From positions 999,520-1,063,519 of the forward strand of contig MU004193.1 in assembly GCA_010093605.1 (NCBI GenBank): a stretch of 64,000 bases of DNA. Direction: 5' to 3'. Source of the stretch: Lophium mytilinum (taxonomy: Eukaryota). Each line of letters opens with the position of its first letter. Positions within the stretch are counted from its first letter, which is position 1. Both the position numbers and the translations under genes were made by a program. Below the pieces are notes generated by a model that was not told the origin of the DNA, did not search any database, and was given only the letters and a program-made list of their open reading frames with translations. This document shows, in pieces, positions 1-64,000 of the stretch.

Positions 1-636
1 TGATGAAGAAGAACGAAGCAAAGTATGCTCAGGTTGTTGATCCTGAGAAGATCGCCGACATTTTAGGTATCAGCAGTGTTATGGTCCAGGACATGAGCGG
101 CAAACGGTACTATCACCTAGCTTATCGTCTTGTTTCATATACTTTCCTAAAGCTGACTAAACTTAGATTCAATAACTACCACTTCAACATGGAGACAATG
201 ACCTCCTTCGAGGGAGACACTGGACCGTACCTCCAGTACTCGCACGCTCGGCTATGCTCGATGTTTTCCAAGGCAGGCGTTCCAGCTTCTGACTTTGAGT
301 CGGCAGATCTCAGTCTTATGATTGGACCTCACGCAATCAACCTGGTTCGGCTTCTTGCTCGATTCCCGGACACGATTCAAAATAATCTGAAGACACACGA
401 ACCTACTACGGTCTTAACCTATCTCTTTCGCCTGACACATGCTCTGAATAGCAGCTAAGATGTGCTCAAGGTGATTGGAAGTGGCCAGAGCTGATGAAGA
501 CTCGGTTGGCATTGTATGATGCAACAGGATCAGTGATCAACAGCGGAATGCGTCGTCTCGGCCTCAACCCGGTCGAACGGTCAGTCTCGGACTCATCCAA
601 CGGTTTTCGTCTGCTAATGCATTTGTTAGTATGTGA
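1..636 (+). pseudogene. Arginyl-tRNA synthetase C-terminal (DALR anticodon-binding) part, disrupted; 5' end outside window
   Basis: Motifs FEGDTGPYLQYSHARL, HEPTTVLTYLFRLTH, RLALY..GM..LGLNPVERM*. Introns ~107-166 and ~580-629. In-frame TAA at 456-458 (NSS*DVLKV) and a 1-nt frameshift near 483-493. Confidence 0.8.
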
Positions 637-1402
637 GTGCTACACCGTAAAGCTTAAGCAATGGATGGCGGAGCGCTTGCCTCCAGATTTTATCAATGAA
701 TCGGGCTGTGAAGCTTGAACACCTCCTTGCTTCTATGATAGATAGGCCGCCTCCTGACGGTGCATTTCTATCATTTCTACCGTTGACACCACGGAAAACT
801 CTGCTAAAAGCCGGTTGACCGCACAGTTGAAACCGAGGCCAAAGAGCTAGGGAAGTCACGTCAAACGCAGTTCGATGCCTTGCAAAAATAAGATGATGTA
901 GTCAACAATTTCCAAAAGCGATTGACGACTGCGCTGCCATTGGAGCCCTGCTTCTCTGCCTTCGAGCCGGTGACCTACTCATATGGTTCCCAAGTGGCTC
1001 ATTACGATTCGTCATGCGGCTTGCTGAGAATGACGATAGAAGGGACAAGATTACGAGCTACTTTGAGACCGTTTTATTCATTACTTTGATGCGTCCAGCT
1101 TCACGGCCAGCGACTCGATGCCGAAGACGTGGTTCAAGATGACCTCAAATCACGTCGGATTAACGAGAAGAAATAGATAGGTGACCAAATATGTATTGAC
1201 GTGAGTAGGGTGACATGAAGAGGTGAACGTTGCGGGCAGCATCCCTGTCTGACGCTAGAGCTAAAGCGGAATCATGTTGACATTTTTCTCGCACAGCAAC
1301 CGAGCCGAACTTTTCAACCTCACCAAACATCCTCAACCACCACCGCCCACTCACGCATCTCGGTCCTACACTCCTGGGAGTCGAGTTCCTAAGGCAGCAA
1401 TA

Positions 1403-3388
1403 ATGCCTCGCAAGCAGGTCTACGGCAAACGTGCCCCGGCCATGTCGCTCTTTTCGAATATTCTTGATTCCTCGAGCCCGGAGCAATTAGATGTGAACGC
1501 ACCACGACGTCGGAGGATGCCAGGGGAGAAAAGGGCTGCGAAGAAGACAGAAACCGAGCTGAAAGATATAAAGAATGAAAGGATACAGGAGGCGGAAGTT
1601 GCGAAGCAAGAGGCGGTCAAGACACAAGGGCATGAGGATACTGCACTGGGCGATATTGAGAACCAGATGGAGAGCTTGAAACTTGAGGCTGCAGATACAG
1701 AAGCGCGATCGAAAGAGAGTTCGAAAGAGAAGAAGGCTAGGAAAGCGCTGAGAACAAAGGATGCGAATTCGAACCCGGTCGCTACGGAGGGGATCAAGCA
1801 GAAACGACGCATAAAACCTACATCTGTGATCATACCGGTGGATACAGAATCCCATAATGAGGTGCCTGTGGAGATAGCTCTAAAAGAGATGCCACTAGCA
1901 GAGCAACCTCTAGATGCCCTAGCCAAGTTGGCGATACGCCCGAAGTCGTCACATGAAAACCACCAGGTCCAAGCCCAAGCTGCAATCCTTCCTAAACAAC
2001 ATGTGGAAGACAAGTATACACATATACGGCCACTCCTCGACCTTTGCAGCGATCCTGCTGCACGACAAGCCCCAACACCGTTCTCGTCCTGGTCCTCAAA
2101 GCTCGAACCCCACTTCGACGTTTCCAAGATCGCCGAAGCCTCCTACGGCGAAGTCTACCGACTCTCCCTAAAATCCTCCATCCCCGGCTTCACAAAAGCA
2201 GACGAGTCGGTACTCAAAATAATGGCTCTAAAGCCATCACCAGAACTATGTCCAATTATCTCCGAAGATGGTACGATGTCTAAAGCCGACCTTGCTCGCC
2301 AGGGTAAAATAGGTTGGATGTCTTCGCCCGCATCCGTGCTATCGGAAGTCCAACTCCTCCAGCTCATGACGCCGATACCTGGCTTCACGAACTTCCGCGA
2401 GTTGCGGATACTCGAAGGCCGCCCAGCACCCGCATTCGTTACAGCATGGAAGGCATGGAACAAGAGCAAGATCAAGGGCGAGAAGAGTGTTTTCCCAGAC
2501 CCAAGCCGCAAAGCTAATTATGACGAAAACCAACTATGGGCCGTTGTCGAAATGCAGGACGCTGGGTGCGATCTCGAGAACATCGAGTTACGAGACATTT
2601 GGAGTGTGTGGGACGTATTCTGGGGCGTGGCGCTCGCCATCGGCAAGGGAGAAAAAGGCGTCCGCTTTGAACACCGCGATCTTCATCTCGGAAACATTTG
2701 TATCCGCTCGTGTCGATCACCATCAGAAGATGCCGAGAACACAGACCCAGCGTCCGCTCTCACTGCCCAGAAGATTCGCAATACGCACCGCAAACTCGGC
2801 TTCACGGGCCTCGAAACTACGATTATCGACTACACCCTCTCTCGCGCTGACATCGCCGACTCTCCGGCGCCTGCTGTACAGGATGTGGCCTTCCTGGACC
2901 TCGAGGCTGACCCCGCCATCTTCAGCGCCGACGCGACGTATGAGTACCAGTACGAGATATATCGCCACATGCGCTCGGCCATCTACTACGGTCGTCCACT
3001 CGCTTTCACCTCTCCAGATCCTTTAACCCTCCCCGCCCACCTCCTTAAAGCAACCACGTGGCGAGAATTCCATCCCATCACGAATCTTATCTGGCTCCAC
3101 TTCTTGCTGCATAAGCTCCTCGAAAACGTGGTCTGGCCGTCGAGCGATCCGGAGCTCGAGATCACGTTGGCGAGGGTGGACGGAAAGGTAAAGAGGGCGG
3201 AGCGGAGGGCGCGAAAGATCGAGCGAGCGTTGGTAGCATTAAGGGACATGTTAGATCCGGAGGTGCTCGGAGATCACGGAGACGAAAGGGGCGTGGCCAG
3301 TGTAGGGGAGCTAGTCGCGGTTGCGTTGGTGGAGGGGTGGTTGGGCGAGGAGGATGTGGTGGGTATTGCTGGAGAGGGCAGTTGGTGA
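1403..3388 (+). CDS. Haspin-family protein kinase
   Basis: Single-exon ORF with KIAEASYGEVY, FEHRDLHLGNICI, haspin-type TIIDYTLSRA, YQYEIYR and TNLIWLHFLL after a disordered N-terminus. Start placed at the ATG of MPRKQVYGKR. Confidence 0.9.
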   Translation: MPRKQVYGKRAPAMSLFSNILDSSSPEQLDVNAPRRRRMPGEKRAAKKTETELKDIKNERIQEAEVAKQEAVKTQGHEDTALGDIENQMESLKLEAADTEARSKESSKEKKARKALRTKDANSNPVATEGIKQKRRIKPTSVIIPVDTESHNEVPVEIALKEMPLAEQPLDALAKLAIRPKSSHENHQVQAQAAILPKQHVEDKYTHIRPLLDLCSDPAARQAPTPFSSWSSKLEPHFDVSKIAEASYGEVYRLSLKSSIPGFTKADESVLKIMALKPSPELCPIISEDGTMSKADLARQGKIGWMSSPASVLSEVQLLQLMTPIPGFTNFRELRILEGRPAPAFVTAWKAWNKSKIKGEKSVFPDPSRKANYDENQLWAVVEMQDAGCDLENIELRDIWSVWDVFWGVALAIGKGEKGVRFEHRDLHLGNICIRSCRSPSEDAENTDPASALTAQKIRNTHRKLGFTGLETTIIDYTLSRADIADSPAPAVQDVAFLDLEADPAIFSADATYEYQYEIYRHMRSAIYYGRPLAFTSPDPLTLPAHLLKATTWREFHPITNLIWLHFLLHKLLENVVWPSSDPELEITLARVDGKVKRAERRARKIERALVALRDMLDPEVLGDHGDERGVASVGELVAVALVEGWLGEEDVVGIAGEGSW

Positions 3389-4559
3389 AGGTTCTGACGA
3401 TGAGATGATTGGAGTTTGGGTGTGTGGGCCAGATGAGTGGGTGCATTAAGCGGTTTTCTGAGCTTTGGATGCATTGCGAGCGGCATGATTGACGTGACCC
3501 AGACGGAATTATGAAATGCATGTAGCATCTGCTATCTTCCCAGGAAAATACGAGACTTTTCAATCCTTCAATCACGAACTTCTCTCATTTCCACCCCCTC
3601 TTAGTCATCAACTACTTTCCTCGTTGCTATAAAACCAAACTACCTGTCCCTTATAGAGTTTTTCCTTGGTGCGTTAGGAGGCCATGCTGGGGCTGGGATG
3701 AAAAATGCCCAATCGATCATTTCATGGGCGCTCGGAGAATTTTCAGTCTCAAAATACTTGCATCTCATGGACTACCCAGACAATGATACCCACCACCGTC
3801 CCCCCTTCCTTTCCACGTTCTTCCCCTTTATCAATCTACCTCATCCTCGTCTCAAAAACATGCACACCATCACCAAACATCCCCGCCGATACCGAAACTC
3901 CGACAATCTCCACCGCCCAGCCATCACGTTGTTGATAGAAAAGTTTTGATCCGCCAACACACAGAGCCGCCATTAAATGATGCGACAACCTATGTTAATT
4001 CCCCGCGTTCATTCTGCCAGCTCCTTGAGTTCTCGAGGAAAGATTTGAAAGAGGAGAGGGAATATATAGCTGAGAAAAGCGACTGTCACGTGGGCGTCAT
4101 GTGGATGTCATAGGCTAACTCCGAGTGATGCTGCAAGGGGGATAGTAGGCGTTGGGAGAGTATTTAGATGGTTTGGGTTGAGATGGATTACTTTTTGTCG
4201 CCCTTCGATCCGCTCGTCTTCTTTGTGCGTTTATGCGGAGCAAGGTGAATACATATCCTCTTCGATGCAGGAGGGGCGGCCATTACGTCTCATGCCTAGA
4301 GACTCACAAAAAGACAGCAGGAGACTTTGTTGCTCCACCACTTGTCTTCGCTGTTGCACGTTGAAGGTCTCTGCATATCTAGAAAACTGCGTTACTCATT
4401 CGCTAAAATACGCTTCTAAACGCCGCCGCGAGTCTTTGCAACTACTCAACATCATCTCCTCTCACTACCCGTCACTCACATTCCATGATAACCCTCCGCA
4501 TCACCACATTTCGCTGAACCCCCTCCAGCCATCCTACTTCTCCACCAACATAATTCAAC

Positions 4560-5530
4560 TTTAGATTGGATTTTGAACCCTCCTACCTCCACCACCACCA
4601 TGTAGAGCGGAAGGCATTTGTTTTGCCCTCCTCCCCATCCTCCATGTCATCCCCCTTGTCACCATGTTGATCTCACCCGCCCTCTCCACGGTCATCGCAT
4701 TCTGGGAATCGCGGTTTCGATACTCCAACCATGGCTCCGGACAAGGCCAGATTCTGCACAGCCCCTCCTCTCGACTCCACTCCATACGGTGATATGGTCA
4801 CGCTTTTTATTCTTCCTCCATAACCCGACGTTGGTTTCGAGATTGATCTCCCCAGCCCTCTCCACCACCATGAGATTCTCTGGATTCCGCTTTCGATCCC
4901 CCAACCATGCGTTTCGGAGATCGGTTATTTTGCACCTCATCACCTCTCGAATCTACTCCATAATCTGACTTTGGTCGAGTTTTCATCCTTCCCCATCGTT
5001 GTGACGAAGGGGTTATTTTGCACTAACGGTGCTCCACACCATGGATAACCCGGTTCAGCTTTTTTGATCCTCCAACCATAAATTCTGCTGATTTATGTTT
5101 TTGCACGACGCCACCTCTCGACACCACTCCATAACGGCTTTAGTAGCTCTGGTTTTGATCCTCCTCCCATGGTTTGATTTTGGTGATGTTTTTGCACTCC
5201 AACACCAGAGCACTCCACACCATCGGCAATAATGGTCTCCTGGTTTTGACCTCTACCCATAACTGGTTCGAGGGTAAGGTTTTGCACCGGCACTAGTCCC
5301 TCCACTCCACTCCACACCATAGCTCCATTGGATAGATTCTTTTGATCCACCACCAACCCCCTCCATGAAGCCAACAGTCTTGATTGAGTTGAACCTCCAC
5401 ACCATTGCAATCTTTTCTCGCAGGTCTTGCTCCACGCCATTCTCCTGTCGGGCGTGGAGTGTTTTGATCCCTCCCCTCCACCCATCAGTTGTACTAAGCC
5501 ATGGATTTTGATCCCTCTCCCTCCACTCCA
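4560..5530. repeat. Degenerate tandem repeat array, ~83-95 bp period
   Basis: TTTTGCAC ends at 4935, 5023, 5106, 5197 and 5287. CTCCAYACCAT/CTCCATAA and GTTTTGATCCTCC motifs recur with the same spacing. Confidence 0.7.
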
Positions 5531-6351
5531 CGTTTCCTCCCCTCCTTGCTGAGTGTCGAAGTCGGGGACGACCTGGGGTTTTATACCCTCGAGGATGGGA
5601 CAAGTTTAGGTGGCACGTGGGAGGGGCGGGGGCGTGTGATGTGGCATGGTCAGCTGGGGGGAGGCGGTGAGGGGAGGGGATGCAGAGGACGTTGCGCTGT
5701 CAATGCCATGTGATAGTCTACGTAGATGGATGTGGAGAGGTAGATGTGGATAGGGAAATGCATATTCGGAAGGAGGAAGGTCTGGTGAGTTTGATATGCT
5801 TAAAGGTAAAAGCAGTATGATCATGAGATGCGTGAGAGACGTTGAATATGAACAGGAACCTGAGCGCGAGAACAGGAATGTTATACGTTGAGTGAAACAA
5901 TTGCAGAAAATCAGGACCTGACATACATTGTGGAGTTAGTGTCGAGACATCACCATCACGAGCAACCAACAGAGTGTTCATAATATACAACCATAGTAAG
6001 CTGCAAGTATGTGTATTCGCATATCGAATCGGCCGGTACCTGATTCCAGACAAAACACCACCACCCTCCCACGTCATGAAATCATTCCCAATCCGATCCA
6101 GTCCATAAGCGACGGCACCGAAGTGCGTCAAAAGCAAATACCAGAAACGCCATTATACCGTAACCGGGTGTCGGTGAACCTCGAAGCAGAGCAGAGCAAA
6201 GCAGAGCATAGAAGTTGAGCAAGAAGGACCTCCGTCGCCCATCCGACATTATGAACCTGGGCGCAAGAAAAGCCAGCCCATACCCGTGTTGTCGTAGAGT
6301 AAGGCAGAGTAGACGACGGGCAGAGTATAGAGTAGGTAGGTGTGAATTGCT

Positions 6352-6939
<588 letters not shown>

Positions 6940-9133
6940 GATGAACAGGTATTGTGGTTGGAGTTATTTGATGAGGCTGATGATTGAACACACGCGTCGG
7001 GACGTGTGGTGATGGATTTGGCGGGTGGCGGTGGTGTGGATGGATGCGGGTTGCGAGACTTGGAAGAGGAAGAAGAATTTGGCGGGCAGCGGGAGTTTAA
7101 GTAGGCGGGCGAGGGCGGGCGGTGATCCAGGCAGGCAGCGCTCGCTGTGTGGTTGGCGCTAGGCTGGTTGGGGCAGGGGCGGGCGGGAACATGAATGCAA
7201 TTGCCCCCTCGCGCAACCGAAACAACTGCGTCTTACGATGTGCTGCTTTCCAGCGCTTTGAAAAGAGCCTTGGCGCTCTCTTTCTCGCGCTGATTCTGAG
7301 CATTTATGCGCTAGCGACCAAAGCGGTGCGTTAGCCGAGGGGACCCCTGTCGGAACATCAACATCGCCAGCCGCATCAATGTGACAGCAGGACTGGAAGA
7401 GGACAGTCACGGTCGGATAAGCGAGGAAAGACTATGGAATCACGCAGAGAGCTGGCTAGATCACAGCCTATGGCCTGGAATTGCTCGCTAGACGACTTTC
7501 ATCGATCTACAGCCTTCGAAGAGTCCAGCAGCGTCCTCAGCTCCTCATAAAGCCCTCCGCTCTCTCATCTCAAGTAGCGAAGGTAATCGCATAGGTGAAG
7601 AAGGTAACTCGTAGATTCTACTATAGAGAGCATGTGAACAATCAAACTGGCAAACCTATCTATCCGCCATATTCCTCTCTTCCCCTCCTACTACCATCCT
7701 GTCCCCCAAACCCCCCGATCTCTCACCACCCCTTTCTCCTCCTCACCCCCTCGCCACCCCTCCCAGCACCTGTGACTCACTCACTCGAGCCCCTCACCCA
7801 GAGAAGAGCAGCTAGCTAGGCTGCAACGCAGGACTCGCGCGGCAGCTGCGGCATCTAGGTCCGAACTCACCAACCATCTTCCGCACTAGGACCCTTCTGG
7901 TGCTCCATAACCCTTCTCTCATCCCGCCTAGCCTTGTCTGTACCGGTGCCCCGCATGTCCTCTACGCGCTCTGCTGTAATGTGTCTCAGAGGCCTGAAAA
8001 TGCCGCAAGATGCCCCGGATGGGACAATCTAGCGCTATAGAGGTAGTCTTTGATGCCCCCTCCCCATGTTGCCCCTCTTGCGCAGACAAACGATGGGGAG
8101 ATCGAAACCCGTCTACCCTAGCTGATCATGCGTATACCCAAGACGCGACGGAGTAGCTCTGTACTGTGACTTGCCGTTTTCAGGTTGCCACTGGAAGGGC
8201 CCTTGGGAAACGAAAAGGCTTGAGGATAGACGCAGTATAAGATGAGGCAGTGGATGTATCGAAGTTATTCTGGCGGTGCGCGGAGATGTAGGCGAAGGAA
8301 ATCCTTACATCTTGCAGGGGGGGCCGAGAAGTGTCGCTGGTCTTCGCCGGAGGGATGGTGTGTCTTCGAGAATTCGTAGAGAAAGTCCCCCCCGCTGGTT
8401 GACATGCCACGTCGGGAGATGATTAGCGCTTGCTGAAATGGGTAGGCATACGAGTAGTCTAGATTACCCACCTCCTAGTAGGGTGTATCTCCTAGACAAG
8501 TGCAGCATAAACTGCGTCGGCTGGGTTGACGATCTAAGGCCCTCTTCACGTACCGTAAGCCTACCCTAGCATTAGCTCGAAATCATGCACATCCAACACA
8601 TGAGTCACATCCCCAGACCGCTTGTGCTAGAAGCCCGAGGGGCTAAAATTGATATCTACTAAAGTCGAATCGAATATTAGCCTACCCCGTCCCCCCTCCG
8701 TAACAACCCCAAAAAGCAAGAAAACCCCAAGCAATAAGAGGAAAAGAAGACCAAAAGAAAGCCCCATCTTACGCGCTCCACCAATGCTAGTCGTAAAAGT
8801 CATGTCATGACAAAGCCTGCCCTCCCACCAGCTGGCAGAAGAAAAGCCAAGCCTCGCTCGCCTACCCACCCGCCGCCTCACTCGTTCATGTTCGTCTTTT
8901 GCAAGAAGCAATGCACACAAGCAGCTATGTAGGCACCAGGTCATGTCGTCAGTCGTGAATATCGTCACTATGTGTCCGTGGTATCGTCTTCAAGCTTTCT
9001 GTTGCTGGCTCCAGAAGGGGTATACGCTGGCTGCGTGGAAGCAGCCGGGGAATGCAAAGGAGAGAAGCGCCTGTTCTGTTTGCGTTGATCCAGGAATCTA
9101 TCCCTCGCACATAGGGAGACGTTCTCTGCTCAA

Positions 9134-10973
9134 TCAATACCGTCTTCGGCTGCTGTCATAGGTGATCTCGTGCTCGTAGAAGCGGTCGTCGTACTTTGAT
9201 GGCCGACGGTCGCGGATTTCCTCGCGCTCGAACTCAATCGCCCGGATGCGAGACTGGCGCTTGCGTCGAATGTCGTCTGATAGTTCGACTAGCTGGAGAA
9301 CGTCCTCCTGTGAATTTTGTCAGTGATCATGCATAATTCTCCAGAGATGGCGTTACTTACGTAGCGCAGGTATTCCATAACGTAGAAGAAAAATTCCGTC
9401 TCCTCATAATCGAAACCCATGCTGTCAATGGCTTCCTTCAGCACAAGATCCTTGGTGATCTCGGTCCACATGTCCTTCGTCTTTGGCTTGGAACTGGCTG
9501 GGGCACCGAATCCTGAAGATATCTCCTCATCCCCAGCGATGAACTTGGAGCGACGAACGCCGTTATACGCCTGCCAGGTTACTTCCTGGGCACCACCGCC
9601 CTGGCCCTGCATCTTGACGCGGTTGGTTCCTGGCGGTACGTCGACAATCGCCCAGTCCTTGGTAGCACCGTTGTACGCCTCGCCTATATATGCACGTTCA
9701 GCCGTCTTGCGGGCATAGAATTCAGCCTCCTCCTCAAGATCGTCATTCTGGGTGGTGAAGCGGCGTCTTGGTGCGCTGTACGATCGGCGGCGTTGGGTGC
9801 GGTCGATTTCCCAATCGTCTTCTTTGCGTTCAATCGTCTCGCGCTCGTAAAGGACTTCACGTCTGCCTTCACCTCCACTTCGGCCCCTAGGAATGGTTAG
9901 AAGGTAAATTGTGCGTGCTATGTAAGGGTACTTACTCTCTTCTACGGATCGAAATCTCAAGAGACTCATCGCGTGGAGGAGGAGATGGGGGAGGTGGTGG
10001 GGTTGGCGATCGGGCTCGCTCAATGCCTGCAGTATGTCAGTCCTTCGCTGCTCTAAATATGGCGCTGATCGCCACGGAACATACCATGATCAATGTGGCG
10101 GTGGTGCGTGATGACCTCTTGGATGATGGGTGGTCGAATGATTGGTTCAACGATTGGTTCTGGAGGCGGGGGCGGTGGTGGGGGAGGGGTCGGTGAGCGC
10201 TGTTCCATTCGTCTGATGATGATTTCTTCCTTGATCTCCTCACGCGGAGGCTCGGGACGACGACGGACAGTGAACTCTTCGCGTTCTCGGGCAACAAGCT
10301 CTCCTCGTTCTCTCGGAGGCGGTAAGCTTTTCTCGCGGTTGCGGATGACGATGGAATCTCGCTCGACCTCGCGTTCCCTCCCATGACGGCTCTCTTCTCG
10401 TCGGAAGCTGACTTCATCTCGCTCGAACTCGCGTGATGGGGGCGGTCTGTCGCGATGGCTGTGAGAAAAGGTGATATCTTCTCGTTCAACCTCGCGCTCG
10501 GGTGGGGGGCGGGGTCCACGACGGAAGGTAATGTCATCGCGTTCGACTTCGCGAACCTCTCTAGGTCTGGGACGGGAGCTGTCGCGATGCTTGATGGTGA
10601 TGTCGGTCTCTTCAACCTCACGCTCACGAGGACGAGGTCGCTCGCGCTCTTCACGGCGGATGGTGATATCGTCTCGCTCGATCTCTCTCGATGGTGGCCC
10701 TCGGCCGCCTCGGATCACGAGGGTGTCTTCCTCGACCTCGCGGCGTCGTGGAGGGCCCCTCACTTCTTCCGTGTGCCGATCGCGCACGACGAGAGGGCCA
10801 GCGGCGGTTCTTCCATAGTCCTCACGCAGGAAGTCGGGCACGCTGCGGCGCGGGTTGCCGCGTTGAATGTCGATATCTATATCGTCGTAGCTGGCTACGC
10901 TGCGGCCGCCGCCGTTGCCATAACGCTGGCGCTCTTCGTAGAGTTCAGCGGTGGGATAGCGTCGGGCAGACAT
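9134..10973 (-). CDS. Arg/Glu/Pro-rich fungal protein of unknown function (multi-exon)
   Basis: Starts MSARRYPTAELYEE. Internal repeats E(I/V)ERDDITxRR, poly-Pro, ITHHRHIDHG, and globular-looking C-terminal block DWAIVDVPPGT...MWTEITKDLV..EAI...YEETEFFFYVMEYLRY. GT-AG introns; stop TGA 9134-9136. Confidence 0.8.
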
Positions 10974-13478
10974 TGCGGGTAGGCGGCTAGGTGGTGTTGA
11001 GCCGTGCGGGCCGAAGGGAGATGGGACGAATGCGATGCAGCTGGAGAGAGAGAAGGCAGCAGGCAGCGGGTAGGTGGCGGGAGACGAGGTTTTGAAGGAC
11101 GGGGGGACTCGTCGGGCCACTGCAGACTTGGGCGGCGGGTGATGAGGCTGGGGCGTTTACATAGTGAGGAGAGCTGGCCTTGGTGCGAGATGCAGCGGGG
11201 CAGGATTGGGCTTGCCAATGACGTCGCGCACACCTTTGGAGAGACTTTTCCTGCCAGTCATCGCCCTCAACAACACCAAATCAATGCATGCTACCGGTCA
11301 GTCCAAAAAGCACCCTGTCGCCCGTTCCCCCTGGAATCTATGGATTTTTATCGAGGGCGTGCAGACAGCCGCAAGCCAGCCTACACCTTCCACTCGGCGG
11401 GGCTTTGCGGAGGGCGAAGCCCAATGAGTGTGCCCTACTCGTGACCGGTCCTCCAAAACACGAATCCTGCATCGTACGGCGCAGAAGGGCACAGTGCGCC
11501 CGATGCACTTCGCCCACTGCGCAGGAGCAGACGTTTGAGGCCTCGAGATCTGTTCAGATGGATCGTCTAGCCTTCCCGCTCGCTCGCAGCGGCAGTGAGC
11601 CTCCTCCCGGGGCCTATCCGTCCTATCCGTCGAGCTATTGGAGCCGATCAGCTGCTGTACCAAGGTGCTTCTTACGCATCGATTACGCCAGTTCGCTGGC
11701 TGTTTTCAGGGTCACAGCATCTTGGAGGTGGTGGTTTAGAACTTGGCCGTTATTCAACCACCCACGCCCACACCCAAATCCCTGCCGAGGATGACGTTGC
11801 CCCGTCTTAATCACAAGCTGACACGCCACTAAATCTGAGATTGAGTGTCCGAGGATTGATGCTGTCTGAAATGCAGCAAACTCGTTACAATTTTCAGGAT
11901 CATTTCGTTTGGAACTTTCAGTGTATTGAAGAACTTTCACGCAACTGCACGCAGAGGTGTTTCGAACTGGTATTGAGATTTGAGCCCTCGAAAGGCAGTC
12001 TCAACGCTTTTCGATGCGCGTGACGTTGACAGTCATGTTGTCAGCATCACCTACTACTCCTCGGCCTATCGCAATATCGTTACAAGATGATAAGTGTGGG
12101 TTGAAATGAGTAGACTATCACGTGAGCAACCAGCAGTCATCTCCCACGAACTTGATAGATACCTAGGCAACGACGTCTGAAGTCTCCCAACGTGTCTAAG
12201 GATTTTTCTCCATCAGCCCAACCGTAAATGGATGGGGCGCGGTTGATGTAGTGGAGACCTGAGCGGCAAGGTAGAATCAAGACCGGCATACAAGCGCGAA
12301 AGGTATCGTACATTCTAACGCGAGGTATGAAAGTCTTTCTGTTTCTTAGAAAGGCTCTTGTCACGACATTCCACTCTATTCGAACACGCTCCTTGTGAGA
12401 AGAAAGCTAAGCTTACGTTCCCAAGTCCACCAGAGACATATGGATCACGGGACCGTTGAAGCTTAACCAAAACCCATGCCCGGATATTCCCTATTCGCTC
12501 ACACTTCCCTTCAACTGTTAGTTTCATAGGCAAATATGCGTTGAGCTTACGAGCAGCAATGATGCAAGCGGCCATATCTGCAGCACAGCCTCTGTATGCC
12601 CAGCTTGCCCTTGTCACGTCGGCGCATGTAAAACGCCTACGCGGGTTTTGCAAGGCGCTTCGATGAAACCTGAAGTGCTTGACCATCAATATCATGGCAC
12701 AGGGGCTGTATTCATGACATGAATGCAGGCGGAGGCATTATAGGAACGGATGAAGGGTGTGTGGGGAGAGAACGGAGATGATAAAGAAGGCGGGAAGGTC
12801 GTACGCGTAGATCTAAGTGCATTCGACTGCAATATTACGGAAGGCCTCAATATGCAACGCGCAGAGGGGATACATACCTTGCAATACAAAGGTAGACTTA
12901 CAATGGTAACAAAAATGGGGGCGGCTATTAAGTAAAGCTAAACCAGATTAAGACTGGCACGCAGAACGGGCCTTTTCGTTCCGAGTCTTGCGTCAGTATA
13001 AACTCAATCCCTCCTATCTATGACAGCAAATCATCGCACATGTGGAAAACTATGGCACGAATCAATCGTCGTCCTACTCATCGTTATCGGATGCACTTAC
13101 TTGATCCCTCAATCCAAGATAAGCTGCTGTTTCACAATCCACGGATCCCCGCAATGTCAAAACCACTCCCCAGCATCTCTCGTATACATAGCGTGACCAA
13201 TCGCTTGTACATAAACCACGATAAGCTTCACCTGCGAGCGGCAGGTCTCAGCACCGTATCTCCTCCCACTCTGCGATTGCTATCTACCAACCGCCCGGAG
13301 ACGACGAACCATCATGGTAAGACGTCCGGACATGGCAATCGCTGGATGGCTGGAGTGAGGTGATCGACACGACGCAGTGTTCTGATTTTCCAATACATAT
13401 AATCGTCTGCGTCATACTTCGAAACTCTTCTCTGCCGCTTTTGTTCCTTTTACATCGTCGCGAGAATTGCCATTCAAT

Positions 13479-15273
13479 ATGGCTGCCTTTGAAGAGAAGC
13501 CGAAGGTCTTCGATGAGACGCTCAGCGAGGATGCTGCTCTTGAGCAGCTGGGATACCAGCAAGGTACGTCCCGAGTTACCCTCGCCCAACGAATGGTAAG
13601 ACTGATGAGAATCAGAACTCAAGCGAAGCTTCGGTTTGCTTGGCATGATAGGTTTCTCCTTCAGCATCGTTACCTCATGGACTGCGCTCTCAGGAGTTCT
13701 TATCATTGGCGTGGAATCTGGCGGCCCACCGATCATGGTCTGGGGCTGGCTGGCTGTATGCATAGTCACGCTCGCGGTTGCGTACTCAATGGCAGAGATG
13801 TGCAGTGCCTACCCAGTCGCCGGTGGACAGGTGTGTTTGCAAATGCACTGAGGGTTTTGGAAACTAATATGTCCAGTACTCGTGGGTAGCTATCTTGGCT
13901 CCGCAGAGATGGGCGAGAGGGTTCTCGTATGTTTGCGGCTGGTTTATGTTGATCGGTGAGTTACTTTGACGCAAACCCATGCAAAAGAGTCTATCTGTGT
14001 TCAGTCAGAGTGAACATGGATACTTATTCTATCCAGGTATCCTAGCCATGGGCGCCGTCAACAACTTCATCGGCGCAAACTTCGTCCTCGGAATGGCCAA
14101 CCTCAGCAATCCGAGCTACACCATCGAGCGTTGGCACACCGTCCTTGTCGCCTACCTCATCGCCGTATGCGCCGCGGTCTCCAACATCTTTCTCCCGCGA
14201 TTTCTGGATAAGATCTCCACTGGCATCCTCATCTGGAACATCGTTTCCTTCTTCGTCGTGTTCATCACTATCCTTGCCTGCAACGACCACAAGCAGCCCG
14301 CCAGCTTCGTCTTCGGCACTTTCCAGAACGAGACGGGCTTCAGTGGATCGTACTGCGCTATCCTAGGGATTCTCCAAAGCGCCTTCGGCATGTGCTGCTA
14401 CGACGCGCCGTCCCACATGACAGAAGAGATGCGAGATGCTCGTAAACAAGCTCCTCGCGCTATTGTCATGTCCGTTTACATGGGCGCAGTCACTGGTTTC
14501 ATCTTCCTCATCAGTCTGTCTTTCTGCATGGGCGATATCGAGTCCACGGCGGGAACCACCACGGGCGTCCCCGTAATCGCCATCTTTTTCAACAGCACCG
14601 GCAGCATTGGCGGTTCGTGCGCGTTAGCTTCCTTGATCGCAGTCATCGTACTCTTCTGTGCCAACTCGCTCATGGCGGAGGGCTCACGAGCTGTGTATGC
14701 ATTCGCACGCGATCGCGGTCTACCATTCAGCAGCATCCTCAGCAAAGTCGAGAAGAAACGCCAAGTCCCGGTCTTTGCTATTCTGTTCACCTGTTTGGTG
14801 CAGATCGCCTTCAATTCGATCTACTTTGGGACGATCACGGGGTTCAACACCGTGATTTCGATTGCTACGATGGGTTTTTGTAAGTTCCGGCCTTTTTCGC
14901 GTGAGCTGTACGAGCTGACTCGATATTTCTAGATCTTTCGTACGCCATGCCACTCCTCGCGCGCATCTTATCGTACTTCAACAAGTCGCATACGACTCTG
15001 GAAGGCCCATACTCGCTCGGCCGTCTTAGCTTTCCGCTCAACATTGTTGGGTTCCTTTTCCTCATGTTTTGCGTTATTACGTTCAATTTCCCGAGCGTGA
15101 AGCCGGTGAACGAGGAGAACATGAACTACACGAGCGCTGCAGTGGGTGTGGTAATGTTGATCGCCGCGGTCACATGGTTGTTTGATGGTAGGAAGAACTT
15201 TACGGGGCCAGAGATGGGATCAGCAGTAGTCCGACGGGAGTCGGAGGTGGAATCGGAGCCAACAGTCGAGTAA
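13479..15273 (+). CDS. Amino acid/GABA/choline permease (APC superfamily), multi-exon
   Basis: LEQLGYQQELKRSFGLLGMIGFSFSI, SMAEMCSAYPVAGGQY, YDAPSHMTEE, SRAVYAFARDRGLPFS, NMNYTS; many hydrophobic segments; canonical introns. Confidence 0.93.
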
Positions 15274-16027
15274 ACGTAAGATTAGTGGTGGGTAGAGAAT
15301 CGGCTGTCGGAGGTATCTATGTTCGGATTAAAGCCTAGTAGACTAAGTCTGGATAGCTGCAGGTTTCTAGAGCTATCTAGATCCAGTCATCGTTATGCAC
15401 TCGTCACTCCCGTCTATCTACTCCTTGCCCCGGCGTTTCGAACCAGAGAGATTGATGGATCCAATGCTGCTGGTCCCGATGAGCCTTTTCCCCTCATTCT
15501 GATCGCATAAACCCTCGCTCAGTCATCTTTCACGTTAATATCGAGATACCGGTTCAAGATATAGGAGCTTTTCAATTTCACTCAAACCTCACCTTATTTC
15601 CATCGCCTTCCTGATATCCCACCCGGATAGTATCAAACCCGCCCAGATCGTCAGCTACGCGACCCAAAACAACCTACATCCGAGCAATACGCACATAGCA
15701 TATCAACCTCCATACAAAACCGCTTACATAACCAATCCCCTCTCCCCGACTATAGTGAATGCCCCCCCTTCTCCACCTACTACAAATACCCTTTATTTCC
15801 GCCCCCAACCAATCACACACGCTTAGAGGCACTCCCACTCCTTACTCTCCCAGCCGAGCAGAATCAGTCACAGCTCTACACTTGCACCGGGCCTCATTCT
15901 ACCTTTACAGAGATATCGCGCGCGATGCGCGGGAGGCAACTCCAGATGCACTTTTATACTCGGTCTCACCTCCCTATACGCTCGTAGTGCTGCTGGGGGG
16001 ACGGGGTGGGGATGTCTCGAAGTGTGT

Positions 16028-16088
16028 GTCCCGATGGGGTGGCTGGGCGAAGCCTGGGTTCGAATCACGCCCGGGATGTTTTCCTTTT
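16028..16088 (+). other. Truncated tRNA-like / Pol III B-box element
   Basis: GTCCCG (16028) can pair with CGGGAT (to 16077). B-box-like GGTTCGAATC at 16057-16066, followed by T runs. Too short for a full cloverleaf. Confidence 0.3.
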
Positions 16089-17601
16089 GATCAATTTTTC
16101 CGCTGGGGGGCCTTGCTGGCAGGGGGGACGGTCGCTATGAAGTCAAGGGCGGTAGGCTGGACTGACTGACATCGCCTCCCTCTCGTTATGTGCAGAGGAG
16201 TATATAAAGCTTGATTGAGCGTCCTTGTCTCGGGATTGAAAGGGGATCTCCAAGATTTGGCTGGCAAATGAAGAAGAAGCTGTCGTATATTGGAATTGAA
16301 GTTTTGAAATCGCAGAACGGCAAGACTCATGGCCGTGGGTTTGGGGTAGGGGAGCAGACGTCGAAATTCAAAATAGTCAACTTCGCCCTATGAGAGTCTG
16401 ACTGAAGCATAGGGCATACTATCAATAATGATTCGTACTGTCAACTCTTCAAGACATCAACGGCCAGTAGCACTTTTCAACGACTCACGAGCATCACCAC
16501 CCCTCCGACGTGTTCAGCATCAGCATCTTGGAAGCTTGGTCGTCAGCACCACCATCCCGACATCTCCACTCCCACTCCCACTCCATGAACATCCTGCTTG
16601 ATATGTGTCCAATCTCCGCTTCATGGAAGTGGAAGACATTCCAAATTCAATACACACTCCATATAGGTCGTCGTCGTTGGATTTTCCCCAGATCCCGCGT
16701 CCAACAGTCTCCCTCCATCGTGCTTCATCTTCACGATTTTGATCCACAGAGCCGCACTCCATTGATGGGTGCGCCGTATCACTTTTGCAACACACTTCCT
16801 CAAGCAACTCTAACCCCTTCTATGTCTAAATCCCCAGAACCGCGTCGCGGAGACGTTTATATACCTGCAGCCCTTGGACAATACGCCGCTAGCACGGGAG
16901 TAGCACGTGAGATGACCACTTCACGTGTCCGGGCCCACCACTCAGTACGATAGGGCGGTGTCTTGAACCTTCCGTCGTACGCTGCGGAGGAACATGACAT
17001 CCACGTGAAAGCTGACAAAGCGGGATTTCTATCGCGTATATCAGCTCGTCGTCCGCGAGCTCTGTCTTGGAGGGTATAGAGATTGGGTGGTTTGAGTCTA
17101 GCGAAAAAGGCACTTTCCAAAGTCCCATGGTGTGCTGGGCTCGAGCTTTGGATTGAGCACGTATCAGACAGATCTCTTCATGGTGGGGAGAAAGGTGGTG
17201 GGTCAACAATGCATTTCTGGCGGTATAATGTGTTGGTGGGAGTCTTGGGCAGGGAACTCTTCAAATTCGTGAAGGGGGTTTTTTGATGTATTGGTGTGAG
17301 TGGGTGGAAATAGGCCAGGGAGACGATGAATGTGGAAAGCGATTGGGGGGGTTGGAGACTTGTCTTTTGGTGGTGATGATGTGCATCAATCTCTTAGGTA
17401 TGAAACCAATATCGTTGAAAATGGATGATGCGAGTCGTCTTTATGCACTGATTATGCTCTAATGCCGTCCGGATTCACAAAGTGCTGTCGTTAATCTCGC
17501 GCAGAGATCATATTCACCGTCAGTTCATAAGAGTCTCTTAGGCGAATGCATGACATTAGATAGAAACTCCCCATACTAGATACTAGCTAAGAAACCAATT
17601 A

Positions 17602-18480
17602 TCACAACACATCAAACTGCGTCCAATGATCCTTTCCACCCATGAACTCACCCTCAGTATACGGATCCATCATAACACCCTCATTCCAGGAATCAGACCG
17701 CTCCTGAATGCTCTCCTCCCACCACCCACTCCTTGCCCCATCAGCATCATACCCTCTATGCTTCTCACTACGCGCTACCTCCAATCGCTCCTTCGTTGCC
17801 TCGCGGATCATCATGATCCAGAACGGCCCCCCAACATCAAACCCACCTCTAGTCAACTGCCCATGATACTTCTGCCACAAAATCGGCAGATGCAAGATCC
17901 TCCTATCGAACACAACTCCTACGCCCATGCCCCCAGCAAGGTCTGAGTCTTGCGCAATACATCTGTCGAGCCCGGCGAGCCATTCGCGGTCGCGGTCGCT
18001 CCTGCGCAGTGCTACCTCCATCATCTGCAATTCGTGGATATAAGCGCGCTTTATAGAACCCTGCGAACCCACAGTCAGCATTCATTCTCATACGCGATCG
18101 AGTATATCAGATCGCACCTCAACTGCTAGTTTGATCTCGCAGCGTTCAAAGAGGATCTGCGCCGCTACACGAGCGTCGAAGAAGACCTTGATGATGGGGC
18201 TAGCCTCTAGAAGCCATTTCAGGGCGAGTGCGTTTTTGTCGTTCCGGCGGAGGGCGGCGTTGAGATCTGAGAGGTCGAGGATGTTGACTGTGGAGGCGGG
18301 AGCGACGTAGATGGTTAGGCTGTGGGAGTTGGCGAGGAGGTAGAGGATGCGGGGTTGTTTGGGAGGCGGTTTAGGGTTTGTACGAAGGCTGGAAGGGCCC
18401 TGGGGATGGGGATGTGCCTTGCTGGGATAGGTTTGGGAGTGGAGAGAGACATTGCGGGTAATACCTGGGTTTGGGGGCAT
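17602..18480 (-). CDS. 3'-5' exonuclease-fold (EXD1-like) protein, probably catalytically degenerate
   Basis: LKWLLEASPIIKVFFDARV...L...IHELQMMEVALR...LAGLDRCIAQD. Intron 18117-18061 joins ORFs 18088-18480 and 17602-18081. Confidence 0.65.
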
Positions 18481-18742
18481 GGAGAAGTGCGGTGTGGTAT
18501 CGAGGGAAGCCGTAGCAAGCTATTGGTCTTTGTGCGTGTTACGTTACACCGCAGAACTTCGTCAAACAATCGATTATTCGTCTTCCACAGCAAGTATTCT
18601 GGCGTTAAGCATTTTTCCTCTTCTGCAGTCAACACCACCCTCAGACGCTGCAACGGAAAAAGCATAAGGAACATGTGAAGAAATACGGACACCACGAACT
18701 CTTTCCCCCATCACTAGTTTCCACCTCTTTCCTCCTCGTGGC

Positions 18743-20946
18743 TCATAGAGTAAGTGTTGACACCGCATGCGTGTCTAGCTCGGATGACCGACTTTCTGTC
18801 AACTCCAAATCCTGCGACGGACTCGCGATAGCAAACAGCCCTAGATCAGCTTCCGTATCCTGCCTTTCTACCGTGCTCGACCGACTAGGACTTTCTCCTC
18901 TCGTAGCCGCTCCAGAATTCTCATCCGTGGATGAAGCCGGTTCCATTCTTTCGGGGGATGCGGTGCGTCTAGGTTTGATATCAAGCTCTTCCTTGATTCG
19001 AACTTCAAAGTAATCCACTTCCCACATGATGGTTGGTAAGTATGAATTGAAAAGCCCAGCAAGATAGACATTAAGAGAGATTGCTGAAAGCGCATTCACT
19101 ATGGTCGAAGCAAAGTTTCCTACTGGGAAGTTCAGGCCGATTCCTACAAGCAGCGAGAAAATCGCAAGGATGAAGAAGCGTATGATCCCGGCAGCGAAAG
19201 ATCGGTGGTCTATGGCCTTCAATTCAATTAAAACCTCGGATTCTAATTTTTTCAGAGTGCCGAGATCGTGCAATATATTCAGCTCACTTGCTGACCTGGA
19301 CGGTGGAGCAATGATATCATTCGGAGGGGCAATCGAACTTGGGCTTAGCCTGCTCCCAGTTGTCGGCGACAGATCATGAGATGGTCCCTGAGTTTGGAGA
19401 TCGGTTTGTGGTACCTCTGTCGAAGATGGTACAGCTACTGTGGGGATCATGACGTCGGCATCGTCGCTAGGCTCATGTGATTGCTGATTCTTCCGTGTCT
19501 CTGCGCTCACGTTAGATTTCTTATTAAATCCAGCTCGTCCGTCGCGTACCGTTATAGATTTCTTCAGCAGCTAACATGGGGAGCGCAAGTAACGCAAGTG
19601 AGACAACCTATCCGAAGTCCATCCTAGAAGCGGTTTCTCCCATTCTAGGCGCATACAACCACCGCACGCTGATCGTTTGCGCCGACCCGTAAGCAAAGAA
19701 GAACAACAGGGGGGGAACGTTGGAAAGGTAGGACTGCTGGTATTCTCGCATAAAGAATTGGCGTGTGTGTGACTGTCCACGCTCCCACTCCCATTCCCAT
19801 CGTTTGACTCGCTCCGCAGGCGAGTTTTCTACTGCTTTGACTCTGAAATAGATATCGTGTACGACGTCTGTGTCGATGATCTTATGTTTAAAGCGTCGGC
19901 GTAATTCCCGTAAAATTTTCCTATCTCGCCATCGGCTGGCCGAGGGTGTTTGGGTTCTCTCGTGCCTCTGTCTAGAAGTCTGAACGCTCCCTGCATGGGT
20001 TTTATGAGTCTTTGGGCCCTCGGGCGACTTCGAAGGTTGCTGCACTTGAGCTTCGAATACTTGGTCATCTGTTTGAGAAGTGAAGAGAACGGAGATGCGG
20101 GAAATATAGGGAATTGAGATCATTGCGAGCGTAGGAAGGAGCAAGGAAATAGCTCTCTCGTTGATTGTGATTGAGATGAGAGCACATTCTGCAGTGTTGA
20201 CCAGGAGATCCGGCCGCCCGAAAACAGTAGTATCGCTCCCTTCATTCACAACGATGGCGAATATTAGCAAGACCATGGTTACGACTATACCAAGAACCCT
20301 CCAATTTCGGACTGTGGGGTGTTCAATGAGATAGTCTTTCAGAACGTACAGTGTCCCAAGATGGGTCGTTGCGGAGAACCAAGCTAGACCAATCACTACT
20401 CTGAACTCGTAGAACGTGATTTCGCACCGGTTAGACACCACGGCAACGACAAGCGCGAGCCCGGTGACCAGTTGCTGATCACTCAGCGCTAGAACAAATC
20501 TTTTAAGAGCCTCGGAGCGTTCTTCTTTCTGGAGAGCAGGCGGATATGCATACTTTTTCTTCCCAAAAGTCACAACTGCCAGTAGAACGGACTTGATAAA
20601 TCTCCAAAATCGTACGAAATCAAGGTATGGTAAGATTTTCTTGTAAACGAATGAACCTCTGAAGAACTTGATGAATTCTCGATCCACTGAATTCAAATCC
20701 GAGTCGGGTAATGAGTCGGAGAAGTGCCCATAAAGGATGGCACCGCAAGTCAATCCAGCTGAGATGAGAAATGACGCCAAGACCTGCAATCCTTTAGATC
20801 ATGGTATGGTAGTTGAAGAGTGGAGTACTTACGCCTTTACCGACAATGTCCCCGTCTGTTTCAAGGACAGTTTTCTTGGTACAGCCAGGCTTTGTCGTGT
20901 TGTAGTAGCAAGTGTCACATTTTAGAGCACTTCCGCAAGTACCCAT
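18743..20946 (-). pseudogene. Multi-pass membrane protein of a common fungal hypothetical family, with premature stop
   Basis: DGDIVGKG|VLASF, ALSDQQLVTGLA, LAWFSATTHL. Reading through TAG at 19608-19610 gives MDFG*VVSLALLALPMLAAEEIY; a GTACGC..CTAAC..CAG intron (~19550-19501) then joins ORF 18743-19510. Confidence 0.65.
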
Positions 20947-21774
20947 TGTCGAGGGGTCTGGTATGTTCGGCTTTACGTCCACGGAATCCAGCTAAAGGGC
21001 GAAAGGGGCCGTGGCAGTTCGTCTAGACGCAGACAATATCCGTTTACAACACAAGTAAGGCCAACAGTGCGTTGAAAGACCTAATGTGGAGCCACTGTGG
21101 ATGTATTGAAAGACGGGGGAGGCCTTCTTGTAGACGACAGTAGGAGAAGCAGAGATACAAATTTCAAATCAGGCTGGGCAGGCTAGATCTTTATGTACGC
21201 GCCGGCAGCCTACGCGCGTCCGCTGGCATCTCAGCCTTGTGTAACCGTGCGAATGTAGCAGAAACAGACGAGGCCACAGCCAATCGAAGACCATGTCTCT
21301 ATCGGCACCAAGGAAGTCGAGGATCGGCGTTTACTCAGACAAAAGAAATTATAGGTGTGAGCACCTCACACTGGAGAAGCTTTCACTGCATTTGTGGATT
21401 CAAAACTTCAAGTACAGCGTGCAAACGCCACAGGCGTGCGCCACCATGGTTTTAAGCTGGTGCTAAGAGATGCGCAGCGCAAGCGACGAGTTGACAGCGG
21501 TATTCAATATACGTGTCTAGTGCCTTTACTATGTCGGGCCTGTAGTTGGTAACTACTGAGGGATGATGGAGTTCAAAGGGTAAGACGTTTGTGAAATGGA
21601 AGAAAAAGGGTAGCAAAGATTCATCTACGATTCATCTACATAACCAGCAACATTCAAGAAACTCTGATCCAGGTACCTTTCCATACAAGTTGAGCTGCTC
21701 CTCTATATTGAGCATCATTTTCGTCAATATCATAGGCGTCGCGATGAGTTGAATTGAACGCACTAATACTTCTT

Positions 21775-22812
21775 TTATGCCGCATACTCTCCCTCTGGTG
21801 CAACCTCGAGAATTAGCTTGCCCCTGGCTCTGCCCGTCCTCAATCTTTGGTATGCTTCCCTCAAATCTTCAAACTTGTACTTCGAATCAATAACAGGCTT
21901 GACCTTGCCCTCAACCATCCACTCGGCAATCTGCGAGAGGTCTTCCCGATCAGGTTTGGCGAAGACAGTCAGATGCTGTCTTTTTGCACCACTCAAGAAT
22001 CTTGGCATGTATTCCGCCGCCACGATAAATCGTACAAAGCTCAGGTGGTGACTCGCTGCCACTGTGACGAATTTCGCATCAGGACTCGTGTATACGTCTG
22101 CTTCCCAGAATAGATTGTGATCGTTGCCAACGTAGTCTACAACAAGGTCGTACTTATACGGCGAGTCTTTGAGAGCCTGTATCACGTTCTGTGTCTTGTA
22201 GTCGATGACTTCGTCGGCACCTAGAGATTTGCAATGCGTGACATTGGCAGTAGAGCAGGTCACAGTCACATGGCGTCCTTCCGCTTTGGCAATTTGGATA
22301 CCGAAACTTCCCACCCCTCCAGATCCGCCATTCAAGAGGACTCGCGAGCCCGGCTTGGAGTAAGGTAAGATGGATTGATAAGCAGCAAGCCCAGCTATAG
22401 TGATGCCGGCGGCATCAATGATGGACAATCCTGTCGGTATAGGCACTGTATTGCTGACAAGCGCAATCCCATACTCTGACATGGCCCCTCCGTACATAAA
22501 GCTTGTCCCGGCGCCTCCAAACACGAGTTGTCCTGGCTTGAGCGTTGAACCTGGCGCTGGCTTGACAATATAGCCAGCAAAGTCATTTCCAGGAGAGGCA
22601 GGTTTGGGAAAGGCCACCTTATGGAGGAATTGGAATTCGGAAAGTCTGTAGTCAGCTGGATTAAGACCAGCAGCAAGAATTCGAACCAGGTGCTGGTTAG
22701 CCTGGGGCTCGAGCATGGGAACATTGTTCAGTGTCAGGTTGTTCTCGAGGCCACCTGCTGTGGATCTGTATTGCCAGCTGCGAAACGAGGATGGAATACC
22801 CTTGGTAGCCAT
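21775..22812 (-). CDS. MDR-family NAD(P)H-dependent quinone/enoyl reductase-like oxidoreductase
   Basis: AAGLNPADY, PGNDFAG, NGGSGGVGSFGIQIAK, LGADEVIDYK, PVIDS, GRARGKLI. Confidence 0.9.
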   Translation of the reverse strand: MATKGIPSSFRSWQYRSTAGGLENNLTLNNVPMLEPQANQHLVRILAAGLNPADYRLSEFQFLHKVAFPKPASPGNDFAGYIVKPAPGSTLKPGQLVFGGAGTSFMYGGAMSEYGIALVSNTVPIPTGLSIIDAAGITIAGLAAYQSILPYSKPGSRVLLNGGSGGVGSFGIQIAKAEGRHVTVTCSTANVTHCKSLGADEVIDYKTQNVIQALKDSPYKYDLVVDYVGNDHNLFWEADVYTSPDAKFVTVAASHHLSFVRFIVAAEYMPRFLSGAKRQHLTVFAKPDREDLSQIAEWMVEGKVKPVIDSKYKFEDLREAYQRLRTGRARGKLILEVAPEGEYAA

Positions 22813-23006
22813 AATGATCGTCTTGTTTGTAATTGTGAAAGTTCCTTCTTGTGAAAGCGTGTCCTGGAGCTCAAATTGATAAGCTCTGGTTTGAAGAAAT
22901 GGGTAGTACTGGATCGTAAGGTTGTGTCCAGAAGCTAGGTTACAAATAGCTGAGGGCATGATATACAATTCTTTCTTAGTCAAGGATTACTCGGCCCACG
23001 AAGTCC

Positions 23007-23021
23007 CCGTGGAATTAACGG
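23007..23021 (-). promoter_or_regulatory. Putative Zn2Cys6 binding site CCG-N9-CGG upstream of the MDR gene
   Basis: Reads CCGTTAATTCCACGG in gene sense; matches the site at 25924-25938 at 12 of 15 positions. Confidence 0.5.
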
Positions 23022-23454
23022 AAAACAGCCTGCAACAGGGATGCGCACCCCTGAGCAAGGTACCGAAGTCCTGCTAAATCCTCAGCGAGCGAGTGTCAAG
23101 GTGCGTATGTGGCTTGGACTTGAGAGCCGTACCGCCCTGCCTGAAGGATGCGCTAATACATACTTTCTGGGCTGTGCTTAAAGTATTTGCAGTTATACGG
23201 AGCACTAAGACTTAGCAACTTGGCCAACCTGAAGCGCCCTGGACTGGGCAATCTCACATTAAGCACAGAGCTAACATTACTCATTTCATCTACGTGCGTA
23301 GAGGTGTAGTCGTCGTCTTTGGCTGATCTTAGGGCTTAAACCGGTGTCAGAACGTACGGGTGAGTGCCCGGGGCCCTTGTTGCTGAGAAGTCCGGACGCT
23401 CGATGGAGGCCTCAAATTTTAACCGTCAAACTTCTATGTTGGTCCCCTCACAAA

Positions 23455-25690
23455 TCACAAATCGACCAGCATATTTCTGTTCCAATCGACAGGCTTGAAG
23501 ACAGCTCCGGTATGAATGTCCTGCAAGATTTCATCAAACATAGCACTCTCCCACTGCATGTTGTCCCAATCATCGCCTGATGTTACCCATCCGAAACCGT
23601 CGACGCTCCGCCCTGCCAACGTATCTATGGCCTCTCTGCTCCCTTCGTAAACGCTGTCATGGGTACCGGTCCGCGGGCTCCTCCCCTCGCCTGCCGCCAT
23701 GGTGATCACCTCACACCATTTCTCGACCCTAGCCTTCTTCATCTTCAAATGTTCTGCAGCAAAGTCCCATGTATCATTCTTCCAATCCACCCCCTGCGCC
23801 GCGGCCATCTCCTTCTTTGCGGCCTCAAAACGAGCTCCCATGGTGTCTAAGATGCCGAGGATATCAACCTGAAGATTGGGTTGCGCTGTGACCTTGGCCC
23901 TGAGCGAGTTGAGTATCTGGGCGGACACGACTTGGGTGGATAGTGAGGCTGGAGGTCTCGGCAAGCTCAGATCTGGACATGAAGGCACGCCGCTGAGAGC
24001 AGGCGTTGGTTGCCAGGGAGCCGTGAATTCTTTCTGCGACACGGCTGTGCCGGCACTGGAAAGCTTGACCGCGCTGGGCCCGGCTACTCTTACCCATCGA
24101 GAGAGCATCATGGCGCCATGGACCAATTGGACGTAGGCAGGCTGAGGCATGTAGAAGTAGGAGCAGACCGGGATGGCAAGCCAACTCTCGAGCCAGGCCT
24201 TGAGTGCGGCAGTGAAATGTGAGAAGACATCGGATATCGGCACGCCGGAAAGCGAGAGCGAGGCGAAGGATTGAGATTCGGCATCTGGTAGGTGTGAACC
24301 TGCCAGTAGAGGCTCAAAGATCCGGAGGTTAGCGCTATTGTGATAGCAAGATAGAAAGTCTAGGCTCTCAGACTGGGTTAGCGAAGCACCGGCGGCGACA
24401 TTTTTAAACATTCGGGGGATCATACAATCGGATTTGAGATTCGGGGGTAGTGCGTTCCGGAGACTGTCTAGCTCAACTCGGAATGCCTCTAGACGCGCCA
24501 TCGTTGAAGGTTCGGGCGAAACTAGATGTTCGTCCGGCGGTGAATCACTACTGTGGAAGTGGAAGATATTCTCGGTGAGTTGCTGGATGCGGACCAACTG
24601 TATGGCAAGTTGGTCTGTCTGGTATTCTTTAGCATCGTCAAGATCTTTGAGGCATTGGCCCATATATTTGGTATATTTTGTGAATGCTAACTGTTTCACG
24701 ACAAGGCCAGCGCTGCTATCGAGTTAGTTTTGTCCTTAATGAAGCTCCATTCAGGCGTTGCTAGACTTACTTTGAGCTCATATACCAGACGCCAAGTAGC
24801 GCCCTCTTCTCTTCGTTCGTTCTGGACACGGGCTCTTCGGCACGTACCAAAGGCAGCTGACTCCTCCTCTGTTGAGACTTGGGGCATGTGTTCAAACCTA
24901 TATCTTCTACCAAGCTGACTGCGAGACGGATCAGGTTGTTGAACTGCGCATGAGCCATGCAATGGTAGTGGTAGGATCCTAGGAAAACTAGAATGCCTTG
25001 GAGGAGATCCAACGAGCGCTCAGATCTCATGAGTATGGCATCAGAGATATGTTCCATAACGGCGCGGCTTTGTCCCCTGACCAATCGAAGATGGCGGACG
25101 GAAGCTACCATTCTGATCACCTTCATGAGAAATGGACGAGTTGCCTGCAGTTGTCTTGGCGTTGTGCCAGCTGGAATGATGACAAAAGGCAACAGACTAG
25201 ACTGCTGATTCCTGTAGATGGACAACAAAGTCTCGTCAGACTCCACGGGGACAAGATCTCCCATGTCTACTGTTGCCATGCAGGTGCATGTTAGACCCGC
25301 GGGTGCGCTAGGGGTGAAGTCATGCGCTGGGGTGTTCAGAGCAGTTTCGTCCTGGCTTAGAGCGACTTGAGCTTGGGGTTCGGCGCTAACCGATGACGCC
25401 GAATGGTTGTTTGCGAGGTAATCTATACCACCATTGGATGAACTGCCATGTACAGTTGAGCATTCCCCTCCCGACGCCTTCGATGAGTGAATCAGGACAT
25501 ACGAGGGCTTGGCCTGTCTCTTCTTCCTTGGACCAGAAGTTTGACCCACGCAGTCTTTCTCCAAACTTCGGCATCGATCACATTGTTGTGGCCCCGAAGA
25601 CTGGGTGCGAATGCAGCGTGTCTTTGCTGCCGCACACGGAGCGCAGGCCGCGCCCCATCTGGCGCTGCGACCCGTCTTTGGTCTGTCCAT
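23455..25690 (-). CDS. Zn(II)2Cys6 fungal transcription factor (multi-exon)
   Basis: CAPCAAAKTRC...CDRCRSLEKDC zinc cluster; middle region PFVIIP, RPFL, ERSLDLLQGILVF, EEKRALLG; GT-AG introns. Confidence 0.9.
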
Positions 25691-25923
25691 CTTAACTCGA
25701 CTCTGCAAACATCCGTCTTGGCCTTTACCGCGAAATCGTGGCGGCTTCTGGGAGCATCCCGTTGTCGTACGATGCGCACGCCGCGGAAAGTAAAGACGAC
25801 GTTGGTTTCGGGAGTCCTCGAAGTTGGCGGCAAGTTTGGTGGAGTTTTTCTTCGGTTCCATACCTTATGCTGTCCGCAATACCTAGGTAATATAGTATAA
25901 GTGGGTCATGGCATGGATAAAAC

Positions 25924-25938
25924 CCGAAAATTCCGCGG
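25924..25938 (+). promoter_or_regulatory. Putative Zn2Cys6 binding site CCG-N9-CGG in the TF/SnoaL divergent promoter
   Basis: CCGAAAATTCCGCGG about 140 bp upstream of the SnoaL ATG. Confidence 0.5.
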
Positions 25939-26074
25939 GAAGATTTGCACACGCCGTGCTTTCATGAAATCCCCATACTCAAGAAATATGATCCGTTACT
26001 TAAATAGATAGACTGAGCATGCCTACAATCAACAGCATACATTTCTATTCTTTTATCAAACATAAACCGCGAAA

Positions 26075-26575
26075 ATGTCGCAGTCGTTCCCGCAAACCCT
26101 CCCCTTTCTCAGCCAGCGTGAGGCTATCGCCGACGCCCTGTACCGAGCCGCCATTGCCAGTGATCATCATGACTCCGCACTCTTCAACTCGGCATGGGCC
26201 GGAGAAGACGTTTCTATGGAACTTCATGATGACAACAAAAGAGTCCTCCAGGGCCTCTCCCTGATCCGCACAAACGTTCTCGATAAAGTTGGTCCTATGG
26301 ATACCACGCACAATATCAGCATGGTCCGTGTGAATTACCAGGATGGAGCCGATACTGCTTCTCTTACTGCTACTTCGACGGCACAGCATGCGCCTTCCGG
26401 CACGGGCAGGGATCCAAACGGAACCAAGTACACTGTGGGCGGGGAGTATTCCGTTGACCTGATCAAGGACGAAGCGGGTGTGTGGAAGATTAAGAGGTTG
26501 GTGTTGAATGTTATCTGGACCTCAGGCGATGCTTCATTGATGCGGCCCCCCCCAGAAGTAGACACGGCTGCATAG
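26075..26575 (+). CDS. SnoaL-like / NTF2-like domain protein
   Basis: REAIADALYR...D..D...F, MDTTHNISMVRV, GGEYSVDLIKDEAGVWKIKR; single exon, 166 aa. Confidence 0.85.
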   Translation: MSQSFPQTLPFLSQREAIADALYRAAIASDHHDSALFNSAWAGEDVSMELHDDNKRVLQGLSLIRTNVLDKVGPMDTTHNISMVRVNYQDGADTASLTATSTAQHAPSGTGRDPNGTKYTVGGEYSVDLIKDEAGVWKIKRLVLNVIWTSGDASLMRPPPEVDTAA

Positions 26576-27963
26576 GAGGTAGAGGGCGAGTGTTTCGGGA
26601 AGCAAGCATGGTCTTTTTTACCTGTTGTTCTGAGTGTCATATTCTACGAGTGCATCCGAAGTGATAATGCAGAGCCTCAACCTTGTTTTGCAGACGGATC
26701 GATGGACTCCGAGTCGGATTAACTGGTTGTCCTAGTCTATGGGGATAGTTAAGTCCGTCCGTTTGGCACACTCCTAAATCATTGAATAAAAGGGCATCTC
26801 TCGCTACCTCAGCGGTGGTAGAGATCAGTTCTGTACAAAACACACTGATTCATTTTCTGTCTATGTGAGCTCGTTTTACTGCCTAATATTATATCGGCCA
26901 CTGCACTACATATTAGGGTCTCGATACCTCGGCAGACAGCGCTCCTCCCCTTACCGCGATAGGGGCTACGAAGTATTATCTTACATGGAGGGAGCTAATA
27001 GAGGGGGGTTTTGGGATTTAATATTGCAGTTACACGAGGTGCCGGAACGTGATGATAGAGTTGGGGTCGAGTTATAGGAGCATCACGTGAAGCACACGTG
27101 CATATCATGTGATTGTGTTTCTTGCACACTTCCTCTGCCATTTTGCCTTTCGTTGTGCTGCTGTATTCAAGAAGGGACTACTGCTTCACTAGAGAGAAAT
27201 CGAGAATAGGAAATGATGTTAAAAGCTTGGGAAACGAATATGTCTGAAAGAAAAGATGTAAAGCAGGAACTGATAGATGGGAAACCAATGTCTTTTCCCA
27301 AACATGAAGTTCTCCTCGGGACACACTCCTCTTTGCTATTTGCTATGGCCACAGTCCTGTTCATCACGCGTAAATGGTTGTGCTGCTGCCTCGATGGTCA
27401 TCTGTGGCGCGCGGTGTCACCCGCTTCACTGAAGCCTGCGACAGTCTCATCAACGGGAACGCTGCTGAAGCCTTGAACCGCGAATCCTCCTCCCCTTCTG
27501 CAGCAGCCTCGCCGCTGCAGTCGGCGCATCGCACTTCCAAATGTGCAATGTGTCGAATGCGCCTGATGCCGCAGAGTGGAAGCGCCTGAGGCGGAGTCGC
27601 GAACTGGCTGGCTGGGTGCGGAGAACAGCGATCTGCCCCTTGCCGCAGCTGTCGCAAGTCGGCGGTGCCGCGTGCCCATTGTCGCGGTTTGGCGGCGGCG
27701 ATTGGGCGGGGGTGTGGCGGGTGAGGCTGAGCAGGCTTCCAGATGGTTTCGCGAGTGCGGGCTAGTTTGGGTGGTGCGTCGTGGTCGAGTGGTGGAGGTC
27801 AAGGCAGCAGCAAAATGCCCCCGAACGGCTTATAGCCACCATTTCCGCCATGACGACGCTCCAAGGCTTCTGTCGAGGGCTGCCGACTGTTTTTCCCTTT
27901 CTGTACAGTACAACTTCTTAATTGCTAGCCAGTTCTGCTTCCATTGCGCCCCTCGACTTTACC

Positions 27964-30900
27964 ATGGAGACCCTAGGCCGACTTCCCCGACGACTGACCA
28001 AGCTGTACTCCGACACCAAGACGTCCTGCGACGCCGTAATCGAGCAGGACACCACCGACACCCTCCCTGAGCTCAGCGCTTTGAACCGCAAATACCGCAT
28101 ACAGAAGAATAGGCTCATTGCCTGGGGCCTGGAATGGAGCGATAACGGCGCGTCCGACCAGGGCGACATTGACGACTCGCTGGAGCGCGCGGGCCTAGCA
28201 CAGACAGTGACGAGCGTCCTAGGCACAATAAAAGAGATATTGGATGAGGCAGAGAATATGCAGCCGCCCGCACACCCTGCCGCAGCGAAGGGCGTGTCTG
28301 AGGAGAAGAGCGGGGCGCGCCCTCAAAGTGCAGTCTCGTGGGCGGCCTCCGACAGATCGCGATATGAGGACCTAGCGAAGGACCTCACCAGCTCCATCGA
28401 CACTCTATATCAACTATCAGAGTCGCGGAGGGCATTTCGACAGAACACGCGTGGGCTGAGTCCCGGTCCTGTCGGGAAGCTTGGCATAGAAGCTTCCAAA
28501 ACCCCCTCGCCATCCGTATTCCTATCCTCCGACTACAACGCATCAGATGTCACTCTGATAAACCCCGCAACGCTGCCCCATGGCGCAAATATATCTTTCA
28601 GATCAGGACTGCCACCGAAACTCGATCCTTCGGATCTTACCTTGCCAGAAGAAGAGCCTCCTCCATACGAGAGTGTTGGAGTGACCACTTGCACAAAACT
28701 GATTGGACGTCTTCGCCAATCACACAGCTCGACAAACCCCTGGAAGACGGACGGGAGTAAAACTATCGAGACTCCCGTGCTAGTTGAATATGCAGCTTAC
28801 GATCCTACCTACCGACTCACTGGCATCTCACCATCTTTAGATCGTCTGGATTCCCTCTTGTCAATTCTCGTCAAACTAGGATCCGAACAGTCCTTCCACG
28901 GAACCCTTCAATGTGTTGGATACTTTGAAGATCCGAAGCAGCCTAGATTTGGATTGGTTTTCGAGCTGCCTTCATTCGTGTATTCCGGGCCTGTTGACTC
29001 GCACAAGCGCGTCGAAGATATGAGACCAGTCACTTTACTAAGCGTCCTTCAGTCTGGCTCGAAGTCTTTTCACAACTCGAACAGTACGACCCCTCCTCTT
29101 GAAGACCGATTTCGCTTAGGCTTCACCTTGGCCCTCACTTTCAGCAAGCTTCATGCGGAGAACATGGTTCACAAGGATGTTAACAGCAGTAACATTGTTG
29201 TTTTCCGCAAGAACAGGCCGGCCCATCAATCAAACAACAATAGAGCGCTCGATTTCGCCCTACGATCACCTGTCATTTGCTCTTTTGATCTCTTTTCTGA
29301 GTACGACATCGAACCTGCGAAGACCATGTCTTCACCGAACATCTATCGACATCCAGAAGACCCGAGATTCACAGGCAACAAGTCACAGGACTACGGTCCT
29401 CAATTTGACATGTATGGTCTTGGATTGATTCTACTTGAAATAGGGCTCTGGACTCCTCTTTCCGATCTCTGGAAGGCTAAGTATACTCTTGCTGATTTCA
29501 AACTCCGTCTAGAAGAAATATACATCCGACGACTGGCCTCCAAGTGTGGAACCGCTTACATGCAGGTCGTGCGCGACTGCTTCTTGGCTGCAGACCAACG
29601 AGCATCGGGCCTTGAGACTTTTGAAACATTCAGCCAAATTTACAATCGGATGCTCTTGCGGCTGCGCCGGTGCTGCGCCCTCGACGAATCCGATCCACTG
29701 CCTGACTGGAACCAAACAACCCTCCAGTCGGCACCTTCAGGCACTATGTTCAAGCGGAAAAGCGTCAGCCAGATCCCGACGGCAGAAACTCCAACTAGTC
29801 CTTCAGCATACAGGGACGCGAAACGGTGGGCGATTGAAAAAGGGTCCCATATTTTAGAAAGAAGCACATCACGCTCCAAACACGCATCGAAGCCATCGTA
29901 TGGCTCGTCGCCGAATCTGTCGTCGCAAAATCTGACGTCATTGTCTCGAAACAACTCCAAATCTTCCCAGCATTCTTTGTCCCTCCACAAGAAATTCTCA
30001 CAGAGCATCCAAGGCCTGAAATCACCAAAGGAACCTGAAACCGAGACTATGGACTGGCAAACGCAACACGCCCGCAATGATTCGCTCGAGGAGTCTGGCA
30101 CTCTGGTGCCGTCATCCAAGGCGTCGAGCCCCTACCTAGACCACAAGGAAGAGCTTTCCACGCTGCGCTTAGAGCGAATGGGCAACGCAGCGAGCGTCAT
30201 CCAGCGTGCATGGAGAGCACGGAACGAGTCAAAGGAATTTAAAGACTACAGGGGCAAGATCGAGGTCATCCAGAAGGTTTGGCGCGAAAGGAAGACGAGT
30301 CGATCTGGTTCCATCGCTGCTCTCGTTGAAACTAGTACCCAACATTGGCCAGAGGCAGGCCTCGGATTCCCGACCGCCGAAGCTCCTCGAGAGCCAGAAG
30401 CTCGCATAGTCGAAGCAAAGCCAAATTTCGTGAGATCCTCGATCCAGATAGACACTGACATCGAACCGGCTCCGCGACGAAAGCTTCGCGTTCATCCGGT
30501 CAAGTTCCCACCGATAATCGTGGACAACTGGCACATGACTATGCTTCCGAGACTAGAACGACTAATCGCGCGAACACTCAAGGATTCGCAGGAAACTGTC
30601 AGCATCGACCTTCTAGCTGTTGGCGAAACTCAGACTACCACCCGGCCCACTATTTTCGTGACGTGCACCAGCACGGCGAGAGTTAAGGGTGTCCTCACCC
30701 GCAAATTCAAGTACGACGACTCAGTCTTCGACCTCAAAGTCCGACGTGGAAAGATCAGGCGTTCGAAGCTCACGAGACCAAGTCGTAGAAGGAAGCAGCC
30801 TCATCGATCAATGATTAACGATGAAGCGTACTCAGCCGACATGCAAGTCATGAACCCCTTCCACCAGCAGCGCCCTCTCTGTGGTGCATCCATCGGTGCC

Positions 30901-32222
30901 TTTCGCGACGAGCATCTCCCACCCGTCTCCTATGGAGGCGTCATCATGGTAGACAACGAACCATTAGGAATGAGCGTACATCACCTCCTCGACGCCCCAA
31001 GCGAAGACGACGACAGCGAATACGGCGAAGAATACCAATCCCCCGACGAAACCACCCGCTCCAGCGCCCAAGGCAACCCCTGGCTTGCCGGCATGGGCTC
31101 GCAACCGGGCCTCGAAATCGGCGAAACAGCCATGTTCGACTTCGAGATCTCCGACGACGAAAAGAGCGACGACGACTTGGCCTACGACTCGGAAGACAAC
31201 ATCTCCGACTCCGACTTCTCCAGCTCCGAAAACGACGACGACGACGACAACCTCGACAACTCCGGCGACATCGACGGCATCAACATCGGCGAAGGCGAGG
31301 AAATCGTCATCACGCAGCCCGCCATCGACGACGTCGACGACGACTTCTTCCCCGAGCCCGAAGACCGCGACGACGACCACATCTCCTCGCACAAGCTCGG
31401 CCACGTGCACGCCTCATCCGGCATCCGGCGCTGGAACCGCGGCGGCATCGTGCACGAGATCGACTGGGCGCTGCTGAAGCTAGATAAGGACCGCCTGCAG
31501 CCCTACAACCTCATCCAGGGCGGCCGCCGCTTCTGCCCCTCCGCCGCGCCGCCGGAGATGTGCCCGAACCTCGCGGAGCCCGTGTGCCGCCGCCACTTCA
31601 AGCCCGAGGAGGACGAGTACCCGAGCCAGGTCGCGGCCGCGGACGGGCTCGGCGGGCTGGGCGTGCACTGCTTCGGACGCACGTCGGGGCTGAAGGGCGG
31701 CGTCGTGGGCGCCGCGATGAGTAGCGTGCGGATCTATAAGCGGAAGACTTTCTCGCGGAGCTGGCATGTTGTTGGCGGGTTTGGAGGTACGCGCTCACTT
31801 CCCTACCCTTATCTTATCTATCAAATTTAGTACTAACATTTTGCGTAGTTGGCGGCGACTCCGGCGCCTGGGTCATCGAGAACAACGACGGCCGCGTGTG
31901 CGGCCACGTGCTGGCGTGGTGCGCGCGCAACCGCCTCGCGTACATCTGCCCCATGCAGGTGCTGCTCGAGGATATCAAGCGCACCCTCGGCGCGCGCCGC
32001 ATCTGCCTGCCTGGCTCGGAGGACAGCAGCGGGCCGCAGGTTGCGGGAGATGTGAGGGAGGTTATTCTGGGGCGGTCGCCGGTGGAGTTTGAGCTGCCGG
32101 ATCTGCAGCGGCTGAGGCTGGTGGGGAAGGAGGGCGAGAAGGAGATGGCGCCGGTGTTGAGGAGTCGGGTGGGTTTGGGGGTTGTGGGGGTGGGTGGGGA
32201 GAGGGTGAGGCAGGTGGCGTGA
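27964..32222 (+). CDS. HeLo(-like) domain + protein kinase-like domain + IQ motifs + C-terminal trypsin-like serine protease
   Basis: N-terminal RKYRIQKNRLIAWGLEW. Kinase-like VLVEY, CVGYFEDP, VHKDVNSSNI, YRHPE, DMYGLGLILLEIGLW. Protease-like CGASIG, VHHLL, EIDWALL, GRTSG and, after intron 31788-31848, GGDSGAWV. Confidence 0.8.
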
Positions 32223-35052
32223 CTTGCTGGATGGGTGGGGGGGTTGGTGAGCTGTAAGAGAGAGAGGTGATGGTGGGGAGGGAAGCTGTTGTTGATAGGT
32301 GTGTTTGTTCATGACTACATAATGAAACGTATTTCAGGCTCAAAATTCGATCGAGTTGAGAGTATTCTTGAAGACTTTAGACCAGACCGATCCCCTTTTA
32401 GAGGGTGAGATTAGAGTGTTAAGAGAAATGAGAATCACCTCCTTCCTTTTTGACTGTTTGGCGAATATACGGTTCGGAGGGGAATTACGGACTACGTAAA
32501 GGGAGGGTGTTACATCAGGAAACCAGATGTCGACCGAGTTAGCAGTATTTATACTGCGGAGGGGAAGGCTGAGGGTCTGGAGACAGAGGTTGTGGATTGC
32601 GACCCACTATCCGAATCAGGGAGTATAGTCTGTGCTCTTGACCTAGCTTTCGGCTCCTCATTCGAGGGAGATGCAAGCCCGTCACGGCCGAGTTGTAAAA
32701 CGAGCTCAGGAGGTGAGATCCCTGAGCTACAGCTGAGAGCAGTTACGCATATGCTCTCACGCAAAGAACTTTTGGCGACGACGCTTCGAGCTGTGGTCGA
32801 GTGGTAATTGAGGACGGGGGGCTTGCCTTTGACGCTCCAAGCTACTCAGGCTCCTCTCTCGGATGGGACGTGGAAAGAATGGCATCGCGTGTAGTCCGGC
32901 TGCCAGATCTGCAGAGTTCCGACCATGGTGAACGTAGTCCGACGTATTGAAAACGTGAAACACGTCCGAGTAAGCTGCTCCCCTCCCCCATTCCCAATCT
33001 CGAGAATCTCAGATGTGAGCCATCATGTGTACCTTCTATTCCTTCCCACACTAGTAGCCGGTTCGGACCCTTAAGCTCGCTAGCCAATGACCGCGTCTCC
33101 GGACCCTGCGTTTTCCTGCAAGGGGTTGGTACGCTGAGAAACTAGGGCGACCAGCGGAAACGGCTCCGGCGATGCACGCGAACCCTCGGATTAGCTACTC
33201 AGGGTCGTTTTAGTAATCGGATCTCCGGCAGGGGCGGTTAGAAGCTACTGCGGGAGGGACAGTGGCGCTGTGACATCGTGGGGTTTGGGATGCTAGGGCG
33301 TCTCTTTGCGAGGCTAATACGATAGATGCAGGTTTGGTGATGAGGTGTTCATGGCTGGTGACCTGAGGGTAGGAGATCTAGGACTGGACACTAAGGAAGA
33401 AGAGGCAGAATATTGTTATGCGTAGAATAGGGGTGATATGGTATGTTATTGTGGTGGTGAAACAAGGCTTGAAAGAGAGCCTAAGGATAGGTGATGATTG
33501 GCTGACAGCAGAAGCTGAAAAATGAGATATACTATAACAAATGGAAGAGTTGATATTGACGGATTATCAGAATAAAGGAAGTTCGGCGAGTGCGTATACA
33601 CTGCCGTGTCATGACATCATGATCCAGGTAGTGTCACAAATGAGAATACTTAAGAACCTGAAGTTTCCCAGATTGACAAAGCCTTCAGAAATTACTCAGA
33701 TACCCAAAGTCCAAGGTGCCTCTCTATGCTCTTGAACAACTCACAGAGCACTGGTCGCGGAGGTCGCGGTACTTGCCTAGCACGATAACACGCTCTCCCG
33801 CTATCTACAACCTAATAAGTGTCTAGAGTACCAAAATTGGCCTCTAGTGTTGATCGCTACCAGACGCCATCCTCGTGGCAGCGCTGTCATTGGCTTCGGC
33901 TAGCCATGCGACCACCGACAGCTCGGGAACACGGCTGGAGAAAGCGATCCCGCAGCGACGGTCCAGAACCCAGGGTCCTAGCCGAGACTTCTTGTGCTCA
34001 ATGTTTGGACTCGCGCGTGATAGAGTCTTTAAGGTAGGACAACATGCGGCGGCTGAGAAGGGCTGAAGGGAGGAGGCGAAGAGGATTACAGAGACAGACG
34101 AGATGGTTTTGAGACACGTATTTTTGCTTTTCGCTCGGTCATGCCATGGCGACAACTCGGCCTTCCAAGGCTAGCGGCGCTAGTAGAGGAGCAGCGGACG
34201 CAGCAGTTGATATGGCTTCGATTCGAGTAAGCGAAGGCTCTACTTGCCCTTTGGAGGCAGAGTTTCAAATTCGAGATCTCGATGGCGGTCACGCCAACCT
34301 GCGGTCGACGCCTGCGGCGCTGCAGCTGCTTCCAGCCGGCATAAGGTTACCGGCTGCCTGCTTGCCCGACTGAAGCCCAGCGGCCGATGCGGTGCGGGGC
34401 TCTCGGCAGCCGTAAGCGCCCTGCCAATCACCCCGAGTAGTGGATACAGGGACGCCGCATCTGGTAGCAGCGTTCATGTAGGTGTGGGCTCATATAGACC
34501 CTGTGGCGCTTGTCCAGAAGCGCAGCCCGATCTCTGCCCTGTCGGTAGAGCGATGCGCCAGCTGAGGATTGCGGGACAACGTGGACGAAAAGGAACTAAG
34601 GCCGAGCTCGTCAGACAAACATATTCTGCGGAGGGGTGGCCGGCCTCAGGGTCCAGGAAACACTTACGATCTGCGGTATAGGCCGGGCTTCAACGGCTTC
34701 ATAACCACCTGTAGAAAGTCACCCTCTGGCTTCCCCGTGCCCCGCCACTTTCTTCGCCTCTGCAAACCTCCTCTTTCCGCGGCGTCGCGACCAATTCACC
34801 ACGAGAAGACGAGGCGCCAGTCGCGAATGCTCGGAAGTTGCAACAGCAACGACGGGTTTCCAGCGCCGTCTACGTCCTCCCGCCGCAGATTTCTGAATTG
34901 AGGACGAGTATTTAAAACCCCCTCTCACCCCTCCATCGAGTCCTCAACACACTCTCTTCAAACACCTCCCTTCAACACACCACACCTCTTTTCACACTTT
35001 ACCTTCAACACACCTCTTCAAACCAACTTTCTTCACTCAACAACTGCCAAGT

Positions 35053-36577
35053 ATGGAGACCATTGGGCTTCGTGCTCAGTTCCTCCAGGGTGAGGCTGGC
35101 TCTGCCAAGTCTCTTCGCCAGTTCGCCCCAACCATGACCCTCGACTCCAAGGTCAAGGCTTTGGTCCAGCCGGGTCCAGACATCGAGTGGGACCCCTCCG
35201 TCTCCACGTACGAGAAGCGTGTTGCTACGCTCGCTAAGCAGGGCCTGCCGCGTGCCAACGAGGTCCCGGCGGGCTTCCCTGCGAAGGTCGATGCTCCGTG
35301 GGTGTGGTCCGGCGCCGACTTGGATGAGTCCAAGTACATCGTGAAGCTGGACGGAACCGAGATTGCCGAGGTCGAGAAGGCCTTGGAGCACTTCAAGAGT
35401 ATGTTGTTGTCGAGGTCCATGATGGGGAATGTTGGTGATGGGATGTGCTGACGTTGAATTTAGATCTGCCGGGAAAGCTTGGCGTGGGCGATGTCTCCCA
35501 GGAGACGTTCCCGCTCCCAACCCTGCGCCCGATGCTCGAGGGCATTGCGAAGACTCTGCACCTGGGAATTGGCTTCAGCGTGATTCGTGGTCTTGATCCG
35601 AAGCGCTACACGCCATTCGAGAACGCGGTCATCTACCTTGGCATCACTGCGTATATCGGTGAGAAGCGTGGAGTGCAGGATGCTGGTGGCAGCATGATGA
35701 GTAAGTGAACGAGCAGCACCGAGGTGACGACGACAAGATAGCTAACAAGGGAACAGTCCATGTCAAGGATCTTGGTAGCCAGATTCCCAATTCGGAGCTG
35801 CGACAGGCACCGTATGCGCGCAACCCACAGGTATGTATGAGTGTCAGGCTAGATGAGGGATGACCTGACGTGCTGTTAGCCTTTCCACAATGACGTATGC
35901 GACATCTTGGCGATGTATGTGCAGCAGCAAGCAGCGTCTGGCGGCGAATCCATGCTGGCATCATGTGCGAAGATCTACAACGAGATCGCCGAGAATCGCC
36001 CCGATGTGATCCATACACTGGCTGACCCTAGCTGGATCTTTGACAAGTAAGTGGTTTCGCATTCTCTAGAGGCTGGTAAAAGCCGTTGCTGATAGCGAAC
36101 CCCAGGCATACGACGCCCGCTTTCTGGAACAAGCGCGCTCTCCTCTTCAATTTCGCTGGACATGGCCCGGGCTTCTGCTTCTCGCGTCGCCCCATTACCG
36201 GCTCGCCCACCTCCCCGCGCTCTGCTGGCGTCCCGGCCATGACCGAAGTGCAGGCCGAAGCCATTGACATGGTCCATTTCACTGCCGCCAAGCACCAGGT
36301 CTCGATGCGTCTGCAGCCGGGTGACATTCAACTCATCAACAACTTAGCCTGCCAGCACGCCCGCGCGGGATTCACCGACTCCGCTAGCGAGCAGCGCCAC
36401 ATCATCCGTCTCTGGCTTCGCAACGAGAACCTGGCCTGGAAGACCCCCGACGGTCTCAAGGCCACCTGGGCCGAGAAGTACGGCGACGCTTCTGAATGGC
36501 GCAAGGTTGCCAAGTGGAGCGTTGAGCCTGGCGCATCCCGCGAGCGTGTCATCTGCCGCAAGCACAGCTGCTCCTAG
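35053..36577 (+). CDS. TauD/TfdA (clavaminate synthase-like) Fe(II)/2-oxoglutarate dioxygenase, multi-exon
   Basis: GIGFSVIRGLDP, PFHND (HxD), GGESMLAS, LQPGDIQLINNLACQHARAGF, RHIIRLWLR; four GT-AG introns; TATA-like TATTTAAAA at ~34909. Confidence 0.9.
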
Positions 36578-36994
36578 GTCTGTGGTCTCGCTTGCGAACG
36601 ACTCTCACGATTAGTTAATCTGTAGGGGGTCCCTCGGTGTACGAACTCTTGGGAATCGGTTTCTTGAGGAATTGTTAACGGCCTGATATTTTCTTTGCAT
36701 ACTGGTTCCTTATCCGGGATCTTTGGTTTCCATCTTTAAGTTGGGGGTGGAACTGAGGGTGCATTTTCGGCGGGCTGGTCTTGACGAAACCTTCTATCTT
36801 TTCTTTCATCATGATATCTGCGCCTGTAGAGGTCTTCATTGGGGCGGATACTAGTGCCTGGCGTTTCGGTGTCTATTTTTTGGGGCCGGAATAGCTACTA
36901 GCTGATGGGATAGAACGGGGTGCATAGCCGGATAGGGACATTACATACTCTTTACCGATACAGGTAAATGATCATTCTGGTTTCGGGTTCCTAC

Positions 36995-37697
36995 CTAGGT
37001 AGCTGAAATACTTGCTAGGCCTCCTCGCGAGGTCAGGCTCAAATGCGTCCATGGTTCCGGTGAAGTGAGAAAGCGTTCCATGGGGAGGTTTGGTTGTGCG
37101 TGACGCTGAGGCAAGCCTAGGAATTGGCACCCTCCTTCCGTCGTTACACAGTCGAAAGGGCCATTGTAACCATCGCGGCCTCTGGCATGGAAAGGGCCAT
37201 TGTAACCATCGCGTCCTCTGGATTGGAAAGGGCCGTTGTATCCATCGCGGCCTCTGGAGCGGAAAAGGGCGTCGAAATCATCACTGCCACTGAGAGACTG
37301 AGTGCCCTTTGCTAGAGAGAGAAACATTCCTTGGAGTTCCTCCTCTTGCCTTCGCCATGTCCGCTGCCTTTCCAATGGTCTGATTACGGCTTCCATCTCT
37401 TTCGGTTTGTTGTCTTCTTTGAAGCAGTATTCCTCGCTTAGGTAGCGAACTCTACCGGCTCTATCACCTCTCCCATCGGAGGCTGGCCTGAATCTGGGAA
37501 TGGTTGGCGTTTGCTAATAAGTTGTGGGGACATACTTACTCGACGGACTTCGACGTCCCTAGGACCGCTCCCCTCTTCGTAGCCTTGGCCTTCTGCTTCG
37601 AGGCCATCGAATATGGCTTCTTCGTAGGCATTCCGGAGACTGTGATATGGAGGCTGGAGGAGGGGTCGATTGAGGGAGGAGTCCACGCGCGCACCAT
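36995..37697 (-). CDS. Small repeat-containing protein with three RGRDGYNGPF units (exons 37697-37540 and 37493-36995); candidate peptide precursor
   Basis: A 46-nt GTAAGT..CAG intron (37539-37494) joins an upstream ATG (MVRAWTPP...) in frame to ORF 36995-37396. All nucleotide differences inside the repeated core are synonymous. Confidence 0.6.
37154..37261 (-). repeat. Three tandem 36-bp coding repeats
   Basis: Units 37154-37189, 37190-37225 and 37226-37261 encode (RS/QS/HA)RGRDGYNGPF. Confidence 0.95.
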
Positions 37698-38264
37698 TTC
37701 GATATTTGAGGTGTTGAGTACTTGTGAGTGAAAAAGTAGGTTCAGTGTCGAACTTCTGAGATCTCAAAGCTTTAATGATGACGAGAATAGATTCAAGTTC
37801 GATGTGAAATCTAGATACACTCTTACTCGATCGCGCAACTGACATTCTTATACCAACTCACTGTAAAACCGTTCCATCCTCCCTCAGCTTCCAGGCAACC
37901 CTCTTCGACCCTTCTTCGACCTTTCTTCGACGTCTAGACCACAGCAACGAGCTGACTCTCAGCACATCGAAACCCGGCCTCACCAAAGCGGAACCCGGGC
38001 ATCTAGCGAACTACATCATTGCTGATAGCTTGGCGGGGCGTGGTGGTGCGCCGTCTAGCTGCGGCCTGGGGTTCAGTACAAAAAGAGCTGTGTAGAGTTG
38101 GGTGAAGAGGTTGGAAGGATCGTGATCGAGGGTCTAGACCTTTGTTGAAGTATATCGGGCGTCCCACGTCACTGAAGGCATGGTGTAGCAACACCTGACG
38201 TCGAGGCGTCGCGGGCCTGGATTGTTGTTGCGCACAGCCCCATAATGCCAGGGCAGCAGGGATT

Positions 38265-39209
38265 TCATGCAGGGCAAGCGCCACCGATGTCATCGACGTT
38301 CTCCCGGGTCGTTGCACCTGCCACCTCGACCTGAAACGAGCGCTGTGTGCGACGAGTTTGTATTGGCAGCCGGACCAGGCGAATCAGAGACATCTCCTTC
38401 GCCATTGGTGCGTCTCTTCGTGAACATAGTCTCCCCGAACCCGAGGGGAGGTAGACCATGGCGGCCAACACCACACGCTCGGGCTCTTTTTCGACGTTGA
38501 CCAAGACTGACGCGACAGAGAGAAAACCGAGACAGAGATACAAACGCTCGCCCATGGGACTTGCGAATACCGAGACGGCCATGTTCAGACACTCTGCCAG
38601 TTGGATGCCCCAGCCCACCAGCTGGCCGCCCGCGCCTTGGCGCTGGAACTCTGGATGCGTCGCCAGAATCTGGAGCTGAAAGTGGCGGGCACCGAACTGG
38701 CCATCGAACAGCAGCTTCTTCGACGCTGACGTCGTGTCTGTCCAGGCCTGCATACGTTTACAGTCGCCGTCCCGTCTGCGCTGCCGGAACGGAGGCCTGC
38801 GAACTACTGTGACCAGTGAGTTGTTGCAACATAACTACAGCTCCAGGAGTCACAAACTCTTACGGTTCTTTTCGAGTTGGATCTGCACTGTCTTCTTCTT
38901 GCGGATGTTCTTTACCTCCCACACTGCAAAGGCGACAGGCTTCAGCGAGTCGTGTGCGACTCGCTGCTCAGCAAGCATCACAACCCATCGCTCGTGCTGG
39001 TCCTCCAAAAACTCTCTATACCGCATCCTCGTGTACTTTTGAGTATCACCTGGATAGGCCCTCCGGTGAGGAAAACGGTAATCCCACTGAGGATCCATAG
39101 GCAGTGCAGCGAGGCCGATCTCCAGCATGGCCTCGAGATCAGCGACGGAGGCGCGTCGCAGCGAGAGTCGCGGTGAGCGCTGCAAGAGAGCTTTCGATAT
39201 GGGGGCCAT
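38265..39209 (-). CDS. GNAT family N-acetyltransferase
   Basis: LRRASVADL, DPQWDYRFP, PVAFAVW, LQILATHPEFQRQGAG (acetyl-CoA motif A), ASPMGERLY..LGF; intron 38863-38807. 3' end less certain. Confidence 0.88.
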
Positions 39210-39778
39210 GCTCTCGTAGGGCTGATATCGCGGTTTATTTGGACGAGTAATGCTCTGAAGGCCACCAACGCCAGAAGGCAGATTTATTGTCGCGGTCTGG
39301 ACCCCCCGCCTGCTGCCAGCGCGCACGATGACGCAGTCTATATTCGCCCGCTGCTGCCGTGGAGTATGGGGTTGTCTCTGTCATGTAAACAGGGGGCGCA
39401 CCCAGCCCGCGATGAGGCGTCCGGCGACACCAACTGGGCCTAGCCAGGCGGTTCTCAACACCACTGGCGGCTCATCACCGCACACGACGTCTCTGTTCGC
39501 GAACGCGGCTGTATCCTCTCTCATGCCTGCCACCGACGCATGACTGCTGCGTCATTGGCATCCCCGTGCCCGCTTGTACATACAAAGCCACGATGGCATT
39601 CTCAAATTTCACCCATGGCCTTTTGCCTGCCCACTACATGCCCTGAACGAGCCCGCCTCGCGCTTGTTGGCAGCATACCACTTCCTGGCCTTTGCACCCC
39701 GCCCGCAGCACTAACGCCCGCAGCCTGGATGCATGGAACATCCTCAACACAGGCATAGTTCCGCTGAGACTGCCCGCA

Positions 39779-42639
39779 ATGATGGACGCTGCTGTGCAAT
39801 CCGGGGGAGACAGACGTAGGTCGCCGGGCAGCCTTTCGCCCGAAGTTGTTGCCGATACGGATCCGGCATGCTGACTTTTTCGCAGCATTTCTCTTCCAGG
39901 ATGGACTCGACGATTTTTCTTTTGACGCGCTCGACGGGTGGCTGAAGGACCCCTCGCTATACGAGGACTTGCAGCCGGTGCCGCCAGTATGGTCCGCGTT
40001 CGACGTGGGAGGTGGTCCAAACGTGAATACTGACGAAAAGCAATGGTAAGGCGTTTGCTATCTGTGTCTGACACCTTCGACCCAACGAAGTGTGCTCTCA
40101 CTTACGAGTGTGAAGAAGAAGCTTTGGCATCATTTGGTTTGCTAATCCACAAGCCTAATAACTGACTTTTTGAAGGTTTGCGCCAATTGCACGCGCCGTG
40201 GAACCAGCGACCCACAGCCATCTCAAGTCTCAAACAACGTTTTCTACCATCACTACCACTTCGCCTAGCACATCCAATGTCTATCAAGTCGTTGCTAGCC
40301 ACGTATGTGACGACAGCTTCGCCTCGTTTGGCTTGCAAACATGCGCCGACGTCGCTTCGCCAGAATCCTGTGTCCAGTCCATCAGCCATTTTTCTACGAC
40401 TTCAGGCCAGAGAACCCCACGTACGGTCCATGACAGACGCGAAAGTTTAATTCAACCACCGATCCAACCTTCAGTATCAACTAGGTCATCCTTTGAGCAT
40501 CATCAAATATCCCATCTCCATATGTATGCCACGCCATCTTCACCGTCTATTGTTATGCCAACAGTGAGCTCGCCTTTACACAGAGTCCATAAGCTGGCAC
40601 AACCTGCATTCCCCAATAGCCCAAGTCAGCCTCCACGGTCCAACGCCCTCCCAAGTGACCAATTCGCATATTCACCAGCGGAAAACCCAGTGCCCAAAAG
40701 AGATCCGACGACCCCAAGTACCGTTCATGCATCTTTCCCAACCAAAATGCCATCAAGCCTATCGAACTTTTTTGAGAGCGCCGTCTTCCCAACGAGAGGA
40801 GCCAGCAGTACCCCATCGGAAGTGCGATCATTATCCCTCTCCGCTGCCACACCATCAACAACGACCTCGCCAAGAGAGGCACCCCCTGCTAAAACAAAAA
40901 GGAAACGAGATGAGTACAATTTGGACACTGTGAGTGACGCGCACAACACCTTCTTAGTGCAGATCTGACTGTCGCTGCAAGACATGCTCGGAAGTTGCTT
41001 TTAAAGACAAGTATGGAGCCGTCGCAGCTTATACACAAGTGTTTGGCACGGCTAGAAACATACGCCAAGCATATAGCGAGGGCCAGCGCAAAGAGATCGC
41101 GCGCACTCGTAAGCTGGGGGCGTGCGACCGGTGTAAGAGATTCAAAATGAAGGTGAGTGATAATCTAGACGTCTTCACCCGAGTGTCTTCTCCACATAGA
41201 TGATACCAAGCTCTATTCAAAGGCTGTAGCAATTTAGTGACGACGAGTTGAGAGCATCAGGCAGGCTCACAATCTTTGTGTTGTTGGAATTCAGAGCTGA
41301 TCTGACCTTACGTGTAGTGTCACCGCCCGGATTCTCCATATGAGCTTTGCTTACGATGCGTCATGTCCAGTCCACAGGTGCTAAACATGCCATGCTTCCT
41401 TGCTAAACCCGTCGAGGCTGAGCTCTTCCGTGACAGTAAGTCTGTGGCGAGGCAGAATAACGAAATTTAACGCTAATGCAGATCATAGAACCCTCCATTA
41501 TGCATCCTCTTCAAACACCTCGAAGCGAAGTGTACCGCCTCATCGATATCGAAGCTCCACAGCCCCACTATCTAAAGCTTCAGCTTACGCAGGACCTTGG
41601 AGTGACACTAGAGGTAAAGGTTGCACGCTACGAGCCTAGACCCACCGAAAAGACATCACACCCGTGGAAAGACCGATCCGGAAACTCGAGGGCATTGGAA
41701 ATGCCTCCGTACTGTATCGCATCGATGAGCGATGCGCGTCAGAGAATGCTGGACTACATAACCGCATTCCGGGGCGCTTTCCTTTCTAAATTACGGATGT
41801 CATGTAATGAAATCACCGGGAAGATTATCGACGAAGCTCGACGATATGCAGCTTTCAATCCTGTAAGCTACCCATAACATCTTCCCAATGCACCTGCTAA
41901 CACGCCTTAGAACTCCACTGTAAGCAAAGCGATGGACCTCTTTGCCGCCACACGAATAATAGAACACGACTGGAGAATATGTGGCAACAACACCCTGGGC
42001 ATCGATGTCGTCGAGGACGAAGAGAACCCATGGTTCAACAAGATACCTGTCACACCCATCATGGATACCCAACTCGATCAGATCGTCATCCAAGGCTTCC
42101 TCAAACCCCTCCGCAACCAGCTGCTGCAAGAGCTGCAGACGAAGATCTATGAGAGCAGGCGAGAAAATTGGTTTGAGATCTTCCTGACGACCTCTATCCT
42201 CCTAACCAATGCGGAACTGCTCCTCTCGCACTCGCGCAAGAACGCGAAGCGGTATGGCGCTAATGTAAGTTCGCTTTTCTCAATGCTTAGTTCCACCTGA
42301 GCGAAGCTGACCACCCGCTCACAGCGCCGATACAACTCCCTCGAACGCGCTTACAAGTACTTCCACACCTGCAACCTCCTTATTGCGCACTTCCATTTCG
42401 TCTGCGCAGGGTTCGCGCCCTTGAAACTCGACTGGACCTCCGCCAGTGTCACATCAATGGCAGTACTAGACCTCGACCAGATGGCATTCATGACACAGCT
42501 ACAAGACATGATTAAGAGAAAAGAGGAACATGTGCTTGGTCTCCGGAAGAAGCGGGAGTATGAGGAGGAGCTGTATTGGTGCCATCAGCTGTTCTTCGAG
42601 AAGTGGGAGTGGGAGAAGCCAAGGATCGAGGACGAATAA
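39779..42639 (+). CDS. Zinc-cluster-like fungal transcription regulator, multi-exon
   Basis: Spliced RKLGACDRCKRFKMK|CHRPDSPYELCLRC; downstream MPPYCI, KIPVTPIMDTQLDQI, WFEIFLTTSILL, AHFHFVC. Exon structure and start approximate. Confidence 0.75.
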
Positions 42640-43345
42640 TGAATGGGGAGGAGCTTTGGGTGCATTTCTTGCGGTTTAGCGGGTTGGTGGGTGTATGAGG
42701 CGTTTGGGTTGAAAAGGCATTTAATCTTAGCATGGTTTATCGGGTCGGTAGTCCTAATATCATTGGTATTATCTCGAGTTTTGAGCGATGAGTTGCACAC
42801 CGGACTGGCTCTCGCACTAGTCATGCATCTAGGAGAAGCAAACATCCGTGTGCTGATTTGAGAGGGTTAGCAATAACACACCAAGGGTGAGTGCGAATCG
42901 GACGGACTGGCTCCACTTTGTGCTTCTTAGCAGTGCGAAAACAACCCGTTTCCTGGGACCTGCTTTAGAGAGTTGAGACTGTTACATCTTGATATAGCGT
43001 AGGATTAGGCGGCGAGAGCATGTTCAATGTTAGCGACGATAGATTGCTATGTAATACTGGATCGGATAACTAAAGGTGCTGTTGATGGATGGGCTCCTTT
43101 TTATACTCGTCGGCGATATAGCGCATAGGTATCGCCGCTGTCACGAGCTAAAAGTGCGGAGTCGTGAATAACCCCGGATTACCGAGCTACACAACAATGA
43201 CGTTTTGACGCAACCAGCAACTTTATCACGACGACGCCATCACGACGCCCCCGCGTGAAGCCATCACCATGCTTGCCTGTGCTTCCTCTTTCATCTTTCA
43301 ACCCTCTTAAATACTCAATCCAAAGGTCCTGCAGTCATCGCCACG

Positions 43346-44793
43346 ATGACCTACGTCTACAACTCCCAGCTGGTTCGTCTTATCTCCCCCCCATTGCTCC
43401 CTCCACCGCAACAGAACACTAACATCAACAGGACGCCTTCACCCTTTACCACATCCAAGAAGAAGAATCCCCCTCCCGCTCCTCAATCAGTCCCGCCCTC
43501 CCCGCCCTTGGCCATGCTATCTCAGGCGCCAGCGGCACCGCCATCTCCAAACTCCTCATCTACCCCCTCGACCTCGTCATAACCCGCCTGCAAGTGCAAG
43601 CGCAATTCCAGAACCCCTCCACCCCCTCCGACGCCGACTACACCAGCCTCCTCGATGCCGCGACAAAAATCTACAACAACGAAGGCGGTATTGCCGCCTT
43701 CTACAGCGGTGTCCTCCCCGATACGGCCAAGAGCGTCGCCGACAGCTTCCTCTTCTTCCTCGCATACAACTACCTCCGCAGCCGCCGCCTCACCACCCGC
43801 GGCGGGAGCGCCCGCACCCTGCCCGCCCTCGACGAAATCGCCGTCGGCATGCTCGCCGGCGCCCTCTCGAAACTCTGCACCACCCCGATACAAAACATCG
43901 TCACGCGCAAGCAAACCGCCTCGATGGTCGCCTCGCGGGACCCGACAGCCACCGCCTCCCCAGACCTGAGCCTCAAGGATATCGCGCTGCAGATCCGCCA
44001 CGAGAAGGGCCTGCAGGGCTTCTGGTCCGGGTACTCAGCCAGCTTAGTGCTGACGCTCAATCCCGCGATCACGTTCCTGCTGCATAAGATTCTGCTGAGG
44101 GCGCTGGTGCCGCGGGCCCGGCGCGAGGATCCCGGCGCCAGGGTCACGTTTCTGGTGGCCGCGTTGAGTAAGAGCGTGGCGTCTGCGGTGACGTATCCGT
44201 TCTCGCTCGCGAAGACGCGGGCGCAGGTGTCAAAGCATGCGCCAACGGAGACGGTGGGGCAGACATCTGAGAGTAGCGAGAAAGAGGTGGGCAAGGGGGG
44301 TGCGGCGGGGGTTGCGGCGCAGGCGAGGCGGGCGCGGCAGAGGACTGTGTTCAGCACTATTCTGCGCGTTGCGAGGACGGAGGGGGTCGCGGCGCTGTAT
44401 CAGGGGCTGGGGGCGGAGATGTTGAAGGGGTTTTTCTCGCATGGATTGACGATGCTGATGAAGGATCGGATTCATGGGGTGGTTGTGAGCTTGTATTATT
44501 TGGTGCTACAGACGGCGCAGAAGTATCCGACTTCGGAAGAGATTAGGGCGATGGCGGCCAGGCGGGCGAATGGGGTCGTGGAGAATGGGAGGGAAATGGT
44601 GGGGAATGCGTCGCAGTATGCTGGGGATGTGGTGGCGAATGGGAAGAGTCAAGCTGGGGAGTTGTATGAGAAGGGAAGGGAGATGGCGGGGAATGCGGCG
44701 GAGCAGGCGAAAGGTGTGGTTGGGAAGGGGACGGAGGGGGCGAAAGGGGCGAAAGGGGTCATCGGGAGTGGTAGTGGTAATGAGGATAAGTGA
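43346..44793 (+). CDS. Mitochondrial carrier family protein, peroxisomal adenine nucleotide transporter-like
   Basis: Three carrier signatures YPLDLVITRLQ, TPIQNIVTRKQ, YPFSLAKTRAQ; GFWSGYSASLVLTLNP; intron ~43373-43431. Confidence 0.88.
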
Positions 44794-45145
44794 TGGATGC
44801 TGATAAGGTTTGGGTTCTATTCGTCGATGGAAATAAGTTTGATCCTCTGTACATATGGGTAAGATTCTTGATCATTTTATGTCAAAAGCGGCTCCTGTGC
44901 ATTCCAGTATTTTCTAGCACTTCTTTCCAGTCTGTATACTAATTTGAGGTTCATGCACATTTGGCACTAAATTGAGCAATTCTATACATTATCCACTGAC
45001 TATCCCGACGAGAAACCTTCGCTGGTTGTGCTATTGATTGGCTCACAGCCCCTGTCTGCCAGCTGTGCCTCTCTTGGCGACCACGACACGACATGAATTC
45101 CTCTAGCTCACATATAGGACAAATCCCAGAACCTCGCAGGCAATC

Positions 45146-46180
45146 ATGACTACCCCCACCATCCCAGCAGCAACCCGCGTTCTCACGACCGCCGAACTAC
45201 TCGAAAACATCCTGCATCACCTACCTCCAGCATCTCTCCTTCGTGCGCAAGGATGCTGCCGCCTATTCCACGCCCTCATCTCAACCTCCCCGTTGCTCCA
45301 ATCAGATCTCTTCTTCCGCTATACTGCACAATCTTCAAAGTCCAACTCAACGACAAATTCCTTCGCACTCAATCCTATACTGGTCTCCGCCTTCCCTGAA
45401 TGGTTCCAGAGCGCACTAGACGAGTCCAAGCATCAGCCCAGCCCTTACCAGGTGTACCGGGAAAATTTACCGCCTGGAATAGATGGGCGGGACGTGCTAA
45501 AAGAATCAGAGCATATATTTCACCGCTTACCCTGGACTACGAGACGCGAAGAGTTCAAGAGCAAAGAAGCGAGCTGGCGAAGGATGCTGATATCGAATCC
45601 GCCGATTCGGAAGATCGAGTTTCGGAAGGAGAATTCGTCTGAGACAGGGACGAGTTTCGAGGTAGCGATGGTCACGATACCTAGAGAAGGGGAGAACTGT
45701 GAGTCAGATGCGTCGTTGAAGACTGTGAATGGGCCATTGGCGTACTCGACTAGCGAGGCCGAGGCTGTGCTTCGAGGTGAAAGGGACGTCGAGGAAGATA
45801 TGGCGACGAGAGATGAGCGGTGGCGGAGGTATGTTGAGATGAGAAGTGCGCTTTATGAACCGCAGGGGGAAGAGGAGGTCTTGCAGGACGAGGGCTTGAG
45901 AATGGGGGTTCTTTATGATTATGTTGAGGAAGCGGTTGGGTCGATGAAGGTCAAACGGCCCTATAGCGTGACTTTCGAGTTCGAGGTCTGGAAAAGAGGA
46001 AGATTGTCCCCTTCACTTCTTGGAAGGGACGACGCGAGTAATGAAACTATTCTCCGGGTTACTCTGTCGTACTTTCACGGATGCCTTTACGAGGAGGATG
46101 TGCCGATGCACGATTTCCACAGTGACGGATTTCAAAAGGTAGTTGTAGGGCCGTGGTTTAGGCGAAGAGGTGGAGATTGA
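45146..46180 (+). CDS. F-box domain protein
   Basis: N-terminal RVLTTAELLENILHHLPPASLLRAQGCCRLFHALISTSPLLQSDLFF, then LNPIL and ASWRRMLISNPP. Confidence 0.85.
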   Translation: MTTPTIPAATRVLTTAELLENILHHLPPASLLRAQGCCRLFHALISTSPLLQSDLFFRYTAQSSKSNSTTNSFALNPILVSAFPEWFQSALDESKHQPSPYQVYRENLPPGIDGRDVLKESEHIFHRLPWTTRREEFKSKEASWRRMLISNPPIRKIEFRKENSSETGTSFEVAMVTIPREGENCESDASLKTVNGPLAYSTSEAEAVLRGERDVEEDMATRDERWRRYVEMRSALYEPQGEEEVLQDEGLRMGVLYDYVEEAVGSMKVKRPYSVTFEFEVWKRGRLSPSLLGRDDASNETILRVTLSYFHGCLYEEDVPMHDFHSDGFQKVVVGPWFRRRGGD

Positions 46181-46606
46181 GCGTAGGTAGTCTAGAACAT
46201 TCAAATCGACGAAGAAATTTTGGAGCTATCTTCAGAATCGTCCTGCAAGTATTAAGGACTAAGTTGTATAAGGGACAAAGACAAGGTATAATATGGAGAA
46301 TTTCATGTCTACTTTCTTATAAGCGGTGGAGTACAGTGACAGGCCACAAGTCTGGGCACACTAGCTCGACACCGCATGGGGTTTCCCCACAGGAGCTCGA
46401 ATATCCAAGGGTGATGTCGAGGTTCAAGCAGTGCAAATTGGACTACCTCTTGACTAATTGGCTGCTCAACAGCCAGGGTACCCCCGACAGTGGTGTCGAG
46501 TGAGCAAGTTGGAGCCAAGCTGTAATAAGTCTATGTGCCCAGACTTATGGCTTAGTACTGTAGCTATAGTACATAGTCATCCTTGAGAATGGAGACAAAG
46601 CTGATG

Positions 46607-49600
46607 CTACATCGACAGTAGAGATTTCATATCCTCGGAGAAAGAACGCGATTAGCGTACATTGATTTACAGCAGTGACAAAACTCACAATAACATTTCT
46701 AAACTGATCGTCTTCCGATTCGGTTTTACTGCCATCCCATCCAAGCTGAGCAAGGTACAACTTCTTCTCCTGCTTTGTTTGGATAAACTACGCAGTGCAA
46801 AGTAAGCCAATATTACTCGTACATACATGGAGCGGTTCATACGCATACCTGCTCTACAGTGTGCTCGTCTAGGTATCGCACGATAGTGACCTTTTTCTCC
46901 TGGCCCAGCCTCATGACTCGTTCAATCGCCTGCTTCTCAACGGAAGGGTTCCACTGCGGCTCAAGAATATGGACACGATTGGCTACGGTGAGATTCAAGC
47001 CGACTGCACCCGTTCCAAGCGTCATGAGGAGTGCAGGAATAGTTGGATCTTGCTGGAAGCGCAGGATCTGGGAGCGCCGGTCGGGAAGTGTCATTGAGCC
47101 GTCGACGACGCAGACCGGGATGTTGTAGGCGGTTAGATATGATGCGGCGAGCTTAATGGACGTCTTCCATGAAGAGAAAACGATGCTGGCGCGTAAAAGC
47201 TAAGTATCAGGCAGATAGAGCGGAAGAGGTACGTACCATTTTTCTTCTTGGTGATGCATGATATTGTGCACGAGAGCTTCCAATTTGGAGCTGTAGCTCT
47301 TCAGGTTTGATGGCGCGTCGTCCGATTTTGGTAGCTGCTGTTGCTCGCCTCGTGGTGATGCGCAAATGGTACCGCATACCACGCAGCGAATTCGAGATTT
47401 GTGTATTTTCTCGGCTCGACATAGACACTCTTGACAAAGGAGGTGCGAGCAGTGTAGAATGACTCCGGAGCTGGCTGATTCCTGGTCACCTACAGAGCTT
47501 ACGTCGCATGAGCAGTACGAGCATACTGCTTGGTAATCTTGTTCGAGTAGAGAAAAACTTTCATCCTTAGGAGAATCAGCCTGCTCTGGGTTAACGCAGA
47601 GACCGGAGTTGCAGAATGTTCGAAGCTGCATAATAGCACGGAAAAGGCCACTCGATGCGTCCGTGAGGTTTCTTCTCTCAATCGCTCGATCTATGGCCTG
47701 TCGGTGGCTTTCTCCGATACGGCAATACTGGCTTCGTTCTTCTTCTGTGAGTTGTACAAGCTCAATGCGTGAGTCATGCTCGGCAAGGTTCAGCAGGTCT
47801 TTCGTGCGCCGTATGCAGATGCACTGCAGGAGATCTCGCAGTCGTTGAAAACCTGCAGCATTGTGCTTTTCGACGGGCCCGGCGATATGGCTGTAGAAGT
47901 CGGATGGCCTGTCTAAGTGCGGCACACGGAGGAAACGGACTAAAGCGCCCAGGTCATTGAGCACATTCTGGATTGGCGTTCCAGTAAGGCACCACCGATA
48001 TCTGGCTGAAAGGGCTACCACAGCGCGAAATTGTTTAGTTTGCTGGTGCCGAATGGAGTGAGCTATGAAAAGGTAAGTCGAAGTCTTCTAGAAATGGCCT
48101 GGCCCCAAACCTTCATCAATGATGACGCGAAACCAATGAATGCCGTGGAGGTTGCTATTTCGAGTTGAATCTGCTATGAGTGTAGCATAAGTTGTCAAGA
48201 CAATATCCGAGTCCAGAATTTCGCTTTCGGTAGCTTTAGATGTTCCGTGATATTTTGTGCATTTAAGTAACCGTGGAGCAACGTGTCTAGTCTGATCAGT
48301 AGATTCTATCCAGGATACAGCTTTACTACTTACTTTGAGACTTCTTCCATCCACCCATCGATGAGCACTAGTAATAAAAAAGTCAGCCGGATTCCAAACC
48401 CAGGTCAAGTTACTTACGGACAGCAGGGCATATGACAAGGGTAGCCTTGGTTCTCTTAATCGGGCCCACTACTTCTCTTCTACATAAATCCTCATTTGAA
48501 AATCGACGTGCTCGATCCAATGTCGTCGCAATGGCTGAGATCATCGTCAGGGTTTTTCCGAGTCCCATCTCATCGGCTATGATGCCTCCAAAGTCTTCGG
48601 GTGGTCTTTGCGGTTTTCTACATCCAACTACAGCATTTTCGTAACTATGAGCGGTATTAGGAAAGGAACGTAGACTTCGTGGTTGGGAAAAATCCTCACT
48701 ACTTGCGATTTCGAGAGTCGACGCACTGTTTGAAAAGTGAAAAGCGCTCGGAAATATGTGGTGATTCTCGATGTGCAATGAAATCAAGAGCTTCCCTTTG
48801 GTGCCTTATGGAATACATCAGTTCGAACCATTTGCGAACGAAACATTTTTGTCCACTTACGGCTTTAATACAGTCGTGATGGCAGTCATATCCACATCCA
48901 GGTTTACTAGATCTCCCATATGATCAAGATTGGCTAGAACAGTGCTAACTATGTCAACAGACAGATCGCCCACAGAGCTGGATTCAGGAATTGGTGCACT
49001 CATTTGCGAGCCGAAATTGCTGATTGATGCGAAGCTGATTTCATGAGGGTTATCATATGGGATGGAGCTGTCAAGAAAGTCGGGTGCTTGAAGGAAAAGG
49101 CCTGCGTCGGAGAGTATTCTGCCAACATCTGTGCTGTTGGATCTTGGCCCAAAGAAATATATGTCGATATCCAGACAGACAGATTTTCCAAGGGTCATAA
49201 AAGAGCGAATCTTCGTTGCCCACTCGGCTGTAGCGACATACACGGTGTATCTCACTGTGGATCGATGGTCTAGCTCCTGAAGAGCTTTTGATGTTTGCGT
49301 TTTGAGGATCGCAATGTCTGTACCATTGTTCGTTTGAAGCATATGGATCCGTTTCATCGCGATTTGAAGTTGAAAGTAATTACTTTTTGATACATCAGCA
49401 TCAGAATGAAGAGATGCAATGCTCGGGTCATCAAGAAATTGAGTTTTAAGCCCACAGATCTATGTAATCTTAGTAACAGCATCGAAATAAGACGTAGGTG
49501 ATATATATACCATGCCAAAGCATACCTCATCAGCTGGTCCTGGAATACTGGGCAATAGTGTGCAGGATTCCGCATTGTCGAAATCTACTAGTGGCCAGGG

Positions 49601-49771
49601 CAACGCATTGAGTGAAGGTTCGGATGAAGTATTATTGTTAATATATGCTGGAGGTACGTCTTGTATGAACTGAGCTGAGCTGATGTCGTACGCGATAGTC
49701 GGAACCTGGCGTTTTGCAGGCCTTCTGTCCTCGCAATAATCCTCGATGAAGCTTCTCTTAGCGGAGAACAT
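46607..49771 (-). CDS. SNF2-family helicase with RING finger (Rad5/Rad16-like), multi-exon
   Basis: GGIIADEMGLGKT, DIVLTTY, WFRVIIDE|AH, RWCLTGTPIQN, RING-like CSYC...CSHLLCQEC...CVVC, SSKLEAL, GAVGLNLTVANRVHILEPQWNPSVEKQAI.RV.RLGQ. Ends approximate. Confidence 0.9.
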
Positions 49772-50289
49772 TGTCGCAGCGAGAGTGCTCTCAAGGAATG
49801 GAGAGAATTTCTGACATGACAAAACGGAAGAACAAAATGCACGAACGAGGCTGACTAGGCTGGTAGAAGTCGTGGGGTATTTAGAATACTAAACGCCTGT
49901 TTGTGGGAGCTGCTGCGCGGCAGTACTCTAAGAGAGCCTCACGAGCACCAGCTTTTGCAAGACTGCGGCCACTTGGTTGGCAAGGCACACCGGTAACTTG
50001 AAAAATGAAGACCGATTGGTTGTTTCCAAGGCTGAACTTGAACCCAGCCACGCCAGCTGATCAAGAGGTGGTGGCTGAGGCACGGTGCGCTTTTGCCACG
50101 TTGATCTTGGCTGCATACTGTGTAAACTCTATAGTCGTGAGAACCTTGAGGGAGCCTCGTGGGAGCCTCTGCGCAACAGTCGCCTCAAGATGCTACAAGG
50201 CAGGCCCACAGTCTTATTGTCCGATAACTCTGACCCTCCTGCAGTAAATTCGCGCTTGAGCCCCCTCGAGAGTATCTTTTCGCGTTATC

Positions 50290-53200
50290 ATGGCGACCAC
50301 CGTTCAGTCAGCCGTGGGCACTGCCCAGTTCAATCGAGTTCTCAGCGACTTCAAGCACGAGCTGTCTCAGGATGAAGTCGATGACTTCAAGTTTATCAAT
50401 TCCGACGACCTCAAAAAGGCTGTGCACCGACTGCAAGAGCAGCAAAAGTCGGAGAAACGCATGCAGAATCTGCGCCGATTGAGTTCCTTTCTTGAAGCCA
50501 TGGACCAGTTTGATAAAGTTGTTTCCGTTTTCTTGAACGCTACCGACTATTTGGGCTTTATTTGGGTAAGTTTGTAGGAGCAATTTCTAAACTCCCTTCT
50601 GACGATACCGTAGGGTCCCGCAAAGTTCATGCTGTTGGTAATTGCTCCGGTAGTCTTACTCTCCTTCATATCAGACGTACTGAGAACTGCTAGGTTGCTG
50701 GCTCCTACTCAGAAGCCTTGAACACATTACTCGATGCCTACCAGGAAATTGGAGATCACATACCTCTACTGGAACAATATGAGTCCCTCATCCACAACAG
50801 TCTATATCTACAAGATATCGTCGGGTTAATCTACAAAGACATCTTGAATTTCCACCGCAAGGCAATGAAACACTTTCGGCAGCGAGGTTTGTTGTGTATT
50901 AGTTCGTAAATGATCATACTCTATACTTACGCATTTACAGCTTGGAAAAAACTCTTCCATGCGACGTGGAGAACGTTTCGCACGGACTTTGGCGCCATCA
51001 TCTCCAACCTACAGTCTCATCGGAGGCTTCTCGACAGCCAGGCTATCTTCTTAGGAGTCCAAGAGACGATAAAGGCAATGGAAGAGCTTCATGAAACGAG
51101 AAGGGTTCTTGATGATGAATGCAAGAGAAGGCAAGATGAGGATAGCAAGCGTCGACAACTTGCCGTGATTTCATGGTTGTCTGCTGCAGATAGTGCGAGC
51201 GACCACGAGGATGCGTTTGCAGTCCATGAAGATGAGCCCAATAGTGGGTTGTGGCTGTTTCAACACAACTCCGTCAAAGACTGGATCGATCCGTACTCAC
51301 TATCCGAGCCTTTGCTGTGGATCAATGGGAATCCCGGCGCTGGTATGGCACGTTAACACCCTCTTCAGAATTACACTGATCTCCAAACTCCTAGGTAAAA
51401 CAATTCTAGCTTCAGCTCTTATTGAGGAATGCCGACGTCAGCCACACTCCGCCGCGGCATTTTTCTATTGCAAGCATGGAGATCCCGCCCGAGACAACTT
51501 CATCGGATTCGCACGAAGTTTTATTTTCCAGCTCACAAAGTTGAACTCCTCGCTGCTGCCTTTTGTGCTCGAAAAAGAATCAAGCAGTGGCACAGACTCG
51601 TTGCGGTCATCTAAAATCGCGAAAGAAATCTTGGCGGTTGCTGTTGAGTCCTTTGATGACTTAACTATAGTCATTGACGGCCTGGACGAATGTGTTAAGT
51701 CTCAAAAAGCTGAGATAGTCTCCTGGATACGCTCGGTAGTTGCCTCGGCGGAAACAGATGATTCCAGAAACCTGCGGTGTTGCTTCCTTAGTCAAGACGA
51801 CAACGACACCGGGAGATTGCTCAAAGGTTTACCCACGTTCAAGATCACCGCCGAACATAACAATCATGACATATCGCGTTTCTGTCGCCGCCGAGCAAAT
51901 GAGATTGGGCAGAACTTTGGAGTGTTACCCCAGGATGTCCAAAATTTGGCGGAGTGTGTCGCCGGAAAGGCTGATGGTAAGGCCTTCTAGGAATCCTTGG
52001 AGATGTTCTGACATAATTTAGGGATGTTTCTCTACGCTAAGCTAGTAATGGACAATTTGGATAGCCAGGTCTCTAAGGCGGCACTGAAGCAAGAAATGAA
52101 AAAAATCCCGCCAACTTTGAACCAAGTGTAAGTACTTTGAGGTCGTAAAGTTCTGCAATGGTATCTAATCATTGCAGATACCATCGAATCAGGCACCGAA
52201 TAATAGAGGAATCTAGTCCTTCAGAACAGCAAGTCGCAAAGACACTGCTCAGCTGGCTTCTCTGTGCAAAACGCCCACTCAAATGGCACGAAATTCAGGG
52301 AGCCATGTCCCTGGATTTAGATGGCAATTCGTTCGACTGTGAAAGAAGACTTGTGAGGGATATTAAACATTTCTGCGGGTCTTTGGTTGAGGTTCGAAGA
52401 GGAGGTGCGATCTGTTTTGTCCACCTGACTGCAAAATAGTAAGCCATACGACATGTATATTATCAGAGCGGACTACTGACTCGTGCTCTTTCAGTTTTCT
52501 TCAGGATGAGCCAGCACTTCCGAAGCAGCTCGAGAAGCTCAACTTAACTCGCCTCTGCTTTTCTCATTTATCACTCGATTCGCACGCATCTGATATTACC
52601 CAAGACTCGATTCGTGGATACATTCTCCGTGGCGAATATGCTTTCACCGAATATGCTGTCGTCCACGCCTTCGATCATTTGCTTGATGTGCTTTCGGAAG
52701 GAGGTGATATTCTTACTTTGAACTATGCAGCTCTCGGCATGAACTTGCGAAAGTTCGTTGAAAGGCGCGTCAGTGCACCCCAGAAGCGGGCGTCAGCCGT
52801 CAAAATCATCGACAACAAACTTCAAGTTTTCAAGGATGAGGACTTCTTCAACGGTCTAAAACACGCCATTGTTTACCAAAAAGAATGCGAGGATAATTCC
52901 CCAAAAAAAATCAATGAGGAACCTGTATTGACTCTTCTCCCCCAACTAGCGCGTGTGCGCTTCGTGCTGGAGAAGATGATAATCTCTGGTTCCACTCTCA
53001 AGCTCGATTCTCTCTATAGCCAAAACCTTTTCAAATGTTCGGAACCACGATGTGAATCGTTCCATGATGGCTTTCCCACACAACAGAACCGCGACAAGCA
53101 TCGTGACCAGCACGAGCGTATCTATCTTTGCTCATTCTTAGGCTGTACATCGTCAATGATCGGGTACAGCACCGCATCGGGTCTTAAACAACACGAACAA

Positions 53201-54514
53201 GAGTACCACCAAGAATTACGTGACGGAAATAGCTTCCCTTGGCATGGCACCCTCGAGAAACTGGACATCGCCGTGGAAATTGAGAACGGCAATTATGCTG
53301 CGTTTGAGCTGTGGTTATCTCAGTGGAAAGATACAATTCCAAATCATCAAATTACCAACAGCATTTCGCATCAAAACCCCCTATATCTGGCAAGTTTGCA
53401 CCGCCAGAACAGAATGCTGAAAGAACTACTTGGTAAAGTTTCACCAAAATTGGACATGGGTCAACATATCACTGCTATGAAAGCTGCTATTATGCTTGCT
53501 ATTATGCTTGGAAACGAGGAGGGATTTCGAATACTCGTCAGACACGCGACTACGTTGCCAGAGAGGGAAATCTACAGACTTTTGACGAGCGCTCTTCATC
53601 GGGGCGAAGACAACATTGCCCGAGAACTACTGATATATCCCTCATCACCCTTTCTCCAAGCAGACGGAATGCCAAGACAGGCGTCATATCTGAATCTCAC
53701 TATTCGACATGGGCGCTACGAAATTCTCCAATATATCCTTGAAAACTTCCAGATTGACCCCGATCAAATAGATGATAAGGGTCGTACCTCGTTGATCGCG
53801 GCCGCAGAGTTTGACAAGACCGAAATGGCAACATACCTCGTCACAAACCGAAAATGCAAAAAGTGGACTACGAATAAGAAAGGCGATACTCCGCTCTCCA
53901 TCGCTGGTCGCGAAGGCCACGAGGAGTTCATTTCATCGATATATCACGAGGAGAGAAATGAGCCACAAGTCCAGGAATGGCTACGAACAGCCCAGCTCCG
54001 TAATGCTACCCGCGATGGATCTGATCAAAAGGTTAAAGAGCTACTTAATGACAGCTCCCTGCACGTTGATGAGATGGACCGTCAAGGCCGCTCGCCGTGG
54101 TTGTGGGCAGTAGAAAATAGCCATGACCGCGTCTTAGAGGTGCTTCTTAGGAGGTCCGATATTGAATTTCTTAGAAAGGGACCCTGGGCCCGGTCTGACG
54201 TGTCTAGGATAGAAAACAGAAAAGACGGCCCTGGTGCGCTCCATGTTACCGCTTTGGCCGGGCATGATTCAACAATGCGAGTGCTACTCCAAAGTGGCAA
54301 ATTTGATGGCGAACTTGACCGACACTGCCCGTTCTTTTTGAAAGGTCCGATAGGATCGGCGGTTTCAGGAACGCCTCTAGGTATCGCAAATGAATGCGGC
54401 CACAAGGATACGGTAAGGATCATAGAGGAATACAAGGTTTCTTTGGATAAGAAGGACAAAGCATCGCCAACCAGCACGCTTCTACCGATAACAGAAGTAC
54501 GATCAACGGAGTGA
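50290..54514 (+). CDS. Fungal NLR: N-terminal helical domain, NACHT NTPase, two C2H2 zinc fingers, ankyrin repeats
   Basis: Walker A LWINGNPGA|GKT, FFYC, Walker B IVIDGLDEC, GMFLYAKL, RPLKWHEIQ. C2H2 fingers CSEPRC..H...H and CSFLGC..H....H. Ankyrin-type GRTSLIAA, GDTPLSIA, GRSPWLWA, GTPLGIA. Exons splice in frame. Confidence 0.9.
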
Positions 54515-56480
54515 ACTGCAGCTGGAGCGATGTCTCGACTTCACGATCAATCCCTAATATTCGCTCTCAAATGCCATCTTCTACTCCACCTGAACAACCA
54601 CTGGCGCAGGTTTCGAGCTTATCGATGGTTTCTGTCGCAATGGATCCACTGTGTTCTTCGAAAAGCGACTAGTCTTCTAAACACGAACGTTGGCCACAGA
54701 GTCTGTGAGTAAGCGGGTCAGCGACATTGTTGAGTGGTGTGAGACCATTTCTAAATGGAAGTAGAATGTATAGCCCTGCTCCGGCTAGGAAAGCTACACT
54801 TACTCCGCTATGCCCATGTGCACACGCCAGGCGTTCTAGAGAGCAATCATGGGACACCAGCCGGTGTGGGAGGTGCTGGTTAGTTTGAAATACTGTTTGT
54901 TCAACTCGCTATGTCAAAAAATCGAATTAGGATTTGGTGAGAGCAATAATGGCCCAAATTCAGGTAGGGAATGAAATCTGATGTGAGATCCGCAACTCGC
55001 AAAGTTAGGTCGCCCATTAGTAGAGTCCCTTGCCGCCAATCGCCCTTTACGCTGTTTATTAAATCTGGCATTTCTCCTTATTCTCTGGACGCTGGTCTCA
55101 TAGGCGAGAAACTATCACGTGAAACTTGATCCACTCTCTGCATCCTTGAGACTTCTGGAAGACCGGGCTCGCCAAGCAAATTTGCATGGGCTAAGCTTGA
55201 GAAGCTCATCTAAGTCTTGCGGGCCGGACCGCGCCAGCATGCATCTACCTACATATTCCTATGACGCCATACAAAGGCAATGGAACACCTCGGACATTTG
55301 AGGTTTGCACCTCAAATTTTCGATGGTTTTCATTTTACGTATGTAGCTAAACGGGTTCGGAGTGTTGAGTTCTACTGCCAGCGGGGCCTGAATATGATGG
55401 ACGTGAGCCACTTCACGGAATAGTGCGGCCTGGGCCGGATCGATAGGCCCGAGGCTTGCCAAGCGGCGCTAGATAAAAGGCTATCCGTTCGCCTTTTTGT
55501 GCTATTCCTAGACCGGTTTGAACGCTGATTGATGGGAAGGCTGCTCCTTGCGCGTGCCGCCCCGAGACTCATCCTATGGCTAGTGTGCAGGTGGCTCTCT
55601 AGGAGATGCGGGACAGGAGCTCCTTGAGGTCAAGCTCATTAGTCCAAAGGAGTCTTTTCCCTAGTATTAAAAGCCATTATTGTGGCACAGTAACCAGTTC
55701 CAAGCAAGGATAACCACGAGATGCGTCGAGAGGCTGTACTTACGGCTAGAATAGACTTAGTTTGCCGAGCTCGCTAAGCCATGTCGGGTCGGCCGTGCAC
55801 AACACTAGACTAATTATTGCCCAGAGGTGCAGAGATTGTCACTTCATTCGCTATGCTTATCGCTTGATCGCAGTACTAGACAGTCGAAGACGGAGAGAGG
55901 CTGCATATGGACGCGGAAGGAGACCATGTGAGCGCGGCCCGTCCGCGCCTTTCAGCTCGACCCCAAGCCACCACACCTGCAGGGGCCCAACAAGTTACAC
56001 AGAACTCCATTTCGTAAGCCTCACTGCAGCTCGATGCACGTCGTCACCCAGCCTCTTCTGTTGAGCAAATGGCCTGCCGTCAAACGGTAAGCACAGCCGA
56101 GATGGCTTGTTTTCCAGCCTCCCAGGTGCGGGTAGAGCTATTTTGGTGTGCAGTGGGCAGCCTTCTTTGAGAACTCGACTCGACAAAGTGGCCAGCTTGA
56201 ATGCCTAGATAGAAGTTGTCCCTCGCAACATTCTCCTCTCTCGATCTTTCTCTATCTTCCGCCCGTGATTTCAGCAATTTAGACTCTACTTAACGCGCTC
56301 TCTGCCTTGTGCACTCTGCCCAGTCTGTTTTCAAAACGGCAACGAGTCGTCCTATTTCTCGAACGGATTCTATCCAGGCTACTTTCCGCTTTTCAGGCTC
56401 TGTCGTTTTCCGCTGTACGGACAGCCGTCCTTCCCAAGTCGCATCAACACGTGGAAGATACCCAAGTAATGCGCAAAAAC

Positions 56481-58361
56481 ATGACTTCATTCCCATCGAC
56501 TCCAACGACTCCCTTCCACGCCCTTGACACGGAACTGTCTCAATATCCATCCTTCCCGTCGGACCCAGACACTTTCAGCGATGAGGCCAATCTCCTCCCG
56601 AGACGTCAGGATCCGTCTTCTGGGTCCATTGTTCCCTCGCCAAGCCATGATGCTTTCATTCCGCTCCTCGGCGAGCCGACAGCAAAGAAAAGGCTGAACA
56701 CTTTGCACATGTTGACCTGTACTCTGTCTTTTGGTTGCTTTGTAGCAGCTGTTGCTGTTGTGGCGAATGAAGACTTATCATGGCGCTTAGCCGGCAAGGA
56801 GAACCGACAGTTGATCGTCTTGGGCGTCTTGCTCAGCATAATGAATCTCTGCTTAGGCACCATTACTCCAAATCTGTACCTTCATCTTGAAGCAAAGTTT
56901 GGTCCCTCCACTCTTCAGAACTACGATGGTATTATACGTAACAAGATTCTCGCCCCGAAACTCAGCATTGTTTGGAGACTTTTGTTCGGCTTCACGTTAG
57001 CGCTTCCAATCGCACTCGGTGCTGCCTACAAAACCTTCCATGGTGGCGAGAGTGTCAGGAATGTGGACGCCGCTAAATACATCCACAATGGCTCTTTTTA
57101 CGGCATGTTTGCTCCTCCAGGATTGCAATCAATAGCTCAAACTGGGGGAACCGGGCTTTTCTTTAACGCGACACTGCCTTTCAGGGTGGCAACGTCTTTA
57201 GCGAACGGGTCGGAGTTGCCTGTGCCAGTGGTCACCCAAGCCTATGGATATAATGTTCTTATACTGAGCAACCAGAGCACGGCAATGCTCGATATCCCGC
57301 AGCCGGATTACCTTCTCAAGGTGCAGAGCTTACTTGCCCCCGGAGAGTCATGGACAATAAAAGCAAATGTCAGCGCCACTGTGGCCACGTTGGATCAAAC
57401 ACGGAAGAGAAATACAACGGCCTACGATCTTCACGCTTACAGTACGTGCAATAAATCCCAAGTTAAGGACACCAATCGGGGCGGGCTTGGAATGTTCAAT
57501 ATGAACAATCATTTCTCCTTTGTACTGGCGAACAATGACGATCAAACACTACAGTACATTGGATTCACGCCCAATAGCCCCGATGGGAATACTCACGTCG
57601 ATTGCTCAGTGTTTTACAATTTTACAATGCTCTACAATGTCACTCGGCAGGCTTGTGAAGGCACCTGGACAATCACTCGCGCGGGATTCGAGCTTGTCGA
57701 TGGTTCCTGTCGCAATGGGTCCATCTTGCCGTCCGAAAAGCAGTTGGTCATAACAAACAACTGGCTGGTCTTCACGAGTAGGTTTGTGCCTACTCTCGCG
57801 GAGTTTCTCAATGACTTTTCCAACCCTGGGTCGAGACGTATGTCGGAGTGGAAGGGCCCATACATGGCAACAGCCGTGGCAGCTATGGAGTGGTCAGGAA
57901 TAGCAAGTCTTGATGGCCCTGGCCGACATGGTCAAGACTTGAAAACCTGGAGTACACCCGATGGTAAAACAAGACTCCCGTACGACCATCTCGGCTTAAT
58001 TTATAAAGTCACCGACTCGGTAAAGTACGTCCGACCAACACTGAGAAAGTCGGCCTGGCTCTACACCGTTCTCGCCATCCAACCTATCCTGACGCTTATC
58101 GCTCTCATCGTCACTGCATTACTCCACTCCATGCCCCTGGACAAGGACTTCGGGATGATCTCAATTCTATCCGCCGTAGACCGCGGGAGTCTTGATAGCT
58201 TAGCTGGAGCAGGACTGTCGGGACAGCTCACGAAGAGAGTCAAGCTAGTTGTTCAGCCCAAGCAGCATGATCAAAAGGCAGCGGTGGAGTACTACATTGA
58301 GCCGTCTTTGACGGCGCCGGCTCGCAATGGAAGATTGACTGGGAAAGTGGTCTACAGTTGA
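56481..58361 (+). CDS. Hypothetical multi-pass membrane glycoprotein
   Basis: Long single ORF with three N-terminal and one C-terminal hydrophobic segment, and a Cys-containing loop with many N-x-S/T sequons. Start codon uncertain (56469 or 56481). Confidence 0.75.
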   Translation: MTSFPSTPTTPFHALDTELSQYPSFPSDPDTFSDEANLLPRRQDPSSGSIVPSPSHDAFIPLLGEPTAKKRLNTLHMLTCTLSFGCFVAAVAVVANEDLSWRLAGKENRQLIVLGVLLSIMNLCLGTITPNLYLHLEAKFGPSTLQNYDGIIRNKILAPKLSIVWRLLFGFTLALPIALGAAYKTFHGGESVRNVDAAKYIHNGSFYGMFAPPGLQSIAQTGGTGLFFNATLPFRVATSLANGSELPVPVVTQAYGYNVLILSNQSTAMLDIPQPDYLLKVQSLLAPGESWTIKANVSATVATLDQTRKRNTTAYDLHAYSTCNKSQVKDTNRGGLGMFNMNNHFSFVLANNDDQTLQYIGFTPNSPDGNTHVDCSVFYNFTMLYNVTRQACEGTWTITRAGFELVDGSCRNGSILPSEKQLVITNNWLVFTSRFVPTLAEFLNDFSNPGSRRMSEWKGPYMATAVAAMEWSGIASLDGPGRHGQDLKTWSTPDGKTRLPYDHLGLIYKVTDSVKYVRPTLRKSAWLYTVLAIQPILTLIALIVTALLHSMPLDKDFGMISILSAVDRGSLDSLAGAGLSGQLTKRVKLVVQPKQHDQKAAVEYYIEPSLTAPARNGRLTGKVVYS

Positions 58362-59554
58362 GCATATGTGGGGGCTTGAGCAAACATTGTTCTATAGTCT
58401 TAGATTGGTAGATCCTTGTGAGTTTCTCGAATTGTAACGACTGGGTAGTTTGTAGAGGGTGAAGGGAAATGAGTATATTTTTTCATTGCGTGCATTAGCG
58501 GCACTTACTTCTCTCCTTGCGTTCGACTGCCGTTTTCCCATTAGCTCTTGATATTAATCCCGTGCGAACTTTAGGAAGTTTTAAACCATGAGGTACAGCG
58601 GGGCAGAAGGCCATGGTAATGAAACTGGATGTGGCTGATCAAAAAGTAGGTACCTGAGTAGGTGTTCATTTCTATTTTTTCAGTCACAGTGAGTGTCCTG
58701 TCGAGTTACAGTACTAGGCCTTAAGACTAGGCACATCGACTGATTACAGGTTGGTTCCAATATGCTCATTCGTTGCTCACTCATTACCACTGTTAGGGGT
58801 AGCCTAGCTGCTAAACAGCCAATTGGTCAAGAAGCTGTCTAATTAACACTGGGTGAACCGCGACATCACCCTTGGATCTTCAAAACCTGTGGGGAACCCC
58901 AGGCAGTGGAGAACCAGTGTACCCAGAGTTGTAGCCTGACACTGCATGTTGTGTTCGTATCAACGCCCCGACAGACGACTAGCGGTCACGTAGTGAGACT
59001 TTACAGGCCCGTCTGGGAATAAGTTTGATCATTTGTACAAATAGGTAGGACTATCAGACGCTCTCTCCCCAAAGCTACATCCTCAAGTTTCAAGTAATCC
59101 GAGCCTAACTTTCAAGTTCGTATTGTCCTAAGTTCCTAGCGCTATTTGGCGAGAAATGAAGTATTTCTGCACACAGTCACGCGCCAGTCACTCCCGAGAT
59201 AAAGCTCAACTGGTACGAAATCGAAAAAGCTCAGCTAAAGATTTCCCTACTTTACGTCTTTGAACACCGGTCTTGGTAAGTTATCGTAGTAGGGGACCAC
59301 GATAATGTCTGGATCGTCAGTTGGATTAATCATGGCTGATGTTCCTGGGTGGATTGGTTGAGCATCAATGACCAGATTCAGCAATGCTAGTATTGGCTCT
59401 TTGGATATTCTCTTGACGGTAGACTCGATATCCGTATATTTGTCCACTTTAGCCCGAGCATTACCGAATCCCTGAGCTGCTACCTCAAACTTAGTCTCGG
59501 GGTTTAGCGTCATCACGGGCAGTGCGGAGTTCTTATCCACCCACATCAAATCCT

Positions 59555-59920
59555 GGCCACGCCTTCACATCCTGCCACTCAGACCAAGCCAATAGTCGTA
59601 CTAGCTCTTTCTACAAATTGGCTACGAACGCGTCAACTTGGTATGCGGATCCAGCTTTGACACAGCAGTCGATTGGAGCCATGGAGGAGTTTGACGCGCA
59701 TCCGAATGTCCTGGTTGCTATAGCACTCGACCCTACCTCCCTGGATGTATTTACGTTTTACCCGAACGGTATAATGAATGCTTGGCAGAAGAGAGGTTGG
59801 AAGGAAGCTTTACATTGGGGGTTTCTAAATGAACTACCGTACGAGGGAAGAACTTCACTGTCTCATTTGGTCGATGGCTTGTGTAAAAATGGTAGAAAGG
59901 TTAAAGACCTTAAGGCTTGA
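59555..59920 (+). pseudogene. C-terminal remnant of a fungal metallo-beta-lactamase-fold hydrolase
   Basis: FTSCH...FYKL...WYADP...SI..MEEFDAHPNVLVAIALDP...WQKRGWKE..HWGFLNELP. No upstream HxHxDH exon visible, and the expected AHD reads ALD. Confidence 0.55.
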
Positions 59921-60331
59921 AAGTAGTTAGCTACTAGTAATCCATTCTGAGCGCTGCCAAGGGTAACCTTCGTACTACACTTTTTGGATGTGGATGCATA
60001 GCCCACTGCCATTGAGCACAGGGTGCCCGTACTTCCGGCCTACTCAGGTCCTCTGCCGGCGGGATCACAAATGCAAACTGTAACGATATCGGTGAACGAA
60101 GTTAGCGAGTTCAACTGAAGGGTGAATCACGTGCTGTCGTGACGTGGCGCAGGCCGAGACGCTCTAGAGCCGCCACCTAGCCAATAGGTTGCGAGATCTC
60201 ATGGTCCAAGGCCTTGGCTGAGACTGCACAGCCTTCACCCCTGATTTCCAGCTGTCCACAGCCTGGTTGACCCCAAATGCACTTTAATCAACTCGTCTTG
60301 CCAAAGCTTGAATGCAATATGGTCTTCCAGT

Positions 60332-62382
60332 ATGCAAAATCCAAACTCAACGGCCCAAGGTGGTCTCTTCAAACACAAACCACTGTCCCCTGGGAAAACA
60401 ATCCGACTCATAAACCTCCATCCCGCAAAACACTTCACGGATCCGATCAGTTGTACTCTTCAAGAGTTTTCCCTCGAACCACTGGTGCAACAGTCCCGTG
60501 AAGCTGTCCGCCTAGGAGGACAGTTCACATCATTCCCCGAATTCTACGCCAAATACTCGCCCTATGAAGCGCTCTCGTACGTCTGGGGTTCTTCGATTGA
60601 CTCCCACGAAATCACCTGCGACAGAAGGCTGATGGCTGTAACTGCCAATTGCTTTTCAGCACTACAGCACCTGCGGCTGAAAAGCACGTCGAGAATTTTA
60701 TGGATAGATTCCATAAGTATGGACCAAACGTCGTCCGCGGAAAAGAACCACCAACTCAAGCTCATGGATTTGGTGTACAGTAGCGCAAAAAGAGTACTCA
60801 TCTGGCTCGGTGAAGGCAATAAGAATAGCCGAAGGTTAATGCGCCGGATGCGCTGGGTTGGCAAATACGGTAATCTCGAGTTCGAAACGAGAAACCAACA
60901 CATCAGTCGTCAGCTTCTCCTGAAAGCATTCTCAAGGGTGACGCCAGGTACGATTCTCATTCTTTCGACTTTGTCGTACTGCTTTGCATATGGTGCAGTT
61001 TACTAATTAGTCATGTAGAGAAATTTATCACCGCACCTAAACATCTGCGTGACGATTTCCCCTTTTCATGGTTCGAAAGGGTATGGACATTGCAAGAAGT
61101 GGTGCTTGGATCTACATCAGTTGTTCTCTGGGGATTTGCCTCGATGCCTTGGTTACACTTTGAGTCCTTGATACTAGTAAGACATTGGGACCTAGGGGGT
61201 ACGGTGCAGAGTACTGCATTGGCGGCGAAAAGCCTCAGCACACTTCTCACCTTCGACCGAGCGACCACTGATGCCAATGCGAGATCCATTGCCCCTGATA
61301 TAACATCGGATCTGGAAGCCGTATCGCAGGAGATTCGTACCGCCGGAAGCATCCTTGTTTTCGAGTCCGCTTATACTCGGTCATGCCATGATCCACGCGA
61401 CAAAGTATATGGTCTTCTCGCGATTCTTCGCAGGCTAGGTATCACTATGCCGGAATCAGATTACGAAACGCCAGTCCCGATGGTCTATGAGCAGTTCATA
61501 TTCGCCATGATTAGTAGCATGAACAGTCTGCATATCCTCACCTACATTCCGCTCGCATTCAACGTTACTGGCTGGCCTACCTCCTGGATACCAGATCTCA
61601 GTCAAGGCTCCGGAATTATGGCGTCAAGTACAGAACTAGCCTGGCGTACAGAACTAGCCTGGCGTACCTCCGACTCGGGAATGACGACGTTTCGCAATAC
61701 TTTCCAGCTTCAGAAAACGAGCGGGAAGCTTGCTCTCGAGGGAAGATTGCTTTCAGAAGTAGCGCACGTGGGACAGACCTGCCCAGGGGCTTTTCCATCA
61801 GCCGACAAGCTCTTGCACCACACAGCTATTTTCCTCTGGATAGGGACCTTTATCAAGGCGTTGCGTGCGTGTGAAGCGTATCCGAACGGAAAACCAGCGA
61901 CCAGCTTACTCTCAGAGCTCTTAGACGAACGGTTTGATCGTGAAAGAGTCGCCGACACCATCGAAAGTGGCTTCGAGCCCGTCAAAACCTGCTGGGACCT
62001 GGCGTACGACCCTGTAAAGCGTGAGGGGCTGGGACCGCAACTCGAGCAGCTCGATCCCGACGTCGTACTCTGCTGGATGCTGCAGCAATCGTCTGTTGAT
62101 AAGATCTTAAGCGTAGTCGCAAACCTTACCGGCAAAGGCGTCGGGACGACGCCGGTTTTTCTCGCCGACGGATGCATTGGGCTCGCGCTTCCGAGATGCC
62201 AACCTCAGACCGGGGATGTCGTCGTTTTATTATACGGGGCATCCAAGCCAATGATTCTGAGGCAGCATCGAGGAGGACACATTCTGGTAGGAACGGCGGA
62301 GATTGCCGGTGTTCCTAGCAATATCTGGCCGCTCAAGTCAACCGATGGACATGAAGGAGTACAGGAATTCACGCTGGTGTAG
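60332..62382 (+). CDS. HET (heterokaryon incompatibility) domain protein
   Basis: IRLINLHP, YEALSYVWG, LWIDSISMDQ, MDLVYSSAKRVLIWLG, WFERVWTLQEVVL, DPRDKVYGLL, SWIPD, GDVVVLLYGASKPMILR; intron 60948-61018. Confidence 0.92.
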
Positions 62383-62845
62383 CATGCGAGATAGTCCTAG
62401 TGTCTGCGATTCTTCATGCAATGATGACAGGTCGAGCCTAATTAGATATTGATAGGTAGCAGTTCAGTAAAGTCTACACAGAAACCATACTTCAGGCCCT
62501 TAGGGAAGCTGCTGGACCGGGAATGATATGAATGGACAGACAATCCATTGTTACTGCCCCGGCGGAGGAAGCCAATAAGATCGGACGGTATTAGAGGGTG
62601 TATGTATACCAAGAAAGAGGTATTTAGACGGCTGAAAAGCGGGCTTGTATCGAAACTAGTAGCTCCGCATATAAAGAGATGAAGGAGAAGAAAGAAAGTC
62701 GCAAGTAATGTCCTGGTGGCAACCTCCGCGGATTCGATGCATTATGCACGTATCTCGATCCATCCCGAACCAAATACCGCAGGATCTTGAAGCCAGGAAG
62801 GCACTATGGTGGCCGGAGGTGGTGGGTCAGTAGCGGGCAAGCGCT

Positions 62846-64000
62846 TTAAACAAGTGTAATAGTGATTTGCTCCGCTACTTCGTGCGCTTGGACGAAACCT
62901 TCCACGTCGTCGCCCCTTGCGATGAAATGTCCTAGCCTCTCGTAAGCATTCCCGTCTTTAGGACGCGGTACCAGTAAAAGACCCTCTGCACAATCCATGT
63001 CCCTGAGATGATTGTCGTGAAAAGGGCCTTCGTGAAAAGGGCCTTCGTGAAAACATCGTTGTATAATGGTCAAATAGATATGACGAGGCTGATCGTCGGT
63101 GTCTTCTGGATGGTCCATTGAAACCCTCGTGAAAGGTGCATAGGCGAATGTTATGTTATGCTGGGTGTTTGCAAAGGTCAGATCTCCTATGAAATTGTGC
63201 CCGTTGAAGGACTTCTGTTTGATGATAGCTGGAATGAGTTTGCATCGTATCTGCATTGAAGCATGTACGAGCTCACCAGAGCGCTTAGCCTTGACGTCTA
63301 GATCGACAAGATCCACCCAGATCGGCTTATTCTCGCAGCGTCTATGGTGGTGACTCATGGTGCTGGGCCATACCGTGCCGTTCGTGCTGGCCCAGCTCCA
63401 CGTGGGTGCTCTCCATTTCAACGGCCGTGCTAGAGCTGTACCGCTCCAAGATTCCATGGACCAACACAATTCTTCAATTATTCGGTTACGCCAAAGTCCA
63501 GCGACCAAGTTATCGTCTAAGGCTTCGGTTACATCTTGTGCTATACCTCGAATCGCAACTAGTTTATCCTCCTCTTTCGTCATCTCACATTCGGTGTATG
63601 AGATTCTGAAAACAGCCCACAGATAGTATATCTCATGGGCTGATATGGGGTCTGCATTCAGATCATGATCAGAAGATTTCACGGAATCAAGGCTCTCCAA
63701 AGCCTGAGTGGAAGACTGGCGAGCTTTCTTATGATTGAAAATCCCGAGACGTCGAGCCAGAGAGCTGGCATCGTCGGACCAAGTGAGCATCGCCCATTTT
63801 GGTAGACCACCAGGATATACTTCGCTGGCTTTGCAATGCTGGCATTCCCAAAACACTTGTCGAGCACCAAAGTGGAGAATTCTTGGGGACAGGTACCGCT
63901 CCTGACTGACCCATGCTCTCTTGTTCAAAGGGGCTTTTTCGACGTTGTCGAACCAGACGTCTTGGTTATCACAATAGTAGGATCCGGCGGATGGAAATTT
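62846..64000 (-). CDS. HET domain protein, C-terminal part (5' end beyond window)
   Basis: APLNKRAWVSQERYLSPRILHFG..QVFWEC, YTECEMTKEEDKLVAIRGIA, AGLW, WRAPTWSWAS, YERLG. Confidence 0.88.
   Translation of the reverse strand, partial: KFPSAGSYYCDNQDVWFDNVEKAPLNKRAWVSQERYLSPRILHFGARQVFWECQHCKASEVYPGGLPKWAMLTWSDDASSLARRLGIFNHKKARQSSTQALESLDSVKSSDHDLNADPISAHEIYYLWAVFRISYTECEMTKEEDKLVAIRGIAQDVTEALDDNLVAGLWRNRIIEELCWSMESWSGTALARPLKWRAPTWSWASTNGTVWPSTMSHHHRRCENKPIWVDLVDLDVKAKRSGELVHASMQIRCKLIPAIIKQKSFNGHNFIGDLTFANTQHNITFAYAPFTRVSMDHPEDTDDQPRHIYLTIIQRCFHEGPFHEGPFHDNHLRDMDCAEGLLLVPRPKDGNAYERLGHFIARGDDVEGFVQAHEVAEQITITLV

What the first reader, a model, noticed from the sequence alone, without database searches (positions are those of the whole stretch)
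37154..37261. 36-bp repeats vary only synonymously in the RGRDGYNGPF core
Sense codons are CGC TCC AGA GGC CGC GAT GGA TAC AAC GGC CCT TTC / CAA TCC AGA GGA CGC GAT GGT TAC AAT GGC CCT TTC / CAT GCC AGA GGC CGC GAT GGT TAC AAT GGC CCT TTC. The three variable core sites (GGC/GGA, GGA/GGT, AAC/AAT) are silent, and amino-acid changes fall only in the two-residue spacer. This supports strand, frame and selection on the peptide, though on few sites. No signal peptide and no KR sites flank the units. Alternatives to a precursor are an amyloid-signalling motif or an RG-rich interaction motif.
Basis: partly seen in the sequence, partly recalled or inferred. Interest (0 to 1): 0.75.

Follow-up and report, generated by a model that had tools for sequence, protein, structure and literature searches.

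The report
Conserved fungal GRDGYN peptide repeat
The three repeats lie in a real gene of the fungus Lophium mytilinum and are copies of a six-residue motif, Gly-Arg-Asp/Gly-Gly-Tyr-Asn, that many fungi keep in several kinds of small unstructured proteins, some built like secreted peptide precursors; nobody appears to have described it and its function is unknown.

Summary
On the minus strand, 37154-37261 holds three 36-nt units (RSRGRDGYNGPF / QSRGRDGYNGPF / HARGRDGYNGPF). All three differences in the core are silent third-position changes (chance about 0.01-0.02).

The units lie in exon 2 of a two-exon gene. The protein has no signal peptide, no dibasic sites at the units, no Pfam family, and is predicted disordered.

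The core G-R-(D/G/S/K)-G-Y-N is a portable module. It occurs 0-4 times in a Dothideomycete family of about 200-aa proteins that also share N- and C-terminal linear motifs (114 representatives). It also fills many short proteins across Pezizomycotina. Of 126 such proteins with two or more units, 94 end exactly at the Asn, and 6 place dibasic sites directly after it, several with signal peptides.

Best reading (0.42): a tandem short linear recognition motif in a disordered, non-secreted protein. Main rival (0.27): a leaderless multi-core peptide precursor. Amyloid signalling is not supported. No publication of the motif was found. Expression could not be tested.

The parts
37540..37697 (-). Exon 1 (ATG at 37697-37695; 52 codons plus 2 bases)
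   Evidence: The ORF MVRAWTPP... is listed. Joined to exon 2, the translation equals P0002 exactly. The N-terminal block 'SSSLxITxSG' is conserved in P0003, P0004, P0005 and P0013.
37494..37539 (-). 46-nt intron, GTAAGT...CAG
   Evidence: removing it gives the 218-aa NCBI protein, while retaining it gives a stop at codon 54. The homologues P0004 and P0005 read straight through the junction ('...SNWFRPALDGR...').
36995..37493 (-). Exon 2 including the stop codon (36995-36997)
   Evidence: (100% identity to P0002 over 165 aa).
37262..37297 (-). Decayed unit 0 (residues about 119-130, ...SGSDDFDALF)
   Evidence: TRF extends the array to 37270. The stretch aligns with the half-decayed unit 'TGRDHYDGHF' of the Mytilinidion orthologue.
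37226..37261 (-). Unit 1, RSRGRDGYNGPF (GRDGYN at 37235-37252)
37190..37225 (-). Unit 2, QSRGRDGYNGPF (GRDGYN at 37199-37216)
37154..37189 (-). Unit 3, HARGRDGYNGPF (GRDGYN at 37163-37180)
37049..37084 (-). C-terminal family motif PMERFLTSPEPW
   Evidence: The regex hit RFLTSPEPW lies at 37049-37075. F, L, P and W are 79-90% conserved over 81 family members. It is the most confident stretch of the AlphaFold model (block 191-200, pLDDT 83; helix 192-196).

Best explanation
The repeat is the coding sequence of three tandem copies of a short linear motif, G-R-D-G-Y-N-G-P-F. It sits in a real, non-secreted, intrinsically disordered 218-aa protein of Lophium mytilinum.

The hexapeptide G-R-(D/G/S/K)-G-Y-N, usually followed by x-P/V-hydrophobic-D/E, is a portable module found in several unrelated protein backbones of filamentous ascomycetes. 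In this protein family it is one of four conserved linear blocks separated by freely varying linker.

I propose that the units are not cut out here. Instead they act as multivalent docking or modification sites for one conserved trans-acting protein, still unidentified, with the N-terminal block and the C-terminal PMxRFLxxxGPW helix as further contact points.

Shown: gene structure, frame, disorder prediction, conservation and portability of the motif, absence of leader and cleavage sites. Inferred: that the motif is bound by a partner, and that it stays in the protein.
For: Gene and frame: the spliced CDS equals P0002.

Disorder: AlphaFold2 gives mean pLDDT 50.7 and pTM 0.13 with 12 sequences, and 60.4 and 0.23 with 81 sequences. 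The repeat region scores 52-55 and only three short helices appear. The Atlas's own model has pLDDT 0.45.

This is a family, not a lone repeat. A profile of 12 relatives finds 114 representatives at E<=1e-3, 71 at <=1e-10 and 9 at <=1e-30, most matched over nearly the full length. The consensus is M..L.ITM..KYRavqRpDGVIVE.PRYRP...DLrGIG..GRDGYN.pvd.GRgGYN...PMqRFL.E.GPWS.

The units are position-specific. Among family-A-like proteins with two units, the order Asp-type then Gly-type occurs 18 times, against GD 2, DD 2, GG 1, HG 1 and ND 1. Spacing is 11 residues in 28 of 34 neighbouring pairs. This fits a fixed binding geometry better than production of identical peptides.

The unit is dispensable. 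22 of 94 family-A-like proteins have no recognisable unit yet keep the C-terminal motif. The family's function therefore cannot be simply to deliver that peptide.

None of the 94 family-A-like proteins has a signal-peptide-like N-terminus.

Portability: the same hexapeptide occurs in Hypoxylon proteins of 345-505 aa with a different N-terminal region (hhalign aligns only the unit pair, probability 92.8%). It also occurs in Ser/Pro-rich proteins as GRKGYN and in many short acidic proteins.

The array is old. Lophium and Mytilinidion share three intact units plus one decayed unit in the same order.
Against: No partner has been identified, and nothing here tests binding.

The neighbours differ between the only two loci I could read. 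In the window they are a TauD-type dioxygenase and a GNAT acetyltransferase. On the single related metagenome contig the neighbour is a cytochrome P450.

The same hexapeptide occurs in proteins with signal peptides and dibasic sites directly after the Asn. In addition, 94 of 126 non-family-A proteins with two or more units end exactly at that Asn. This points to a released peptide with a free C-terminal Asn in those proteins. A motif used both inside and outside the cell is awkward for a single intracellular reader.

In this gene every unit ends in Pro, so each 12-mer is bracketed by Pro, as in precursors cut by prolyl oligopeptidase.

The protein sets were collected with profiles that contain the motif. 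Its presence in the short proteins is therefore partly by construction, and many of them are related to each other rather than independent.
Confidence: 0.42

Rival explanations
1. Leaderless multi-core peptide precursor. The three units are cut out, after the Asn or after the Pro, to give short peptides built around GRDGYN, possibly modified. The conserved N- and C-terminal blocks would serve as recognition sequences for the processing enzymes.
For: Six proteins carry two or more units followed directly by two basic residues: P0011 4 of 7 units, P0147 3 of 6, P0156 5 of 6, P0167 4 of 5, P0205 2 of 2, P0220 2 of 6. Hydrophobic N-terminal leaders are visible in P0011, P0156 and P0205, and also in P0109, P0215, P0216, P0219, P0222 and P0227. 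P0011 even has KR-EAEA before a unit, the layout I recall from yeast alpha-factor.

94 of 126 non-family-A proteins with two or more units end exactly in the unit. This holds in different backbones and classes, including Hyaloscypha, Glarea, Exophiala, Hortaea, Aureobasidium, Hypoxylon rubiginosum, Diaporthe and Lichina.

Copy number varies from 0 to 15. In this gene the spacer varies while the core does not, and each unit is bracketed by Pro.
Against: This protein and all 94 family-A-like relatives lack a signal-peptide-like N-terminus, and no dibasic site flanks the units.

Pro at the +7 position is present in only 136 of 247 units overall.

22 of 94 family members have lost the unit but keep the other motifs. 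The Asp-then-Gly unit order is conserved.

No processing or modifying enzyme is shared by the two loci that could be read.

The motif is absent from the text and held supplements of two surveys of Kex2-processed repeat proteins.
Confidence: 0.27
2. Low-complexity Arg/Gly/Tyr motif of the RGG type. It would bind RNA or drive condensate formation, or serve as an arginine-methylation or nuclear-import signal, with no single specific reader.
For: The commonest form of the unit overall is GRGGYN: Gly at position 3 in 127 of 247 units. The string GRGGYN occurs in the Arg/Gly-rich nuclear localisation signal of yeast Hrp1 as printed in a review table (passage seen only). The protein is rich in G, R and S and is predicted disordered.
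Against: All three units of this gene are GRDGYN, which contains no RGG. Tyr (243 of 247) and Asn (238 of 247) are almost invariant, and the flank x-P-hydrophobic-D/E is patterned. RGG boxes do not usually show this (recalled). Many carriers are strongly acidic, or secreted.
Confidence: 0.12
3. Amyloid-signalling (prion-forming) motif that pairs the small protein with an NLR immune receptor.
For: The window does contain a HeLo-domain gene (27922-31830), an NLR-type gene with NACHT and ankyrin domains (51169-54514) and a HET-domain gene (60245-61006). The motif is short and repeated.
Against: None of these genes, nor any other stretch of the window in six frames, carries the motif. The protein gave no Pfam hit of any kind, prion-forming motifs included.

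No protein of 383-2000 aa with the repeat region was found (weak evidence). The period is 11-12 residues and each unit holds a fixed Arg and Asp. No strand is predicted, although AlphaFold is not a test for amyloid.
Confidence: 0.03
4. A young, neutrally drifting tandem duplication with no function of its own.
For: Only three silent differences support selection within the array. About a quarter of distant family members have degenerate units.
Against: The array predates the Lophium/Mytilinidion split, and six of six intact units keep GRDGYN while the rest of the two proteins is about 66-70% identical. The same hexapeptide is kept in 203 of 231 collected proteins from several fungal classes, although these were collected with motif-containing profiles.
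Confidence: 0.03

Closest known systems
Kex2-processed repeat proteins (KEPs), such as the yeast alpha-factor precursor and ustiloxin-type precursors (surveys PMC7329392 and PMC6339444; abstracts, term searches of main text and held supplements)
   Same: Both have tandem copies of a conserved short peptide with variable spacers and variable copy number. Some carriers of the same hexapeptide (P0011, P0156, P0167, P0205) have the full KEP layout.
   Different: This gene has no signal peptide and no dibasic sites at the units. It carries extra conserved non-repeat motifs. The motif is not listed in either survey.
Leaderless fungal peptide precursors cut at proline (amatoxin/phallotoxin MSDIN family; recalled, not tested)
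   Same: Neither has a signal peptide. In this gene each 12-residue unit is bracketed by Pro, the residue after which prolyl oligopeptidase cuts.
   Different: MSDIN precursors are about 35 aa with one hypervariable core between conserved flanks. Here the core is the conserved part, the protein is 218 aa, and Pro at that position is present in only 136 of 247 units. No prolyl oligopeptidase link was tested.
Arrays of short linear motifs in disordered proteins (general class; recalled)
   Same: A disordered chain in which short, strongly conserved blocks are separated by variable linkers. The motif can be moved between backbones and its copy number changes.
   Different: No reader domain is known for this motif, and some carriers are secreted.
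RGG/RG boxes, including the Arg/Gly-rich signal of yeast Hrp1 (PMC8140498, one table passage seen)
   Same: The Gly-type unit GRGGYN is literally present in the Hrp1 signal as printed.
   Different: The units of this gene are GRDGYN, without RGG. The invariant Tyr-Asn and the patterned flank are not RGG-box features.
Fungal amyloid signalling motifs (HET-s type, sigma, PP; recalled)
   Same: Short repeated motifs in small fungal proteins, and the window holds HeLo and NLR genes.
   Different: No matching motif occurs on any NLR or HeLo gene of the window. The protein has no Pfam hit. The period is shorter and the core is charged.

Membership tests
Kex2-processed repeat protein (KEP) | N-terminal signal peptide | tested here: not met
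   The maximum 10-residue hydropathy in the first 35 residues is 0.77, and the maximum 19-residue window anywhere is 0.17. 0 of 94 family-A-like relatives are signal-peptide-like by the same crude measure. No dedicated signal-peptide predictor was available.
Kex2-processed repeat protein (KEP) | Dibasic (KR/RR) sites between the repeats | tested here: not met
   Dibasic pairs occur only at residues 26, 41 and 100, while the units span 131-166.
Kex2-processed repeat protein (KEP) | Three or more near-identical repeats | tested here: met
   Three units, period 36 nt.
Ustiloxin-type (dikaritin) RiPP cluster | Neighbouring UstYa/DUF3328 oxidase and a KEP-type precursor | tested here: not met
   Pfam scans of 30 ORFs of the window gave TauD and GNAT next to the gene and no DUF3328. 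The scans covered only the ORFs named, so genes broken up by introns may be missed.
Fungal amyloid signalling pair | The same motif on a small or effector protein and on the N-terminus of a neighbouring NLR | tested here: not met
   A six-frame search of all 64 kb finds the motif only at 37163-37252. The NLR lies at 51169-54514 and the HeLo gene at 27922-31830.
Fungal amyloid signalling pair | Match to a known prion-forming motif family | tested here: not met
   No Pfam family at E<=0.01 on either exon product.
Fungal amyloid signalling pair | Forms amyloid and templates the partner | not testable with these tools
   Needs ThT/fibril and seeding assays.
RGG/RG box | Clustered RGG (or RG) triplets | tested here: not met
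   The units read GRDGYN. There is no RGG in residues 131-166.
Proline-bracketed leaderless precursor (MSDIN type) | Core bracketed by Pro | tested here: met
   ...NGP|FQSRGRDGYNGP|FHARGRDGYNGP|FD. Family-wide, however, Pro at this position occurs in only 136 of 247 units.
Proline-bracketed leaderless precursor (MSDIN type) | Short precursor with a conserved MSDIN-like leader and a dedicated prolyl oligopeptidase | not tested
   The protein is 218 aa with a different N-terminus. The genome is not held, so presence of the enzyme could not be checked.
Undescribed Dothideomycete family ('family A' of this report) | Full-length profile match, including the N-terminal L.IT block and the C-terminal PMxRFLxxxGPW block | tested here: met
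   In the Lophium/Mytilinidion branch the KYRAxxRxDGVIVE block is replaced by ...FRPAxDGRxDRAGRVRY.

The most novel reading that the evidence does not exclude
G-R-(D/G/S)-G-Y-N is the core of an undescribed, widespread class of ribosomal peptides of filamentous fungi, with look-alikes in grasses. Its active form would carry a free C-terminal Asn preceded by acidic residues. It would be made by two routes: through the secretory pathway from Kex2-type precursors, and from leaderless precursors such as this Lophium protein, which would imply an unknown Asn- or Pro-directed processing enzyme and a receptor or reader for the peptide.
Probability: 0.22. Interest if true: 0.85.

Novelty: new variant of a known kind. 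Interest (0 to 1): 0.6.

Why it matters
Short conserved peptides and linear motifs are the least annotated part of fungal genomes. This hexapeptide is kept across at least four classes of Pezizomycotina and in at least five protein architectures. These include proteins built exactly like secreted pheromone-type precursors and a large set of 50-90-aa proteins that end on the motif.

It has no Pfam family, no name in any source, and no mention in the searchable literature.

If it is a recognition motif, an unknown conserved reader exists. If it is a released peptide, it is a new fungal peptide family with both secretory and leaderless precursors, some in plant-associated genera such as Fusarium, Colletotrichum, Diaporthe and Hyaloscypha. 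Either way, a synthetic 6-13-residue peptide gives a direct experimental handle.

Tried and rejected
Own-genome search: no genome is held for this window, so paralogues, a small GRGGYN gene in Lophium and candidate enzymes could not be sought.

Its only neighbour is a P450, which is not shared with the window. Fungal genomes are not among the searchable collections.

Family libraries and structure: Pfam found nothing on the protein or on 25 relatives and motif carriers, apart from sub-threshold chance hits and an MBOAT domain on the Drosera protein. A PDB profile search gave its best E at 0.11, which is not meaningful. The ESM Atlas best score for P0002 was 0.81, at chance level. For the short protein P0157 the best hit was an unnamed 195-member Ascomycota cluster at 0.88, probably its own. 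I ran no fold search because both models are low-confidence.

Longer fused forms of the repeat region: none at E<=1 among 440 candidates.

Shared extra motifs with the Hypoxylon proteins: by eye they carry 'MPFDxxLExFPW' and 'RYRA...GVPPVL', which resemble the family's C- and N-terminal blocks in a different order. The hhalign comparison supports only the unit pair, so I do not claim this.

Literature: there were no papers for GRDGYN. GRGGYN, GRKGYN, RDGYNG and GRSGYN gave 5 papers, none about this motif; I checked two of them, which hold the Hrp1 signal and a synthetic peptide ending ...RGGY-NH2. Six locus tags gave none. Six motif spellings gave 3 papers, and by title and abstract start the only term found is the nucleotide motif GYN. 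The two KEP surveys gave none in text or held supplements.

Earlier scan notes: there is nothing for this genome or sequence. The word search returned only unrelated repeat-peptide findings in other genomes, which I did not use.

Complex prediction was not used, because no partner is proposed.
Full report
**1. What is in the sequence**

Tandem Repeats Finder reports an array at 37154-37270 with period 36, 3.2 copies and 88% matches.

Six nucleotide columns vary:
- Three lie in the first two codons and change the residue.
- Three lie in the ten-codon core, all at third positions and all silent.

Only 23% of possible single-base changes in that core would be silent (28% with a 4:1 transition weight). 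Three silent out of three therefore has P about 0.013-0.023. This is a hint resting on three events, not proof. Five of the six frames are open over these 108 bases, so frame openness adds nothing.

**2. The gene**

The units lie in a 172-codon stop-to-stop frame at 36995-37513. The gene has three parts:

| Part | Coordinates (minus strand) |
|---|---|
| Exon 1 | 37697-37540 |
| Intron, 46 nt, GTAAGT...CAG | 37539-37494 |
| Exon 2 | 37493-36995 |

Joined, the two exons translate, letter for letter, to P0002. This is a 218-aa 'hypothetical protein BU16DRAFT_91775 [Lophium mytilinum]' returned by the homology search. If the intron were retained, the frame would stop at codon 54.

Two metagenome homologues, P0004 and P0005, read straight through the junction as one frame ('...FRPALDGR...'). 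This supports the splice independently of the Lophium gene model.

The protein has these properties:
- It has no hydrophobic segment. The maximum 19-residue hydropathy is 0.17, and the N-terminal 10-residue maximum is 0.77.
- Its dibasic pairs sit at residues 26, 41 and 100, far from the units at 131-166.
- It has no Pfam family.
- It is predicted disordered. AlphaFold2 gives pLDDT 50.7 and pTM 0.13 with 12 sequences, and 60.4 and 0.23 with 81 sequences. Only three short helices appear (94-107, 192-196, 203-207), and the repeat region scores 52-55.

**3. Its own family ('family A')**

The nearest relative is the Mytilinidion resinicola protein P0003 (E 1e-52, 70% identity over the aligned part). 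It has the same array in the same order: one decayed unit, then three intact ones.

| Species | Decayed unit | Intact units |
|---|---|---|
| Lophium | SGSDDFDALF | RSRGRDGYNGPF, QSRGRDGYNGPF, HARGRDGYNGPF |
| Mytilinidion | TGRDHYDGHF | YSRGRDGYNSPF, HSRGRDGYNGPF, HSTGRDGYNGPF |

The array therefore predates the split of the two genera. Six of six intact units keep GRDGYN, although the rest of the proteins has diverged.

A profile of 12 relatives, searched against 1.84 billion representatives, finds 114 proteins at E<=1e-3 (71 at <=1e-10, 9 at <=1e-30). Most are 140-240 aa and matched over nearly the whole profile. The named ones are Dothideomycetes: Zopfia, Melanomma, Neocucurbitaria, Pyrenochaeta and Coniothyrium.

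An 81-sequence alignment shows four conserved blocks in otherwise free sequence:
- an N-terminal L.IT(M) block;
- KYRAxxRxDGVIVE.PRYxP, which the Lophium branch replaces with FRPAxDGRxDRAGRVRY;
- DLrGIG followed by the units;
- a C-terminal PMxRFLxExGPW(S/T).

Within 94 family-A-like proteins the units are position-specific:
- The order Asp-type then Gly-type occurs 18 times, against 2 for the reverse.
- Spacing is 11 residues in 28 of 34 neighbouring pairs.

The units are also dispensable. 22 of the 94 have no recognisable unit yet keep the C-terminal motif, and several show decayed copies. It is therefore met in part of the distant family, but not in the close relatives.

**4. The hexapeptide is a portable module**

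Over 247 units in 126 proteins, the pattern is:

| Position | Residues |
|---|---|
| 1 | G (247) |
| 2 | R (247) |
| 3 | G 127, D 79, K 22, S 11 |
| 4 | G (247) |
| 5 | Y (243) |
| 6 | N (238) |
| 7 | any |
| 8 | P 136, V 22, L 13 |
| 9 | hydrophobic |
| 10 | D 83, E 30 |

G and R are fixed by the search pattern used. The module occurs in several other backbones:
- **Hypoxylon proteins.** These are 345-505 aa with 4-15 GR(G/D)GYNQP units behind a different, well-conserved N-terminal region. Profile-profile comparison with family A aligns only the unit pair (probability 92.8%).
- **Ser/Pro-rich proteins.** These carry 7-10 widely spaced GRKGYN units.
- **A Lichina confinis protein.** It has six units at period 13.
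- **Short proteins of about 40-200 aa.** A profile of ten of them finds 180 proteins at E<=0.01, of which 120 are listed.

The named short proteins come from four groups:
- Leotiomycetes: Hyaloscypha, Glarea, Hyphodiscus, Drepanopeziza, Cadophora, Hymenoscyphus and Bisporella.
- Sordariomycetes: Fusarium, Dactylonectria, Stylonectria, Colletotrichum and Diaporthe.
- Eurotiomycetes and Dothideomycetes: Exophiala, Hortaea and Aureobasidium.
- One Mycena.

The typical short layout is a Ser/Thr-rich start, then F-GRGGYN-GP, then an acidic stretch, then F-GRGGYN, then RGPDDDEEED-GRGGYN, then the stop.

I tallied all 231 proteins collected; the only one dropped was P0001, which is the window's own stop-to-stop frame:
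- 203 have at least one unit.
- 126 non-family-A proteins have two or more units.
- 94 of those 126 end exactly at the Asn of a unit.
- The residue before a terminal unit is Asp in 76 cases. Before an internal unit it is most often Phe (120).
- Six proteins have two or more units followed at once by two basic residues: P0011, P0147, P0156, P0167, P0205 and P0220.

Hydrophobic N-terminal leaders are visible in P0011, P0156, P0205, P0109, P0215, P0216, P0219, P0222 and P0227. In these proteins the layout is that of Kex2-processed repeat proteins. After such processing the product would again end in ...GRGGYN with a free carboxylate.

Three cautions apply. These sets were gathered with profiles that contain the motif. 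Many members are related to each other. Some metagenome entries have N-terminal extensions that look like artefacts of gene calling.

**5. What it most likely is here**

For the Lophium protein I favour a tandem short linear recognition motif in a disordered, non-secreted protein (confidence 0.42). The reasons are:
- There is no leader and there are no cleavage sites.
- Three further conserved linear blocks are present.
- The order and spacing of unit types are fixed in the family.
- The units have been lost in a quarter of family members that keep the other blocks.

The partner is unknown, and binding is an inference.

The main rival (0.27) is that the protein is a leaderless multi-core precursor. 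This rests on three points: the Kex2-type relatives, the strong tendency of the module to sit at a free C-terminal Asn, and the fact that in this gene each 12-mer is bracketed by Pro. The two readings agree that something recognises the unit. They differ on whether it is excised.

The lesser readings are:
- **RGG-type low-complexity (0.12).** It is weakened because the units here are GRDGYN and Tyr-Asn is nearly invariant.
- **Amyloid signalling (0.03).** The window does hold HeLo, NLR and HET genes. However, the motif occurs nowhere else in its six frames, there is no prion-motif Pfam hit, and no long protein with the repeat region was found.
- **Neutral drift (0.03).** It is contradicted by the cross-species conservation.

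**6. Comparison with what is known**

The protein fails two of the three defining KEP features, signal peptide and dibasic sites, so it is not a KEP, although some carriers of the same module are. It is not an RGG box, and it shows none of the features of an amyloid signalling pair that could be tested.

No Pfam family matches the protein or 25 relatives and carriers. The PDB profile search and the ESM Atlas gave nothing usable.

The literature searches for the motif were empty or irrelevant:
- Four full-text searches for the motif in several spellings, and for six locus tags, found no paper on it.
- The only literal GRGGYN in a natural protein that I read was in the yeast Hrp1 nuclear localisation signal in a review table.
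- Two KEP surveys do not contain it in their text or held supplements.

About 1.7 million PubMed Central articles, and subscription journals, are outside these searches.

**7. Verdict**

The repeat is a copy array of an undescribed, widely conserved fungal peptide module. Its function is unknown. I rate it a new variant of a known kind (repeat-peptide or linear-motif proteins), interest 0.6.

Noticed in passing
window 37898-37931: Three tandem 11-bp copies (consensus ACCCTTCTTCG on the plus strand; gtcgaagaagg-type on the gene's strand) lie about 200-235 bp upstream of the ATG of the repeat gene. They could be a cis-regulatory element.
   Followed up: no
window 27922-31830 (+), 51169-54514 (+), 60245-61006 (+): The window holds three genes of the fungal non-self recognition type: a 1302-codon frame with a HeLo domain and a weak kinase-like/DUF7580 match, an NLR-type gene (NPHP3_N NACHT plus ankyrin repeats), and a HET-domain frame. 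None carries the GRDGYN motif.
   Followed up: partly
window 35445-36577 (+) and 38265-39380 (-): The repeat gene's neighbours are a TauD/TfdA-type Fe/2-oxoglutarate dioxygenase (convergent, its stop 418 bp from the gene's stop) and a GNAT-type acetyltransferase upstream. Whether these three travel together in other genomes could not be checked.
   Followed up: no
P0191, P0198, P0094 (proteins): Grass proteins (Leersia perrieri, Oryza rufipogon) carry a hydrophobic leader and 4-6 GR(S/G)GYN-SVNP(D/N) repeats. A Drosera rotundifolia protein with an MBOAT domain carries eight GRGGYN units in its tail. This could be convergence, shared descent or contamination; it is undecided.
   Followed up: no
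P0003 (Mytilinidion resinicola orthologue): After the last unit its C-terminus diverges completely and lacks the PMERFL...PW block present in the other family members. The cause could be a gene-model error, a frameshift or a real loss; without its DNA I cannot tell.
   Followed up: no
L001 1552-3006 (+): On the only related metagenome contig, a cytochrome P450 frame (Pfam E 3e-17) lies about 1 kb downstream of the two-unit family member at 2-565.
   Followed up: partly
P0078, P0083, P0097 (Hypoxylon spp.): By eye their conserved N-terminal region contains 'MPFDxxLExFPWLP' and 'ERYRA....G(V/I)PPVL'. These resemble the C-terminal and N-terminal blocks of the Lophium family, but in another order. 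hhalign supports only the unit match.
   Followed up: partly
P0100, P0110, P0120: Ser/Pro-rich proteins of 282-432 aa carry 7-10 copies of an extended variant, R(E/D)G-L-x-GRKGYN-(A/S)-P, spaced 20-50 residues apart. They look like multi-site docking proteins built on the same module.
   Followed up: no

Follow-up and report, generated by a model that had tools for sequence, protein, structure and literature searches.

Results

Two divergent genes in the Lophium window

The window analysed here is a stretch of 64,000 nucleotides from Lophium mytilinum, in which two intact genes stand head to head. The first, on the minus strand, is an SNF2-RING helicase gene (46607-49771) of 10 exons and 896 aa, with its ATG at 49771 and its stop codon ending at 46607. 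The second, on the plus strand, is a NACHT-C2H2-ankyrin NLR gene (50290-54514) of 8 exons and 1287 aa, with its ATG at 50290 and its stop codon ending at 54514. The spacer between the two ATGs (49772-50289, no strand) measures 518 bp; both 5' UTRs lie in it, as does the divergent promoter that the genes share. The first-pass annotation, which had described two genes diverging from about 520 bp, was thus right in its coordinates and gene anatomy.

The helicase exons (minus strand, in order of translation) are 49771-49511, 49459-48861, 48804-48700, 48644-48418, 48367-48334, 48286-48111, 48062-47237, 47185-46849, 46787-46689 and 46633-46607, and their translation is exactly the deposited protein P0001 (896 aa). 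The NLR exons (plus strand) are 50290-50565, 50614-50637, 50694-50886, 50941-51342, 51395-51976, 52022-52127, 52178-52438 and 52495-54514; the product of this model is identical to the deposited P0121 (1287 aa). Transcript contigs came from one public run labelled 'RNA?', which was taken as RNA-derived only from its intron-skipping contigs. Fifteen introns with GT..AG ends are absent from these contigs, comprising all seven of the NLR gene and eight of the nine of the helicase gene. The ninth, helicase intron 1 (49460-49510), was deduced from two adjoining pieces of one RNA contig, and helicase intron 3 was placed at 48645-48699 from RNA contigs and P0001. Since the contigs skip introns, both genes are transcribed and spliced. 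The helicase RNA contig extends into the spacer to at least 49990 and the 4174-nt NLR contig is inferred by arithmetic to start at about 50171, so that some 180 bp of the spacer lie outside both long RNA contigs. Across the inter-gene gaps the most frequent 8-mer, picked post hoc, is GAGGCTGA, found in 8 of 13, only just above the maximum of 7 reached by mononucleotide shuffles. The other genes around the pair in the window are ordinary. One ORF of the same window bears HeLo.

The helicase protein

P0001 carries an N-terminal HIRAN-like domain (49019-49459, minus strand; residues ~88-234), which is the well-folded part of exon 2. It is followed by the SNF2 ATPase N-lobe (SNF2-rel_dom, residues 288-620, Pfam E 6.5e-63), which spans introns and whose window coordinates, 47605-48803 on the minus strand, were calculated from the exon table. 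A C3HC4 RING (47371-47523, minus strand; residues 648-698; a weak zf-RING_5 match) lies between the two helicase lobes, the second of which, Helicase_C (46903-47286, minus strand; residues 727-837; Pfam E 9.8e-19), spans one intron. The Pfam RING score is under the cut-off (16.5 bits against 27.9). With SNF2-rel_dom and Helicase_C, an intact Walker A and DEAH, and a RING inserted between the lobes, the protein belongs to the SNF2 family and is Rad5/16-like; the N-terminal HIRAN of the Rad5/HLTF architecture is represented by the HIRAN-like fold. Because this predicted DNA-end-binding domain is present, we regard the helicase as a Rad5/HLTF-type enzyme. HIRAN was not recognised in a Pfam search of P0001, and an Atlas search with the HIRAN-like exon returned a top cluster of unnamed Ascomycota proteins, with HIRAN-bearing clusters only at 0.83 and 0.76, which serves as a lead only. 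The HIRAN-like domain had not been recognised in the first-pass annotation.

The same annotation had left it to be checked whether the helicase is separate from core Rad5. The Lophium contig that bears the pair also encodes a second paralogue, P0043, and P0001 resembles solved Rad5 only modestly in sequence (181 bits). Judged from copy number, distribution and this similarity, the helicase is a multi-copy Rad5/HLTF paralogue and is indeed separate from core Rad5. The candidate assignment as core Rad5 orthologue was rejected on the same grounds: a multi-copy and patchy family, the paralogue on the same contig, two old clades, and 181 bits to solved Rad5.

The NLR protein

All domains of P0121 lie on the plus strand. 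An all-helical N-terminal domain, DUF7708 (50479-51044; residues 64-199; Pfam E 1.1e-14), precedes a NACHT-type NTPase (NPHP3_N, 51243-51792; residues 266-431; Pfam E 2e-32), a winged-helix domain (GPIID_WHD, 52224-52510; residues 544-620; Pfam E 5.8e-12), two C2H2-like zinc fingers (53036-53209; ligands C796, C801, H817, H821 and C827, C832, H848, H853) and ankyrin repeats (53690-54313; residues ~1014-1221; Pfam Ank_2 E 1.8e-26, in five stretches). The NTPase carries the Walker A motif GNPGAGKT and the Walker B motif DGLDEC, both invariant or nearly so among relatives; the Pfam NACHT model itself scores 25.5 bits with a cut-off of 26.7. The NTPase with its Walker motifs, the N-terminal DUF7708 and the C-terminal Ank together make P0121 a fungal NLR of the STAND class.

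The AlphaFold model of the N-domain is all alpha with a pLDDT of 89, the helical part covering residues 8-261. DUF7708 is found in 43/43 NLR relatives and Goodbye (PF17109) in seven of the 43 (best E 6.6e-7), with no Pfam Goodbye match in P0121 itself. DUF7708 may be related to Goodbye, a canonical N-terminal class of fungal NLRs. A Foldseek search with the N-domain gave no match at E <= 1e-3, and the structure search gave none to a known death-inducing fold; when the N-domain was compared by hhalign with the ORF of the window that bears HeLo, the probability was 0.1. A literature search on DUF7708 found nothing.

Recurrence of the pair

For the two proteins, 120 of 440 and 120 of 300 matches were listed as relatives. 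Of the 15 species pairs looked at, 14, the Lophium control among them, have helicase and NLR relatives with GenBank accessions that follow directly on each other, and in the fifteenth, Wilcoxina, the accessions are two apart; this is an indirect measure of adjacency, checked on one control, and it agrees with the cases in which locus tags are at hand. Neighbouring locus tags were found in four further species (Fusarium solani, Glutinoglossum, Monosporascus and Diplodia seriata), and in Polyplosphaeria both proteins are encoded on one contig of 16,672 bp. The paired species span five classes of Pezizomycotina. Clohesyomyces, Neocucurbitaria and Diplodia corticola each have an NLR orthologue with no helicase partner among the 120 helicase matches listed, the Corynespora helicase has no matching NLR among the matches listed, and 13 species occur in both lists with no same-contig match among the matches listed. 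With lists of this length, such gaps are weak evidence against the pairing.

The helicase is carried by 16 of 79 metagenome NLR loci; where at least 3 kb of upstream DNA is present, it adjoins 13/18 family-type NLRs as against 0/12 other NACHT loci (Fisher p 8.7e-5), and the orientation is head-to-head in 12 of the 14 distinct positive loci. The other five of the 18 family-type loci show no helicase within the available contig DNA. The 12 upstream ORFs of the helicase-less loci L021, L025, L026 and L035 have no Pfam family in common, and helicase-less locus L073 has no upstream ORF of at least 120 aa clear of the NLR 5' end. When 15 pair loci and the window were compared, no further ORF family was common to them, and the pairing is therefore not block synteny.

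Fungi pack their genes densely, and genes diverging across 0.5-kb spacers are often seen in their genomes. On a chance reading, the helicase and NLR genes would be neighbours that have their promoter region in common but are otherwise unconnected in function. The present pairing is more than chance because it recurs in other genomes: it repeats in five classes and on unrelated contigs with different flanks, and the two gene trees mirror each other. We consider mere chance adjacency barely credible.

Gene trees

Trees of the helicase and the NLR from 21 pairs have 14 of 18 splits in common and disagree only at unsupported forks. Their patristic distances correlate at r = 0.978, a value reached by none of 2000 permutations. 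The departures from the species tree are common to both: the Dothideomycetes fall into two groups and Fusarium is nested within the Xylariales. Two old clades of the pair coexist in Lentithecium, Dendryphion and Clohesyomyces. The first-pass annotation had proposed a two-component module, to be checked by synteny and co-phylogeny; the adjacency repeats in many genomes and metagenome contigs, the trees mirror each other, and the recurrence and the mirrored trees together support functional coupling well. The annotation had further cast the module as an immune one, with the NLR as putative sensor and the helicase as putative effector or guarded target, and such roles would be one form of the coupling.

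The joint departures from the species tree, the patchy distribution and flanks that differ at every locus could also be read as signs of a selfish or horizontally moving cassette, for instance an addiction-type pair, that persists by spreading as a unit. However, no transposase, repeat or third gene accompanies the pair, in the window it is surrounded by ordinary genes, and an old duplication of the pair, both clades of which are kept in the three genera named above, explains the trees equally. A selfish cassette is accordingly a very improbable explanation.

Conserved motifs of the two proteins

The GLGKT and DEAH motifs of the SNF2 N-lobe are at least 90% conserved across 21 relatives, and all 8 Cys/His ligand columns of the RING are conserved to the same level of at least 90% (alignment A3). 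Since the two genes have been passed on, copied and relocated together, and their catalytic motifs are all conserved, the two products are almost certainly functionally coupled in one pathway.

One form that such coupling might take is for the RING ligase to be mainly a dedicated keeper of the NLR, expressed together with it from the common promoter and ubiquitinating it to a safe level, or the reverse, with the helicase part secondary. E3 ligases control NLR levels in plants and animals, and conserved RING ligands, a tight divergent promoter and co-inheritance of the genes would all suit this arrangement. However, the HIRAN-like fold and the SNF2 ATPase motifs, which a pure ligase would not need, are equally strictly conserved, and we regard a keeper role as quite improbable.

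In the NLR, the two fingers follow the spacing C-x4-C-x15-H-x3/4-H, to be set beside the C-x2-4-C-x12-H-x3-5-H of the C2H2 class, and all eight ligands are invariant in 24/24 aligned relatives. Pfam does not call C2H2 in P0121 (E up to 0.1); its zf-C2H2 model matches 27 of 43 NLR relatives, which bear additional fingers. The region is highly conserved, not hypervariable, and several positions near the ligands are also invariant across classes. In many relatives the C-terminal domain consists of zinc fingers only, the ankyrin tail varying in presence, and single genomes hold several members of the NLR family.

The invariance of the ligands and nearby positions across classes suggests one conserved ligand and not an arms race. 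This would be expected of a housekeeping or regulatory module in which the NACHT-zinc-finger protein regulates by binding DNA under the control of a ligand, on the lines of bacterial STAND regulators such as MalT, and the Rad5-like enzyme is its dedicated remodeller or damage-tolerance factor. Together the pair would control some specialised response in DNA repair, replication stress or chromatin. The many relatives with zinc fingers as their sole C-terminal domain, and a partner with the architecture of a replication-fork remodeller and all its catalytic motifs conserved, are likewise consistent with such a module. However, the family has a patchy distribution and several copies, and single genomes hold both of its old clades, a pattern usual for the NLR repertoires of fungi but not for core regulators; the N-domain may be Goodbye-related, and the ankyrin tail comes and goes. 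We judge a housekeeping function to be unlikely.

Discussion

A putative surveillance module of the Pezizomycotina

We somewhat favour the view that the Pezizomycotina possess a conserved, co-inherited two-gene module, present in one copy at the Lophium locus and most likely dedicated to DNA-directed surveillance. Its Rad5/HLTF paralogue would combine a HIRAN-like domain predicted to bind DNA 3' ends, an SNF2 translocase acting on double-strand DNA and an embedded RING E3 ligase. Within this proposal, a DNA-directed role is likely, and for an immune or conflict role the chances are about even. The module would watch over DNA: the Rad5-like enzyme would engage unusual DNA ends or replication intermediates, whether foreign or damaged, and the NLR would be coupled to this engagement, either by reading the state of the enzyme in the manner of a guard or by binding nucleic acid through its fingers and recruiting the enzyme. 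The NLR would then oligomerise and signal through its N-domain.

A bolder version, possible and rather doubtful, is that the pair forms a pan-Pezizomycotina innate immune system whose targets are foreign DNAs that replicate, for example DNA mycoviruses, plasmids, and rolling-circle or giant transposons. In it an NLR would be hard-wired to a fork remodeller of the Rad5/HLTF type. The HIRAN-SNF2-RING enzyme would catch free 3' ends of the invading DNA or intermediates of its replication, and the NACHT-zinc-finger protein would respond by oligomerising into a signal that ends in cell death or silencing. If so, eukaryotes would have their first counterpart of the STAND-plus-helicase defence of bacteria, and the NLR would be the first whose partner is a DNA-handling enzyme.

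To our knowledge, the function of fungal NLRs is mostly unknown, and the few that have a known partner all come from allorecognition. With a pairing that holds in five classes of filamentous ascomycetes, a whole NLR family gains a concrete, testable partner, and C-terminal zinc fingers, non-canonical domains for which published work offers no explanation, are tied to a predicted DNA-end-binding translocase/ligase. The pairing also indicates that enzymes of the Rad5/HLTF type have taken on work beyond classical damage tolerance. Human HLTF has been reported to restrict viruses, and a defensive module would fit that report. Should the function be regulatory instead of immune, the pair would still represent a conserved pathway that is new, in fungi among which are many crop pathogens and industrial species.

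Comparison with known systems

The architecture of HIRAN, SNF2 translocase and embedded RING is common to Rad5 of yeasts, human HLTF and the present helicase. The latter differs in its 896 aa, in a HIRAN unseen by Pfam, in being multi-copy and patchy, and in its tie to an NLR gene; we know of no description of such linkage for Rad5 or HLTF.

In NWD2/HET-S and PLP-1/SEC-9, a fungal NLR gene lies beside the gene of its working partner. The present pair is like them in its linked partner and in the order of a canonical N-domain class, NACHT and a C-terminal binding domain, whereas its partner is a large DNA enzyme and not a pore-former or SNARE, and its pairing is kept across classes instead of forming one species' allorecognition locus. 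A blastp comparison of helicase and NLR gave a best E of 0.91 with no N-terminal match, and no amyloid or other motif is common to the two proteins. The likeness to nwd2/het-S drawn in the first-pass annotation therefore does not hold in detail.

The plant pairs RPS4/RRS1 and RGA4/RGA5 are likewise divergent, with a short shared promoter, and co-evolving. Both partners are NLRs in these head-to-head plant pairs, whereas the present pair contains only one.

Among Sordariales NLRs, PMC12258605 lists zinc fingers in 57, of which 34 are of the C2H2 type, mostly C-terminal, and considers them possible integrated decoys or nucleic-acid binders. The present family is very likely among these zinc-finger NLRs. 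In the main text of that paper, the terms SNF2, helicase and neighbo(u)r do not occur, and the clusters treated are NLR-NLR only. Our literature search, which included PMC13449251, PMC11138114 and PMC5870968, found no description of the helicase-NLR pair.

In a PADLOC search, the helicase core matches the models of ZorD (Zorya), DpdE (Dpd) and DrmD (DISARM), with a best E of 2.9e-56. The alignment is limited to the generic SNF2 core; the present pair comes without a nuclease, and those systems come without HIRAN and RING. None of the partner genes of Zorya, Dpd or DISARM is in the window, and the NLR matched no Avs model. Membership in the ZorD, DrmD or DpdE systems was rejected, given the core-only alignment and the lack of partner genes. 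With bacterial SNF2 helicases and the STAND NTPases of Avs, the likeness is thus one of logic and not of membership: a STAND switch is joined to a DNA motor, and if the fungal module is defensive, this theme would extend to eukaryotes.

A divergent, spliced gene pair

In Lophium mytilinum, a Dothideomycete of the order Mytilinidiales (lineage looked up), ORF scans and the sequence define two multi-exon genes that run in opposite directions from one common spacer. The SNF2-RING helicase gene extends on the minus strand from its ATG at 49771 to 46607, and its exon set translates exactly to the deposited 896-aa protein, P0001; the NACHT-C2H2-ankyrin NLR gene extends on the plus strand from its ATG at 50290 to 54514, its model being that of the deposited 1287-aa protein, P0121. 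The start codons are separated by 518 bp, confirming the spacer of about 520 bp that the first-pass annotation had placed between divergent ATGs at these positions.

Transcription evidence came from one public run covering the stretch, labelled 'RNA?' and kept as contigs. Its contigs skip all seven introns of the NLR gene (7/7) and eight introns of the helicase gene at GT..AG ends, with helicase intron 1 deduced from two adjoining pieces of a single contig. It follows that the contigs derive from RNA and that the annotated splicing of both genes is correct. Alternative choices of GT donor and AG acceptor on the minus strand (window 49511-49525 and 48700-48726) also give an open frame; the RNA contigs back only the deposited model. 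The helicase RNA contig reaches to at least 49990, and by arithmetic the 5' end of the 4174-nt NLR contig would lie near 50171; the end of a contig is no proof of a transcript end.

The neighbours of the pair are an F-box protein gene directly downstream of the helicase gene (45146-46180, plus strand), a mitochondrial carrier and unannotated ORFs. By ORF clustering, the F-box gene is not kept beside the pair in other loci. At a distance of 15 kb, another cell-death-type gene is represented by a 1302-aa open frame (27922-31830, plus strand), in which a HeLo domain (E 1.2e-7) and DUF7580 are accompanied by a weak match to protein kinases. The haspin-like kinase gene at 1265-3388 (plus strand, E 4.7e-42) is ordinary and unconnected with the pair.

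The helicase is related to, but separate from, core Rad5/Rad16

Pfam recognizes SNF2-rel_dom (E 6.5e-63) and Helicase_C (E 9.8e-19) in P0001, with a sub-threshold RING, and in an alignment of 21 helicase relatives conservation is 90% or higher in the GxGK, DEAH, TGTPIQN and QAxGRxxRxGQ motifs and at each of the eight RING ligands. Exon 2 (199 aa) had no match in a Pfam scan; it is conserved among the relatives, with the signature G..LS....FLQ.P.......Y.NPH, and in its AlphaFold model residues 1-140 contain stretches with pLDDT 76-95. When this model was compared with the PDB using Foldseek, the HLTF HIRAN domain filled the top 13 rows (E 2.5e-4 to 8.7e-3) and Kluyveromyces lactis Rad5 came next; on this basis we assign the helicase a HIRAN-like + SNF2 + RING architecture. 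By sequence, too, Rad5 is the closest solved relative, both for the single protein (E 2.4e-52) and for the family profile (E 6.3e-106, next match 5e-68); the profile comparison gave no sequence-level alignment of the HIRAN part with Rad5. A search with the HIRAN-like exon among 1.84 billion proteins returned 323 representative clusters at E <= 1e-3, many of them short fragments. One representative, the 1399-aa P0261, matches the exon in 19 separate stretches (best, query 129-163), as though the segment with Y.NPH were repeated.

The possibility that the helicase is simply the core Rad5/Rad16 protein was rejected, as the family is multi-copy (another Lophium paralogue, P0043, shares the 1.8-Mb contig of P0001), is patchily distributed in two old clades, and has a HIRAN domain that has diverged past Pfam recognition. 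P0043 is an 875-aa protein with 41% identity over the queried exon, located on the 1,795,902-bp contig and, as far as seen, outside the window.

Domain organization of the NLR

P0121 consists, according to Pfam, of DUF7708 (64-199), NPHP3_N/NACHT (266-431), a winged helix (544-620) and ankyrin repeats. The segment joining the winged helix to the ankyrins contains two C-x4-C-x15-H-x3/4-H units, which are not scored by Pfam zf-C2H2 in P0121 and whose eight ligands are all invariant in 24/24 NLR relatives; in 27 of 43 relatives, zf-C2H2 picks up additional fingers. Many relatives are only ~1000 aa long and have C-termini with fingers only, without ankyrins. The N-terminal domain is modeled with confidence (pLDDT 89) as a bundle of helices only, from which an 80-residue helix runs to the NACHT, and structure comparison gave no specific match for it. 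The Pfam domain Goodbye, described as one of the canonical N-terminal classes in fungal NLRs (PMC12258605), was also matched in 7/43 relatives. Some relatives carry other N-termini on the NACHT-winged helix-finger body, namely a DUF676 lipase-like domain (P0132), HET (P0253) and Goodbye plus DUF7708 (P0157), a pattern that looks like N-domain swapping.

The pair recurs across fungal genomes and metagenomes

The best 120 of 440 matches from the helicase search were compared with those from the NLR searches (22 matches, and the best 120 of 300). By eye, 34 species were common to both tables among the matches listed, and in 21 of these the helicase and NLR lay on equal-sized contigs. The 13 species with no same-contig match among those listed (Corynespora, Lasiodiplodia, Bathelium, Periconia digitata, Pyrenophora tritici-repentis, Aspergillus karnatakaensis, Rhypophila, Setomelanomma, Triangularia, Cercophora, Tricladium, Glonium and Apiospora phragmitis) say little, because the matches are the best part only and there are several paralogues per genome.

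Adjacency in named genomes was judged from the order of accessions and locus tags, not from DNA. GenBank accessions, compared in 15 of the 21 species, were consecutive in 14: Lophium (the known-adjacent control), Mytilinidion, Lentithecium, Dendryphion, Hypoxylon sp. NC1633, Xylaria curta, Talaromyces proteolyticus, Massarina eburnea, Fusarium oxysporum f. sp. vasinfectum, Trichophaea hybrida, Nemania sp. FL0031, Xylariaceae sp. FL1651, Xylaria flabelliformis and Hypoxylon crocopeplum. In Wilcoxina they are two apart. Positional locus tags are adjacent in four further species, F. solani (MRS44_018308/09), Glutinoglossum (FGG08_005599/600), Monosporascus (DL768_007170/71) and Diplodia seriata (SLS54_008955/56), and both Polyplosphaeria proteins come from one 16,672-bp contig. 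The pair species span what we take, beyond four taxa whose lineages were looked up, to be five classes: Dothideomycetes, Sordariomycetes, Eurotiomycetes, Geoglossomycetes and Pezizomycetes.

Scanning metagenome contigs with the NLR alignment yielded 79 loci, 16 of which have a helicase relative by tblastn with P0001. Loci with at least 3 kb upstream of the first NLR match were considered informative, and those with a match reaching the N-terminal domain (query start <= 108) family-type; L049 (93% positional identity to L043) and L044 (hit coordinates identical to those of L040, yet a positional identity of only 53%, and hence maybe no duplicate) were left out. The helicase was present at 13/18 informative family-type loci versus 0/12 NACHT-only loci (Fisher p 8.7e-5), or 14/19 versus 0/13 with L049 and L044 restored. 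Outside this set fall L014 (2.5 kb upstream, positive) and L059 (a 61-bit helicase-C match only). The 14 distinct positive loci comprise 12 head-to-head pairs, one tandem pair (L017) and one convergent pair (L024); the HIRAN-like region was matched too in most positive loci. Together with the consecutive accessions, these counts show that the adjacency repeats in other genomes.

Five family-type loci lack the helicase. The upstream ORFs of four (L021, L025, L026, L035) have nothing in common, and L073 has no upstream ORF of scannable length. The OTT_1508-like deaminase family is matched (E 3.1e-12) by an ORF of L035 (3727-4710, plus strand) located ~4.3 kb upstream of the NLR. Clustering of all ORFs of at least 70 aa from 15 pair loci and 26 kb of the window revealed no third gene family common to many pair loci: widespread families were pieces of the two genes and smaller clusters were antisense ORFs within them, so that the flanks vary from locus to locus and the conservation is not block synteny.

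On one strand or the other, the 8-mer GAGGCTGA (window 49847-49854) is present in the spacer between the two genes at 8/13 pair loci, including the metagenome loci L006, L007, L014, L023, L037, L043 and L051; its density is 0.46 per kb in these spacers and 0.065 per kb in the remainder of those loci. Chosen post hoc and barely above shuffles, it is a candidate shared promoter element only.

Helicase and NLR trees match

Trees were built for 21 helicases and their 21 NLR neighbours, the latter cut to 900 residues with ankyrins removed, using a quick IQ-TREE search (LG+G4, SH-aLRT support only). The two trees have 14/18 splits in common, with all four conflicts at unsupported forks, and patristic distances correlate at r = 0.978, a value reached by 0/2000 label permutations. 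This correlation is partly expected from relatedness; what weighs more is that the two trees deviate alike from the species tree. In each, Lophium, Mytilinidion, Dendryphion, Lentithecium and Diplodia group with Glutinoglossum and Talaromyces in one clade, that of the ankyrin-tailed NLRs, and Massarina and Polyplosphaeria, also Pleosporales, fall in the second with Pezizomycetes, Xylariales and Fusarium. Co-phylogeny of the two genes is accordingly borne out.

The Fusarium pairs are nested within Xylariales in both trees, reflecting either co-transfer of the pair or old paralogy. Co-transfer is a possible explanation of the wider pattern as well; NLRs of both clades are present in Lentithecium, Dendryphion and Clohesyomyces, and the simplest reading of the trees is that the whole pair was duplicated long ago and copies were then lost.

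What the pair may do

The first-pass annotation had proposed a two-component immune module directed at nucleic acid or chromatin. The two-component part is strengthened by co-inheritance, co-duplication and matching trees; taken with two enzymes whose catalytic motifs are intact and divergent transcription from at most 518 bp, these indicate that the helicase and NLR almost certainly act in one pathway. DNA is probably its object, as the HIRAN-like domain, the DNA translocase and the invariant NLR fingers all suggest. The immune part is evenly balanced. The pair might defend against foreign replicating DNA, or might guard a repair enzyme targeted by invaders. The alternative is a regulated repair or chromatin response. 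Defence is favoured by the architecture, which is that of an NLR, by the relation of the N-domain to Goodbye and by a distribution that is patchy and multi-copy; the strongly conserved finger region and an N-domain that matches no known death fold speak against it. The direction of signalling between NLR and helicase cannot be told from sequence.

In openly available full texts we found no account of a fungal NLR whose partner gene is of the SNF2, Rad5 or HLTF type; an earlier description may exist in subscription journals. In the closest paper, 34 Sordariales NLRs are reported to carry C2H2 fingers, most of them at the C-terminus; it covers NLR-NLR clusters only, SNF2 and helicase being absent from its main text (PMC12258605). 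As for the partner enzyme, the HIRAN-like, SNF2 and RING architecture is common to Rad5, HLTF and the Lophium helicase.
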